From Protoeuglena noctilucae (taxonomy: Eukaryota): a stretch of DNA of 64,000 bases. Positions within the stretch are counted from its first letter, which is position 1, and each line of letters starts with the position of its first letter. The stretch lies in assembly GCA_958009085.1 (NCBI GenBank), contig OY253682.1, positions 186,001 to 250,000 on the forward strand. Direction: 5' to 3'. Below the pieces are notes generated by a model that was not told the DNA's origin, did no database searches, and worked only from the letters and a program-made list of their open reading frames with translations. Below are positions 1-64,000 of this stretch, piece after piece. Both the position numbers and the translations under genes were made by a program.

Positions 1-1279
1 CCACGCGCACCCGCACCTGCCCTTGCGCTTGGCAAATTCGGCGTGCGTCGTGGCACGCGTGCGGAGGACCTCAGGGTCAGACAGCATGACGCGGCAGCAC
101 TCGTGGAGCAGAGCCTCGCGCGCCGCCTCGTCGACGGGCTCGGGCACGGCCGGGGCAGCCGGGGCAACCTGCAGGTGCGTTGGTGCACACATCAGACATC
201 GGTTGGGTGGGGCGGTGTGCCAGGGACATGCAAGTCGCGAGAATGAGGGCAGTCAGATGCAAGTGAGATGCGCCGCAATGCCGGGCGGCCGTCAACGAGG
301 CAGGCTATCTCTCAACCAAACACACACTTGAAATAGCAGTGGCGCGCAGGCGTACATTGCACGCGGCAATCACCTGCGGGATCGCCGCCCACGCCCCCGG
401 GACCTGGCGCGCGGCGGAACGGGCGATCGGCTCGACGGAAGACACCGCCACCACCGGGCTGGAGGCCGGGGCGACCGTCCCATAGCACGGGGCCACGGGC
501 GCGACCATTGCATGTGCGACGGCGGGCTGGGCGGGGATGTCCATTACGACCGGCGGCGGAGTGAGGATGCGCGGGGCCGACGCGGGGGCCCGGGGCTCCC
601 CGGCGACCATGAGCTGGTCCGCTGGGGCAGCGAAGAGCGAGGGCAGGGCCGCGAACGGGTCGTTCTCTGCGCACTCCGGCGTGGGCGCGCTGGTCCGGCG
701 AGACTTGCCCTCCCGTGCTCCATGGAAGGCCGCGAAAGAGTCGAGGTCGATGGACTGCGGGGAAGTTACGGGGCCAACTGATCAAGTCGCTCTCGCCGGC
801 CGTCCCCGCCTACTCCCGCAGGCGCTCAACTCCCGCGCCTGCCGCGCAGGTAGAGTGGATCTTCGGAAACTCACAGGTGGCCGCTTCTTGGCTCCGGCGG
901 GCGACAGGGCGGGGCTGCCGTCCACAGAGACGGCAGTGCTCTCGGCAAGCTTATCCTCCGCGATGCTCCACATCTGCGTCTCCTCGCCGCTGCCAACGGC
1001 ATCCGGAGAGCCGCAGAGCGCGCGCGAGTAGGGCGCGGCGGGCGCTAGCGCCGGGTCCGCGAAGAGCGAGGCGTCCTTTGCAGCGGGCGCTGGAGGGGCG
1101 AGGAACCGCGCCACGTCGGGGTAGCGAGGCGCCGCGGAGGTGTGCGCCATGTTGAGAGAGGAGTCTTCAAGCAGGGAAGTCGCCGTGAAGAGCAAGTCGT
1201 CGGCGGCATCGACCGGGGTCGCCCCGAAGGTCTCGGCCCATTCAAGAAGCCCGTCGTCGAAGTGCAGGCCGTCTGCCAT
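1..1279 (-). CDS. Hypothetical protein (multi-exon, runs off window start)
   Basis: ATG at 1279 (MADGLHFDDGLLEWAETFG...) is followed by plausible exons at about 372-800 and 1-170 (VDEAAREALLHECCRVMLSDPEVLR). No family recognised. Confidence 0.4.
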
Positions 1280-3112
1280 GGTTGCGCCCGTCAGATTGGA
1301 CTGCGGGAGAGGGGAAGTGCAGGAGAAGGCGTCGTTCCCGCGCAGCGCGGCCCTGAGGTAAACGCACCGCGACCCTCCGTTTTCGGCAAGCCCCCGGAGC
1401 GCAAACGGGCGGGCGCGCGGCCAGTTCAGGGCCGAAAATAAACTCCTGACGCAACTATGGCGACCGCAGCGGCCAGAGGGGCTGCGCGGGGCCCAAGATG
1501 AGGGGTCCGGACCGCGCGCCCAAGGGGAACGTCGACGGGGGGCGCGGCCAGGTCCAGCGGGGGAGATGAGGGGTAAAGACTGCGACTTCGCGTCTCGCGT
1601 GGCCCGAGGCGCGCCGCCTGGGGCGCTCCAGCGCTCGCCCCGCACGGGCACGGAGAGGCTCCGCTCGCGGCATCTCGAGGTCGTGTTAAGATAAGGAAAC
1701 CACAGGGGCATGGGAAATCCGCGCCTCAGCAGCGCGCGGGGCGGCCCGGTCCGGCCCGCGGGCGCCCCAACGACCCGCGACCCGATGGCCATCCGGAGCG
1801 CGGGGCAGCGGTAGAGTGGAAACGTGATAAGTGGGCGGTGACCCGCAAACGACCGGGACGCCGGCCCTGCCCAGACAAAGGTGCGGGAAGGTGGTCCCAG
1901 CGGGGCGTGCGGGCGCGCGGGCATCTGACTCCCTCGCGTCGTCCAGCGACAGGAGTAGATGAGATCTCTCGAGCCTCACCCTCGCTGGAGCAGCTGCGTG
2001 AAGATGCCTTCCGTGTGGTGAGCGACGCGAGCCCTTCGCGTCGTCCAAACGTTTGTGAAGTCTTTGAGCGTGTGAGGTAGCCTGGATAAGTGCGGGTCGG
2101 GAGCATCGCGGCGAGACAAAGACCGCGGCTCTGGATCGGTGCTGGCGTTTCAGGGCGTACCCAGTCTGAACTGGGGCTTATCCATTCTTCCCAGGCCCTC
2201 CCAGGCCCCTTCAACCTCAGACCCTCCCCACTCCCCCGTACCCAGCTCCCGTCATCTCCTTCAACCCCCTGTCTCGCACGCTATGCCACCCAGCAGAGCA
2301 GCAAGCATACAGCAAGCAGAGCACGGCAACTACACAGCGAGGGGCGCCGGGATGACGCTCAAGGCGACGTTTACGCCGCAAGCTGGTCCGGTTCCGGTTC
2401 AGCTTGCTGGCTGGCGGGAACCGGTGCAGGGTAGGTCGGCTGGGGAAGGGGCCCGAACTTCTCCTCAAGGCATCAAAGAGGCTGCAGACCCGGTCCAGCT
2501 GTTTCTCAGTCATGCCAAGGACGCCGGCGACGTTCCCCACCTGCACAAGGGGTCCGCGAGAGCGGTAGAGGTGTGCAAGGGCCACGGGACCTTGCGTGAC
2601 GAGGGCTCACACCCACGCGCAACTCACCTCGTCCACGTTTCAGGGCAGTTGGTACGCGTCGGACTGCCGCCCCTGCTCCCCTTCGACGGACCTGTGGGAG
2701 TGATTCAAAGCTGGTCTCCACGATTGCGACGCGGGTAGGGGCTCCACGGGACAGCAGCTGCTCACGTGCTGGGCTGGGGCGTCTGGGCGCTCGATGCCGC
2801 CTCGGTCGCCGCAGCAGGGTTCTCTTCATGCCTCCTGATGACCCGCCTGCGTCACAATAGCACGGGAGCCAGGTCGCACGGGTAGCAAAGCAGCTTGTGA
2901 GGAGTTGCACCTGCTGCATGCGTCTGCTGCCGCTCACTCGAGTGCGACCTTCGTCCTCATGAGGCAATTGAGGGAGTAGGCCATGTAGGGCGTAAGTTTC
3001 ACGGACTTGCCGGCGGTCGCCTCTTCCAGGGAGCCCACTCCACTGTCAAGTCTTCAACTGGCGGTCTACGAACTGCAAGACCGGCAACCGCTGAGGCACA
3101 CGAAAGGAAGCG

Positions 3113-4922
3113 TTACGGCAGCCTACTCGAAACCTCCGGGGCGTGCGCCTCGAGGGTCGCCCACTGGTCGGCGCTGAGCGACAGGCCCTTAGCTCCCGGC
3201 TTCATGTCCCCTTCCTCGCCGTAGTACTCGCGCACATCCACAAGAAGCTTGCCCTTGAAGTCCCGCACGGTGACGCGCCGCTTGGGTGCCAGCTCGGCGG
3301 AAAAGGTCACGTCTCGCGCATCCACGGCCGCGCGCACGGTGTCCATGATCCCCGCCAGCCCCTGCCACTCCGCCACCGACAGCGCAATGCCCTTCTTCCC
3401 CGGGCGCCACTCGCCCGTCCCCGCCACCTGGTAGTACTCCCGCAAATGCACAAAGCACTTGCCCTTATACTGCGGGCGGGTGTTACACTGTGTTAGGCTC
3501 TCCTCCACAGCGGCCCGCAGCGCCGTGCGCGTGCGTGTATCGCAGTCATGTCGCATCCCATACTCTGCCGGCACCTGGTTGATCGTCACCCTGCGCCCGC
3601 CCCCGAGATCCCCATGCCAGTCGTCCCCGCTCTGCTCGGCGGGCTTCGCCCCTTCCGCACGCACCGTTGCTCCCGCCCCAGCCCGGCTGCCGCTCGCCGC
3701 CCCGCCGGACTGCTGCAGCTGGCGCGTCAGCGTCGGCGCGGCCTGCAACGGGGTCCTGGGGTGGTGATGTGACGAGGAACACACAGCACCCACCCAGCCA
3801 CCCGCGCCCCCGCGTCCCTGCACACGCACCTGACACAAGGCGTCCCACTGCGCCGGCGTCAGGTTGATGCCCTTCTTCCCCGGCCGCATCTCTCCACCCG
3901 CGTCGTAGAACTCCCGGAGACCGCCAGAGAGATGCCCGCCGTAATTGGAGACCAGGGCACGTCGCATGGACCCCTCGCCTAGGCCGACCTCAAAGCTGAC
4001 GTCCTGCGCAGGTGGACAAGAACGATGATTGCCATGCCATGCAAACTGCTCGACGTGGACCATGGCCTCGCTGCCCCGACTGCATGGCTAGGTGTGCTGC
4101 TGTGGGCAGTGCAGCGTGGCCCCTCCATGGTGTGGAGGGTCCACTCCACACACACTACACGCTCGCCTTCTCGCTGAGCCGGTCGCTGATGGTGTCCATG
4201 TGCTGAACCAGGAAGGCCCACTCCGCAGGCTTGAGGGAGAGCCCCTTTGGGGACGGCTTTAGCTCCCCTGCGTGGTGCAGCAGGCTCCGATTGAGGGTTG
4301 GCGCCACCTCAAGAGCTCAGGCAGATAAAGAAGCTAGCAATGGAGAACCGTTCCGGCCGCACCCACGCACCCGTGCTCTTGTCCACGTAGAACTCGCGCA
4401 CATCGACGCTGTGGTGGCCCTTCCACTCCCGGACGGCCGCCTTCCTCACGTTCGTCGCCCCCGGCTCCGAAAGAACGATGCCATCAACCTCTCCCTCAAC
4501 CGTCCTGGGCCCGGCGCCCGCAGCAGAGGCCGAGCGCGGCCCAGCGCTCCCTGCGACCCTGGCGACCTTGGCCGCCGGGTGCGCCGCCTCCTCCTCCTCA
4601 GCGGCGTCTCCATCGTACGGGCGCTTCCATACCTCGCTCCTCGGGGCCGGCTCGGCCTTCAGATTGTCCAGATGCGCCTCAATGACGCTCTTGATCGCTG
4701 CCTTGTGCGCTGAGACGTCTGCCTGCACGTCGGAGCGCGGACGATGCAGTTCACGAGAGCCCTGCCTTGCCACACAACGGACACGCAGCAAGCCGGCGAG
4801 GTCGGCGCCCGCACCAGCCCCAGGCGCTGCGCGACAACAGCGCGGATGTCCCGCTCCGTGGTTGTGCCCAGATCCGCGTCTTGGAGAACAGCACGCGTTG
4901 TTTCTTTCACGCGGGCTTCCAT
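3113..4922 (-). CDS. KELP-like transcriptional coactivator: N-terminal DEK_C-like domain plus four PC4/Sub1 ssDNA-binding domains
   Basis: Exon 1 MEARVKETTRAVLQDADLGTTTERDIRAVVAQRLG is DEK_C-like. Four PC4 motifs follow: VDVREFY..KPSPKGLSL, LREFY..RPGKKGINL, LREYY..RPGKKGIAL and VDVREYY..KPGAKGLSL. Stop TAA at 3113-3115. Confidence 0.85.
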
Positions 4923-5462
4923 CGCTGCCAGCTTCGGATGCGCGCGGTCGGCGACGGGCCTGAGAATGGACAGGCGAGGTGGATGTCTCTGAAGGGCCTG
5001 CACTGTCCTGAGGCGATGCAGGACGCGTTACCTAGTGCCGAATGCTGGACTGGGATCGCAGCTGGCCGTGATGACCGGCAACGAGCACGGTAAGAGTGGT
5101 TCCGACACTGGCGCCGGTGACGAGCAAACCCAACTCGGGAGCGCTTGCACGGGCACTATTTTCAACTATTTGCCAGGCGAGAGAGCAAGCGGTAGCGCTG
5201 CGCAGAGAGGAATAGCGAGAGAGGTGTTGCGCCTGATAAAAAATGCCGAAAGGAAGTGACGGCGTTGGGTAGGCAAGTCATCCATGCGTAGGGCGTAGGG
5301 TAGTATCTCATCATACAATCTAGGAACAGACCAGTGACCACTGAGGTCGCTGATATAGGAGAAACATGGCCATGCAACTTAGTCTGCATCCCACTCGCTG
5401 TGACGTGGTGAAGTGCGTGTGCCCGGGCAGCCCGCCAGCCTGCCAGCCAGCCATGCGTCCTC

Positions 5463-7460
5463 TCATCCCGGGGACCCCAGCTGGGGCACGGGGGCCACCC
5501 TCCAGTCGATGATATCCAGCAGAAGCAGCTCCATCATCATGGCCTGCCCTGCAAGTGCGAAGGGAGCTGGGAAGGTGAGTGCCAAGCTTGCGGTCAGGGT
5601 GCCGAGGAGGGCGGGTGGCGCGATGCGCCAGGACGCGTGCCTCGGATGCTCATGTCATGCGCGCGCCCTGACCTGCCGTCCAGGGGGTGTCCCGGTTGCC
5701 GTGGGGGTTGATGGCCCCTTGCAGGTGGTTGAGGAAGGCAGCTGGGCTGTAGACGGGCGTGCCGACGACCTTGGACGCCAGGTTGAGGCACATGGCCTCG
5801 AGCAGCACTGAGGCCGTGTGCTGCTTGTTGCTGTCCCGCAGAAAGTCCAGGAAGGCAGCGCACGGGGCGGGAGCGCGTCCCGGGCCGTTCGCCGACATCT
5901 CCAAACGGAAACGGACGGCCCCGTGGAACTGCGACCCGATCACAGCGACGTCTGCAAGGATCGGGAAAGCCCAGGGCTGGGTCCTTGTCTCAGGTCCGCC
6001 TGGCGCAAGCGGTGGCATGCGCACCGCCCGTGGCCACTGCAACCCACCTGGCGGGATCTGGTAGACTTCAGCGACGCGGAATATGCTCTCCGCGGGGTGG
6101 AGGGGGGTGAAAGGGATGCCCACGTACAGCAGGGCGGCCGGGGGCTGCGCGCTGACCCACATGTTGGATGCATGAAGGTCCACCTGGGTGGGCAAAGAAA
6201 GCATGCCCGGCAGCTTAGATCGAGCGGGAAGCGCTCCACACCGCGAAGCCCCCTCTCTGCACAGAGCACCGCGGCCCTGGCGACGCACCCGCTCCTCTGA
6301 ATAGAGCTTGGCCACCACCCTGTCCGCGTCGTGCACAGCGCCGTGCGTGTTCGTCTGCAAGCCAAAGCGAGCCACCCGCGGTCCCGAGTGCCGCGGCGAT
6401 CGTCATGAAAGGGTCATTGTCATGGAGCGTCCTGTGGAGTGGAGGGGTTGGGCTTCTCTGCTGTACTTACCTCTCCCAGGGACTTGGCCAGCCTCGACAC
6501 AGAGAAGGCGCCCAGGTCCTCCTGGCACGCGAGAGACGCCGGGGCACTCCGCGCATCGAGCGCATCGCGGCAGATCGGGGCCTGCGAGGGCGGCTGCCTC
6601 GGGATCCAGCCCTGGAGGTATCCCCAAGCCTCCGGCGGCCTGCGCCATGCCAGCGCCCCGCCTCACCTGAGCCGGCTCCGCACATCCCGCTGAACCCTGC
6701 GCCGAACGGAGGCCGGCGTTCGTAGCTTCGATGGGCGAGTCCTCCGCGCTCATGGTATAGTCCATGGGGCAGCCGTGGGCAAGGTCGGAAGGAGCTGGCT
6801 CAAACCTGCGTGAAAAGGCGCGCCGGATATCAAATTCAGGTTCTTGCAGCGTCTGTTGTCCTTCGCGTTCGAAATCCTCGCCCGCAGCCGCTGTCGCGGG
6901 CGGGCGGGGCGGAAAGAGCACCCAGCGTGGCCGCCACAGGCGAGGACTCAGCGCGCCGTCCCCGGGGGGCTAAACTCACCTCTTGGTGCCCTGGACATCT
7001 TTCAGCGCGGTATCCGTTCCTGTGGGGGAGAAGAGGAGGCGCAGCGTCGCCGGGAGGGGCAGGCCGGGCACCCAGGGACCAGGGTGCTGCTGCACGAGGT
7101 GGCCCCGCCGCGGGTGGCCGACCGAGGCTCCAACCCACCTCCCCCGGACAAGTGGCCAAAAATGCTGTACGACGACGTGGTGTTGGACGAGGTGGTGCAC
7201 GAGCGCTCCCTCCGAGACGGCTGGCGGACGTGGACCTGCGGAACGCAAAGCCAAGCGCCGCAAGGTCGCTACTCATGTCCATCACGAATCCAGAAAGGCA
7301 GACGCGCCGCGTCGCAGCGCTGGGGGGACGACGGGCGGGCCGCCAAACGCCCCGGCTGCGAAGGGGGATCGAGCCGCTCCCGGGGAGCGCAGCGCCGCGA
7401 ACGGCGACCGTCGGCGAGGAATGACTCCTCTCGACGCGTCGTCACCTGGTTGTACTGCAT
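5463..7460 (-). CDS. Hypothetical protein (multi-exon; 5' end uncertain)
   Basis: Coding-like segments bounded by GT/AG at about 6667-6890, 6286-6375, 5672-6184 and 5463-5548 (GQAMMMELLLDIIDWRVAP..., TGA). No family recognised. Confidence 0.4.
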
Positions 7461-7654
7461 GGAGAAAGCGGGCCGAAAATCCGGGCTGCCCCCGGCTGGT
7501 GGCGGTGCAGGTGGAGGCGCTCAGAGCCCCGGCGCGCAAACAGAGGCAGCAGCGCGCTTGTTCAAGCAAGGTTGGCCCGCTGGTGGGCGGCCGGGAGCCA
7601 ACAAGCGCCGCCACAGGGCCGCCAGGCACCAACTGGCGCGCCGCGTGCGTCAGG

Positions 7655-9174
7655 CTAGCCAAACATGTCGAGCGCATCCTCAGCGACCGCCGCGGCGGAG
7701 ACTTTCCGGCTCGGTGAGATGGAGCTCTCGCCGCCTCCCCCCGGCACGCGCGCCGCATCCGCAGGGTCGAACCATTGCTGGTTGCGGAGGTAGACCCCCG
7801 CATCGCCAGTGGCGTTGACTGCGACCGAGGCAACCGGGGCCAGGTGCTCGCCAGTGGGCCAAACCAAGCCACAGCAACGCAGCCCGGCCCGCCCGCGCCT
7901 CCGCACCGAGGTCCGACACGGCTGCCGTGAGCTCGTCAAACGCCCTCCGCTGGCCCTCGGGGACCCAGGACTGGCCCCACTTCTTGTCGACCTGCGGCTC
8001 CAGTCCCTGCAGGCACGCAGGAAGCGGGGAGCGTGGCATTTAACCGGGAGTCACCGCACGCGCCCCATGCTCATGCGAAGGCAGGCACCCACCGTGGCTC
8101 GCGCCTCCCGCAGCATGCGCTGCCACCTCTTGCCGTGCTCCTGGGTCCCCCCAAGTCTCCTCAGCGCCTCCAGAGGCGACTCCCTGCGGCAGCAACATCG
8201 CCCAGTGGTCAAGCTCCCGCCCTCGCCCGACCAAGAGTCGACCAGCGCGCCAGAGTTGCCGAGCCCGCACCCGCTCAGCAGATCCCGGGCGACGCGCTTC
8301 CGCAGCTCGCCCACGTCGGCAGCCGCTCCCGCGTCCCCGTCGCCCCGGGCCACGTGTGCAGCGGCCCCCGAACTCGGCCCCGCGCCCCTGCCATTGCTCG
8401 CCATCTTGACCGACCCCCGGGTCGTCACCCTCTTCACCCAATCGGGGTCCAGCGGCTGCTGATCCACGTTCTCCAACCAGGCGTCCCTGAGCAGCAGTAA
8501 TCGGGATCCACAAGCGACGTGAGGTGGGCAATGGGGACAGGGCGCGTCCCACAGGCCTCCATGGAATCCAGGCGACGGCAACGTGATCATGTAATCGACC
8601 TACCGAACGGTGTCGTCGTTTTGGACGTATGTCCCGTCCGGAAGGAAGAATCCCTCCCGTCGCTCGCGGCGCAAGTTGAAGGGCTCGATCGGGACCCCGC
8701 TGTTGGCCCAGAAAGCGTCCTCCACGGTCGCCGGAACCGACGGATCGTCCTCTTCCCCGTTTCCATCTCCTTCAAACCTCTCTGCGTCGTAGGAGCGGGC
8801 GGTCAGATGCTCGTGCAATGACTGCGTCCGCTGCGTCATCCAACCACTTTCAAGACCGATGCGCGGCTCCGAGAATCGCAATTCACCTTCGATAGTCTCC
8901 CTGCGCATACGCCGCCTCTTGGCAGCGGCGTCCCTAAACAGCTGGGCCTCGAGCTCCTCGTGCGTCGCTTCCGGTGGCTCATCCTCGACGTCCTCCGGCT
9001 CCGGGTCCCCGAGGCTCCGCTCATCACCTCCTTCGCCGTCCTCTCCTGCCGCCCGCGAGCCCTGGGAGGGTCCGAGCATCGGTTCACATTAGTTACACGG
9101 TTTGATGACGATTCCGCACCTTCATCCGCCCGTACCTGCTCGCGCTCGAGTTCCAACAGCTGCATGGGGTCCAT
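7655..9174 (-). CDS. CD2BP2: CD2BP2/LIN1 (U5 snRNP 52K)-like protein
   Basis: Motifs GVPIEPFNLRRERREGFFLPDGTYV, DAWLENV, ESPLEALRRLGG and FDELTAAVSDL are typical of LIN1/CD2BP2. The last exon ends ...ALDMFG, stop at 7655. Confidence 0.7.
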
Positions 9175-9499
9175 GGCAGCAGACGCGCCACGACAGCTGC
9201 CGCGATGGCGGGCTCAGTGGCAGCAATGTGTCGATCCCACGCTGTTGTACCAGCTACGAGCCTTCCCTGTATTCAACAGCCACGCAAAGCCAGAGAGGAA
9301 CAAAGTGCCGCGACGGTCCGCTCTCTCAGGCGCTATGACTCGGCCATGCAAGCCTGCGTTTCCATGCTTGACACCGATGCCACGACGCGGCTACCATTAA
9401 CGCCATCGCTACGCAGCGCGCACCCCGCCGACCTCATCTACGCAATCTACCCAGCACATCTCGATGCCCCGCTCCGCCGGCCCCGCACGCCCGGCTCCT

Positions 9500-12400
9500 T
9501 CACCAGTCGTCGAAGCGGGCGAGGTTCTCATTGATGGCGCTGATGTCCTTCTGCACCTTCTTGCGCCGGTAGAAGATCGGGCAGTCGCGCGAGGTGCACA
9601 GCACGTCCTGGTGCAGCGACTCCTGGCACCGCTGGCACTGCGTCCACAGCTGCGCGTACTGCCCCTCGAACGCCTGTGCTGACGTCAGCAGCTTGTGGTA
9701 GATCTCGGCCTCCCGGGGCTTGCAGTGGTCGCACACTGTCGCCTCGCCCTTGGTCAAAGGCGACTTGCAGCCCAGGCACGCCAGGCGCTTCTGCGCAAAC
9801 TTCATGATGCCTCCCGATTGGGTCGAGGGAGTGGCGATGACCACGTTGCGCGTGTGCTCGCCCGTGAGCAGCTCGCGGGGGTTCTGCGGGGTTTGAGGGT
9901 GGGGGTGAGGGTGAGGGTGGCAGGGAGGGTGGTCGTGGGGGTGGCAGGGAGGGTGGTCGTGGGGTTGGCAGTGACGCTCACTGACGGCGTCTGTATGGTC
10001 ATATCACCACCCAGTCTCGCCTTCATCATGAACTCAGAAATGCTCACTACCAGCGCCTGCATAATCATCGTAATATCATTGTGGTATCATCATAGCAATA
10101 CCACCCCCCACGCCTCGCCTTCATGATGGGCTCGAAGATGCGCATGAGGGGCTTCTCCAAATGGTGCTCCAGGTAATGCTGGGCGTCGATGGGGAGGTTG
10201 TTCTCGAGCACGAATATGGGGTCCTCTGCCTTTTCGAATGTCTTGGCGTTCTTGGGGCCCTTGACGATGACGTAAGCGATGCGGTCCCCCACCTGGGGAC
10301 CTGCGGGGGCGGGGTTGGGGATCAATCCGGTTAATTGGAGGGGACCACTTGTTCCTTCGCAGACGGGGGTGGGGTTTGAACCAATACCAACACTTTCCAT
10401 ACCCACACCCACACCCCCTCTCACCCGTGGCCGGGTCCCTCTTCCTCATCTTCTTGGCCACCTCATCCATGCCATCATCACTACCCACACCTATACTCAC
10501 ACTACCCATACCAATACCCCCACCCACACTCACCCGTGGCCGGGTCTCTCTTCCTCATCTTCTTGGCCAGCTCCACGTGGGGTGCCGTGACTTCGTACGC
10601 CTCCGGTTCTTGCGACAGAGCCTTGGTCACCACCAGCAGAGACAGGTCCATGCGGTTCATCAGCAGGTCCGAGATGGTCTCCTGCATTCCATACAGGCCC
10701 ATGCTTCGTTCATTAAACAGGTACATAAATAGCACTGGTATCCCATCTCCCCACCCCCACCCGTCCACCCCAACCCTATCTCCATCCCCACACCTCAACG
10801 TAGCTCTCTGCCACGCCCACTCCCTTCCACCCACCCATCCCCACCCCAATCACAAACCCACTCTCACCTTGACGTAGCTCTCTGCCCTCTTCACGTCCCT
10901 CCTCATCAATATGTCCTGCAGGCACCGGTCGATGACTTGGCGCACCAGCTCACAGTTGTCACGCCTCACTGTCTCAATGCCCTTGGTGTCCATCTTGTCG
11001 GCTTTCTCGGGCTTCGTCCACAGAAGGCCCGCGTAGCGCTTCTGGGGAGGGTGGGGGGGTAGTGAGGGTGGTGATGAGGGTGGCAGTGAGGGTGGCAGTG
11101 GGGGTGGCAATAGTGGGGGTGGTAGCAATGTGAGTGGCAATTAAGAGAGCGCATCGCCATGCACCGTAATGCCCATGAACTCCCAACCGCCTCTTGACCC
11201 CAAATAGGCCTCCCACCTTGGAGATGAGCAGGTATGGCCAGTAGACCTTCTCGAATTCCAGATTGATGGGCTTGATGAACGTGGCTGTGACATACTGCGC
11301 CGCCTCTAAGCCCAACTGCGGGTGGGGTGTGGGTGTGGGTGTGGGTGTGGGTGTGGGTGTGAGTGCGGGTGTGGGTGGGGGTGGAAGTGTGGGTGCGGGT
11401 GTGGGTGTGGGTAAGGCAATGGGTGTGGGGTGCGGGTGCAAGTGCGGGTGCCGGCGCTTCCCACCGCCTCACTTACACAGCACAGCATTGTCCCTAGCCC
11501 CGCCAACCTCTCGGTCACCCAGCACAGCACAGCATCGTCGCTACTAGTAACAGAAACACCCCCTCACTCACACCACACAGCACAGCGCAGCATCGTCACT
11601 ATTAGTTGATAACAAGCAGCCTCTCACCTCCATGGCCCTCTTCACGTCGTTGGTCCCGAACCGCACCATGACTGAGTCAGTGTCCCCGTAGATGACCTGG
11701 ATGGGGAGATGATAGTAATAGTGATAGTAATAGTAATAGTAATAGTAATAGTAATAGTAATAGTAATAGTAATAGTAATAGTAATAGTAATAGTAATAGT
11801 AATAGTAATAGTAATGGCACCATGACTAAATCGGTGTCCCCGTAGATGACCTGAATTAGAGGTGGGGGAGCAAGGACAGTTGTGATGGCCCCAGTCACCT
11901 CGCAGTCGTGCTCGTATCTGTTCTCCTACCCCCACCACCATCACCACCACCACCATCCCCACCACCCATCCCCACCCACTCTCACCTCGCAATCGTGCTC
12001 GTATCCGTTCTCCTTTCTGAACTTGTCCGACACCAGCCTCTTGGTGTGGTGGATCATGTCGCGACCGAAGGCAGTGACGGAACCGGAGATCTCCAGGCAG
12101 GGCATCTTGCCCACCGTGGCGCCCGTGAAGCCGTACACTGTGGGGGGGTGCCCAGGGAAAGGGGTGGCAGGTGGGGTTTGATGCGGCGACCTCTGTGCGT
12201 GGGTGAGGAGGTGGCTGCAGCCGGGTTTGGGTTTACCCAATACTCTCCCAAGCATGCCCACCTCCCACAGCCTCACTCGTCTGCTCAACGCACCCTCCAT
12301 TCCCCACTGATGCACTCATCTCTACACAAGTCCCTCACCCGAGTTGGCCGACACCTTGAGCGCCAGCTGCCGCCCGTTCAGCACTGCTTTTTTGAATTCG

Positions 12401-15400
12401 TCGCTCTCCGCCGCCATCTCCTTGCGGGCCCTCTTCCGCGCCGCCAGGAGCTCCGTCAGAATCTCCGGCAATACGCCCGGCTTGACTGCGGGGGGTGGGG
12501 TGGGGTGGGGTGGGGTGGGGTTGGGAGTGGGGATGTCGAGGATATGCCATTGGCCTGATACTATGTCATAATAGTATCTTGCTAGCGCCGTGCTAGAATT
12601 GTGCTAGTATCACATCTCCGTACCATCAACCACCGCTGGCTGTGACGAATGGCACTGCCCTGATACTAAGTACACCATATACATGTCACACAAATACATA
12701 TTAATCACCCACTCTATGATAGTATCTCACCGCTAGCCTTCACGAACGTGTCCCCCGAGGGCGTCCTCGTCACCGTCTCCGGCGCCACGCCCCTCTCCTG
12801 CCCCTTAGGCACCAGCGTGGAGTAACACAGGTTGTGGGCCATCATGATGCTCGGGTACAGCGAAGCGAAGTCGAGCGTCGCGACCGGCTGCTCGTAGAAC
12901 CCCGCCTTGGCTTCCAGCACGGTTGCGCCCTCGTAGGAAACGCCCTCGGTGCCTGCCCGGGTGTTGATGTTGGGGACCACGTAGCCCTTGCCGCGGCACT
13001 TGCGCAGGATCTGGGAAGGGAGGGTATTGGGGGGTTGGAATAGGTGACGAGCCGAGTTGTTGATAGCTGGTACCATCGACCACCGTGTTCGATGATAGTT
13101 GCGGCATAGATACGAGCGCTGTTGTTGCCACCCATCTCGCTTGGGAGTACACTTTGATCGACTGCCTCATGCTATAACTATTACCATTACAATTACCATT
13201 ACCATCACTATAGCCAATACCCCCCCCATCATCTCGCCTGCGAGTAGACCTTGATGGACTGCCTGGTGCTATTGCAATTACCATTACCACCATAACCATA
13301 ACTATCACCAATACCCTTCATCATATACTCGCCTGCGAGTAGACCTTGATGGACTGTCCCCGGGAGAGGAGGTAGCTGAGTGGCACTCCCGTCACACGCG
13401 CCATCTCGGTGTAGTTGTACATGTACATGAGCTTGTCGAACAGACGCTGGGGGAGGTAGGCGTCCTGAGATTGAGAGAGGGGGTGTGAGGTGGTGAGGCA
13501 GTAATAAGTGTGGTTGTCGAACAGGTTGTCGAACAACTCCCGCCCACTCCACTGCACCCCCACCCCACCCCCATTCCACCCCACTCTACCCTACCCACCC
13601 CACCTCACACCCCACCCCACCCCAACCCCCTCACCTTGAGGCAGTAGACCGCGAGCCTCCTCCGCGTCTCGTCGTTCCCGTTCTGCAGGTCCGTGATAAG
13701 CGAATGGTGCACATCCTCCTTCTGCTCCCCCAGGAAGTGGGCCGAGACGCTGTTGAGGGAGTACGAAGAGAGCTTGTAGTCACGCTGCACCAGCAGTAAC
13801 ATGTCCAGCTGCACGCGGCCCTGCAATAGATGAGGTGGAGATGGGTGTATTAGCATTCAATTGCTCCATGGGCAGTAACATGTTTAGCTGCACGCGGCCC
13901 TGTGTGGATGAAGAGGGGTTGTTGCAGTGGGAATGTAAGCAATCACTGATGGTAGATGGGCAGTAACATGTCCAGCTGCACGCGGCCCTGCATTGGATAA
14001 GGAGAGATGGTAATTGAGATGACTATCTACGTCAGCAGTCACTTGGTGGATGGGCAGTAATACGTCACATCAACACCGCTGCTAATGTAACCCCCTCACC
14101 TCGATGGTGATCTCCTTGTAGCTCCTGGTGCCGTAGGCCTTGGAGCTGAACTGGGTATCGCGCATTCGAATCTTGGATGCCTTGACGCGGCCCCAGTGGA
14201 GGAAATCGGGAATCTTGAGTGACTCCGCTCGGTCAATGAGATAGGGCAGGTCGAAGTTCATGATGTTGTAGCCGATGAGGATGTCCGCGTCGGTCATGAC
14301 CAGCAAGTCATGCCAGCGCATCTGGGGGTGAGTGGGTGTGTGGGTGTGGGGTGAGGGTCGGGTGGGTGGGAGTGATGGGGTGGAGGAGGGTGGGAGTGGG
14401 AGTGGGGCAGGGTGAGGGGTGGGAGAGGGTGTGGGTGAGGGTGTGGGTGTGGGTTTGGGTGCGGGTGTGGGTGTGGGTGTGGGTGTGGGAGTGGGTGTGG
14501 GGTAGGGTGAGGGGTGGGAGAGGGTGCGGGTGGGGAGTTTTGTCATCTCAACCCACTCACCAACGCATACCCACACACTCACTCACACTCATTCCTCACC
14601 AGCATGTCCCTCTCGTTGTCAAACGAGATGACCTCACCTCAACCCACTCACCAATACATACACACATACTACATTCACACTCACCAGCATGTCCCTCTCG
14701 TTGTCGAACGAGATGACCTCGGCCCCCACGATGGGCGCGCACTTGCCCAGCGTCAGGATGTTGCGCACGAGCGTTCCGCGCCCCTGCACCGTCACGTGGC
14801 TCGCGATCTGAATCACCGGGTCCACCTTCGCATCGGGAAACTTGCCCTTGCGGCCAGCGCACTCGATGTCGACCGAAAGCACCCGCAACGGAGCGATGTC
14901 CGACCACGCGCCCTCGGGCTTGTGCGACACGAGGTCTTCGTAGTAGACGTCCGCCTCGTACTGGCTCGTCGTCAGTTTCTGCTCTTTGGGGCTGCGGGGG
15001 TGGGTGGGGAGGGGGGGGTGGGGTTGTAAGCGGGTGGTGGTGGGTGGGGAGGGTTGAGGGGTGGTGGGTGGGCAGGGCGGATAACACAGGGTGGGTGAAG
15101 CTGCCCGCCGTCATCTGCTTGGGTAATTAACCATACATCCCCGCCACAGTCCCCCGCTCACAGCCTTCACTCACCACAGCGTGTACAGATCACCAACCTT
15201 CCCCCCCAACAGCCCCCCGCATGCCCCCCTCACTCACCGCAGCGTGTACTTGCCCCTCGGCAGCTCGACCCAGTTGCACCCCACGACGTCCCGGTCGATC
15301 ATGAAGCGGAGCGCGAAGAGCACGTTGGACTCAAACGTGGTCACAGCACGATGGCCCACGCCAGGGAGGGACACCTGCCCCCGCTCCAGCATCGAGCGGA

Positions 15401-17011
15401 GGGGGATGACGAGGGTGGGGAGGGCCACAACGATCTGGAAGGGGCGAGGGAGGATGCATTTGATGAAAGTGAGCTGGGCGCAGGTGGACGAGGGGTGCTG
15501 TGCTGTGCTGTGCTGCTGCTGCGTGCTCTGCAGTGCTTTCCCCACTGTAAGGGAGAAGTGCTGGCCGACCACTTTGCTCCCTGACTCATGTTGCGTTGCC
15601 ACTCTGCCAGCCGCAATGCCTTGCCACGCTGCCCACAACGAACCACGCCTCGCCTTGAGGAAAGGCTTGGGCCCAGATGCCTGGTAGTACCACACCGACT
15701 GGCGCCGCAGGAGCTCCACGCAAGTGACGTAGCGATCCAGTCCTGGGACGTTCTTTGACTGGGCGGCTGCGGGGGCGGGGAGCGTGGGGATGATGTCTGT
15801 TGTCGACGAAAGGCGAATGCGTGTTGGGAGAGGTGGCTATTGCGCGAAGGGCTGGGGAGGGGCTGCGATAGCGACAGAGAGGCAGGGTGATACCCGAGCG
15901 GCCTTGCCAGGCACAGCACAGCACGCGGCTCGCACCCTTGTTGAGGGTCTCCCTGAGCTCCTCGCACTCGTCCGGCCTGCGCACACGAGCCATCTGGAGG
16001 TGTCCAAACTCGCGCTGGGCTCGCAAACGCGGGTCCAGATCGCCCAGCAGGGCGCAGGGTACGCACAGCCCCAGTCCCGCGCTGCACGCGCGCGCGGTAC
16101 TCTCGTTTGAGGCACTATGATTGAAGAACATTAAGAACCTCACCCGAAGGACATGCTGGGGGCCTCGATGAGGAAGTAGGGTTCGAATCCGTGGACGAAT
16201 GCCGTGCACGAGTTGCCGTTGCGCGTCACGCCGTAAATGCGGACCACGGGCACGAGGCTCGGGCCCGCAGCGACGAACGAGCGATTGGGCTTCGTGAAAG
16301 CGTAGTCGATCTCCACTTGCTGGAACACCAGGTCCTCCGACCTGCACGCACGGTGGCGGCGCAGCAAGCTTCGTGGCCAAAACGCCCCGGCGCGAATGCA
16401 AACGCCCTGAGCAGGTGCCCAAAGCGCAATTCCCTTCTTTGCGCAACAGAGCGTCAGCCTGGTGGCCGCTGCGCGCGAGGCGCTCGCCTCGGGTTGATGT
16501 CGGGCGCATCCGGCCTGGGCCAGTTCTTCCCCGGCTCCAAATCCTCGACATCCACTGCGGCGCAGCGAGGCGACTGATGCGTGCTTTGGCCAGGACCACG
16601 ATGCGGGAACACATTCGAAGCAAGGCCAAGCGCTCGGCGCAGCGTGGGTGCGCCGCGCAGAAAGCGCCCCGCCGCGCACCTCCGGCCGCAGGGTCCGCCA
16701 GGAAAGTCCCCTCCTCGTCCAAGAGCGTGTCATCAAGCTGGTCATGGTCGTCATTGACCAGCGCGTCGACGTCGTCGTCCTGCGCGGGCCAAACAACCGG
16801 GCGCACGCTGAGCACCCCGCCGCGCCGGCAGTGGCGGTAGGGGTGGGAACGACGGCACCGCGGCGTGCTGATAGACAGCATGGATAAGGAGGCGAGCGCC
16901 ATCGCGGCGTCCCTGCGTCCGATTCGCCTCCGCAGTCACCTCGACCCTCGCTCGCTTGGGCGCCCCTCCCCCCTCGGCCCCGGCCGCGCCGGAGCGCTTC
17001 CCCTGGTTCAT
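9500..17011 (-). CDS. POLD1: DNA polymerase delta catalytic subunit (about 17 exons)
   Basis: ExoI motif SVDIEC; Pol B motifs [47 protein letters not shown] and KRYAG; C-terminal CysA/CysB ([22 protein letters not shown]). Stop at 9500. Confidence 0.97.
11322..11412. repeat. (GGGTGT)n-type hexamer microsatellite in a POLD1 intron
   Basis: Visible run gggtgtgggtgtgggtgt with a few mismatches. A similar tract lies at about 14427-14502. Confidence 0.85.
11711..11815. repeat. (TAATAG)n hexamer microsatellite, about 17 units, in a POLD1 intron
   Basis: Near-perfect tagtaa repeat array. It accounts for the poly-IT and poly-L ORFs in the track. Confidence 0.95.
13793..13995 (-). repeat. Three-copy tandem duplication spanning a POLD1 acceptor site
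   Basis: CAG/GGCCGCGTGCAGCT(GG/AA)ACATGTTACTGC occurs at about 13793-13826 (real exon start), 13870-13903 and 13959-13992. Confidence 0.9.
14545..14720 (-). repeat. About 86-bp tandem duplication spanning a POLD1 donor site
   Basis: GAGGTCATCTCGTT(C/T)GACAACGAGAGGGACATGCTG/GTGAG...TTGGTGAGTGGGTTGAG occurs twice. Confidence 0.9.
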
Positions 17012-17332
17012 CAGCTGCTTTCCAGTGTAACGTTACAACGCATTCATGAAACAGGACCACAGGACCTAAGGAAGTGTGGTGAGGCGCTCGAGTTGGTCAG
17101 CGATATGGTGGCTACGATTATTTGCTGACAACAGAGCCTAGATCTGACTTCGGACACGCTTTTCTCAACGCGGGTTCCGATTGCTGGCGGCCGGCATCGC
17201 GCCGCGCAGTGAGCTTGCGATGCAGCGGCGTAGGAAACGTCGCCAGTCACTTGACAGGGGCTCCTCTTCACAGCTGGGGTCGCTCAAGCGGGCCGCATCG
17301 CCTGCTAGCTGCGGTAAGCAGGCGGGGGCCGC

Positions 17333-17400
17333 GCCGGGGATCGCCGTACGCCCTCTGGCGTCCAGTTTCAGGCGCGCGGGTCATGCGAGCGGTGCCCGGC
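17333..17400 (-). promoter_or_regulatory. Eukaryotic type-2 SECIS element in the SELENOT 3' UTR
   Basis: Minus strand reads GCCGGGcaccgctcgc-ATGA-C-CCGCGCGCCT-G-AAA-CTGG-acg-CCAG-A-GGGCGTACGG-C-GA-TC-CCCGGC. This gives helix I, the AUGA/GA core, a 10-bp helix II, apical AAA and a mini-helix, about 60 nt after the stop codon. Confidence 0.9.
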
Positions 17401-17458
17401 TGCGTGAGGGCCGCGTGTCGGTGCTGTCCCTGCTGGTCACGAGTCGTGGTCGCGGACG

Positions 17459-18313
17459 TTACAGGTGTCCGAGGGCCTGCTCTCGCATCACGTCCATTTC
17501 CAAAAAGATCTCCTCAAGGCCGGGGACGCGCCCCGTGTCTGCGTTGACGGGGAGGGTGGAAGCGAGGTTCACAGAGGGTGGAAGCGAGCCGCTTGACAGC
17601 GTCACAGCATGCGTTCAGTCTCACCGAGCTTCGAGAATATGACTTCCGCTCCGCGCCCGGCGTTGTAGAAGACCTCGAAGGCTCCGGTCTTGACCAAGTT
17701 TGTCCCAATGGTGCTCCCGATGAAGTGTGCGCCGAGGACAATCTGAATCTTGTTGCGCACGATGGCGTCCTTGTACCACTGAGGCACCGTGAGGCCCACG
17801 GCGTCCATCACGATGTCGCCGCCTAGCGCGACGGCGATGATGGCGATTCGCAGGTAGAAGAGCGCCTGGGCGACGTGGAGAGCCCACGGGTCGGAAGGCT
17901 GCGGGTGAGTTACGACGTATGTCTGGGGCCGTCCGGGGCCATTGCAGATGCATGAACCTATTCACGACATCACCGCGGTGCCGAGGGGCGAAATTCTCAC
18001 GTAGATGGCATCGTAAAAGGCTACGTCCGGGTACTTGCGCTCCATGAAGGACCGCAGCTGCAGCGCAAGACCCCGGTACCCTCATTGGGTGCAGTAGGAG
18101 AGGAGCACCGTGTTCGGAGGGCACAGAGCGGCGACCTCCTGCGGGCAAGGGCGAGATGGCTGCGAATGACGCGTGGGACATGTAAGGCATGACGCCATAG
18201 TGACGTACGGCGTCTCCTCCCATCCCCGGCCGCACCTGGTGGCGAGGGTGAGCCCCAACCACACCCAGAGCCACCGCGAGGACCACGGCGACAAGCAGGC
18301 TTTTCGCCCGCAT
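17459..18313 (-). CDS. SELENOT: Selenoprotein T (Rdx family) with in-frame UGA selenocysteine codon
   Basis: Signal peptide MRAKSLLVAVVLAVALGVVGA; LLSYCTQ-TGA(18082-18084)-GYRGLALQLRSFMERKYPD gives CxxU; LVKTGAFEVF; SKL/DTGRVPGLEEI. Stop TAA at 17459-17461, with SECIS downstream. Confidence 0.93.
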
Positions 18314-18570
18314 CTGGGGCAGGCGCACCGAGGGTGGGCCGGTTTCCCGGTAGTCGAGGTGATGCAGATTGTCAGATAATGCTTCTGGACGACGCTCCTG
18401 CGGCTCTCAGTCTTTTTCCTGACACCGAAAACGCACGAACCGCGTTTCCTGCACCCCTGGGGCCGCGCTGACTGCGACATCCACAAACAGCGTCGTTGAA
18501 CAGCATACTATCGCACACAAGCCTTCCGGCCGTGCCCGCATGCTGCGCGCTGCGCCAGGCAGACAGAGCC

Positions 18571-21408
18571 ATGGCAACGCGCTCCCTGAGGGTCCGCGAC
18601 CCTAACGGCGCCTCCTACAACCTCAATGAGTTGGCCAAAAAGGCCACGGGCGCGGCGACGCCGGCCTGGCTGGTGGGTGGCCTCGGGGCTCCTGCGCGGG
18701 GGCGCGTGCTGACAACCGCTTGCGGGACCTGCCCCGACCCCCGCGCCGCTCTGCCGGCGGTGGCGAACTTGCGAGTTGGCTAATACGCTCACCCTCCGCT
18801 TGTCGGTGTGCCTTTCTCGCAGAAAAAGACCTCGTCGCTGTCCCGAGCTTCAAAGGACGACGGGCCGCGCAAGCAGGGAAACGGCGCGGAGGAGCCCACG
18901 CAGGCGCCCCGTGCGGCGACCACGCAGTCAGCAGATACCTCGTCCGAACCTAGAAAGGCCAAGGCGGGTCCGAACGTGACTCGCGCGGAGGGGAAGCGCG
19001 CCAAGCGCCGGAGGGAGCAAGCCGGCCCCGAGAGGTGAGAGCGCGCTTCATTCAACCTCACCGCACCTCTGTCGCTGACATCCTGACAAAGCGCGAGCTG
19101 ACGAGCATCATTGGACGCTGCAGGGACGGCCACATCATGGAGGAGGTCATCTGCGAGGAGCGAGGGGAGCGTGGCTTGCCCGTGGCCCTCGCAACGGCCG
19201 CGGAGGTGGCTGCGGCGGCGGAGGCGCGCATGTCCCTCCCGCTCCAGGAAGCGCGGCGTGAGATCCTCCCGGCCCCCGCCCGCGACACCCGCAAGTCCAC
19301 GCCCGCCCAGGTGCCCCTCGCATGCCAGCACTCCTGACTCCTCCTTCCTTACAAATGCTTACTAGTCGGTCACTCCGCATGCGGCTAGCAGCGTCCGCGA
19401 CACCGTGGGTACCCCCGCGCCGCCCCCCCAGGTATCAGAGCGCCCCCGCCACGACCCGCCGCCCACCCACAAGCACGCCCAGGCAGACCCGGGCCCTTCC
19501 AATGCCGCCGCGGGCCTCTCCCGCGAGCCGGACGCCCGGATTTCTCGCGCGGGGCGCGCCCGTGCCGCCTCGCCACCCGTATCTGTCGACGCCCCGTCCC
19601 CTTCGGCGTCCCCTGAGTCGGGTCAGGCGGCGCGCCAGTCCCAGGCGTTCCTGGACTTGATGGCGCAGTACGAGGACCTCGCGCGGCGGTACAAATCGCT
19701 CGCGAGCTCCAAGATCCGCGACGCGGAGGACAAGTGCCAGGAGCGGGATCGGCGGGTGGCGGAGCTGGAGTCGGCCACGGACCGACTGGCGCAGCACTGG
19801 AAGCAGGCGAGGGGTGTGCTGTATGGGGTGTGGTGGGGGGATGCGCGTCACTTGGTTACCGGAAGCGGGGTTGGTAGGGAAAGGTGTTGCTGTTTCGGTT
19901 GCTATGCTGTGTAAATGAATGCTGATACGCTTTTTATGTGCAGGAGGCTGAGCGTCAGTGTGGCATCGCGCAGGCGGCGTCCAAGCTGGAGGAGGAGTTA
20001 GTGGCAACCAAGGCAGAGGTGAGACGGGACGGGGAGGGGTGGTCATGGTAACGGCGGTGGTGTTGGTGTGGTATATTGGTGGCGGTCATGATGGAGTGTT
20101 GGTGGCGGTGGTGGTGGCGGGGTGTTGTTGTTGGTCATGGCGGGGTGTTGGTGTTGGTGGTGGCGACAGCGACCAAGGTAAAACACGCATGACGCTCATC
20201 GCCACACCTGGCCTCCCCGCCCTGTGTCCTCAGAACCTCGAGCTCAAAGAGGGCGTGCTTCAGAGCGAGGCACGCAACGCGAGGCTGGAGCAACAGCTGG
20301 TGGACGGGCGGAGGCAGAGGCAGCGGCTGGAGGAGCGGGCGGGGAGGGCCGAGGAGGTGAGGGGTGTGGCGCGGGGGGGGGGCGGTGGGGTGATGGGGGG
20401 CTGGACCGCTATCAGGGGACCCTTTCTGATAACTGTAAGACCTCAACCCTCGCCAAGGCTTGCCAAGGGTCAATGACGACAACACCAACAATATCAACCA
20501 CAGCAACCACAACACCATCCCGCAGGTGGCCTCGCGCGCGGTGGAGGAGGTGGAGAGGCTGCGCGCGCAGGTGCAGTTGCTGTCGCGGGAGAGGGCGGAG
20601 GCGCTGGCGTTGGCGAGGACGGTGGCGGAGAGGGTCGCGGAGCAGGGGCCCCTGGAGCTGCTCACGGGGCTCAGGTGAGGGAATGGCAGACAGGGGCACG
20701 TGCAATGGAGAGCAATGGTGAGGGTATGGCAGGGGAGAGCGCTGGTAGGTGTGGTAGAGGGGCACTGACATTGGTCGGGATAACAGAGGGGGGCACTGAG
20801 TACTGGGTCCCGGTCCATTCCCAGCGCAACCGACCCATCCAAGCACCGCGCATGTCCCCGCACCCGCCGTGACGCTCGACACCCCCACTCCGTTTCATTT
20901 CCTGCACAGGGCCGAGCCGGGGCCGTCCGGGGGCACGCGCTTCGCGGACCCGGCCCTGGGCTTCGCCTTTGAGCTGCGGCCGGGGGAGCGGTCGGGCGAC
21001 GCCTCGCAGATGGCGGTGGGGGAGGTGGAGGTGCAGTACGTGCCAGTGGCCATGGGCGGGGCGAAGGTGAGAGGGGAGTGTGCACCGGGTCTGCCCTGTC
21101 ATGGTTGGTGAACATGCACGCAGTACGCACAGTATCTATCCATGCAACCATGCATCCACCCGTTCATCTATCCACGTAAGTCCACCCATCCACATACTCA
21201 TGTACCCATCCATTCATCTCAGAGATGAACGATATCATGTCAATCAATGTCGTCCCTTCTACCCACCCAGGGTTTCCTCCCCGCGTACCTGGAGGAGGAG
21301 ATTGCTTTCTCGACTGACATGGTGCGGCAGTTCCTGGGGAAGCTGGCCGTGGGGCTCCACGCAGCACACAAGGCGGCCAAGGGAGCGGGGCAGCAGGAGC
21401 GGGCGTAG
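18571..21408 (+). CDS. Csm1/Pcs1 (monopolin)/TITAN9-like coiled-coil plus RWD-like protein
   Basis: Coiled coil (YEDLARRYKSLASSKIRDAEDK...) is followed by FADPALGFAFEL...EVQYVPVAMG and FLPAYLEEEIAFSTDMVRQFLGKL, resembling the Csm1/TTN9 C-terminus. Stop TAG at 21406-21408. Confidence 0.65.
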
Positions 21409-21824
21409 GGCGCTATCAAGGCACACACAGCGTGGTTCATAAAGCGGCCACGTGAGAGGGCCAGCAGGAGCGGGCTTAGGGGGCAGTGCCATGCGGTGTG
21501 CCTGGTAGGGGTGTGTCGAGCGGATGACGGGCGGAGGCGGGAATGGGCGGGTCACGGAGTGACCAGAGTGGCAACCATGGTCATGTCATTGGTTGTTACC
21601 TGGTCATTGGTTGACAGCCTAGCTACATAACCGCTGAGACTTATGGCGCGTTTGAAGGCATGAGAGGCCCTCTGGCATCGCCACACGTGAATGGGGTGCT
21701 GCTTGGTACCGAGTGGTTGCACATAATTCAAACAAGGGCCTAAAGAGTCGAGAGCGCCGGTAAGAGTTGCTGCAGCTTGATCGTCGAACGACAGGAAACT
21801 TGTCTCTGAAACCACCTCCCCGCT

Positions 21825-24800
21825 TCACTGTCCGTCAAAGAGCGGGCGGCTCTCTGTGATTGAGGCGCCAGCATTGCCAGCGGTCATGCCCATGAGCCTC
21901 CTTACAAGGGACGTCAGCCTCTCGTTGTCGTCCCTGCGAAGACGACGGGGCGGCATGGGGGACTGCTGACACCGAGTACTGACACCGAGCGCCGGCACAG
22001 AGATCGTGGCAACTAGCGCAGCATGGCCTGGACAGGATGACACAACAAGGACTGTGCCATATTCTGTGGCACGCTTGTTCGAAACGTGCTCTGGCTCACC
22101 GCAGCCTCTCAAGCTCCTCCCAGATGGCCTGGTCGCGGCTGGGGGAGGGCGAGATGGGGCGGGGGCTTGCGCGGAAGCGAGGGGGGGTGGGGAGACCCTC
22201 AGAGATGGAGTGGCCAAGCTGCATGCACGGGCAGATGCGGGTGTGGGAAAGGGCGCGTGTGGGTGGGGGTCGCATGTGCAAAGGCGGGTGCCAACATGGA
22301 GCGGGTGTTGGGAGGTGGGTGCCAGCACGCTGCGAGAGCCAGACGACTTCTAATCTCGACACGTGCTTTGCCAGTGTGTCACCTGTGCGTCTCCTGGCGC
22401 ACGTGAGCTGGCCCTCCCGTTGTCGTGGCGCTCCCAGTCCTCGAGGTAGCGGAGCAGCCTGGGAGTGAAATGAAACAAGTGATACTGATAATACAGTGCT
22501 ACTACATTGGTATTACACTAATATAAAACATACCAGCCATGGCCCCCTGCATTCACCATCGCATCTCCGCGTCCCCCAGCCGCGCCCCGCTCGACGCGTC
22601 CACACTGCGACGCTGCGTGCGTGGCTGCTCAGACCCACTTACTCCCGCAACCCCACCCGCACCCATTCCCGCACTTGCACCCGCACCCGCACTGCTGACC
22701 AACCCCGTGCCACCCTCTGCCGCCGTCTGTGCTGCACCCCCATCCACCTTCGCCGTTAACACCTCCGCCCTCCCCCCAGCATTCGATTCCCTGTCGGTGA
22801 CCCCAGCGTCGGTCCCTGTCACGGCGCCCGCAGCACTCGCGTCCGCATTCGCCTTGTCTGGGGAGCGGCCGGCCGGTCTTGTGGTATCCAATACCACTCG
22901 CAGGGCCTGCCTGGCACCCGGGTGGAGCTGCCGCCTCTGCCACAGCGAGGGGGAGCCTGCGGGGGGAGAAGGGGTGTGTACGTGTGGGATGGGATGGGAT
23001 TGGAACGAACAGTTAATGGAAAGGCGTGGGAGCGTGAGGGCATGAAGCGAGCGCTGGGCATGTGCAGTCTGCTCTCGCCTGCACCGTCATTGGGGGCCAC
23101 CGCGCCTGCCGCCCCTTCACTAGAACGGAAATCAGCAGTGACGTGCTCCTGGGGTGCAGTCGCAGCATCCTGTGGTGGTGCTGCAGGGCTGGGCGCGGGA
23201 GGGGGCTGGGCTTGCAGTGGCGAGGGCGACACTGCGAAGCAGTCGGTATGGAGAGTGGGGGGTTAATATAGAACGGGTGAAGAGAGGGGCTTAGAAGGCG
23301 TCTGTGAGAGGCCGTGTCAAAGCATTTTCAAAGCCCATGCAGCATTGCCGAGACACACCTGGGAGTTTGAAACTGCTCTGCCGGGGCGGCGGGCCCTTCC
23401 CAGCAATCCACAGCCCCCTGGGAGAGTCCGAGCCCCACTCCCGGCTGCTCGTCCCGCTGGGTATGCCCCACCGGGCGACCTGACCGTTCGCGTCACCCTG
23501 CCTCATCAGCCCCATGCCCCCCGTTGCCTCCCCCGCCCCACCCGCGCGCCCGCCCTCCGGCGTTTGAAACAGGTCACCGTCCGCAGACCCCTCGTCCCGC
23601 TTCTCACGGCCAGCGGCCACCCCGACCTCCCCAGCCCCACCCATGCCCCGCCCACCCCCATCGTCCCCGACTCCAACCTCTACCTCCACCTCCGGCCCCT
23701 CATGTTCCATCGGCCCCACGGCCCCCACCGGGCTCGCTAGGTCCGCCAGAAACCGCTCCATTAAGAGACCCGACCCCGTCGCCACATCAGCGACTGGCGT
23801 GTCAGACGGCAACAGCGTCGCCACCCCGCCCGCACTCGCGGTCACCGCCACCTCCCCCGGCCCCGCCCTGCCCCCCGCGGCCTTCTCTCGCAGCCCGCTT
23901 TGCTCAATTAACGCGACAGCTGCCCCGTCGGTGCGTAAGGGACGGGGTTCCCGCCCCTCAGCTCCCTCCGACCGTAGCGGTGGTGGTGCGGCGCGTGGGG
24001 CGGGGTTTGCCTGGGCTCCCCGTCCGGCCTTGCTCGCATGGCCCCGCTGTGTGGCGGTCTGGTTCGGCGGGAACACGGCGCGGACGACCTCAGCCTCAGC
24101 AGCGGACGGGCTGACCTCCGCCACCCACACATGGCTGGGCGGGGGAGTGGCTTGGGACGGTGCGGGTGCTGCGGGGGTGGCGAGGGGGGCGCTTTTGTCT
24201 GCAAGTGACGCGGATGTGAGGGAGGTGTGGGATTGTCGACCTGGCTGCGCGTGCAAGGCACCTGTAGGGGCGCCTGGGTCCTCGTCACCCTCTGTGCCGT
24301 CGTCACTTTCGCTGCCGCTGCCGCTGTCGCCGTGCGCGCTGGCGTGGACGCGGTCCAGACCGAAGCTCTGGATCCCCGCAGCGGCGCTGGCGGCGATCGC
24401 GGCGGCGGAGGGCCGCCGGGCCGGGGCACCGTCGGTGCCGCGACCGTGGGCGTCGCTGGGCATCGCGTGGGCCGGCGCCATGCCACCCTCCGGCGCCGGC
24501 AGCGGCACCGGGCCCCCGCTGGAGCCGAGGGCGTCAAGGTTCGCGATGATCTCCTCCAATTCCTGCGATGGTGCCGTGGTGGGGAGGGGAGCGGGTCACA
24601 TGGACAGATACTGACACTGACACTGCGCAAGGACATGCCATAGCGAGGATGGCTCATGAAAAAAGCAAGGCTCTTGAACCCCTCTCGCTTATCCCGCCTC
24701 TCCGATCCACCCGCAACACCTCCTCACCTCAGATGCCGTCAGCGACCCCTCGTCCCGCTCGTACCCAAACCCCCAAGGCCGGGACCCGTGGCTGCTCGCG

Positions 24801-26100
24801 TCCTCCGTCGTGAACGTATAAATACTATCCTCGTCCGCAAAATCAACTCTAGACACCGCAGAGCGCTTGCCACCGCCTCGCGCACCGTGCCGCCGCGACA
24901 GTGCGGCTCGCGAGGTGCGGGGGGGCTTGAGGATGCTCGGGGGTGGTGGCGACCGCAGTAGGTGGACGGCGTGGTCGTGCACCATGCGCCAGTACCTGTC
25001 CTTGCTGCTGCGAGGGCCGTGCGAGCGGTGGGGAGGGTCAATGCTTACGCGGGGCATATGGGGTGGCAAGATGAAGACGCCACACAAGCAACCAAGGCGC
25101 TGAAACGCGTGCATGAGTGCAGTTCATGAGCATTGCAGAGACAGCGGTGAGTAAGAAGAAGACGGGGTCTGCGACACGTCACCTATCAGATCCTGGTAGT
25201 TACCACCCACCCTACCCGCACATCGATGCTCACCTGGCCGCCCCGTCCCTGTCCGGCGACGCGTGCCCCGCTGCCCCATCCCCAGCCACCGCGTCCGGCG
25301 CCCCTTCGCTTCTCCCCAGATCGTCAGGCGACCACGCGGCGCGGTGCGTGGGGGAGGAGGACTGCGACGCTCGGCTGGGGCTGCCGTGGCGGCGGTGGTG
25401 GGCGGGGCGCGTGCCGGGTGCGTCGGCCCGGCTGGGCAGCACGCGGTCGACATCCGCCGCGGCCAGGCGCGAGCGGAGGCGCGCGTGCTGCGGGGACGCA
25501 TCGCCCCTCGCCGCGGAGGACGCATGCGACGCACGCATGCCCGGGGACCGTGGGGGCTCGTCCCCGGGGTCCGGGGGCGACAGGGACCTGGCCCGGGCGC
25601 GACCGAGGGCCAGGACGTCCACCGGGGAGGGCAGGGTCGGCGGGGGAGGCGTTCCTGCCACCACGTCGTTCGTGAGGGCGTGGCTCGCCAGGTCCGAGGC
25701 GGCGAGCGGGTCGCGGCGAGAGCGGGGCGCGTCTGGCGTGCGCGCGTCCAGGCGAGCAATCGCCGCGGCGATCCAGCCCGGGCGATCCCGCGGCGTCAAC
25801 GGCGTCTCGTTGCTTGATTGCGCCGCAGCCGTGGCCCCCTCTCTCGCTGGCTCCACCTCGCTCGCCCTGTCTGTTGGGGCGCTCGCCGGGAGGCGCGCGG
25901 GCGGTGCCGATGCGCGCTTCTCCGCCGTGGGTGACCGGCCGCGCTTGGCGGGTCCCGGCGCTGCCTGCGGGGCGAAGGAGGAGGGCAGCATGGAGGAGGA
26001 CTGCGCATGGGTCGTGACGCAGCGTGGAAGGCCCATGCGTCTCTGGATACGCTGTCTGCGTCTCATGGCCGTGCTCGAGTGCAAAGCATACGCTGCCAAG
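21825..26100 (-). CDS. Hypothetical low-complexity protein with SILK and RVxF motifs (boundaries uncertain)
   Basis: Long Ala/Pro/Gly-rich open segments at 25230-26099, about 24725-25010, 23360-24562, 22553-22955 and 21825-22150. The exon near 24.9 kb reads PPPPSILKPP...SRVDFADEDSIYTF. Confidence 0.45.
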
Positions 26101-27318
26101 ATGCGTCTGGCAAGGCCAACGTCTCACCGCTCGGGCCAATCGGGTCATCCCCGGGTAAATGCTCCGGCCAGGCCCCGAAGCGGGGGCCGTCTGGGGCGCG
26201 GAGGCGGTATCTGCGGACGCAGGGTGACAGAGCCATTAACACATGTTCCGTATACGTCAAAATCGTAGCCATCGGAGCGCCTGACGCCCCAGACGCTGCA
26301 GCCAGAGCAGTGGACGCACCTTGAGGCGTGGAGCTCCGCAACGCAGCGTCCTGAAGCCCCCTGCGTGCATCGCCAAGCCAATCCAAATGAAGTGCGACCG
26401 CAAGGTTAGCGCCATGGGCCTAGAAACGCCTCCGGCGGCACTGAAAGCGCAAGGCAGGGAAACGAATGCGAACGGTCCAGGCCTCATACGCAAGCACCTT
26501 TTCGCGCGACCTGAGCTGTCGACGCGTTTGAACGGACTGCCCAGGGTGGGCGGTGCCGCGGCTGCCCCCTGCGCCTGGGTGCGGGACGCCGTTGTTGTTG
26601 ATGCGTCCCCGTACGCCGCCAGAGCGGAGCGCAGGCCGCGCCGGCCGGGGGCGCGTGAAGTCCTTTCGGATGACATCGCAAACAAGCGCTCCCCGCGCCT
26701 ATCTCACAGGCAGCAAACCTGCCAAAGAAGACACTAGGGCACCCTTTGCGTCATGTGCGCAATGCCTTTCCGGCTGTGAGGCATGGCCGCAGCAGGGCGC
26801 GCTGTCGTTGCTACAAGATTGTCCTGGTCGGCTTGCAGGATTCATCTTTCGCTCGCCCAATAGCCTGACTGGCGTGACTGGCATGCCACTCGCAGGTCTG
26901 ATGAGCCGCAGCCAATACGAATGCGCTAAGTTCTTCTTATCCATCCTGTTGAGCTCATCGGGCGCGCGGCCTTGCCCGTGGATGGGCTGCCCCGCTCCGG
27001 GATGCCCGGTCCCTCGCTGCATTGGACCGCATGATAGCAGACGAGCCTAAGCCGCAGACGAAGGATCTGCGGGACCAGCTGGCCGAGCTCCGGAGGCGAG
27101 GGACTCGGCAAACACGCTGGCGCATGGTTTGCAGAATGAATGGCTGCTCTCCCTGAGGCTCGTGTGTCTCAGCAATCCCGTCCCTTGTTTTCAGGGAGGT
27201 GCACGTCACGTCGGATACCTCGGAGGACGAGGATGAGGAGCGCAGGGCGAGCCATTTGCGCGCCAGGTGAGAGTGACCAGGAACGCGGGCCTGCCTAGCT
27301 CCTCCAGTCCCCTTACTG

Positions 27319-30300
27319 ATGGTCATGATGCATTTCGGCGTTCGCAGCGCTGCTGGGGTGGCAGCGGCGGAGGAAGGCGCGCTCATCTCCTTTATTGCGG
27401 ACGTCGCCGCGGGTCGCAAGGGTCGGCCTCAGGGAACGACGGCCGCGCACAAAGCGCTTGAGGTCGAGACGGCGAGGCTGCGCCAGGACCATATGAAGCA
27501 CCGCAAGGACATGTTGGAGTCGCTCGGTGAGAGGGGCGCCCGAGCTCTCAGTCGCATCGCCCGCAAACATGCCTGCACGATCGTTCCATCGCCGTGGTTT
27601 CGTTAGCCCACGAGATGCGGGCATCGCCGAGTCACAGTGTCGATGTGGAGCGTCCGCAGGTCTGCCGTCGGCGGGGACGCAAAACGACGGCGCGTCGCTC
27701 ACCGAAGCGATGGGCAGCTCTGCCTCGGCCCGCTCGCAAGGCGGCGCGGCCGCGGACCCGGGCTCGAAGCTGACGGTCGGGAATATCATGGCGCTGGTGA
27801 GAGCTGCGTGCCTCTCGAAGCTTGGCCTGGCCCCCGTGGGGGTGGAGCATAACGCGAGGCCTTTTAGGTCTTCCTTTGCAGATGGACCAGGTGCGGGCGG
27901 CCGCGGGCCCCAACGCGGAGTTCTGGCCGAGTGATTCGGACGACGGGGACAGCGCGAAGAGCGGCGCAGCGGCGCCCAAGGCACCGCAGGCGGGGTCCCA
28001 GAAGGAGCGCAACATCATGCGCTTCATCGACCAGGCGGAGACCGCACTGCCGGCGCATGAGGCGAGTATCGAAGTGAATGAAGCGGTCTGCGACCTGCAG
28101 AAGCTTCCGTTTGCACCGAGCTGGGCGATATCGCGGCGGAGACGCCCTGCAGCGTGTTGCCTCGCCTCTGTGCGAGTTCCACGCTATCTGCCGGCGCCCG
28201 CAGGTGGAAGAGGAGATGATGACGGCTCTTCGGGAGCGCGAGTCTCAGGCGGCTCGTCCGCAGGAGGTGGCGGAGGCCCGCACGGGCGCGGGCGTGGGCG
28301 CCAGTCGCATCAAGATGCGCCACCGCCGCCACATGTGGGTCCAGACGGAGGAGAGCGCGTTGCACGAGGTGCAGGAGCTGCAGGGGCAGGTCGCGGCGCT
28401 GCGGGAGGAGCTAAACGCGGTGCGGCACAAGGTGGCGAGCGTGCAGGCGGGCGTCGTGTTAGAACACCACCAGCGGATGACGCGGACGGTGGAGAAGGAG
28501 CGGGAGACGATGCGGCGGGGCCACGAGCAGGAAGTGAAGGAGCTGCGGCGGCGATTGGTGCAGCAGGAGGCGGCGGAGGAGATCCGCGTGCAGCACGAGC
28601 TCGCCGCGCTGCGTGCCGAGCTCGAGAGGGAGTCGACGGACCGCGTGGAGCGGACGGGGACGCTGCTGCGGCAGCAGATCGTGGAGCTGCGCCAGGCGCG
28701 GCGGGAGCTGCGGACGGCGTTGCACGGGAAGGACCATGAGGTCCTGATGCTGACCACGCAGAATAAGCAACTGGAGGCCGAGGTGGCGCGGCTGACGCAG
28801 GAGCTGAGCGACAGGAAGTACGCGGAGACGATCGAGGTGAGGGGGAGTAGAAAGGAGGAGTAGGGTGGGCTAGATGGCACGGGCGAGGCAACGGTGGTCA
28901 CACACACACTGGGGTGTGCGTGACTGACATGGGGGCTGTGTCACGGCACGGTGTCGCCTTGCTCATCGCCTGCACGGCCCTGTGCCACCGTTGCATCCCC
29001 CGCCGTCCCCCAGGCGCTCAACGAGGAGCTGACTCAGGAGCGCCAGACACGGGAGGGGGTCGAGAAGGCCCTGACCAAGAAGACGCAAGAGATGATGGCG
29101 TTGGAGGCCATCCGCAAGTCCCTGCAGCAGCAGTTGGACCGCATGGCTGCGGATAAGGCAGCCGCGCTGTCCAAGGCGGCGGCCAAGATCAAGAACCTCG
29201 AGGCGGAGCACGAGCGGAAGACGGAGATGGCGGAGGTGAGGGGGGTGGGGTGGGGAAGTGGGGATGCGGTGGGAGGTGCCCCTACGGGTGACACTCGCTC
29301 ACTGTGACCCTCATATACGTACTCAATGCACGCGCGTATGCATGTGTCCGCTACCACACTCACCCACCGCACACACACACCTCGTTCTCTCAGATGCACC
29401 TCCGCGAGCGCGACCGTGAGCTCGAGGCCGTGACGCGGCACCGGGACCGCCTCCAGGGCGACTACGACCGGCAGGTGCAAGTAAACGAGCTGTTGAACCA
29501 GCGATTCCAGGCGACCGTCAAGCGGATGAACCAGGAGGCGGCGGCACTCAAGCATACCATGACGAGGCACAAGGAGGCGTTCAAGGCCAAATTGGACGCC
29601 ATGAAGCGGGCCATGCAGTCCGGCCGCGGTGACCCGGATGCGGCGTCGATGCGGTCGGGGTGGATGTCGAACCTGGGGAGCTTGCTGGAGGACGGTAGGT
29701 CGCTGTCGATGATTCGGTCGAGAGGTGAGGGGCGGGGTGGGCCGGTGTGGTGTGAGGTGACGGTAAGGGAGGGGCGGGGTGGGGTGCAGCGAGGAAGGTG
29801 CAGCGGGGCCGTGATGGCATTTTTCAGACCGGGTGTTCGTTACCAATCGTCGCTCTGCCGCCATCCATTGACTGGTATCTTTCGATGTCTCTTGCAGGCC
29901 GCCGTTCCACGCACAGCTCCCGGAGGGGATCCCCGGACGGAAGCGAAGACGAGGACGCGGTGAGGGCATGGTGGAAATGGGATATGCATGATGTGCGACT
30001 AACTGGCTGACTGGCTGCGCCTCTGATTGGCTAAGGTGTTTGTTTGTGAGATGGCCACGTTGCTCCAGCAGTGTCGTCTGCCGCCTTCACTAGCCCCATT
30101 CTTGCTGCTCGCCATCGCCTGGCTTGGATGTACTCGCCCGCCCTTGCTTGCTACCCCCAACACACGAGGGTAGCAACACTAGCACTGGTGGTGTGCAAAC
30201 CCTGCAAACCGTTCGCCACCCACCCACGTCACGTCCCCCCCCTCTGCCCGCAGCGCCCGATGAGCTCGGCCAAGAGCATCCGCAGCATGAAGAGTATGAA

Positions 30301-32344
30301 GAGCGTCAAGAGCATGAAAAGTACCAAGAGCATTCGCACCTCACGCAAGCCGAGGGGCGATACGGAGGGCGAGCCGAGGAGGGGTGTGTCGGCGAAAGAG
30401 GGTGGTGCGGAGGCGGGAGATGAGGGGGCGGGCGAGGGCGGCGGGGCGACTGCTAAGGCCCCGCCGGGCAACGCGGAGGGAGGGGTGTCATGGGGCGCGA
30501 CGGCCATGCAGATCATCAAGGCAAGGGGACCTGAGGTGTCCGTGCCGACGTCGCCGATCGGCGGTGCGGGCGCGGGTGTGCGCATTGACTTGGATGGGGG
30601 CGCCGAGGGTGGGCGCGGGGGCGGGGTGGGTGCTGGTGGTAGGCAAATGGGGGCTGCACTGGCAGGGTTTCGGCCTGAGGGGTCCGGGGAGGGCTCTGGG
30701 TCTGACGGAGAGGGTGAGGATGAGGATGATGAGGAGGAGAGTGGTGGGAAGACGGCGCTGCGCCGGGCGAGCGACATGGGGAGCGAGGACAGCCGGGCCA
30801 GGGACTTTCCCGAGCTGGTGGGGGCGCACGCGGACATCAGCCGCCACAAGAAGCGGCACCGGAGGGCCATGGAGGACGCCAAGAGGCCCGAGGTGAGGGG
30901 GGAGGGAGGAGACAGGTGTATACTGTGTGCGTCGCTGCGTGTCGGGTTCCCCTTTCTCTCGTGTCATCGCATGTGTATTGCCATCTGTTGTCCCCCGCAG
31001 TTGTCGGCGATGGACAAGAGGGTCCTGGGCCGCCACCGCCTGTCTCCTGCCGAGGTGAGTCAGTCTCTGGGTTTGGCATAGGATAGGCAGCGTGCTTGTG
31101 AGGGGTCTCCGCGTTGACCAGCCACCCTGACTGGTTACTGACTGGGCTTGGCAAGAAAGGGCCCGTCACCTCCCGCTCCCTCTCCCGCAGTTCCTGACCA
31201 TGTATGGCGCCAAGCCGTCGGACGTGCGTGGCATGACCAATGCAGACCTCATGGCGCAAGTGGAGGACCGATTGAGAGGAGTAGTGGCCGTGCAGGGCTT
31301 CATGGAAATGTACACCGCCAAGCTCGAGTCGGAGATCGTCGACGCGCACATCCCCAAGCCCATGCAGCCCATGCCGAGGGGCGGCGCCAGTGAGGCGCGT
31401 GTCGCGGGGCCCGCCGGGCAGCGGGGGGGTGTCACGCGAGGCCGGCCCAAGCCGCTCGGCGGCGCGCTGACGGACGCGGACGCGGCGGGCGCGACGGGGA
31501 CGTTGCTGGGGTTCGGGTCATCTGTGGGGAGGGAAACCGGTGCGGGGCGCACTGGGGTGTCGGTACGTGGGCCCCAGGGACGGTTTTTGACCGATGAAGA
31601 ATGGGCATCGGAGCTGTTCCTGGGTCGCAATAAGCCCAGGAAACCTCAGCTGGATCCAATCGACAAGGTGTTGCTGGCCAGGGGCAAGGGCCGGGCGACC
31701 GGGGCGGTGCCCAAAGGTCTCTCCCAGGTGACAGGGGGAGGCCGGGGGGTGGGAGGTTGGTGATTGTTGTAAAGGGAGAGGCGGGTGGAAATACGTGACG
31801 TCAATCGCCACGTAGTGCACTGCGCCCAACTATGCACCGCACCATTCCATTCCACCCCGCTCGCTGGCCGTCGCCCCATCAGCCGCTCTCCTCCGCTGTC
31901 CCGCAGGTGGGTCTGTTGACCCGCCAGGAGATTCTCTCGCTCAACCCCGGCGTGGTGGGGGAGGAGCCTAAGAACATCTTCGACGCAGTGCCCGACACGG
32001 ACCTGGGTGAGACGCCGGATGAGGGGATGCGAGTGATGAGTGGCAGTAATATGAACGATGGGAAGTGGTGGGGATGAGTAGCGGTGCTAAGGATGAGGGG
32101 ACACGGACCTGGGTGAGATGCGAGGAGGCGTTGCGAGAGGATGGGTGGCAGTAATGTGACGATTGGACGTGGTGGGGATGAGTGGCAGTGCTGGGGATGG
32201 GTCGCATGTCGGTAGCAGTTCGTGCCAAGATGGATGGACAATATTGATACTGACGATGCCATGGTCGCCCTTGCAGACTGGAAGGACGAAAGTCAGCTGG
32301 CGGACGACAGCCAGGGCCCCGTGGATCTCCTGGACAACCTCTAG
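27319..32344 (+). CDS. Large coiled-coil protein of unknown function (multi-exon)
   Basis: Heptad-rich exons at 28204-28836, 29014-29235 and 29394-29726, then a low-complexity C-terminal half. The last exon is DWKDESQLADDSQGPVDLLDNL, TAG at 32342-32344. Confidence 0.6.
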
Positions 32345-32603
32345 TGACTGGATATCGAAAATTTTCTCGAGTTGCAACGACATAGTAGTGCTGTCCATAG
32401 TCCCACGACTGTGTCTGCCACCCCTGCTATCCCTGCTACCCAGACGTTCTCCGTACTGTGGCCGGTTGAGGGCCGGCCTTGAAAGAAACGATGCGCAGCG
32501 ATGCCGGCAGCGAGTGGGGAGCCTCACTAGCAGCTACGTGGTGAGATGCTCGCTTCGTCAGCTTTGTGCCGCAGCTCGGGGGTGCCGCAACGAGGGAACG
32601 TCT

Positions 32604-34691
32604 CTACTTGCCATCCTTCCCCTTGGCGACGCCCTTATCCCCCTTATCCTGTTCCTTCTTGTCCTTATCTGCATCCTTCCCCTTCTCCTCCTCCTTCTCC
32701 CCCTCCTTCCCCTCCACCTGCGTCGCAGCAGCATGCATACGGGGCTTGAACACAAGTTGTGTTACAGCAACAACAATAACCACAGCAACCACAAGAACAA
32801 GAGCAACCGCAACCACGTGTTATGCTCCTCCTCGCCTTGTCTCCCTTGCCCCCTTTGGCGCCTCCCTTGGCGGCGGCTGCGGCCCTCAGTCGCTCCTTGT
32901 TGTCGATGAGCGAGTGGAGCGACACCACGCTCCGCACCAGGCTGGACAGGTAGACGACCGCCGTCATGTCGTTGGCCTTGTGCGCGAAGGCGCGGTGGAG
33001 GTCCTCCATGTTCAAATTCGGCAGCAGGTTGAAGATGTCTTGCAGCTGCGGTGGTGACGAGGGCGGGGAGGGGTTTGCGTGGTCGCGGCGACGTGCGAGG
33101 AGCTGCCGCGGGGCTACGCTGTCGGTGGCCGCGACGTGCGCAGCTGCTCCGACGCGCTGTGTCAGCTAACAACCGGCCGCAGCTGGTAGCTGGTGGGTCT
33201 GACATTCACGACACTGCCACGAGCACTGTGCTGCCCTCGCCTGGTTCATGATCTCCTGCTGCACCGGCAGCTCGCCGTCCACCACCAGATCGAGGTAACT
33301 CTTGATCTCCTGCGTAGAAATGAGCAAACAGCCACGCTCTCTTGTGAATAGCAAGCGCTCCCACCGAGCAGTGACCGTCTGGCCACCCGGGGTCGTCTAT
33401 AAGTCTCAGATCAACCACGGCATCCGACTCCGTGCGAGTTTGCAATTCATCGCATGTTCCTCACCTCGAGTCGGCCCTGCAGGCCCCGGAGCGCCGCCAC
33501 CTTCGCCATCACGTCCTCGGCCAGCGTGCTGACGCTGGCGTCCTTCACGTCGCGCAGCAGGTGCTCCACCCCGATCTCCTCCGCCTCAGAGGAGGCCACG
33601 GCGGTGGGCAGGTTCACGAACATCTGGTGGCCCGCCTGCGGGTGCGGGAGACACGGGGCGACTACCGTTGACACCAGGCCTGGCGTTGCAGTGCAAGGGC
33701 TGCATGCACCCTCTGCGGAAGCCGGTGCATCCATGCTCTAGAACGCATCTCCGATATGAGCATACAGCCACTGAATGATGAGCGAATCCGGTTCCGCGAC
33801 GTTCGCTCGCCTGCGTGCCATCGTCCCGGACGTCGTCGACAGCGGCAAAGCCGTGGACTGGCAGCCCGATCTCCGTGGGCTGCACCTCGCAGATGACGAA
33901 CACGGGGTTCTGCACCTCACAGAAGCGAGATACGAGCCTGCGGGCACAGGAAATGAGTCAGTAACAGTGTCGTTCGTGGGATGCGGCGACGCAGCGCGGA
34001 GGGTGGGCGGCGCGGCGGTGTGCCCGAAGTGAACGGGATGCAAGACATGGCACGTAGCAAAGAGCGCAGGGGCGTCGCGCCTGTGGATGTCCATGTCGGC
34101 CTCGCGGATGCGCGGGCCCGAGGAGTACCACCCGATGATGCGCTCCTTGGCGTTCACTTTCTTGAACATACGGAACATCTCCTCCAAGTACGAGTGGTCG
34201 AGGTACTGCGGGGAGGAAGGGCGACGCCGTTGCGGAGGGAGAGCCAAAGCAGAAGTGCGCAACCCCAATCCCGGCTCCACAAGCACCGGGGCGCGCGGCC
34301 GAGATCACAGCGCTACGGAAAGTATCGATGCGATGTGCTGCAGCTCTCTCACCAAGATGGATGTGTCCTTCTCGTCCTCCTCGAAGGGCAGCGCGAACGA
34401 GTTGAGCACCTCCGTCACGCCCTTGTTGTGCTCTCCCAAAAGCAACCCCACGACGCGCTTCCGCGTATCCTTCGCGACCCTGCGACGATAGCAGCGGCGC
34501 AGTCGAGTCACCCGCACGCTGCCACGCTGCTTGGCGATGCTGTGCATGCAGGGCCCGCCGAGCACCCGGGCGCGCGGCACGCGAGGCGATGGCGTGGATA
34601 CGGGACAGATGCCTCACCTGGTGTAGTGGTCCACGACGGACAGGAGCACCAGCGGGTGCACGTTCACGCGCAGGTCCAGCTTTGCCGACAT
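32604..34691 (-). CDS. RPN8: 26S proteasome lid subunit RPN8/PSMD7
   Basis: [78 protein letters not shown], and a KE-rich tail. Confidence 0.97.
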
Positions 34692-35234
34692 CCTGGCCCC
34701 TGCAGCAACAGATCCTGAAGGCCGATGCACACTAGCGATCAAAGCGAGCATGTGACACACCAGGCGCGACCGGCTCGGGCCCCTGCTGGCTTCCAATACG
34801 CACCTCAGCCCTCCCACGTGCGCTGGCCGTGTGGCCGTCCCTTCGTGCCAGCGCGGGCCGTCCCGGACGTTCCAAATCACCCCTCGTCCTCTCGTGTCAC
34901 GGTGCAGCGCGAGGAGAGTCCAGATAAGCCCGCGGGAGTTTTAAACCTTGCAGCTGAGGCTCGAGAAAGCGCCACAGGACCGAATTAGCGACACGATGAT
35001 GTCAGCGTGACAGCAGCTACACGGATCTGCAGCGGGGCGCGTCTGATGTGGTGGAGATGACGCAGCCAGTCCTGGCGTGTTTCGCGGGGGACCACGTGGT
35101 CTCCAGGCTGCGCCGACACGCCGTCAGTTCGCCGCCAACGGTCACTGTGTAACTGATCGCCTCGCTCTGACCCTCGCCTCCCCTTCCTGACGTACGAGAG
35201 AGGCAGTGCCACCCGAGGAAGCGCATCGGGGGTC

Positions 35235-35969
35235 ATGGCCGACGCGCTCAGCGATGAGCGGGCGCGGCAGGGGGAGGCGAACGAGCCGAGTGGGGCTGGG
35301 AACGGGGAGCACGTGCTCAAGTTCCGGAACTACCGGCCCAGGAGCGACAAAATCGAGTATCAGAAGGCGCGTGCTGGGCTGGCTGGGCTCGCAGCGCCGC
35401 GGCTGGCCAGCCGGAGAAGAACAAGAAGAGACATGGCAGAATCCACTTCTGTAGACCGGGGCTCAAACGGTCCCTCGCGGCGCAGCAGGGTAGGCTCGAA
35501 AGCAGCGCCGCCGACGCCGTTGGCCGCAGGTGGGCCTGGCGCACCCCGACAAGGTCGAGGAGCCGAAGCCGGAGGTCAAGATTGACCAGTTAGCATCGGT
35601 GGTGAGGATGGCTGATGGAGAAAGGCAGCGCATGGCCCGTCGCTGCAGAGAGAGTCTTGACGCACTGCTCGCTCGCTGCCTCGCGCGCAGGACGCCGTGA
35701 TAGCTACTGCACCGAAGAAGCCCAACTGGGACCTCAAGCGGGACATCGCAAAGAAGCTCGAGAAGCTGGACAAGCGCACACAGCGGTGAGAATGCAGTTG
35801 GACGTCCTGCAGCGCCCGCCTACGCGTGGCGCAGCGTTGTGCAATGGCCGCGACTCTCGCGTCCTCTTGGATGCAATCGACCGCGTTGCCACGCAGGGCT
35901 CTGTTCTACTTGGCACAGGACGAGGAGAAGCGCCGGTTGGCGGAGTCCGGTGGGGCAGCCGACAGTTGA
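35235..35969 (+). CDS. CWF18: Splicing factor CWF18/CCDC12
   Basis: LKFRNYRP and APKKPNWDLKRDIAKKLEKLDKRTQR motifs. Confidence 0.9.
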
Positions 35970-36162
35970 ACACAACGCTGCGAGGCTAAGAGACCCGGCT
36001 GACTTATGCCACAATGGCTGCCAGCAGGCGCTCTTCAGATGCGATTTGGAGCAGACTCTTCAGGCGCTGCAGCTCCTTGCGTCTCCGCCCTCTGGAATCA
36101 CCCTCCCATGCGAGCCAAGCCCTCCGTGCACTTCCAACCGCGGTTGAATATCGCGCTGAAGC

Positions 36163-36724
36163 TCAGCTGCGAGGGAAAGAACGGAAGCAGTGCGTGATTG
36201 CTTCGCGAGCCGCACATCACGGGCCGCGGCCACGCTCACAAGCCACCAGGAGCCGTGACGACAGTGGCGTGAGCTCGCACCTTTCGCTTTCCGGCACACC
36301 CCTGATGTAGAGCACGTTGTTGCAGCGAATGAGCACCTCCCCGAGCTCCCCGCTGAGCTTGCCCTCGATGTACTCCTCCGTGTTCGCCAACTGCGCCCAG
36401 CAGCAACGAGTGCGTCGTTCAGGCGCTGCTCGGAACACTCAGCTACCATTCGGGACGCAAGAACCGCGCGCAGGGCGCGACGTGCGCGCCGTCCAGCCCC
36501 AGAGACGACGCGGGCCCCCCGGGACGCGCCTGGGCGCACGCGCGACCCGGATGGCCGTGCCCACCCCTCAGGCGCGTCTCTCTCACCTGAAGGTTCATAT
36601 ACTTGTCGGCAGACACGAGGAAGCCCTTGTACTCCATCCCCCACTTCAGCTTCACGACGACGGGCTTGCCGGCCAGCGAGTTCAGCAAGGGCGTCGGGTT
36701 GACGGGCTGGAAGTTGAGCGACAT
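36163..36724 (-). CDS. SNRPF: Small nuclear ribonucleoprotein F
   Basis: [67 protein letters not shown] probable tiny last exon supplies TGA at 36163-36165; otherwise the stop is at 36217. Confidence 0.95.
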
Positions 36725-37106
36725 TGTTCTCCCCGCTCTGACTGCCCTCGCTCCTCCCCGATCCCGCGGCCAGCGCGCTCTGCGGCCTGAAGGCACTCAG
36801 CAAGCCTGCTCCGTGGTGTCAGCGCTCGGCAAATGCTACGTCACTTCGCGTCCTTACGATCTCTGTTGTCCTGGCAAGCAGTCGCGGCCGCATCGCGGTC
36901 TGTTGCGGGGAAACAGGGGGGCTGGCATCGGGGTATCCGAGCCTGGGCGTCCTTCCCCCTCTCTCACGCACCTGAGGTCGAGATCGGTCCTTCGGTGTCC
37001 TGGGACCTGCGGTCCATCAGCGGGGGGCTCTGGAGCCGTCAGCGGGCCTCAGCGGACGCGAGACTAGGGGCGCCACAAGGCGGTGGAGGGGGAACTCGGG
37101 GGACAA

Positions 37107-38219
37107 ATGACGGAAGTTCTGCGGCGGGGAACGCCGGGCCTCAAGGTGACGCTGGCGGGCTCTCGTGAGCAACCGCGCCCTGTTTGGCCCCTGGCGCGCC
37201 GCTGGGCGGTCCCCGGACCCGCGTGTGGTTCTTGCGGAGTTGAGACGCTGCGCATGAAGTCAAGGCTAGGCGCACGCGAGGTGCCCCGTCCCGCTGAGGG
37301 CGGGGAGCATCGATGCTTTGCGTCTTCAGCCGTGGCAAGCTCGATGGGCGGACCCCGGCCCCCGCTTCCGCTGCTCGTGGTTGACTCGCTGACTGTACGT
37401 TCTCGCAGTCCGTCAAGGACCTGCCCGTGCGCCAGGACGGCCCACCTCCCGGGGGCTTCTTCCCCATTCGCTTCGGGAAGCGCATCCCGAACGCGGGCCC
37501 CGCGGGCACGACCATGTTGATCGGTGAGAGGTTCCTCCGTTCCTTGAGCGCCGCGTCTCTGCGAGCCAAGGCTTCTTGGCGGCTACAAGGCGCCTCCCAA
37601 CCTGGCCGCAGCGACGCTGGGTGTCATGACGTACGGGTGGATCCAACTAAGCCGCAACATGGACCAGTGGGCTTTGGAGAAGGACGAAAAGGCGAGTACC
37701 GAGTCGCACAGCCGCGCTCGCGCTGGCCGTCGTGCGCAGTGCTCTATCTACGATGTGTCGCCCATCGTACGTCCCGTCGCCTCCGCAGAGGCGGGCGCGG
37801 ATGGCACTGGTCCCCACGCTTGCCGCCGAGCGTGACGTGCGCGTGGTGGAGTACCAGCGGGAGTGGAACAAGCTGGAGGCCAAGGTGAGGGAGATACATG
37901 AGACGTGTGCGGGAGGCATCCTCGTGTGCCATCTCAGCACGCATGGAATTCATGCTGTCATTGTGCAGTCATTGTGGCACGACATGTTTCCGTGTCTTTG
38001 TTACGTGCTTCTGAGCGGTTTGTTACGTGAGCCTGCTTAGTTAGGCGAGGGGGCGGCCTGCGACGTGTGTGTGTGACTCATGTGCTGTACCGTCGGTCAC
38101 CGCAGATCATGGAGGACGTGCCGGGGTGGGAAGTGGGCAAGAACGTGTACAAGACGGTCAACTACATGCCGCCCATGCTGCAGTACCACCCCATCCGCCG
38201 CCTGTCCACGCACCACTAG
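37107..38219 (+). CDS. NDUFA13: Mitochondrial complex I subunit B16.6/GRIM-19
   Basis: SVKDLPVRQDGPPPGGFFPIRFGKRIPNAGP, RRARMALVPTLAAERD, IMEDVPGWEVGKNVYKT. Confidence 0.93.
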
Positions 38220-38484
38220 TGAGACTCTTGCAAAAGCGTGTTTGAAACGTATCGTTTAAGCACGGGCAGCCATTCTCGCGAGCGAAGACAAAACGCGCGA
38301 GCGCTGGCGGGCGCAACCCCCTCCAGCCGGCAGCACCTGGCACTGCACACTCTGTGATCATTGCGAGAGAGCTCTCGATAGGCCGCGCCACTCAGGTCAC
38401 ACTGCGGCGCTGCTTCCGCGCTGCGGCCTTGCCAGCTCGCTGCAGCGAAAAGGGGATCCGACTGTTGCAAGGGTAGGTGGGGCC

Positions 38485-41400
38485 CTATGCCTTGAGGTCC
38501 TGCGACTGCGCGTTGGCCGACCGCGCAATCTCGATGAAAACGTCTTCCAGCGACGCATTCTGCACGGCCCAGTCCACCACCTGGAGGCCCCGCGACTGCG
38601 CGTCCTCCACCGCCTGCAGTACAACGTGGCGGAGACGGTGTCAATTCGATGCCGGCAACTACATACCACAGGTACGGACAAGACACACTGCACAGCTAGT
38701 GAACGAGAGTCGCCCACTCCCGGCCGGGAACTTGCACTTGCCTTGAAGACGGACGACAAATTGACCTCGTTGGCGGGCAGTTTGAACTTCTGCGTGCCCC
38801 CGACGTGGTACTTGAGCTCCGCGGACCGATGGATGGACTTGGCCAGGGCTGCGGCGCGCTCCACTTGCTCCTCGGGCGTGGAGATCGAGAAGATGAGGTA
38901 GCCGCCGTAGCGGGCTGCGAGCGGGTGGTGGAAGCAACGTTCATAGCATTGGGAGGTAGCACGGGCGGTTGCCGTCCTGCAGGAGGTGCAGGTGAGGCGA
39001 CGATGGGAGCGCTGGCGGTGGACATGGTCGCGCACCCGTGATGTCGCGCGGGTTCCCAATCGTATAGAGCTCGCCGTCCACGAAGATCCCCAAGCGATCG
39101 CAGAGCACCTCCGCCTCCTGCATCGAGTGCGTCGTCAGGATGACCGCCTGCAAAGGGTAAGGTCGGGCAGGTGGGTGGGTGCCGTGTCACTCCATTCTCG
39201 GTCCACAGCCGGGCTCACAGCCATGCATCTGACACATATCCATAGCTGACCAACTCCCCAGTCGTCTGCCCCTGCAGTGTCGGTGCATGGCCGCACTCGC
39301 AGTTCTGTGCTCCGTGAGACCCATAGCTGCTGCCACTCGCCTTGTTCTCCTTGGCAGCCTTAACCACGTCCCAGAGGCTGCGCCGTGAGGCAGGGTCCAG
39401 GCCCGTCGACGGCTCGTCCATGTACACCACCCTGCGTGGGCGAGCGCGACAGCTGATCGCACATGCCCCTTCGCATGCACCGCTGGCGCGCCCTCAGGCC
39501 CAGCCCATTCGTGCTTTGCGCCCGACATGCCTCGCCCTCACCACGCACCCCTCCGCACTAAGACTCTCTAGAACCGCTGCCGCACTCGTCGCATCTCACC
39601 TGGGGTTCCCGATGATGGAGATGGCGACGCTGAGGCGGCGCTTCATGCCCCCGCTGTACTGCCCGCACGGCTTGTTCCCGACATTCAGCAGGTTGACGGC
39701 CTTCAACGCCGCGTCCACCTCGTCCTTGAGTCGATCGTACGGAATGTTCTTGAGGTGGCCGTAGAAGTTCAGGTGCTCCCGGCCCGTGAGGCGGTGCCAC
39801 AGGATATCGTGCTGAGGGCATACCCCCATGATCGTGTAGATCGTGTCCATGTCCTCGCGGATGCTCATGCCGTCCACGATCGCCGTGCCGCCCGATGGCT
39901 CCAGGAAACCCACCATCATGTGGATGGACGTCGTCTTGCCTGCAGACACGGGCCGCAGAGAGAGGGAGGGAGTCCAGAGGGCGAGGACGGGGCACGGCTG
40001 CAGGGCTGCCAAACAAAGCACGCCCGAGCAAGGCGCTGCAATGACTCAGGCTGGCACATGAGCTGAATTGCATGCATCGCAACACGCGACCCCCTTTCCT
40101 TCCCCACTCACCCGCCCCGTTGGGCCCCAGCAGGCCCAGCACCTCCTCGCGCCGCACCGCCATGGACAAGCTCTTGACCGCCATCTTGGGAGGGTTGCCG
40201 TCCTGTCCGGGGAACACCTTGTGGAGGTCCTTGATGATGATGGGGTACTCGGACGCGTCCTCCTGCAGACACCACAGGCACAGCAACCTAATACAGGTAC
40301 CCTGTCACGCCACCAGTCGCTACTGCCAGTCGAGCGCAGCACCGCTCGGTAGCTTATCGGTGCTTATTGCTCCAGCAACCGCAACCGTACTGGCTCCCAT
40401 GAGGACCTCATCCCATCACAACGCCGTCGCACCGTCGCACCGACAGCGACACGCGATGCCCGGCATGGCATGCACTTACAACCACGCACCTGGTTTAGGT
40501 TGAGGGCCAGGTCGCGCTCCGTCATGACGTCGTCCCCGCCCAGGAGCTCCCTCGCGGCCACAGTGGGGGTCGCGGTGTCCTTCTCAAAGCCGTCCTTCCT
40601 CTTGCGCTGCAGGAAGAAGAGCCAGTGGCGGCGAACACCGGAGGAGTCGTCCACCACCTGCGGAGCAGGGCAAGCAGGTGGGCTTGGCGAGCCGTGGTGG
40701 GAGATGAAACGGGCGGGGCTGACAGGCGACCGCGGATCTCTCTGCGCTGCCACGAGCCACAGCATGCGCCGCCATGAATTGCCTGCTAGCCCCCCGCCCT
40801 TCCCACCCTCCACTTCACTTCCCCACTCGCCTGCTCGAGGTACCACGCCAGGGGCATGGCCACAAAGTACTCGAGCATAAAGACCCCCATGACTCGCCCC
40901 ATGCCGTTGTTGGGGTCGCTGAGGCTGGACCAGGTGAGGCCCTTCCCGCCGCGGTACTGGCCGCGGAATGCGTACTGGGACATCTCATAGAGGCCACGGT
41001 AGATGCCGAAGGTCGGGATGAGCTCGATGGCCGGGACCCATTTGCGTGCTTCGTCGATGAAGGTGCTCATGATGTTGGCGGCGAAGATGCCGGATCCGAG
41101 GATCCAGATGTACCCGAAGATGGTGGCGGTGCGGCTGGACTTGAACACGGAGGACAGGAGGAAGGCGGTGGCGACCTGGGCGTGCTGGGCCGTGATGACA
41201 AAGATGAGCTCGACGCTGAAGTCGTTGCCTCGGAAGAAGTTGAGGTTGATGGCGTTGCCGAAGATGAGGAGGAAGAGAGAGTAAATGAAGGTGATCATGA
41301 TCCACCACATGTACGACACGACCCAGTAGGTGGTGTCCGACAGGCCGTGCATCTTCATCATGATGCGAAGGCGGTTCTCTTTCTCATAAACCATCGACTG

Positions 41401-43698
41401 CATCATGACTGCGGGGGCGGGAGGAGAAATCACCTCGGCGACACGTCGATTGAGAGGGACAGTCGCCATGCGACATGCAGTGGCTGTGGATTTACAGGGA
41501 TAGTCCCCGTCATCCAGTGGCTGCCTCACCTGGGAAGGGCAGCCCCAGCACCCACAGGAAGAAGAGAGGGCCCAGCAGAGACGAGAAGTCCAGTCGCAGC
41601 TTAGTCGCACCCTTCGGGGTCTCTTTCATGTACAGCTGCGGCGATAGCACCTCGACCCACTCGCAGCACCCCAGTTAAGCACGCCGTTGCTCCAACAGAC
41701 TCAGCCGATCAAGAGAGAGCACATTATGAACAGACAGTGGAGGACGTGTCAAGCAGTCAGCTATGCGACTGTCCCGCAGCTGAGCCACCGGCGTTGCCCT
41801 CACCGTGGAGGCGGAGTATTCCGGGCCTAGGTGGGTCTTGAGCCAAGACTGGAGAGCGAGGTCGAATGGCTTAAGGACGCGGAAGGGCACCACGGGTGCG
41901 CCGTTGTTCTTGCCGTCCACGGTCGTGTTGAGCCACACGCGGAAAGCCGCCCGCGAGGGCCCGGAGTCACGCCAGTCAAACGCTGCAGGGTACTCCTCGG
42001 CCTCCGGGTGGCCCCGCCCGCACGACCCCGACGCCTGGCGATAGCCGCAGAACAGCGTCGCATCCACCGCTGCAGGGCACGAACAGAGTCGCCAAGGCTT
42101 TCGCAGCCCAGTTTGAGACCCAGACTTGCCTGGCGGACAAGGCTGTCCGTGTCCATTCCTCTCAGGTCCGCACACAGAGGCGGTGCATGGGCGGAGGCTC
42201 TCAGGGTCCGTTCTTCTCAAGTGGGAGCCACACAGACTGCTTAGTCCGTGCGACTCGCCTGATGCGGACGTCAGCTCCTTGGGGTACGCGTTAATGCACG
42301 AGAGGTACTTGGCGCTCAGAATCTTGGTCCAGTAGGTCTCCCCCTGGTCTGTGCCCGTCTGCGAGCAAATGGAGGGGGCGCAAAGGCTCGGCCTCATGCA
42401 GCGCGGGGGCGCTCGGCACAAGCACCCATCCCATAAGAGTTACCTGATTGTTCCAGCCGTTCCATGTGGTGGTGTTGACCTGGGTCTCTGCCCAGGCGAC
42501 CAGCGCCGAGCAGTCGCTCGTCACCACACCGACGGCGTCCTTCATCGACAGCCCCGTCCAGGCCGCGTCCTCCTGGTACGTTAACGAACCCGGGGTCTGC
42601 TCGACCGTCGCCAGGAAGGGCGCGAGCGACGGCTTGGCGATGACCGCCGACGCGATGCCCTCAGCAAGCGTGTAGACTGTCGTGCCGTTGGCGGCCACGG
42701 CGGTGATGGCCGAGGTCGTCATGGCCGTCGAGAGGTCCTGGCCGTTGGGTGACGACATTGTGGAGGCGCCGGCGAAGGCCGGGATCATGTTGGCCATGTA
42801 GCTCTGGGCCAGCGTCGTGTTGCTGCCCGTGTAGAGGATGTCGATGGCCGGGCGGTCCGGAGAGGCACGGTAGCTGGCCTGCGAGACATACACGGTCGGG
42901 CATGAAGCAGCGCGTCCTGTCAAGGGTTGGTAAGCACCCTGGGAGGGTGCCAGCGTGCACCCTCGGTGGGTGCACCGGACACGCTACGGGAGCATGTCCA
43001 TCACGGGATGTGGGTGGCGCACGGGACGCACCTGAGGGACATGGTAGACGACGGGCCACGCCGCAGGGTACTCCACGGGGCAGTAGCCGGCCTGGCCGGG
43101 GTCCGAGTACGCGATGCCGTAGACGTTGGGGTCGCGCTCCTTGCTGCGGGGACAAAACCCTTGGTGCGCTGAGCCGATGAGCGTGGCTCGTGAGGGCGCT
43201 AATAGCCAAGCAAGCTTCATCATTGAGGGTAGGGAGTGTCACGATAAACATATCTCACCAGTACTGGTAGGTGGTGTCGCAGTAGGCATCGCCCGTCACG
43301 TTGAAGCAGTCTGTCTTGGCTGCGTCGTTGCAGCACACGGTGCACTTGTGGCCGCACTCGAAGCTCGATCCGGACAGAAGTTGGTTCACGATCTGCTGGA
43401 CGACGAGCATGATGATGCAGAAGAAGATGGGGGTGAAGAGGAGGCTGCGGATGGCAATGTAGTGTGTACGATCCTTCGTCGCCCCATGCACTTTGGCGGC
43501 GCCGAGTTGAGAGGGCCGCTGCGGCATCGTCGACGCGGCGACGCACCAGCAGTTCTGCCCTCGGTTGCGCCATTGGAAGGTCCACTGCTTGCGGAACATG
43601 GCCCGCGTCTGGCGATTGAAGGACGCCTTCAAGGAGCGGCCCTCCGGGAGGGACACCTCCGAGTTGACCTGATTGGCGCCCATGTCCTCCCCGGCCAT
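38485..43698 (-). CDS. Half-size ABC transporter, subfamily A (plant ATH-like)
   Basis: TM region ([19 protein letters not shown]) and one [61 protein letters not shown]. Stop TAG at 38485-38487. Confidence 0.93.
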
Positions 43699-44520
43699 GG
43701 TCCGCTCCCCGCGGGGGAGGCTCTCCCACCGCCTCTAGCTTGCTCGTGTAATGCCCTGCGGCCAGGGGCGCGGCTCTTCTGCTCTGGAACACCGCCGGGG
43801 TAGGAGCGGGCAGCATTGAATAACTGCACGAGTCCACTAGCTGTCGGATGTCGCAGGAGCTGGGATGGACGCGCTTGGTCAGGGTTGAGACGCAGACCAC
43901 AGGCACGCAGGCCGCGGCGCGCGGGAGCATCGCAGCCCCCAGCGCACGCATCGAGCGTCTCGACTTGAACGCCACGTCTATACTGAGCGCGTCAAGCAAG
44001 CGGTCCGAGACCCAGACCGAGCGGCTCAGATGCCCTTCCACGGGGCAAAGACCTCCGCGCGATTCCAGGCATATAGGCTTAAAAGATCGACTCGTTGTTC
44101 GAGATGATGACAAATACAACGCTTTGTGCCACGCTCGTCACCTGGATAGGCTCGGTCGCCGAGGGCAAAGCGGCGCGGGCTGCACGAGGGTTTTTGCTCT
44201 CGCAATGAGATTCCGCGGCACGCTCGGACAATTTGCTACTAAGAGATGTCACGCGCGGTCGTGTATGACGCTGAAGTGTTCGCCGCGGTTTGATGACCAG
44301 ACAGGCTGTGCAGGACCCGGGTGACACCGCCGGAAGAGGCGGACCCGTGATGCCAGGATCTGCTGCGGCTCCTGCGATGATCTCGATGCTCGGCTTGCAC
44401 AGCCCGCTGGACAGCTCGAGAAGGCATCCGCAGAGGCTGCGTCCGAATTGATTTCCTTGATTTTCCCCGTGTCCGGGGCTGCTATGGCGTAGCGAGGAGG
44501 GTATGTCGCTTAAGGAGGGG

Positions 44521-45413
44521 ATGAACTATGCCACCCTGCGCTGTAAGGTGGCGCTGGTGGGGTCGGCCGGGTGCGGCAAGACGAGCCTTCTCAACATGGC
44601 GTCGGGGAAGTGGTGAGCGCTGTCCCCTGCGCATCTGCCCGCGTGATATTCTCGCAGCGGAGGTGGGCTCGCACCGCTGCTTGAAATGCAAGGCTCGCAG
44701 ACACGCTCCCGGGACCTCCAAGCTTCCAAACATGCGCGCTGCGCCCGCAGGACCAAGTTCGCGCCCGAGTATGCGATGACGAGGGGCGTGAACATCGTGC
44801 CTTTTCCCATTCGCTTAGAGAACCGGGGACTGACAGGTGCCAGGCTCCAAGAGGCTTCTACATGGGCGCACGGGGCTGGTCCGCCGCGCTGCCCTGCCCA
44901 CTGCCCGACCCTCGCGCCCGCAGTGGAGCTTCTCGTGTACGACACTTCGGGGCAGGATGTGTACCAGGACCAATGGCCCAAACATTACGCGGGGCGGATC
45001 GCGGCCATGGTCCTCGTCTTTGACCTCAACGACGCTGCCTCTTTCCGGTGAGAGCGGGGATCCCTGCGCGCCGCATTCGGCGCGGCTGCTCCCGTGAGCG
45101 TCGCGACAGCGTGTGCCCGGCGCTTTCCCCGCGCAGGCAGTGCCAGGAGTGGCTGCACCGGGTGCGGACCCAGGCACACATCAAGGGACGGGCGATGCCC
45201 AGCGTGCTGGTGGGGGCCAAGTCGGACGTCGGCGCCACGCAGGTAGCCGACAGCGAGGTCGAGGCCTTCGCCGCTGACAACGGCCTCGTCTACATGAAAG
45301 CATCGTGCCGGTCTGGCGGGGACAGCTACCGCGGGCCCTTCCAAACAATCGCAGAGAAGTTTGCAGATTCGTACGAGAGCATGCTGGAGGTATTCGCGAA
45401 CGCCTCCTCGTAA
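44521..45413 (+). CDS. IFT27: Intraflagellar transport small GTPase IFT27/RABL4
   Basis: ATLRCKVALVGSAGCGKT, KFAPEYAMTRGV, VELLVYDTSGQD, PFQTIAEKFADSYE. No C-terminal prenylation motif. Confidence 0.85.
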
Positions 45414-45636
45414 GATGACGACGCGCGGTGCTGCGGGCGCGCCTAGCACGAACGCGCTGTGCTCTTCTGTCGTGCTCAGCCTGGTGCCAACCCACCTTAA
45501 AACACGATTCTAGGTCAGCAAGTCACGTGTCAGTAACGCGGAAAGGGAGAGCGGCGGCGGCTTCTACGGATCTTGCGGACCCCGCAGGCCTCACAGCACC
45601 ATGCTAGCACTGCAGACCCCATGTCCCTCGCCATCA

Positions 45637-47427
45637 TCAGGCGTTGACCTCCTCTTTCACCTCCTCAGCCTGCACGGCGAGCTCCTTGCGCGTGATGCCC
45701 GCGCCGTCCAGCGCCTTCTGCGTCTCCACAAACACCTCGTCCGGCGTCGGCACCGCCGAGATGACGTGGCACTTGCCCTCAGCCTTGTACTTGTCCACCA
45801 CCGGCATCGACTGCTCGATGAAGGTGTGGAACCGCTTCTTGATTGTCTCCATGTTGTCGTCCGCCCGCCCGCTCGTCTTGCCCCGCTCCATCAGCCGCCG
45901 CTCCATCTCGTCCTCCGGGCAGTCGTAGAACAGCACGCACGTGCACTGCTTGATGTCGCGCTCAAACGCCTCGCCTTGGTCGAGCGCCCTCGGGAACCCG
46001 TCGATCAGGAACGTGCTCCCGCCGCTCCGGACCATCGCGTTCCGAAGCAGCGCGATCGTCACCGACATCGGCACCAGCTTGCCCTCCCGCATGATCTCCT
46101 CCAGCTGCCGCCCCGCCGCCGACCCCGACGCCACCTCCGCCCGCAGCAGGTCGCCCGCCGACAGGTGCACGCACTCGTACGCCGCCTTGATCTTGTCGCA
46201 CTGGGTGCCCTTGCCCGAGCCAGGGCCACCCAGCACGAACACCACGCGAGCGTCCGCCGGCAGCTCGCCCTCGACCGCCGGCACCATGAGCTCCTCCTCC
46301 GCCTTCTTCTCCACCTCAACCGCCTTCCCGTCCGGCCCGCCCGCCTCGCCGCCCGCCGGCTTGTCAGCCGCCACCGCCTGCCGCGCCTCGTGCGCGCCCG
46401 CCATGGCGCTGATGTTGACGGCCTGGCCCTGCTTGCCGGGGAGCTCCCCGCGCACGGCGGCCCGCGCCACCTCGGCGAGCCTCTGCGCAGCGTCCTCGGC
46501 CTTGTCGTTGAGCAGGATGAAGTCGAAGGTGCCCTTGGCCTTGGCGACCTCCATCTCAGCGCGGGCGTTGTTCAGCCGGCGCTGGACGTCCTCCTCGCTC
46601 TCCGTTCCCCGGCCCCGGAGCCTGGCCTCCAGGGCCTCCAGGGACGGAGGTGCCACGAAGACGAAGATTGCCGGAATCCCCGACTTGCGCACTGACGCAG
46701 CGCCCTGGACGTCGATGTCCAGCACGCAGGCCTTCCCCGCGCTGCGAGAGAGGTGGGATTTATGCGGGGTCGGCGACCTTTCCCAAGCCAAGCTCGTGGC
46801 GCCGCCAGCCTGCCTGGTGGTCCGCACCTGAGGACCGTCTCCACCGCGACTTTGGACGTGCCGTACACGTTGCCGTGGACCTCAGCGGACTCGAGGAACT
46901 TGCCCTCGGCAATCTCCTTCTGCAGTGTGCGAAAGGCGAGCGCTGTGGGCTGCACGTGGCAGCGATCAGCGCGCTTTCTGAGATGCCTTTTTGGGGCAAA
47001 TGTGCAGCTGCCGTGCCCGGCCACCGAGGCGAACAAAGGGCCCCACTCGCACCTCAATGACCTCCTTGGTGGCGAAGTGATAGTCGACGCCGTCCTTCTC
47101 GCCCGGCCGAGGCGCCCGCGTCGTGTGGCTCACGCTAAAGCCCAGCATGTCCTTCAAGTCCTCCATCTCCATCACCATCTTGATCAGCGTGCCCTGCAGG
47201 CTCAGCGCGAAATTATGTCGATTAGAGGAACGCAACAGCGCGGGCCGGCGGGGTCCGCCCGAGGTGCTCCCCGGAGGGGCATTGCAACCAGCATGCAGAG
47301 GCATGGGACGGCTCACCTTGCCCACGCCGCTCGGTCCGGAGACGACCAGCGCGCACGGCCTCTTCCCCTTGACGGGCTCGTGCTCATCGGGCTCGTTTAC
47401 GGCGTTCTTGGACCCGCGGCACCCCAT
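45637..47427 (-). CDS. Guanylate kinase-adenylate/UMP-CMP kinase fusion with N-terminal acylation motif
   Basis: MGCRGSK start. GK domain: VSGPSGVGKGT, SVSHTTRAPRPGEKDGVDYHF, EVHGNVYGTS, LDIDVQG. In the same exon, an NMP kinase domain: VLGGPGSGKGTQC, HLSAGDLLR, LIDGFPR, SGRADDN. Confidence 0.9.
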
Positions 47428-47787
47428 GGCAGTGGACCTCTCGTCCCTCGCGGTCGGCGATTCCTACTATGAGCTCTGCAAGCAAATAATTGCCATCATT
47501 TGAGCACGATCGATCGCCAGGACAGCGCAGTCGTGGGTCTCCAGCGTGAACCGATGCGGCCTCGCACCTGGTCAGCCGCACCAGAGGAAGATGTTGCGCT
47601 GCCTGGACGAGAGGGATGGTACCGTGAAGGCCCCGCGCTTGCGGTCTTGGCTGCCTCTGTGCCTGCGCTGGCGGCGCCGATGCCAGACCTGGTGGCGTGA
47701 CCTGCACCCTTTCGCGCCAACGATGCAGATGTTCTGTCTGTCGCGGGTCGTCTCCTCCACCATGTCGACAAGCGCATCCTCGCCGCC

Positions 47788-50700
47788 ATGAAGGTCCTGA
47801 ACGTGGCGGAAAAGCCCAGCGTGGCCAAGGAGGCTTCGCGCCTCCTTAGCCGGGGCGCGTGCCGCCGGCGGGACGGCAAGTCCAGGTGACGAAATCGCCA
47901 TGACGGTCGCAGCCATGTGCGCTTTTCCACTTGGAGCCTTGAGCGCGTCGCTGGGCCCGCGAGGACCCGCTGCGCTGCGACGCCCCCAGGTTCAACCCGA
48001 ACTGGGAGTTCCAGGCGACGGTGCAGGGCCAGGCGTGCACCATGATCTTCACATCGGTGGCCGGGCATCTGATGGAGATTGACTTCGAGGCCGCCTACAA
48101 GTCCTGGGACCAAACAAACCCACGTGACCTCTTCACGTGCCCCATTCGGAAGCAAGTCCCGGACGCCAACGCGGCTATGGCCACCAACCTGAGGTGAGCC
48201 GCTGGCGCTCTCGACATGAGCAGACGCCGGGTCGAAGCGAGGCTGGCCGCATCGCCGCAACGTGCCATGCCCCTGCGCTCCCTGTCTGCGCCCAGGGTGG
48301 AGGCCAGGGACTCGGACATGCTCATCCTGTGGCTGGACAACGATCGCGAAGGCGAGGGCATCTCGTTCGAGGTGAGAAGCCACACATTGCTGGATGAGCA
48401 GAGACGCACACCAAGTAGTCTCGTGAACATTTGGCTTGCCTTTGCTCATGCCTCAGCTGCGTGCTTGCTGCGATGGAGGGCACTGAGACCACATGCGCTT
48501 CGTCTGCACCCGCTGCCGTCTCCGTGCTGCACGACAGGTGCTGGACGTCTGTGCCGGGCCGGGCGGCAACGGGGCGTTCAAGAGGGAGCCCCATCGCGTC
48601 AAGAGGGCGCGCTTCAGTGCGCTGATTGAGCGGGAGCTGTGGCACGCCCTCGAGACCCTGGGCGCTCCCAACCGGGCGGACGCGGACGCCGTGGACTGTC
48701 GCCAAGAGATCGACTTGCGCATCGGGGCCTCCATCACCCGCTTCCAGACAAAGCTACTGGGCAGCCGTGGCTTCGACTGGGCCGCCGTGGTGCCGGACCA
48801 CGACGGCACGCGCTCCCCGCTCATCTCGTTCGGGTGAGCAGGCAGCCTGTGGCTCGCCAGCCCGCAGCCAGTCGTGGAAGGGCCAGGTCGCGTATGTGTG
48901 GTCACCGGGTCGCCGGGCAGTTTATCTCTTAGAAGATAGGCGACGTACAAGCTGGGTGCCCCCGCCGTCGCCCGCGAACAGGCCGTGCCAGTTCCCGACC
49001 CTCGGCTTCATCGTGACGAGGGAGCGTGAGATACGCGCGCATGTGCCCGAGGACTTCTGGCAGATCGCGATGACGTACACGGAGGGCAATCGATCCTGCG
49101 CGTTTGAGTGGGCGAGGGGGCGCATCTTTGACCACGTCGTCGCCGTGGCTTTCCTACAGGCGAGGCGGGTGCACCTGCAACCTGCCTTGCAACCTGCCCT
49201 GTTCCGCCGTTGCTGTCGATGTGCGGTGCTGCTGGCGCTGTGACGTTGGAGGGGCCATCTTGCGACCTCCGATGACACCGGAGACCCTGCGTGACTCTCG
49301 ACCCGCCGGCCCTCCGCAGCGCTGCCTGGCGGACCCGCAGGTGCGGGTGGTGGAGGTCGAGGGCCGGCAGGTCCACAAGTGGCCGCCGCACCCTCTGTCG
49401 ACCCTCGAGCTCCAGAAGCGCGGCACCTCAGCGCTGCGCCTGCCCGGCGAGCGCATCATGCGCCTTGCAGAAGAACTCTACCAGGGGGGCTACGTGTCGT
49501 ACCCACGCACCGAAACGGATCGATTTTCGCCCAACACCGACCTCGCGTCGCTGATTCAGGGCCTGGCGGCCTTCCCGGGCGACGAGGGCGTCGCGGGGTT
49601 CGCCAACCGCCTCCTGGACGCCAACGCTGGCCTGTTCCGATGGCCACCCGGAGGGAACCACGACGACCAGGCGCACCCGCCCATCCACCCCACCAAGTCA
49701 CCGACGGCGGAGGAGTGGGCGGGGTGGCAGGTGCCCCACCTTGCAACGCCTGCACAGCACGCTGTCTCGCTCACGCCCCGCGCACCGTGCTTGGGCGCAC
49801 CTCCCTGCCACCCCCGCCGGGCCGGTACGCCTGTTTGATGTTCGATGTACTGGCCCCACGTGCTTGCTTGCAGGGTGACAAGAAGTCGGTTTACAAGTTT
49901 ATTGTGCAGAGCTTCCTGGCGGCTTGCGCGGAGCCCGCGGTGGGCCACCAGACGACGGTCGAGGTGGACGTGGCGGGGGAGAGTTTCACGACCAAGGGAC
50001 TCATCGTGCAACGGCGCAATTTCCTGGATGTCTACCCCTACGCTAACTGGGGAGGCAACGACGCCCTGCCCAACTTCCAGCCCGGGGCGACCTTCGAGCC
50101 CACTGAGCTGTCTCTGCGGTGAGACGTGGGCCTGGCATGTGAACCTTACATGCTGTGCTGGCACCGCCCGTTGCGTGACCTTGGCGCAGGTGGCGCGGTC
50201 GCCATTGGGGCCCTGACGTCGCTCTGGGCACCTCCAATGCAGGAATGCAAGCTTTCATTGTTGCGCCGCCGACACCGACGGCACCCATTAACCCCCCTCG
50301 CAGCCACGGCCGCACCGCGCCCCCGCCACGCCTGACGGAGCGTGACTTGATTGCCGCCATGGAGCGCCACGGCATCGGGACGGACGCCACGGTCGCGCAG
50401 CACATCGAGACCCAGCAGCGCCGTGGCTACGCAGTCAAGGACGCAGAGACCTTGGCCTTCGCGCCCACACCACTTGGCGAGGGGCTCCTGTCAGCGTACC
50501 AAGAGATGCAATTGGAGAACCTCTACCTGCCTGAGCTGCGGGGGACCATCGAGGCCGGGATACGCGCCGTGGCGTCCGGGCAGCGGTCCAAGGAGGACGT
50601 GCTGCGCGAGGCGGTGGGGTCGTTTCTGGCGGACTTCGACCGGCTGGCGCAGCGCAGGGAAACGCTGGTGGCGACGCTGGGGGAGTTCCTGCCGAGAGCG

Positions 50701-51372
50701 GAGGGCGGGGGCGCGGGGGGTGGGGGACCCTGGGAGGCGGCGTTTGCGGGTGGGGCGCACGTGGGGCCGTGCCCCTGCGGCGGGGAGGTGCGGGCGTTTG
50801 TGTTTGGGGAGCGGTGGCGGGTGCAGTGCCGCGACAGTCCGCTGGTGTGCACGCTGAGCCGCGTGCTACCCAGGAACACGCGGCGAGTGGCGGTGGCGGA
50901 GGCGGCGTGCGGGGCATGCCAGGGCCTGCGGCTGATCGTGGCTGACATGCCCAGGCAGCTATTGCCGCCCCGCTTCCAGCACTTGGCGGGGCAGGAGGTC
51001 TGCGCGCGGTGCAGTGGGGACCTGAGGGCGCTGTGCGAGGAGGTGGCGGCGGAGCGGGGGGGGGGCGGGGGCGGTGGTGCAGAGGGCAGGGCTGGCGGGG
51101 GCGGGGGTGGCCGCAGGCAAGACGGGCGGTTGGGGGTGCGAGGCGGCGGGGTGGCCAAGCGGGGCGGCAGGGGAGGGGGAGGCGCAGCGGCTGGTGGGGC
51201 AGGGCGAGGCAAAGCGCGGCGGGTTGTGGTTGTGGCGGATGGCGGGGGGCGGGGGGAGCGCGGGGGGCGGGGGGAGCGAGGGGTTCGTGGGCGTGGGGAA
51301 GCGGCAGGAGGTGGCCGGAATTGCTATCGGTGCGGGCAGGAGGGGCACTTCGCCAACGCATGTCCCAATTGA
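47788..51372 (+). CDS. TOP3A: DNA topoisomerase III alpha
   Basis: MKVLNVAEKPSVAK, TSVAGHL, LWLDNDREGE, SFG/PCQFPTLGF, catalytic GYVSYPRTET, GIGTDAT; C-terminal Cys motifs, RGG tract and CYRCGQEGHFANAC knuckle. Confidence 0.95.
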
Positions 51373-51681
51373 CGCGATGGATGGCGCTCGTTCCTCTCCT
51401 CGGATTCGCTGCGACCTGACCTCGGCACCAACTCCTAGACTCATCTCCTGCATTGAAGGACCGAATTAAAGGCCGCCTGCAGCCGCGCCCGGAGTTCTGG
51501 CGCAGCGTCAGCCTTGACGAGGTCGAAGCTGCGGGTTGCGCTGCACGACGACCTCCCTCGCCGGGAGTTCGCGCGTTAACGTATGAATTCAGCGCGCCGG
51601 TAGTGTTGCTGGCGTCGCCCGGGCCCTGGTTTTCGTGGACAACTGCCGCTGTCGCGGTTTTAAGCGGGGGCCACCGTCGCC

Positions 51682-52643
51682 ATGTTCCTGGTGAACTGGT
51701 TCTATGGTATGCTTAACTGGCTGGGCCTGGCGGGGAAGAGCGCCAAGATCCTGTTCCTGGGGCTGGACAACGCAGGTGGGCCGGAAGCCGCGTCTTTCGC
51801 GCGCTCGGGCATGCGGGGGGGCGCGATCCGCCGGGCCGCGGCGATCGCGTGCGTCTTGTTCTGCGTGCCGCTGGATTCTCGGCCCCCGGCGTGACGCGCG
51901 CGCCCTGAATCCGGCGGAAGGTCGCGCTCGTCGCTGTCCGTCCCCAACCTCGGCCCCGCGGGACCTCCCGCAGGGAAGACGACGCTGATGCACATGCTCA
52001 AGGACGAGCGCCTTGCACAGCATCAGCCGACGCAGTATCCCACGTCGGAGGAGCTGCAGATGGGGGGCGTCACCTTCAAGGCCTTTGACCTGGGTGAGAT
52101 AGCCCCGGCCGCAGCGCCCTGCCGGCCTCCCGACAACCCAGCGTGCGCCGGATTTGCCGGCAGAGTCCGCAAGATTGCGATCCCGGCTCCGCACGTCGTC
52201 GCGGACCGGGCACCGCATGGGCTGTCGTGTCGGCCCATTCTCAAGCTCGCCCCGCTCCGCCGCGTTCTGTCGCAGGGGGGCACAAGATTGCCCGGCGCAT
52301 TTGGCGTGAGTACTTCGCCAAGGTGGACGGCATCGTGTTCTTGGTGGACGCCAACGACAAGGAGCGGTTTGCCGAATCCCGGACGGAGCTCACCAACCTG
52401 CTGGCGGAGGACGCGCTGGCGGGCGTGCCGGTCCTGATCCTCGGGAACAAGATCGACATCCCCACGGCGGCCTCGGAGGAGGAGCTGCGGCACCACCTCG
52501 GCCTCACCAACATGACGACGGGGAAGGGGCGTGTGAACCTCAAGGGCACCAACATCCGGCCCGTCGAGGTGTTCATGTGCTCGGTGGTAAAGCGACAGGG
52601 GTACGGGGAGGGCTTCCGGTGGCTGGCAAACTACATTAACTGA
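51682..52643 (+). CDS. SAR1: COPII small GTPase SAR1
   Basis: [64 protein letters not shown]. Confidence 0.97.
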
Positions 52644-53099
52644 GTTGGTGCCCGAGCTGTGGGTGCTGCTCCCGATGGGGTCCTGTGCGTTCGTGCAGGC
52701 TGGGCGCTGCGGGCCTGGCCGGGCCGGCCACGCGCACGCTAGCTGCTTGCGGGGGTACGTGGGTTAGTTAGCTCGGTCGGCAAGCGCACCCTCGCTCGCT
52801 GCGCGCTCCCTGGTGGGTTGAACAACCTGTGTGGAGACGGGACGGCTGCCACCAGGGCCCTGATGTGGCCCGTGCGGCCGCGCTAGATCTCAGGTATCCA
52901 CCACAGGCAGAGATGACGCCTGCATCGTTTCTTTTGCTCGAGGCTGTGCGGGATGTTCTGACGCTGCGCCAATCAGGCGAATAACCAGAGGTGCGTCCAA
53001 GCGGATGTGATCCAGCGACTCCTGTTCGATGGATGCACCCAACCGCGCCGAGTAATTGGGTAGAAATAGGCTGAGTGGGCACCATCGTATGCATCAGAG

Positions 53100-55402
53100 A
53101 TGTCCTCGTCCTCCCTGTGCCGTCCGGCGCCATGCAGTGCAGCGCATAGCGTAGACTGCAGGATACGGGCAACTCGTCGGGTCATAGGGGGAATCGCTGC
53201 TGCCTGGCGAGGCCATCGTGGGCTCGCTGGCCCAAATGCGAGGATATCTCAGCGAAGGGGCCCGCGCGCGCCATGTGATGAGGTCAGCGGGACGCGGCAG
53301 CTTTCACGGGTGGATCGGGTGGACGGCGGCGGGGAGGAGGCGGCTCTAATGCGGGAGCTGGCCGAGGGAAGCGTCGTGAGCGTGCGGGGCAGCGACGAAT
53401 GGCAAGGATTCGGCCTGTTCGTCACGCGGGTGAGTTGTGAAACTTCAATTAGCGAGGTCCAGTTCACCGAAGACGCGCCGGAGTGATCTGGGCCCCACTA
53501 CGCGTCGCTGCAGGACGTGGAGGAAGGGGCCGTGGTGTTGTCTGTGGAGAAGGCCAACTGCCTCGTATACTGCGACGACGGCTCGATCGACGTGCCCTCG
53601 GGAGGCACCTGGCCCCTCACGACCGAGGCAATAGAGGATTTCGAGGATTTGCCGTGGTATCTGATCCAGGCGCTTGCGGTCCTGGATTGCATGGATGGCA
53701 ACGGCTCTGCAGTGTTTGAGAGGTACTGCCGGGCGTTCCTGCCGCGGCCGGAAGACGTGGTCTTCCCCATGTGCATGACGGAGGAGGAGCTGGCCCTCTT
53801 CCAGCACCCAGACCTGGCTGAGGTGAGGCGCATGCAGGGTGCAGTGCTGCTGGGCAGGCGCAGTCATGCTAGGATGGCGCAGTGATGCTAACCAGGAGGT
53901 GGTGTTGCAGTGGGATGCCTCCGTCCGCGCTGCACAGCCCCAGCAACAGGTCGACACCGCTGCCCCGCGCAGAGGGCGACGCTGCAAGGCGAGCAGCTCG
54001 CGTCCATCTTCCCCGACCTGGCGACCCGCCCCAGCCCAGGCCAGCCGACGCGCATGGAGTGGGCCTTTGCGTGTGTCAGGTCCAGGGCCTTCCGGTGAGT
54101 CACATAGCCTCATCCTATCATCCTGTATCATCTCGCCCACCACCGTGTCCACACCCGCCCACCGCACCTGCCCACCATACCTGCCCACCTTTCCCAGGGT
54201 ACCCACCCACTGACCCCATCCACTGATCTCACCCTCCTCACCCATGGCATCCTCGCAGGCTGGTGCGTGCGGGAGAGGACGGGGAGACCATCACTGAGTT
54301 CTGTTTCGCCCCTTTCCTTGACATCGCCAACCACCACCACGACCCGAACTGCGACTTCCGCATCTCTCAGGCGAGGCGCGCTGGCGGTGTGTATCATATC
54401 AAAGCTATGATCAGAGCATTGGTCGCCCATCGCACGAAAGGAGGGTGAAGGAAAGGCAAAGGCGAAAGCCATGACATGAGATAACGTGCGCCACCTCATC
54501 GACGCAGGACGGCACTCGGGTGGAGATGTTTGCGAGGCGGCCGATCCGTGCCGGGGATGAGGCCACGATATCCTACACAGGTGCGACTGAGTGCACCATC
54601 CCCTATACTCGGGTCAGAAACCTCTGACAGGGTGGTGCACGTGACGCCGTGTGCTGTGGCCCCGTGCGTAGAGGCACTCGCAGGACGGTCAACGTGTGAA
54701 CGTGCTGTGGCGCGCGCTGCACCCAGGTGTCTCTGGCTACACCAACCAGCGGCTGATGGCCCAGTACGGCTTCGTCCCGGTCGGGGGCAACCCCGGCGAT
54801 CGCGTCACCTTCCCCAAGAGCCTCGGCATTGGTTACGAGGACACGGTGAAGGACTATGAGGGCCCCAGGTGACTGTCATCCTCGTATATGTCATGACCTC
54901 GTGGGCTGAGATGTCTGAGTAACCACGCGACGGGCCTCGGGGTGACGGTGCGGGAGGTGGGCAATGAGACGGTGGCTTTGCTTGCAGGCTCTGCGGGGTG
55001 CGCCTGCAGCGCGTGCTGGGCGACGATGCGTGGGTGGCGATGGTGACTGGCGCGGACCCGCGGCTGGCGGCGACGGTGCGGTCGTTGCCTCTGGTTGAGG
55101 GCGACAGCGGGGAGGAGGCGGTGGCGACGGAGGGAGAGCTGCAGCTGGCGCGCTCTATGGCGGAGGACGTCGAGGAGCAACTGCGGGACATGGTGGAGGG
55201 GCCGGCGGGGACCACGCTGGAAGCAGACCTATCGGAGCTGGCGCGGTTGGGGGCGCAGGGGCGGGCTGCGGCGGGCGCTGAGGGGCGGCGGTGGTGGGCG
55301 CTGGCGTACCGCAGCGAGCGCAAGGCACTCCTGCTGCGCGCCGCGGTCACGCTGCGGCTGTACGCGGGGGAGTTGCAGCGGATGCTGAAAGGCAGTGCAT
55401 GA
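53100..55402 (+). CDS. SET-domain protein, Rubisco-LSMT/SETD3-like class, possible transit peptide
   Basis: GFGLFVTR/DVEEGAVVLSV, WAFACVRSRAF, PFLDIANHH, GDEATISY, NQRLMAQYGFV and TTLEADL. The N-terminus is Ser/Arg/Ala-rich and the start is uncertain. Confidence 0.82.
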
Positions 55403-55556
55403 GAGAGTTGAAGCACGCCGCCAGAGCGTTTCCGACGCTGCGGGCCCTGTAATCTGATGCTGGACCCTCGAGTGGAGCTCTTGAATTCCATCGACGAAGA
55501 GGTCTCTCGACCATCGCCCCCCTCCCTCGTTTCGGCGTGGGTGCGGTGCGCGGAAA

Positions 55557-57530
55557 ATGGGAACGGTGGCGTATCTCGCTTCGCTGCCGAACGGCGGCCT
55601 CCAAGAGCGGCTCACTGGCGTGGCGATCGTCGCTGCGATCCACTTCGCGCTGGAATGGCTCATCCTCTACGGCAAGGCGCAAGGCTCGAGGCTCGCGGCT
55701 CGCGGCAGGGCCAGAAGCGCCGAGCACATCGAACCAGTAGCCCGCGCGCGTCGAACATGCACGCGTTCCCCTCTTCGGTGGCTCAGATTATCGCGTGTCG
55801 ATGCAAGCTCTCGTTCCGATCGCGACGGGCAGCCATCGCGGGAACAGGCGTGGCGATTGCCCGCGCGCTCCCTTGTCGCTTCGCAGGGCCGTGGCGGGCG
55901 CGCCTCGACGGCTTCATCAAGAGGCGGAACCCGGGAATCGCGGATAAGGACGTGAACGACATCGTCGTCGGCATCGCGAACCGGTCCGTGCTTTCTCTGC
56001 ACCACGTGTTGATGGTCCCCGTGGCCGCGACGGTCGTTCTCGACCCGACGATGTGGGCACGCCCGTTCGACGCCTCCACGTACGTCTCCCGAGCGGTCAT
56101 GATCATCGCCACGGGACACTTCGCCTTCGACGCCTGGTGCTGCCTGGTGAGCGCCTGCCAGCCGATCCTGCGCCTGGCAACCCTAGACCGCCGCTACCAA
56201 ACACCCCCACACCTCACCCCTCCGCTTGACGTCACGCGTCTCCTCGCCAGCACCCACACCTCTCAGACCTTGCTCACCTCGCACCCCTCGCACCTCACAC
56301 ACCTCGCCCCTCAGGTCGCCATCTCCCTCACACTGCCTCACAGAGGGACTCTCTCCACGAAGGCCCCATTTTCGCCATCCACGGCGTGTCGTCCTTCCTC
56401 CTCTTCGCCGGATGCACCGTGTCTGGGTGGGCATGGAACCTATGGGCGGCGTGCGTCATGCTGTGGGAGCTGTCCACTCCGTTTGTGCACCTGCGGTACG
56501 TGCTGCTGGTGAGTGTGACGACTAGACTTCGTGATGCCGGGTGGCGATGGAGATGGAAAGGAGCTCTCTGGTTTGCTGAACAGCACGTGGTCTTTTCATG
56601 CACCCTGCCAACCACCTGTAATTCTCAGCCCACCTCCACGCATCCCTGACCCTTGGTCCATCTCCATGCACACTGCGACGCTTGGCCCATCTCCAAACAC
56701 ACTGCTAACCCTTGTCCTCACCTGCACCACGCACCCAAGCACCCAACTGCAATTGTGTAATCCGTTGTATGCAGAACACGGGGATGAAGAGCTCCAAGCT
56801 CTACGAGGTCAACGGCGTCACGCTGACGGTGCTCTTCTTCCTGGCGAGGATCGGTGAGGGTGGTGTGGGATGGGGAATGATGAGGGGTGCGGGAGGGGTG
56901 CAGGGGGGTGTGGGGTGCAGCATGGGTGAGGGGCACAGGATGGTGTGGGTGGTAAAGGGTGGCGTGGGGTGCAGGTTCGAGTGGGGTGCAGGAAGGGTGC
57001 AGAGCAGTACAAAAACATGCAGTGTTTCGAAAGCCCCGCATCAGCGCACGACCCCTCCCCGCAGTGTTCGGCCTTTGGATGTCGTTCCGTTTCTGGCAAC
57101 TCACGGGGGATGCCCTCGCGGGGCGCCTGCCCAACCCCGTGTCCCCCACCTTCACGTGGTATGCACGACTGGCCAACCTACTCCTGTGCGGGTTCAACCT
57201 CCACTGGTTCAGCAAGATGGTGAGAAGAAGGGTGCGGTGTAAACATGCATGGTGTACGTGAGATGATGAAAGGGGGTGGATGTGTATGTGGTAAGGATTT
57301 GGCCAACGAGGGGTTTGCGTGGGCATAGGATGGGAGTGCAATGCTCGCCCCGGCACCCTCCTTGAGGTCCCCAGCCAACCAGAGCACGAACTGCGCACGC
57401 GCCAGCCACAGCACGATCCCGTCGCACTCGCTCGCAGATGCGCTACGTCTTCCGCCACTTCTACGGTCAGAAGAAGGAAAGGCGGGTGCCGGCACGGCCC
57501 GGAAAGATCAAGAGCACTGACTCCGAGTGA
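55557..57530 (+). CDS. TLC (TRAM/LAG1/CLN8) domain membrane protein, TMEM56/TLCD4-like
   Basis: GHFAFD, FAIHG, LWELSTPFVHLRY, VNGVTLTVLFFLARI and FNLHWFSKM. Stop TGA at 57528-57530. Confidence 0.85.
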
Positions 57531-58190
57531 TAGGGGGGTGCATGGAGTGCATGGAGTGCATGGCAGAGAGTGCGGGTGTGTTTGGGGCAATGTGCATGGG
57601 CAGGGAAGGGGAGGTACACAGGCGACAAGTGCGGGGGGTGGGGCAGAGCGGAGTGACGGGGCAGGCGGGTGTAGACGGGTGGGTGGGGGAGTCTCATGGG
57701 TCGATTTGGGCAGGGCGCCTGCAGTAGGTGTCCGCTTTGCATCATTGCTGGCACAGAGCACAGCACGTGTCTTTGCCGGCGTGCCCCAGCCAGCGCTCTG
57801 GGACGGCAGGGGCGGTGTTTTGCAGGGAGCGTGACACCAGTGGTCCGCTCCCCAATCCGGATTGTGTTGTCTATCGATTGGCACGAGCGGCGTGCCTCTC
57901 GGTCCCATCTAATCTCCATCAGCGTAGAGAGGTCGTAGGATGCAGTAGCGCTCACCTCGCTCAGTTCGCTGGGGTGGTATCGAGTCGGTTGCAAGTTCCT
58001 ATATCCGTTTCCCAAATATCTTAGCCGACGTTTCTCTGGCACGCAATGACTGGGAAACTCGGCTTGAAAAGCAGGCTATGCACGAGTTCACGAAATGCCT
58101 CAGGCAAGCAAACGACGCTGTTAGCGCCATTTCAGTCCTGCATTCACCACTGTGCATTCGCTATTCGTGCCAGCCACTAACAAGCAAGCA

Positions 58191-60237
58191 TCATCGGGAC
58201 TTCTTGGTCTCCCCCTGTGCCCCACCGACCGCGCTCGCCCCCCCAGCCGCCGCACTGCTGACCTCCTTAGTGCTTGCCCCCGCCCCACTCCCCGTGACAA
58301 CACTACCCGCAGTGCCTGTACTGCCTGCGTGTGCGCCTCCCCCACTCCCCGTGACACTGCCAGCTGAGGTTTGCCCTGCCAGATTGGGCACACCGGGGGC
58401 GTCGGGGTGGGTGGCGAACCTGGGCCCATCGATTTCGTGATATTTGGCGCGGAAGGCCTGGCGCTTGGATGCGGGGTAGGTCTCGCGGGTGATGAGGAGC
58501 GCTGCGGGGTGTGGGGGGGAGGGGATGTGAGAGGGAGGGAGTGAGAGGGCGTGGGGAGGGTCGTGCTTTGTGTGGCGAGGGTTGTATAGTACTAAGGGGG
58601 TGTCGGGAGTGGCAAGAGGGCCAGGTCGCATTGTGCTTGAAATGTTACGTGTTACATGCAACCCCGCACCTGTGTCGATGACGAGCGCGAGCATGATGCC
58701 CAGGCACCCCATGAGGTATCGCACGGCAGGCTCCGAGGAGATGCCTTTGCCCAGGTAGTAGAACATGACGTAGAAGGTCAGCATCGACTGTGGGGAGACA
58801 ATGGTGCATGGATGGTCAGCATGGGCTGCTGGAGGGACGACGAGGGACGACGGGGCGACACTATGGGTTGGGTTTGGTGAATACAACTGGTGCAGTACTC
58901 TGTGCACAACTGCTGCATTGCCATGACCACAACCCATAGTCTCTCATCACCAGCGATACCCCCACTCACAGCCTCTCATCACCAACCACACCTCCATTCA
59001 TAGTCTCTCCATCACCAACTACACTCCCACTCACCAGTATGACGTTGGCCCCGAAGCTGAGGCTGGATCGGTACTCCCCGAACTGCGTCTCGGCCATTTC
59101 ATTGGCGCGGCGCTCCTCGACCGTCACGCCTGGGTGCACACGGTGAGGAGGGGTGATGTGAGGGTGATGAGAGGGTGGTGTGAGGGTGGGCATGCATGTG
59201 AGGGCGTTCACGCATTCACAGGCGCCACCTACCCACCCGTTACCATTCACCTCGCAGCCACGCACCTGCCACCATGGCCTGGTACTGCCTCTCCTCGTAT
59301 TCCGCACGCAGCCTCGCCCTCCGCGCCTCCGCCTCCGCGTCAGGCGGGGCGGCCCTGGGGGGCTCCGGAAACACTGGTCGAGTGCGGCGCAGGAGGTGCG
59401 CGAGAGGAGGGGGCTGGTACGAGCCCACTGCGGGCGGCGATGGGGAGGAGCGTGGGGCATGTGTTGGCTTGTTGTGGGGGTTGGTGATCAGCAGGTGCGT
59501 GGTGGGTGTGCCGATCCAGTGCACAGGCACCCTGCCTTGCGCTGTGCTGGCGCCATGGGTTGTGTGTGCCCACCCCTGTGCTATGAGTATAATCATCTCT
59601 CCTCGACTCACCGCGTCCTTTGCTTCTGACCTCCACCCAGGCCGCTCGCAGCACCGACCACGGCACGCAGTCATGAGATGTGCCGGGAGTGAGCCCTGTT
59701 GATGCAACAACTGCAGTGCGTGGGAAAAGGTGCAGGGAGGCTCACTGTATGACAGAGGCTCGCGGTAAAAGCCTTGGCACCTATCACAGCTCAAACGCAG
59801 TACCTGTGACACTACAGCCCTCAGTTCCTCTTTGGCAGGCCACTCACGTGTACTATGAGTTGATTGCAAGCCATGATCTACACTACACGAGGCATGCCCA
59901 AACAAGCGACAGGAACTGCGCGCAAGCATGCTCGCATTCCAAGCCCATGCACCTCACCTCGTGACGACACCCCTGCGGTCTCCAGCAGTCGCTGGACATC
60001 CTCCGTCGCAGCCAAGGCCAGCCCGGCCACTGGCGCAGCGCTGGCCATTCCACCGGCGCCTCTACCGGCACCTCCCGCACCCACGCGCGACCCTTGCAGC
60101 CCCGATGCAGCCCCTGTGCCAGCCTCGGTCCCACCCGCAGCTGCACTCGCACTGGCTGCGTGCCGCACTGGCTGCGTGGCTGTTGCAGGCCCAGCGGGCC
60201 CGGCGCTGGGCCCTGCGTCACCATCACTATCACCCAT
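58191..60237 (-). CDS. V-ATPase assembly factor VMA12/TMEM199-like
   Basis: LLRRTRPVFPEPP..RRARLRAEYEERQYQAMV, then two hydrophobic segments (LSFGANVIL/SMLTFYVMFYY and YLMGCLGIMLALVIDT/ALLITR). Confidence 0.7.
58934..59036 (-). repeat. About three diverged 33-36 bp tandem units at the 5' end of a VMA12-like intron
   Basis: Minus-strand units resemble GTGAGTGGGAGTGTAGTTGGTGATGGAGAGACTATG and repeat the GTGAGT donor motif. Confidence 0.7.
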
Positions 60238-60738
60238 GCCGCTGCCCTGTGCCGCCTCCCAAGACGGGTGTTGGTAGTTGGGTGCGGTTGGGTGTAGCGG
60301 GTTGGCGGCGTCCAATGGGCGAAAAGGGAGGCGGCACGTGATAGATAGATGCTCCTCGGCGCCGATTACGGACGTCAGGAGGCTCGGCTTGGGTACTTGC
60401 ACCTGGAGGCAGGCGGGCTGGCTGACTTGAACGGGCGACGATGCTTTGAAGTGCTTTGCAGCGCTTCGGCTGTAAGCGACAAAGGCAGTTACATACACAG
60501 AAAAGAACGAATGGTAGTGGGATTGATAGAGTTGTCATTTACTCTGTGAGTGTGCAGCAGAGAGGGAAGTGCAGTGCTCGGAATGCGGTGCCATGCAAGG
60601 CACGTCGCATGGGCACGAGCCGAAAACGTGGAAATACTGATAATGAGTAAATAAACATGAGGAGAGATTTGAAAGCGACTCTCTGTCGATTCTGAGTGCC
60701 AAAGAGTCCCCCCATTCCCACCAGCAAAGCACCCGATG

Positions 60739-63700
60739 TCACCCCATACGCCACCCTTGTCCCATCCCGTGCCCCATACCGTGCCCCGTCCCATGCTGGC
60801 CTCCCTGCCCCATTTCTTGCCCCACTCCCTGCCCCATTCCATGTCCTAACCCCGGCGTCACACCCCCAGGCTGTGGTGGGATGTCGGCCCCGCCACTGCC
60901 CATGGGCGATGACCGCACTGACGCAAACGACCCCTGCGGTGCACCAAGCAAATGTAAGCATGTATGATATCAGGAATCCAATATTGGCGCGACGCAGTAA
61001 GCGCCATCCTGCCAGAGATAGATGGCCGCCGGTGATGCTGTTCGAAGCACCGATCACGTCACACACCATTTGCTTAGAACTACTACTTATTGCCACTACC
61101 CTTGCCAACAGGCCCTCACCTGGTCCAACCCTTGCGCGCCCATTCGCATCGCCTGGCCTTGTGCAGCCATCGTTAACGGATGCGTCTGCATGGGCCCAAT
61201 GGGCGCCCATGTGCCTTGCGCCTGTTGCACCAGGGCCATCGCTTGCTGGTGCTGCAGCAGTGCCTGTCGCGCCATCTGCGTCGCTGCGACCAGTTGCTGT
61301 TGTTGTTGGAGGAGCTGCTGAGACAGCAACTGTTGCTGGGATGGGGACAGGAGCTGCGGCTGGTGAGGTAACATCTGTTGTTGCTGTTGGGGTAGCATCG
61401 ATTGCTGCTGGGGTAACAGCTGCTGTTGGGGTAGCATCGATTGTTGCTGAGGCAATATCTGTTGCTGGGATGGAAACGGCATCTGTTGCTGTAGGGGCAG
61501 CCCCTGCTGCTGTGCTTGCAAGGACAGCGAGAGGGGCGGCGGAGGCGGTATCGGGAGCGGCGAAGCAGGCGCCTGCTGTTCTTGCAGCTGTAAGAACAGT
61601 CGACGCGCCAGTGCCTCCAAATCCACACCCCCTCTGGGCACCACCCCCGCCCCCGCCCCCGCTCCCGCCCCGGTCGTCGCTGCGCCCATCGCCGCAGCCG
61701 CTGACGTGAGAGCCCCACTCCCTGCGGTCCCACGCATCGCGACACCGCTCGCCGCAGCCGCAGGGCCCTGATTGGCTGGCTGCGCTTGGGCGGATGGCAT
61801 CTCGTTTGCCCTCACCCTCGCTGACAGCGCATCGTCTAAGGTTCGAATCTCAGGGACCCTGCAGGCGAGGATAAGCAGTACTTTAACATCAGCGGCAGCA
61901 GCATCAGTGGCTGACCCTAACAGGCGTCTCTCAGTCAGGACACGCCCCCCACGTCAAGACATCCCAACACGCAGCCCAACCACACTTCCTCATCCGCCCA
62001 TCACCCATCACCCCATCCACAGCCACTCACGTGCTCATCCCCGCCTCCCCACCCACCCCCGCCTGCTCCCCGCCCGCCACTGCTGCCCCCGCCCCGCCAG
62101 CCGCCCCGCCCGCAACTGCAGCCCCACCGCCCCCCGCCACCAACCCGTAGCTCGCCCGCAGCCCCGCCAGCAGCGTCCCCAGCCTCCTTGCCGACGACTC
62201 GGTCACCAGGCGCGGGTGCCTGCGAATCCACGCGTCGATTTCCGACAGCGACGGGCGGGTGTTGGAGCAGTGCAGCACGCGAGCGTGGACCGGGTGGGTG
62301 GAGTCCGGACCGATGCACTCAATGTCGAAATCGGAAGCCTTGGAACGGGCATCGCTGGATGGTCGGCGCGAGGGGTGCGTTTCGATCCGCGTCAGCTGCA
62401 GGAAATCGTAAGCGCCCCCGGAGCGGTGCTTGGCGCGGACTGCGGGGGGTGAGAGGGAGGGGTCGCAGCTGAGGGCATCAGGGAAGCAGGTTGGGGAGGC
62501 ACGGGCGCAATGCTGAGAGAAGCAGATGTGACAACATGGGCTCGGCACCGATGGAAATCTGTAATAGCATATCTGTGACAGCATATCGATGTGCGGGTGC
62601 AGAGACCGACCGTGAGCGGCGTCCTCTTTCCTCACCGAACAGGTCCCGCATCATGCGCGCGACGTGGCGCAGCTCGCTTGATCCCTCGGCTGCGGCGTTC
62701 TCGAGCATCGTCGTCATTTCCTGCCGCGAGACCCACAGGAGGTCGATGGCGGCAGCCAGGGGAGGGTAGTGCTGGGGCGGGCGGTACCGAGGATTGGCCG
62801 CGTCTGCGGATGCATTGAATGTTGCGAATTGTCATGTGCATTCGACAGAGCTCCCGCGTAACTGCGAAAACGCTGCAAACAACTGCTAGCGCCACTGGTC
62901 GTCCGATCGTGACACTCGCCTGCAGGAGCCTCTGTCGAGCGTTCCGGAAGCGGCAGCGATGACGGCAGAGCGCGAGAAAGCTGCAGGTAGAAGCAAGGCA
63001 AAGAGCGCTTGATCATTGCACACAAATTGCGGCTTTCCTGCGAGCGCACAAAGCACGCCTGCTGTCCACATCTGTAAAACAGACGCAGTGGCAACACAGA
63101 GAGCGCCCTACCTTACCCAAATCCCCGGCGGTCGGCGTCGGGGGCTGGTTTAACGCTGCCGTCCTGTGCAGCCCCGCCCCTGCCGTTGCCACCCCCAACA
63201 CCGCGCTTGGCACTGGCTGCGCGTAGCCAGGAGCCCCAGCTACCAACCCCGATGCCTGTAAGGCCTGCATCATCGGCCAGCTCTGCAAGCTCTGCAGCGG
63301 CGCCGTGAGGCCCTGGCAGGGCGCAGGGCCAGGCATGACACCTGGCCCTGATGAAAGCCCCAGCATGCCGACCGAGGTCGCTGCGCCCATGCCTGCCGCG
63401 CCTAATGCACTCATGCCAGCCGCGCCTGGTGCACCCATGCCGGCCGCGCTCGGCGTCGCCAGCCCGCCCCCTGCGACCCCCCCGCTAACTGCCACTGCAT
63501 GCGTGCCAGCCCTGCCGCCCCGTGAGGCCGGTCGCCCGTTGCCCCGCCCCCTTCCCCGCCCCTTGGCTTGGTCCCTTCGACGAAAAAGTCTTTTCGCCCT
63601 CTCCCTCTCCTCCTCCCTCTGCTGCTCCCCCAGCCAATCCTCCTCATCCTCTCGATCGTTGTCATACAAACGCTCGATCCTCTCTCGCTCCGCCCCCTCG

Positions 63701-64000
63701 ACGTGCCCATGCTCGGCACGCTCGTCCCGATGGCTGCGCAAAAGGTGCGGTGATGTGTGGGGCTGCTGTCGGGGTAAGCATATAGGTGACCCAAACCGAC
63801 AACTGCGCTGCGCGATGCATGACACGCCCACCACAGTGATGACATAGTCACCGTCATTGCCATGCTGTGGCCATCAACCCAGCCCTCCCACACACCTGTC
63901 CGTCCGATTCCCTCCTCCCTCGCCCGCACCCAGCTTGGCCTCTCCCGCGCCACCCCCCGCTCTCTCGCCGGCCCCGCCCGCAGGCCATCGCCCGTCCCGA
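60739..64000 (-). CDS. Partial gene for a Gln-rich protein with a Plus3-like domain
   Basis: LLWVSRQEMTTML..VRAKHRSGGAYDFLQL..HCSNTRPSLSEIDAW resembles the Plus3 pattern. Q-rich repeats lie at 61250-61520 and a GHGMG-repeat last exon ends at 60739. The 5' end is outside the window. Confidence 0.55.

Follow-up and report, generated by a model that had tools for sequence, protein, structure and literature searches.

Introns of POLD1 in a marine green alga carry copies of their own exon edges and splice sites, probably left by small local duplications

In each of eight neighbouring introns of POLD1, the gene for the catalytic subunit of DNA polymerase delta, the adjoining exon edge and its splice site recur as one or two decayed copies. 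These echoes comprise 22-45 nt of exon and intron head, are placed in the intron interior and diverge from their parent sequence by 0-27%. In our assessment, they are probably scars of recurrent small local duplications, which would have been filtered by selection and which lengthened the introns.

Materials and methods

In this study, the whole stretch of 64 kb (the window) was analysed. Its source is a marine green alga, and POLD1 is an essential, cell-cycle-regulated gene. The exon model of POLD1 was built from tblastn matches of four reference POLD1 proteins (P0003, P0008, P0017, P0028) together with frame-consistent GT/GC-AG junctions. For the junction test, a segment of 40 exon and 8 intron nt from each of the 30 junction sides was aligned to the own intron, and the other introns as well as 200 dinucleotide shuffles per side were used as controls. 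For the placement of duplications, a geometric null was used with uniform placement and loss of exon-internal events; the units were between 63 and 154 nt long, and the introns measured 48-278 nt before duplication.

Results

The four reference proteins were collinear with the locus from residue 47 to the last residue, and the 5′ end of POLD1 was mapped only as far as reference residue 47. Between 15434 and the stop codon at 9503, the coding sequence runs through 892 codons without interruption. Of the 15 modelled introns, 13 lie in the interval to which the earlier note had assigned echoes. The parent copy of every echo is located exactly on a splice junction of this model (Table 1).

Table 1. 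Coordinates of POLD1, its echo arrays and related arrays in the window. Fractions are identical nt in the exon part unless stated otherwise; D numbers are families from the repeat search.
Feature	Position	Strand	Unit or structure	Junction and copies	Echo match	Repeat families
POLD1 (DNA polymerase delta catalytic subunit)	9503..16558	minus	at least 16 exons; stop codon 9503-9505			
I1 donor array	15139..15249	minus	63 nt	parent junction 15238/15237, echo equivalent 15175	11/12; intron part 36/52 (z 5.7); GTGAG kept; score 17.5	D13 (15139 / 15202)
I2 donor array	14543..14720	minus	85 nt, 2.0 copies; TRF score 263	parent junction 14685/14684, echo 14595-14635	35/36; intron part z 4.7; GTGAG kept; score 38.5	D14 (14595 / 14680)
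I3 acceptor array	13793..14065	minus	79 + 88 nt + further partial unit	real exon start 13820, echo acceptors 13899 and 13987	each copy 26/28 vs neighbouring copy, far copy vs exon 33/33; 13793-13825 vs 13960-13992 100% identical; both with CAG; score 33.0	D6 (13793 / 13872 / 13960), D11
I5 donor array	13133..13356	minus	three copies, 95 and 97 nt	real GC-type donor 13333/13332	near 24/24, far 19/24; intron part z 7.6 and 3.1; both with GCGAG; score 29.0	D9, D10 (13136 / 13233 / 13328)
I8 donor echo	11895..12014	minus		parent 11982-12014 (junction 11986/11985), echo 11895-11927	27/29; GTGAC; score 28.0	D17 (11895 / 11982)
I8 acceptor echo	11663..11856	minus		parent 11663-11702 (exon start 11696), echo 11817-11856	31/34; CAG kept; score 30.0	D15 (11663 / 11817), D2
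I8 'proto-intron' core	11851..11898	minus	48 nt between both I8 echoes	derived from offsets 87 and 154 nt		
I9 array	11462..11627	minus	3-4 units of about 46-55 nt	begins at donor GT	every unit opens with a GTGAG-like motif; virtually without exon echo	D12, D18
I11 donor echo	10791..10886	minus	74 nt	parent junction 10868/10867, echo 10791-10812	17/19; GTGTG; score 17.0	D19 (10791 / 10865)
I12 donor array	10380..10573	minus	109 nt	parent junction 10534/10533, exon-like part 10425-10464	38/40; intron part z 5.0; GTGAG kept; score 40.0	D5 (10380-10464 / 10489-10573; 85 nt, 86%)
I13 donor echo	10007..10144	minus	98 nt	GC-type parent donor 10119/10118, echo 10016-10046	21/27; GCGAG kept; score 14.0, 0/200 shuffles	D16 (10007 / 10105; 73%)
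Second-gene donor array	31994..32199	plus	104-106-nt tandem unit, 2.0 copies; TRF score 291	unit begins 13 nt 5′ of GTGAGA donor		
Further-gene array	58935..59037	minus	TRF period 32, 3.1 copies; pairwise scan offset 64 nt	begins at GTGAGTGGG donor, 0-1 exon nt included		

In the alignment of 40-nt junction flanks to their own intron, as proposed in the earlier note and run here on POLD1, nine of the 30 junction sides rose above the controls. These are the donors of I1, I2, I5, I8, I11, I12 and I13 and the acceptors of I3 and I8, giving 11 copies in eight introns. Their scores ranged from 14 to 40 (z 6.6-34) and were reached by none of the 200 shuffles, and scores in non-own introns did not exceed 12.5. 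The splice site was crossed by all nine alignments. A weak tenth side, the acceptor of I4 (score 11), is due to an exon-internal 11-mer occurring twice, and the other 20 sides were at background in this alignment. All eleven copies listed in the earlier note were recovered by the repeat search to within a few bases, the peptide pairs it quoted recur in the stop-to-stop ORF list, and its count of at least seven introns was correct. In addition, a tblastn match of P0008 (residues 882-895) falls on the I12 echo.

Most duplication units measure 63-109 nt (whole range 63-154 nt), with 2-4 copies per array. In I1, I2, I5 and I12, similarity extends into the intron part of the unit (z 4.7-7.6); since this part was duplicated as well, these are true tandem duplications. 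I8 differs from this type, as its exon-edge copies flank microsatellite filler around a 48-nt core. The filler is a 54-nt G-rich, unduplicated microsatellite spacer on the donor side (intron-part z 1.3) and a 17-copy hexamer microsatellite on the acceptor side (11712-11815, TRF). Nested in intron 8, this core reproduces in miniature the end of one exon, a short intron and the start of the next exon. The proposal in the earlier note holds in that the echoes are local duplications including exon edge and splice site. The events are of different ages, since identity in the exon part varies from 24/24 to 21/27, and the I13 duplication is the oldest among them.

Introns I1-I13 together measure 3256 nt, of which 1029 nt (32% of the present intron length) are duplicated units, in line with the intron growth suggested earlier. 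Before duplication, the POLD1 introns had computed lengths of 48-278 nt (median 127 nt).

The region is microsatellite-rich, a sequence type that assemblers handle poorly; still, indirect evidence makes it very unlikely that the echoes are artefacts of assembly (stutter, or repeats that were collapsed or expanded) rather than real DNA. Stutter gives identical copies, whereas these copies are diverged (73-98% identity in most pairs) and adjoin different sequence. Of the sampled 31-mers of the 8-kb stretch, fractions of 0.92 and 0.86 were present in the marine metagenome runs X5 and X6 from a different study, compared with about 0.83 at most, by rough estimate, for DNA lacking every echo unit (1029 nt plus boundary words). 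Also, the POLD1 gene model is open through all junctions.

The full G[TC]GAG motif is kept in six of eight donor echoes and CAG in all three acceptor echoes; the two weakened donor motifs are GTGAC (I8) and GTGTG (I11). From translation of the POLD1 model, a premature stop is predicted for all 11 echo sites if used, which speaks against the suggested store of productive alternative sites. Premature stops at all sites are, on the other hand, what unproductive-splicing control needs, and the echoes may be read as functional splicing elements, either decoys diverting POLD1 pre-mRNA to premature-stop isoforms, by which polymerase delta levels would be tuned, or recursive-splicing steps. This reading, which we consider improbable, is favoured by the kept motifs, by the concentration of echoes in one essential, cell-cycle-regulated gene, by several exon-like parts that are 96-100% identical while the adjoining microsatellite-like intron parts are scrambled, and by an AG directly before G[TC] in four of eight donor echoes, the minimum for a recursive site. 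However, identity falls from 100% to 73%, older echoes show no preservation, and two donor motifs are already weakened; youth accounts for the well-kept parts, together with slippage that scrambles the microsatellite parts only. Upstream of the donor echoes there is G-rich sequence and not a pyrimidine tract, making recursive acceptor use unlikely, and echo-bearing introns of 186-363 nt need no recursion. The same structure is moreover found in an unrelated gene (31994-32199), where exon tail and donor are repeated inside the intron. This counts against a function in POLD1 and for local duplication.

We regard it as highly improbable that the echoes are footprints of intron birth or mobile introns, that is, introner target-site duplications or tandem duplication of an AGGT-containing exon segment. 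Such an origin would fit the at least 15 introns of POLD1, compared with none or one in the nearest metagenome relatives, the nested 48-nt mini-intron of I8 with both exon edges, and weak copies (10-11 nt) of both flanking exons in I4, which are arranged as they would be after duplication of an entire short intron including its flanks. Against it, near-end matches lie far below the scores of 14-40 of the internal echoes: the I4 exon tail matched the intron end with 10.0 (other introns at most 6.0) and the I0 exon head the intron start with 9.0 (other introns at most 5.0), and in this near-end test no other exon tail or head exceeded the other-intron controls by more than 0.5. By blastn of the 15 introns against the window, no non-self matches beyond the own flanks were obtained, low-complexity hexamer arrays excepted, and the POLD1 introns thus share no interspersed family. 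Echoes of 22-45 nt also contrast with introner target-site duplications of 3-9 bp joining intron ends in the available parts of PMC9860276, and they are interior to introns that already possess complete ends. The intron gain considered in the earlier note therefore finds no counterpart in POLD1, where a far-end echo was seen in none of the introns.

Under the geometric null, 7.6 of 11 arrays were expected to span a junction, and nine did (P=0.26). Junction-spanning duplications are thus no commoner than under random placement, and the view that they are centred on splice junctions beyond chance was not sustained. Nevertheless, junction copies might follow the site of damage and not survivorship alone, by a mutational process aimed at intron ends. 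Replication may stall, or nicks may be attracted, at G-rich intron heads behind the donor or C-rich tails ahead of the acceptor, e.g. through a G-quadruplex or R-loop on the transcribed gene, and repair would then duplicate the surrounding 60-150 nt. We consider such a process unlikely, though several aspects of placement agree with it. In all ten cases exon sequence makes up less than half of the unit (p=0.002) and the unit centre lies 6.5-43 nt inside the intron end (mean 21 nt). In two arrays (POLD1 I9 and the one at 58.9 kb) the first unit begins precisely with the donor GT, and across all 64 kb TRF detected just two tandem repeats with a period >50 nt, each of which extends over a donor. 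Uniform placement predicts neither the exon-share skew nor arrays starting at the donor GT, and the skew hints at a real mutational bias towards intron ends. The skew could also come from selection, as with a mostly-exon unit the real donor would lose its G-rich intron context and the pseudo-donor would be at an advantage. There are more donor than acceptor arrays, 7:2 in POLD1 (p=0.18) and 8:2 including the second gene (p=0.11), but neither ratio is significant. Furthermore, G-rich intron heads without echoes occur in other genes of the window, e.g. at 56.85 kb, and the sample consists of one gene plus two further arrays.

A process at intron ends would also agree with the strong local excess of duplications, for which the neutral model does not account. 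In the 5.4 kb of POLD1 there were 2.77 duplication clusters per kb, as against 0.29 elsewhere in the window and 0.24 in other POLD1 loci (601 kb), an excess of about 10-fold and about 12-fold, respectively, whose P values are overstated because clusters within one array are not independent. Donor echoes were present at seven of 15 modelled POLD1 donors, compared with one clear case in 104 candidate donors elsewhere, some of which may not be true donors. The POLD1 stretch is a hot spot for tandem repeats of all periods, with 18 of 51 TRF rows within 5.2 kb.

Discussion

The explanation that we favour is survivorship of small local duplications. Most events would have been head-to-tail tandem duplications of 63-109 nt and a few would have left exon-edge copies parted by filler, accumulating over a long period in a POLD1 stretch with tandem-repeat-prone introns. 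They probably arose by slippage during replication, or when staggered breaks were filled in and end-joined. A duplication fully within an exon of this essential gene would be purged by selection. One straddling a junction would be harmless as long as the exon-contiguous site is used, i.e. the first donor or the last acceptor; the intron would simply have become longer by the inner copy. The original introns (median 127 nt) and the units are of similar length, which leaves little room for surviving duplications that do not straddle a junction. The net outcome would be intron growth together with intact, probably silent pseudo splice sites without a function of their own. The acceptor echoes of I3 count against this explanation: with CAG kept, they should be misused under a simple 'first AG' rule. 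Upstream of at least the far one, a plausible branch-site motif is suggested by reading of the sequence.

The closest precedent is the 37-bp minisatellite in intron 7 (IVS7) of human F7, whose first unit spans the exon-intron boundary (PMC1557585, Borensztajn et al. 2006). According to the parts of that report available to us, the pseudo-donors are silent, as shown experimentally, and the most upstream site is selected. In POLD1, too, the authentic donor lies 5′ of all its look-alikes, which are intronic pseudo-donors and probably silent, and the F7 case argues against functional echoes. The two cases differ in that F7 has identical 37-bp units in one intron, as far as described there, while POLD1 has units of 63-154 nt, in 2-4 copies and with 0-27% divergence, in eight introns, with unrelated filler between some copies. 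POLD1 also has acceptor-side versions, for which the last site must be used.

Internal gene duplication is reportedly a subject of Gao and Lynch in 2009. Intron gain by tandem genomic duplication (Rogers model) is described for a potato RdRp gene (PMC4974935) and for Drosophila (PMC2891723). In the excerpts of these reports, as in POLD1, a small intragenic tandem duplication adds splice signals and alters the exon-intron structure with the protein unchanged. There, however, an exonic duplication creates an intron whose ends copy the flanking exon, whereas the POLD1 introns were pre-existing, the copies are interior and the far-end echo test was negative; pre-existing introns with interior copies mean growth, not gain. 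Introners are intron-generating transposable elements that form multi-copy families with 3-9 bp target-site duplications (PMC9860276, Gozashti et al. 2022). Shared with the excerpted account of them are a marine alga and duplicated intron-boundary sequence, and the duplicated target can provide an introner with a splice site. The POLD1 echoes differ by the lack of family similarity and by repeats that are internal and consist of 22-45 nt of exon and intron head.

Products of break repair offer a possible mechanism. Insertions in Ostreococcus tauri contain 55-83 nt of filler, and that of line T3 is flanked by a 518-bp direct target duplication (PMC8002553); fill-in at breaks with 3′ overhangs yields small tandem duplications (PMC8355091). 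Events of this kind could generate tandem duplications some tens or hundreds of bases long, or the order of target copy, filler and target copy resembling I8. The cases in the available parts of both reports are induced breaks or transgene insertions, and a link to splice junctions or recurrence in a single gene is not described in those parts.

As a by-product of duplication, the POLD1 introns would thus carry many look-alike splice sites, which are candidate pseudo-sites.

POLD1 gene and intron model

The introns of POLD1, the gene of the catalytic subunit of DNA polymerase delta, have grown by tandem duplications that span exon-intron junctions and left many intact pseudo splice sites behind. 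The resulting echoes, i.e. diverged copies of an exon edge and its splice site within the own intron, reflect neither intron gain nor productive isoforms.

The interval in which the earlier note had listed echoes (10016..15190) lies within the 3' two-thirds of POLD1 on the minus strand. With one exon of the window as query, the protein search returned green-algal DNA polymerase delta proteins, the top full-length match being 73% identical, and no identical protein on record. Comparison of four full-length references with the window by tblastn gave 15-16 segments in collinear order, starting near residue 47 and reaching the C-terminal residue; for reference P0003, 16 segments covered residues 47-1086 with 44-83% identity, and the three other references were similar. 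The reference POLD1 proteins carry PF03104, PF00136 and PF14260, and by full-length collinearity with these exonuclease, polymerase and C-terminal zinc-finger references the gene is identified as POLD1, a family B polymerase.

For the intron model, frame-compatible GT/GC-AG pairs were enumerated between the tblastn segments, resulting in 15 introns (I-1 and I0 to I13), 13 of which (I1-I13) lie in the interval of the earlier note. The donors are mostly strong GTGAG or GCGAG and the acceptors mostly CAG, and the CDS model has 892 open codons between 15434 and the stop at 9503. GC-type donors (GCGAG) are found in I0, I5 and I13; their echoes keep GC, and this share of GC-AG introns (3/15) is high for one gene.

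Positions of features in the window
Feature	Positions	Strand	Location
GC-type donors	15653, 13332, 10118	minus	I0, I5, I13 of POLD1
G-rich hexamer array, long	14323-14532		acceptor-side part of intron 2
Intron 4	13465-13634		POLD1
Downstream-exon piece, present twice	13512-13535		intron 4
Upstream-exon tail	13494-13503		intron 4
Intron 6	12544-12671		POLD1
Hexamer microsatellite, near-perfect, 17 copies, 97% matches	11712-11815		intron 8
G-rich hexamer array, long	11320-11438		acceptor-side part of intron 9
ORF with three tandem PC4 stretches	3116-4087	minus	
Tandem unit of 104-106 nt, its start 13 nt upstream of a GTGAGA donor	31994-32199	plus	other gene
Array beginning at a donor	58935-59037	minus	other gene

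Detection of echoes and support for the assembly

All echoes listed in the earlier note were recovered by the repeat search (families D5, D6, D9, D10, D13-D17 and D19), and the duplicated peptides are visible in the ORF list. For a formal test, 40 exon and 8 intron nucleotides of each junction side (n=30) were aligned to the own intron, with all other introns and 200 dinucleotide shuffles as controls. Nine sides, namely the donors of I1, I2, I5, I8, I11, I12 and I13 and the acceptors of I3 and I8, reached scores of 14-40, compared with at most 12.5 for the other introns, and none of the 200 shuffles reached any of the nine echo scores. All nine alignments cross the splice site. The I4 acceptor is a weak tenth side (score 11), based on an exon-internal 11-mer that is present twice, and the remaining 20 of the 30 sides were at background in the own-intron alignment. 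In total, there are 11 echo copies in 8 introns, and the observation is real and statistically solid.

Assembly stutter, an alternative that the earlier note had raised, would have to be reconciled with the divergence of the copies. In addition, fractions of 0.92 and 0.86 of the words sampled from the 8-kb stretch occur in metagenome runs of another study; if every echo unit were absent, the ceiling would be about 0.83 by a rough estimate. Both the divergence and the word shares appear to stand against stutter. The word shares of RNA runs ranged from 0.38 to 0.12 and are not taken as evidence of splicing.

Architecture of the duplications

When consecutive, non-overlapping units were compared, the exon part was identical at 11/12, 35/36, 24/24, 19/24, 27/29, 17/19, 38/40 and 21/27 positions on the donor side and at 26/28, 26/28 and 31/34 on the acceptor side. 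In I1, I2, I5 (first pair) and I12 the intron part is similar as well (z 4.7-7.6). As the intron-derived part is significantly similar too, the duplications in these four introns are truly tandem, with unit lengths of 63, 85, 95 and 109 nt, respectively; the scrambled portions of their units consist of hexamer-like microsatellite. In I8, and less clearly in I11, I13 and I3, the repeated part comprises the exon edge and a few intron bases only.

Some introns carry more than two copies: I5 has three, its near echo matching at 115/137 positions in the unit-by-unit alignment, and I3 has three plus a partial fourth, with the far copy nearer to the exon sequence (33/33) than the near copy. In I8, a donor echo and an acceptor echo flank a 48-nt core resembling a miniature intron, and between these echoes and the real sites lie a G-rich triplet-type tract and the hexamer microsatellite, both unduplicated. 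I9 contains an array of 3-4 units running from the donor GT onward, in which a GTGAG-like motif is repeated and no exon echo is present. Both the I2 array and that at 32.0 kb were also detected by TRF.

Weaker traces were seen in two further introns. In intron 4, weak copies (10-11 nt) derive from each of the two flanking exons, the downstream-exon piece preceding the upstream-exon tail; this order would result if an entire short intron had been duplicated together with its flanks. Intron 6 has a weak internal duplication (23 nt, 83%, offset 105) that involves no junction. Unit boundaries were read by eye for microhomology, and the copies are too diverged for a call. After subtraction of the units, the introns before duplication would have measured 48-278 nt (median 127), which is about the size of a unit.

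Intron growth and intron gain

The earlier note had left open whether introns grew or were gained. Growth is borne out: junction-spanning tandem duplications lengthened the introns and account for about one third of intron length. Gain would require a recurrence of the exon edge at the opposite end of the intron. Alignments of exon tail with intron end and of exon head with intron start gave control-level scores in 13 of the 15 introns (controls, other introns), the exceptions being a weak 10-nt match in I4 (10.0; maximum of the others 6.0) and exon head with intron start in I0 (9.0; maximum of the others 5.0). An interspersed intron family was also lacking, as blastn of the 15 introns against the 64-kb window gave non-self matches only to their own flanks or to hexamer low-complexity arrays. 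No known RNA family was found by Rfam anywhere in the window. Intron gain is not supported.

Two modes of intron birth were compared directly. Introners would bring many copies and a target-site duplication across the intron ends, neither of which was found within the 64-kb window; the duplications described for introners measure 3-9 bp and join the two intron ends (in the account of PMC9860276). Under the Rogers model, in which an AGGT-containing exon segment is duplicated in tandem, the start of the intron equals the start of the downstream exon, its end equals the end of the upstream exon, and its length is that of the unit. The POLD1 echoes differ from this, lying 63-192 nt inside introns of 186-363 nt, and the same end tests gave no sign of such a birth.

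Splice motifs and use of echo sites

GT or GC is kept at +1/+2 in all eight donor echoes and G[TC]GAG in six of them, and CAG is kept in all three acceptor echoes. Use of any of the 11 echo sites would insert 63-192 nt and lead to a premature stop each time, including the three in-frame ones. Therefore, the echo sites cannot encode alternative polymerase isoforms, and the suggestion that they form a store of productive alternative sites fails. With regard to features of recursive sites, AG directly precedes G[TC] in 4/8 donor echoes, and the upstream sequence is G-rich and pyrimidine-poor.

Placement of duplications relative to junctions

The earlier note had claimed that duplications are repeatedly centred on splice junctions, and had itself stated that a frequency no higher than at random positions would refute this. 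Under a null model in which duplications fall uniformly and exon-internal ones are lost, 7.6 of 11 arrays, two of them counted as internal (one being that of intron 6), are expected to span exactly one junction; 9 were observed (P=0.26). By the note's own measure, centring thus falls away.

The position of the units is skewed in another way. In all 10 cases, exon sequence made up less than half of the unit (mean share 0.28; p=0.002 by sign test and p=0.001 by KS test), and thus the unit centres lie inside the intron end, by 6.5-43 nt. Two arrays, that of I9 and the minus-strand array of another gene, begin right at a donor. A mutational bias to G-rich intron heads would explain both the skew in exon share and the arrays starting at donors. 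Selection might explain them as well, if it acts against units consisting mostly of exon, which would leave the real donor without its intronic surroundings. The apparent centring on junctions is mostly geometry and selection; uniform placement does not predict the skew to intron ends or the concentration in POLD1.

A local hot spot and other loci in the window

For an annotation-free view, each 48-mer was compared with the next 400 nt in a gapped scan after removal of low complexity. This gave 15 duplication clusters in 9883-15300 vs 17 in the other 58.6 kb (2.77 vs 0.29 per kb), and 7 vs 2 clusters with a score of at least 25. In 80 POLD1 loci of other organisms (601 kb), 0.24 clusters per kb and 15 strong clusters in all were found, corresponding to rate ratios of about 12 and 52. 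Since clusters within one array are non-independent, the nominal P values (1e-8 and 1e-6) overstate the significance. TRF rows of all periods are likewise concentrated in the hot spot (18/51). The neighbours are ordinary genes, several of them visibly split into exons. At 10000-14000, G+C dips to 0.56-0.58 (0.61-0.71 elsewhere in the window), coinciding with the tandem-repeat hot spot, and third codon positions of the POLD1 exons in the dip have 0.68-0.77 G+C vs 0.8-0.9 in many neighbouring ORFs.

Donors repeating the exon tail number 7 of the 15 modelled in POLD1, vs one clear array among 104 donor-like sites elsewhere in the window, i.e. sites following coding-like ORFs. With these counts, Fisher's test gave p values between 9e-7 and 1e-5; on the assumption that no more than 30 of the 104 sites are true donors, they rise to 0.0009-0.009. 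The only two tandem repeats with a period above 50 nt that TRF found in the 64 kb (I2 and 32.0 kb) both lie across a donor, and junction-spanning duplication occurs beyond POLD1.

Other candidates from the window were rejected. The pair 3221/3431 lies inside an ORF with three tandem PC4 (transcriptional coactivator p15) stretches, the 210-nt repeat being a protein-domain repeat; 56926 is a G-rich 17-mer array without an exon copy; 38490/38580 is an in-frame offset of 90 nt inside apparent coding sequence; and 21370/21441 has no splice motif. The scan also gave a candidate outside POLD1 at 17562 (offset 22 nt).

The closest retrievable genomic relatives, found in a metagenome scan, show 67-68% identity over the query exon. 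Their POLD1 is a single uninterrupted ORF at three loci (L001, L004 and L010) and has one intron at L009, vs at least 15 introns here, and their duplications lie in genes other than POLD1. Just downstream of POLD1, L009 contains 81-nt in-frame tandem repeats (8159-8786, at least 8 units), probably a repeat-protein gene.

Mechanism, precedents and meaning

The evidence fits best with small tandem duplications, some of them with filler, that would have recurred in POLD1 and been filtered by selection. Both components have precedents: fill-in at breaks with 3' overhangs results in small tandem duplications (as reported in PMC8355091), and insertions in Ostreococcus tauri carried 55-83 nt of filler, that of line T3 being flanked by a 518-bp direct target duplication (as reported in PMC8002553).

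The closest precedent for the arrangement is the minisatellite in intron 7 of human F7, whose first unit spans the exon-intron boundary and whose pseudo-donors, according to PMC1557585, are functional yet silent, since splicing selects the site lying furthest upstream. Similarly, I1, I2, I5 and I12 of POLD1 have head-to-tail units, the first holding the exon end and the authentic site, and pseudo splice sites resembling the latter are present in the inner units. F7 concerns a single intron, whereas in POLD1 many introns are affected on donor and acceptor sides; in the open-access literature searched, no report of such a case in several introns or in an alga was found.

A further-reaching idea, which we regard as rather unlikely, is that splice-site neighbourhoods in this alga are mutational hot spots. 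POLD1 would then be an extreme case, in which a third of the intron sequence and 11 intact pseudo-sites stem from this process, and some of these sites, notably the acceptors of intron 3, may be used unproductively. In a transcribed gene, the G-rich heads and C-rich tails of introns would suffer damage or stall forks, leading to repeated duplication of 60-150 nt around the junction. If true, this would be a route of intron growth linked to splicing signals, undescribed in the open-access literature searched.

Taken singly, the events are of a type already known from F7 intron 7, namely tandem duplication over an exon-intron boundary, and it is the number that is unusual: within one essential gene, 8 of 13 introns in a row are affected, on both sides, with ages from near-identical to 27% diverged. 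POLD1 thereby provides a clear, datable example of the growth of short introns and, for studies of how a green alga chooses its splice sites, a natural set of test cases. In seven introns, splicing must pick the first among two or three similar donors, and in introns 3 and 8 the last among two or three similar acceptors, a choice not predicted by simple first-AG scanning. Should a mutational bias at intron ends lie behind the local excess, splicing signals would be linked to genome instability; if there is no such bias, the gene neatly illustrates how selection filters random duplications.
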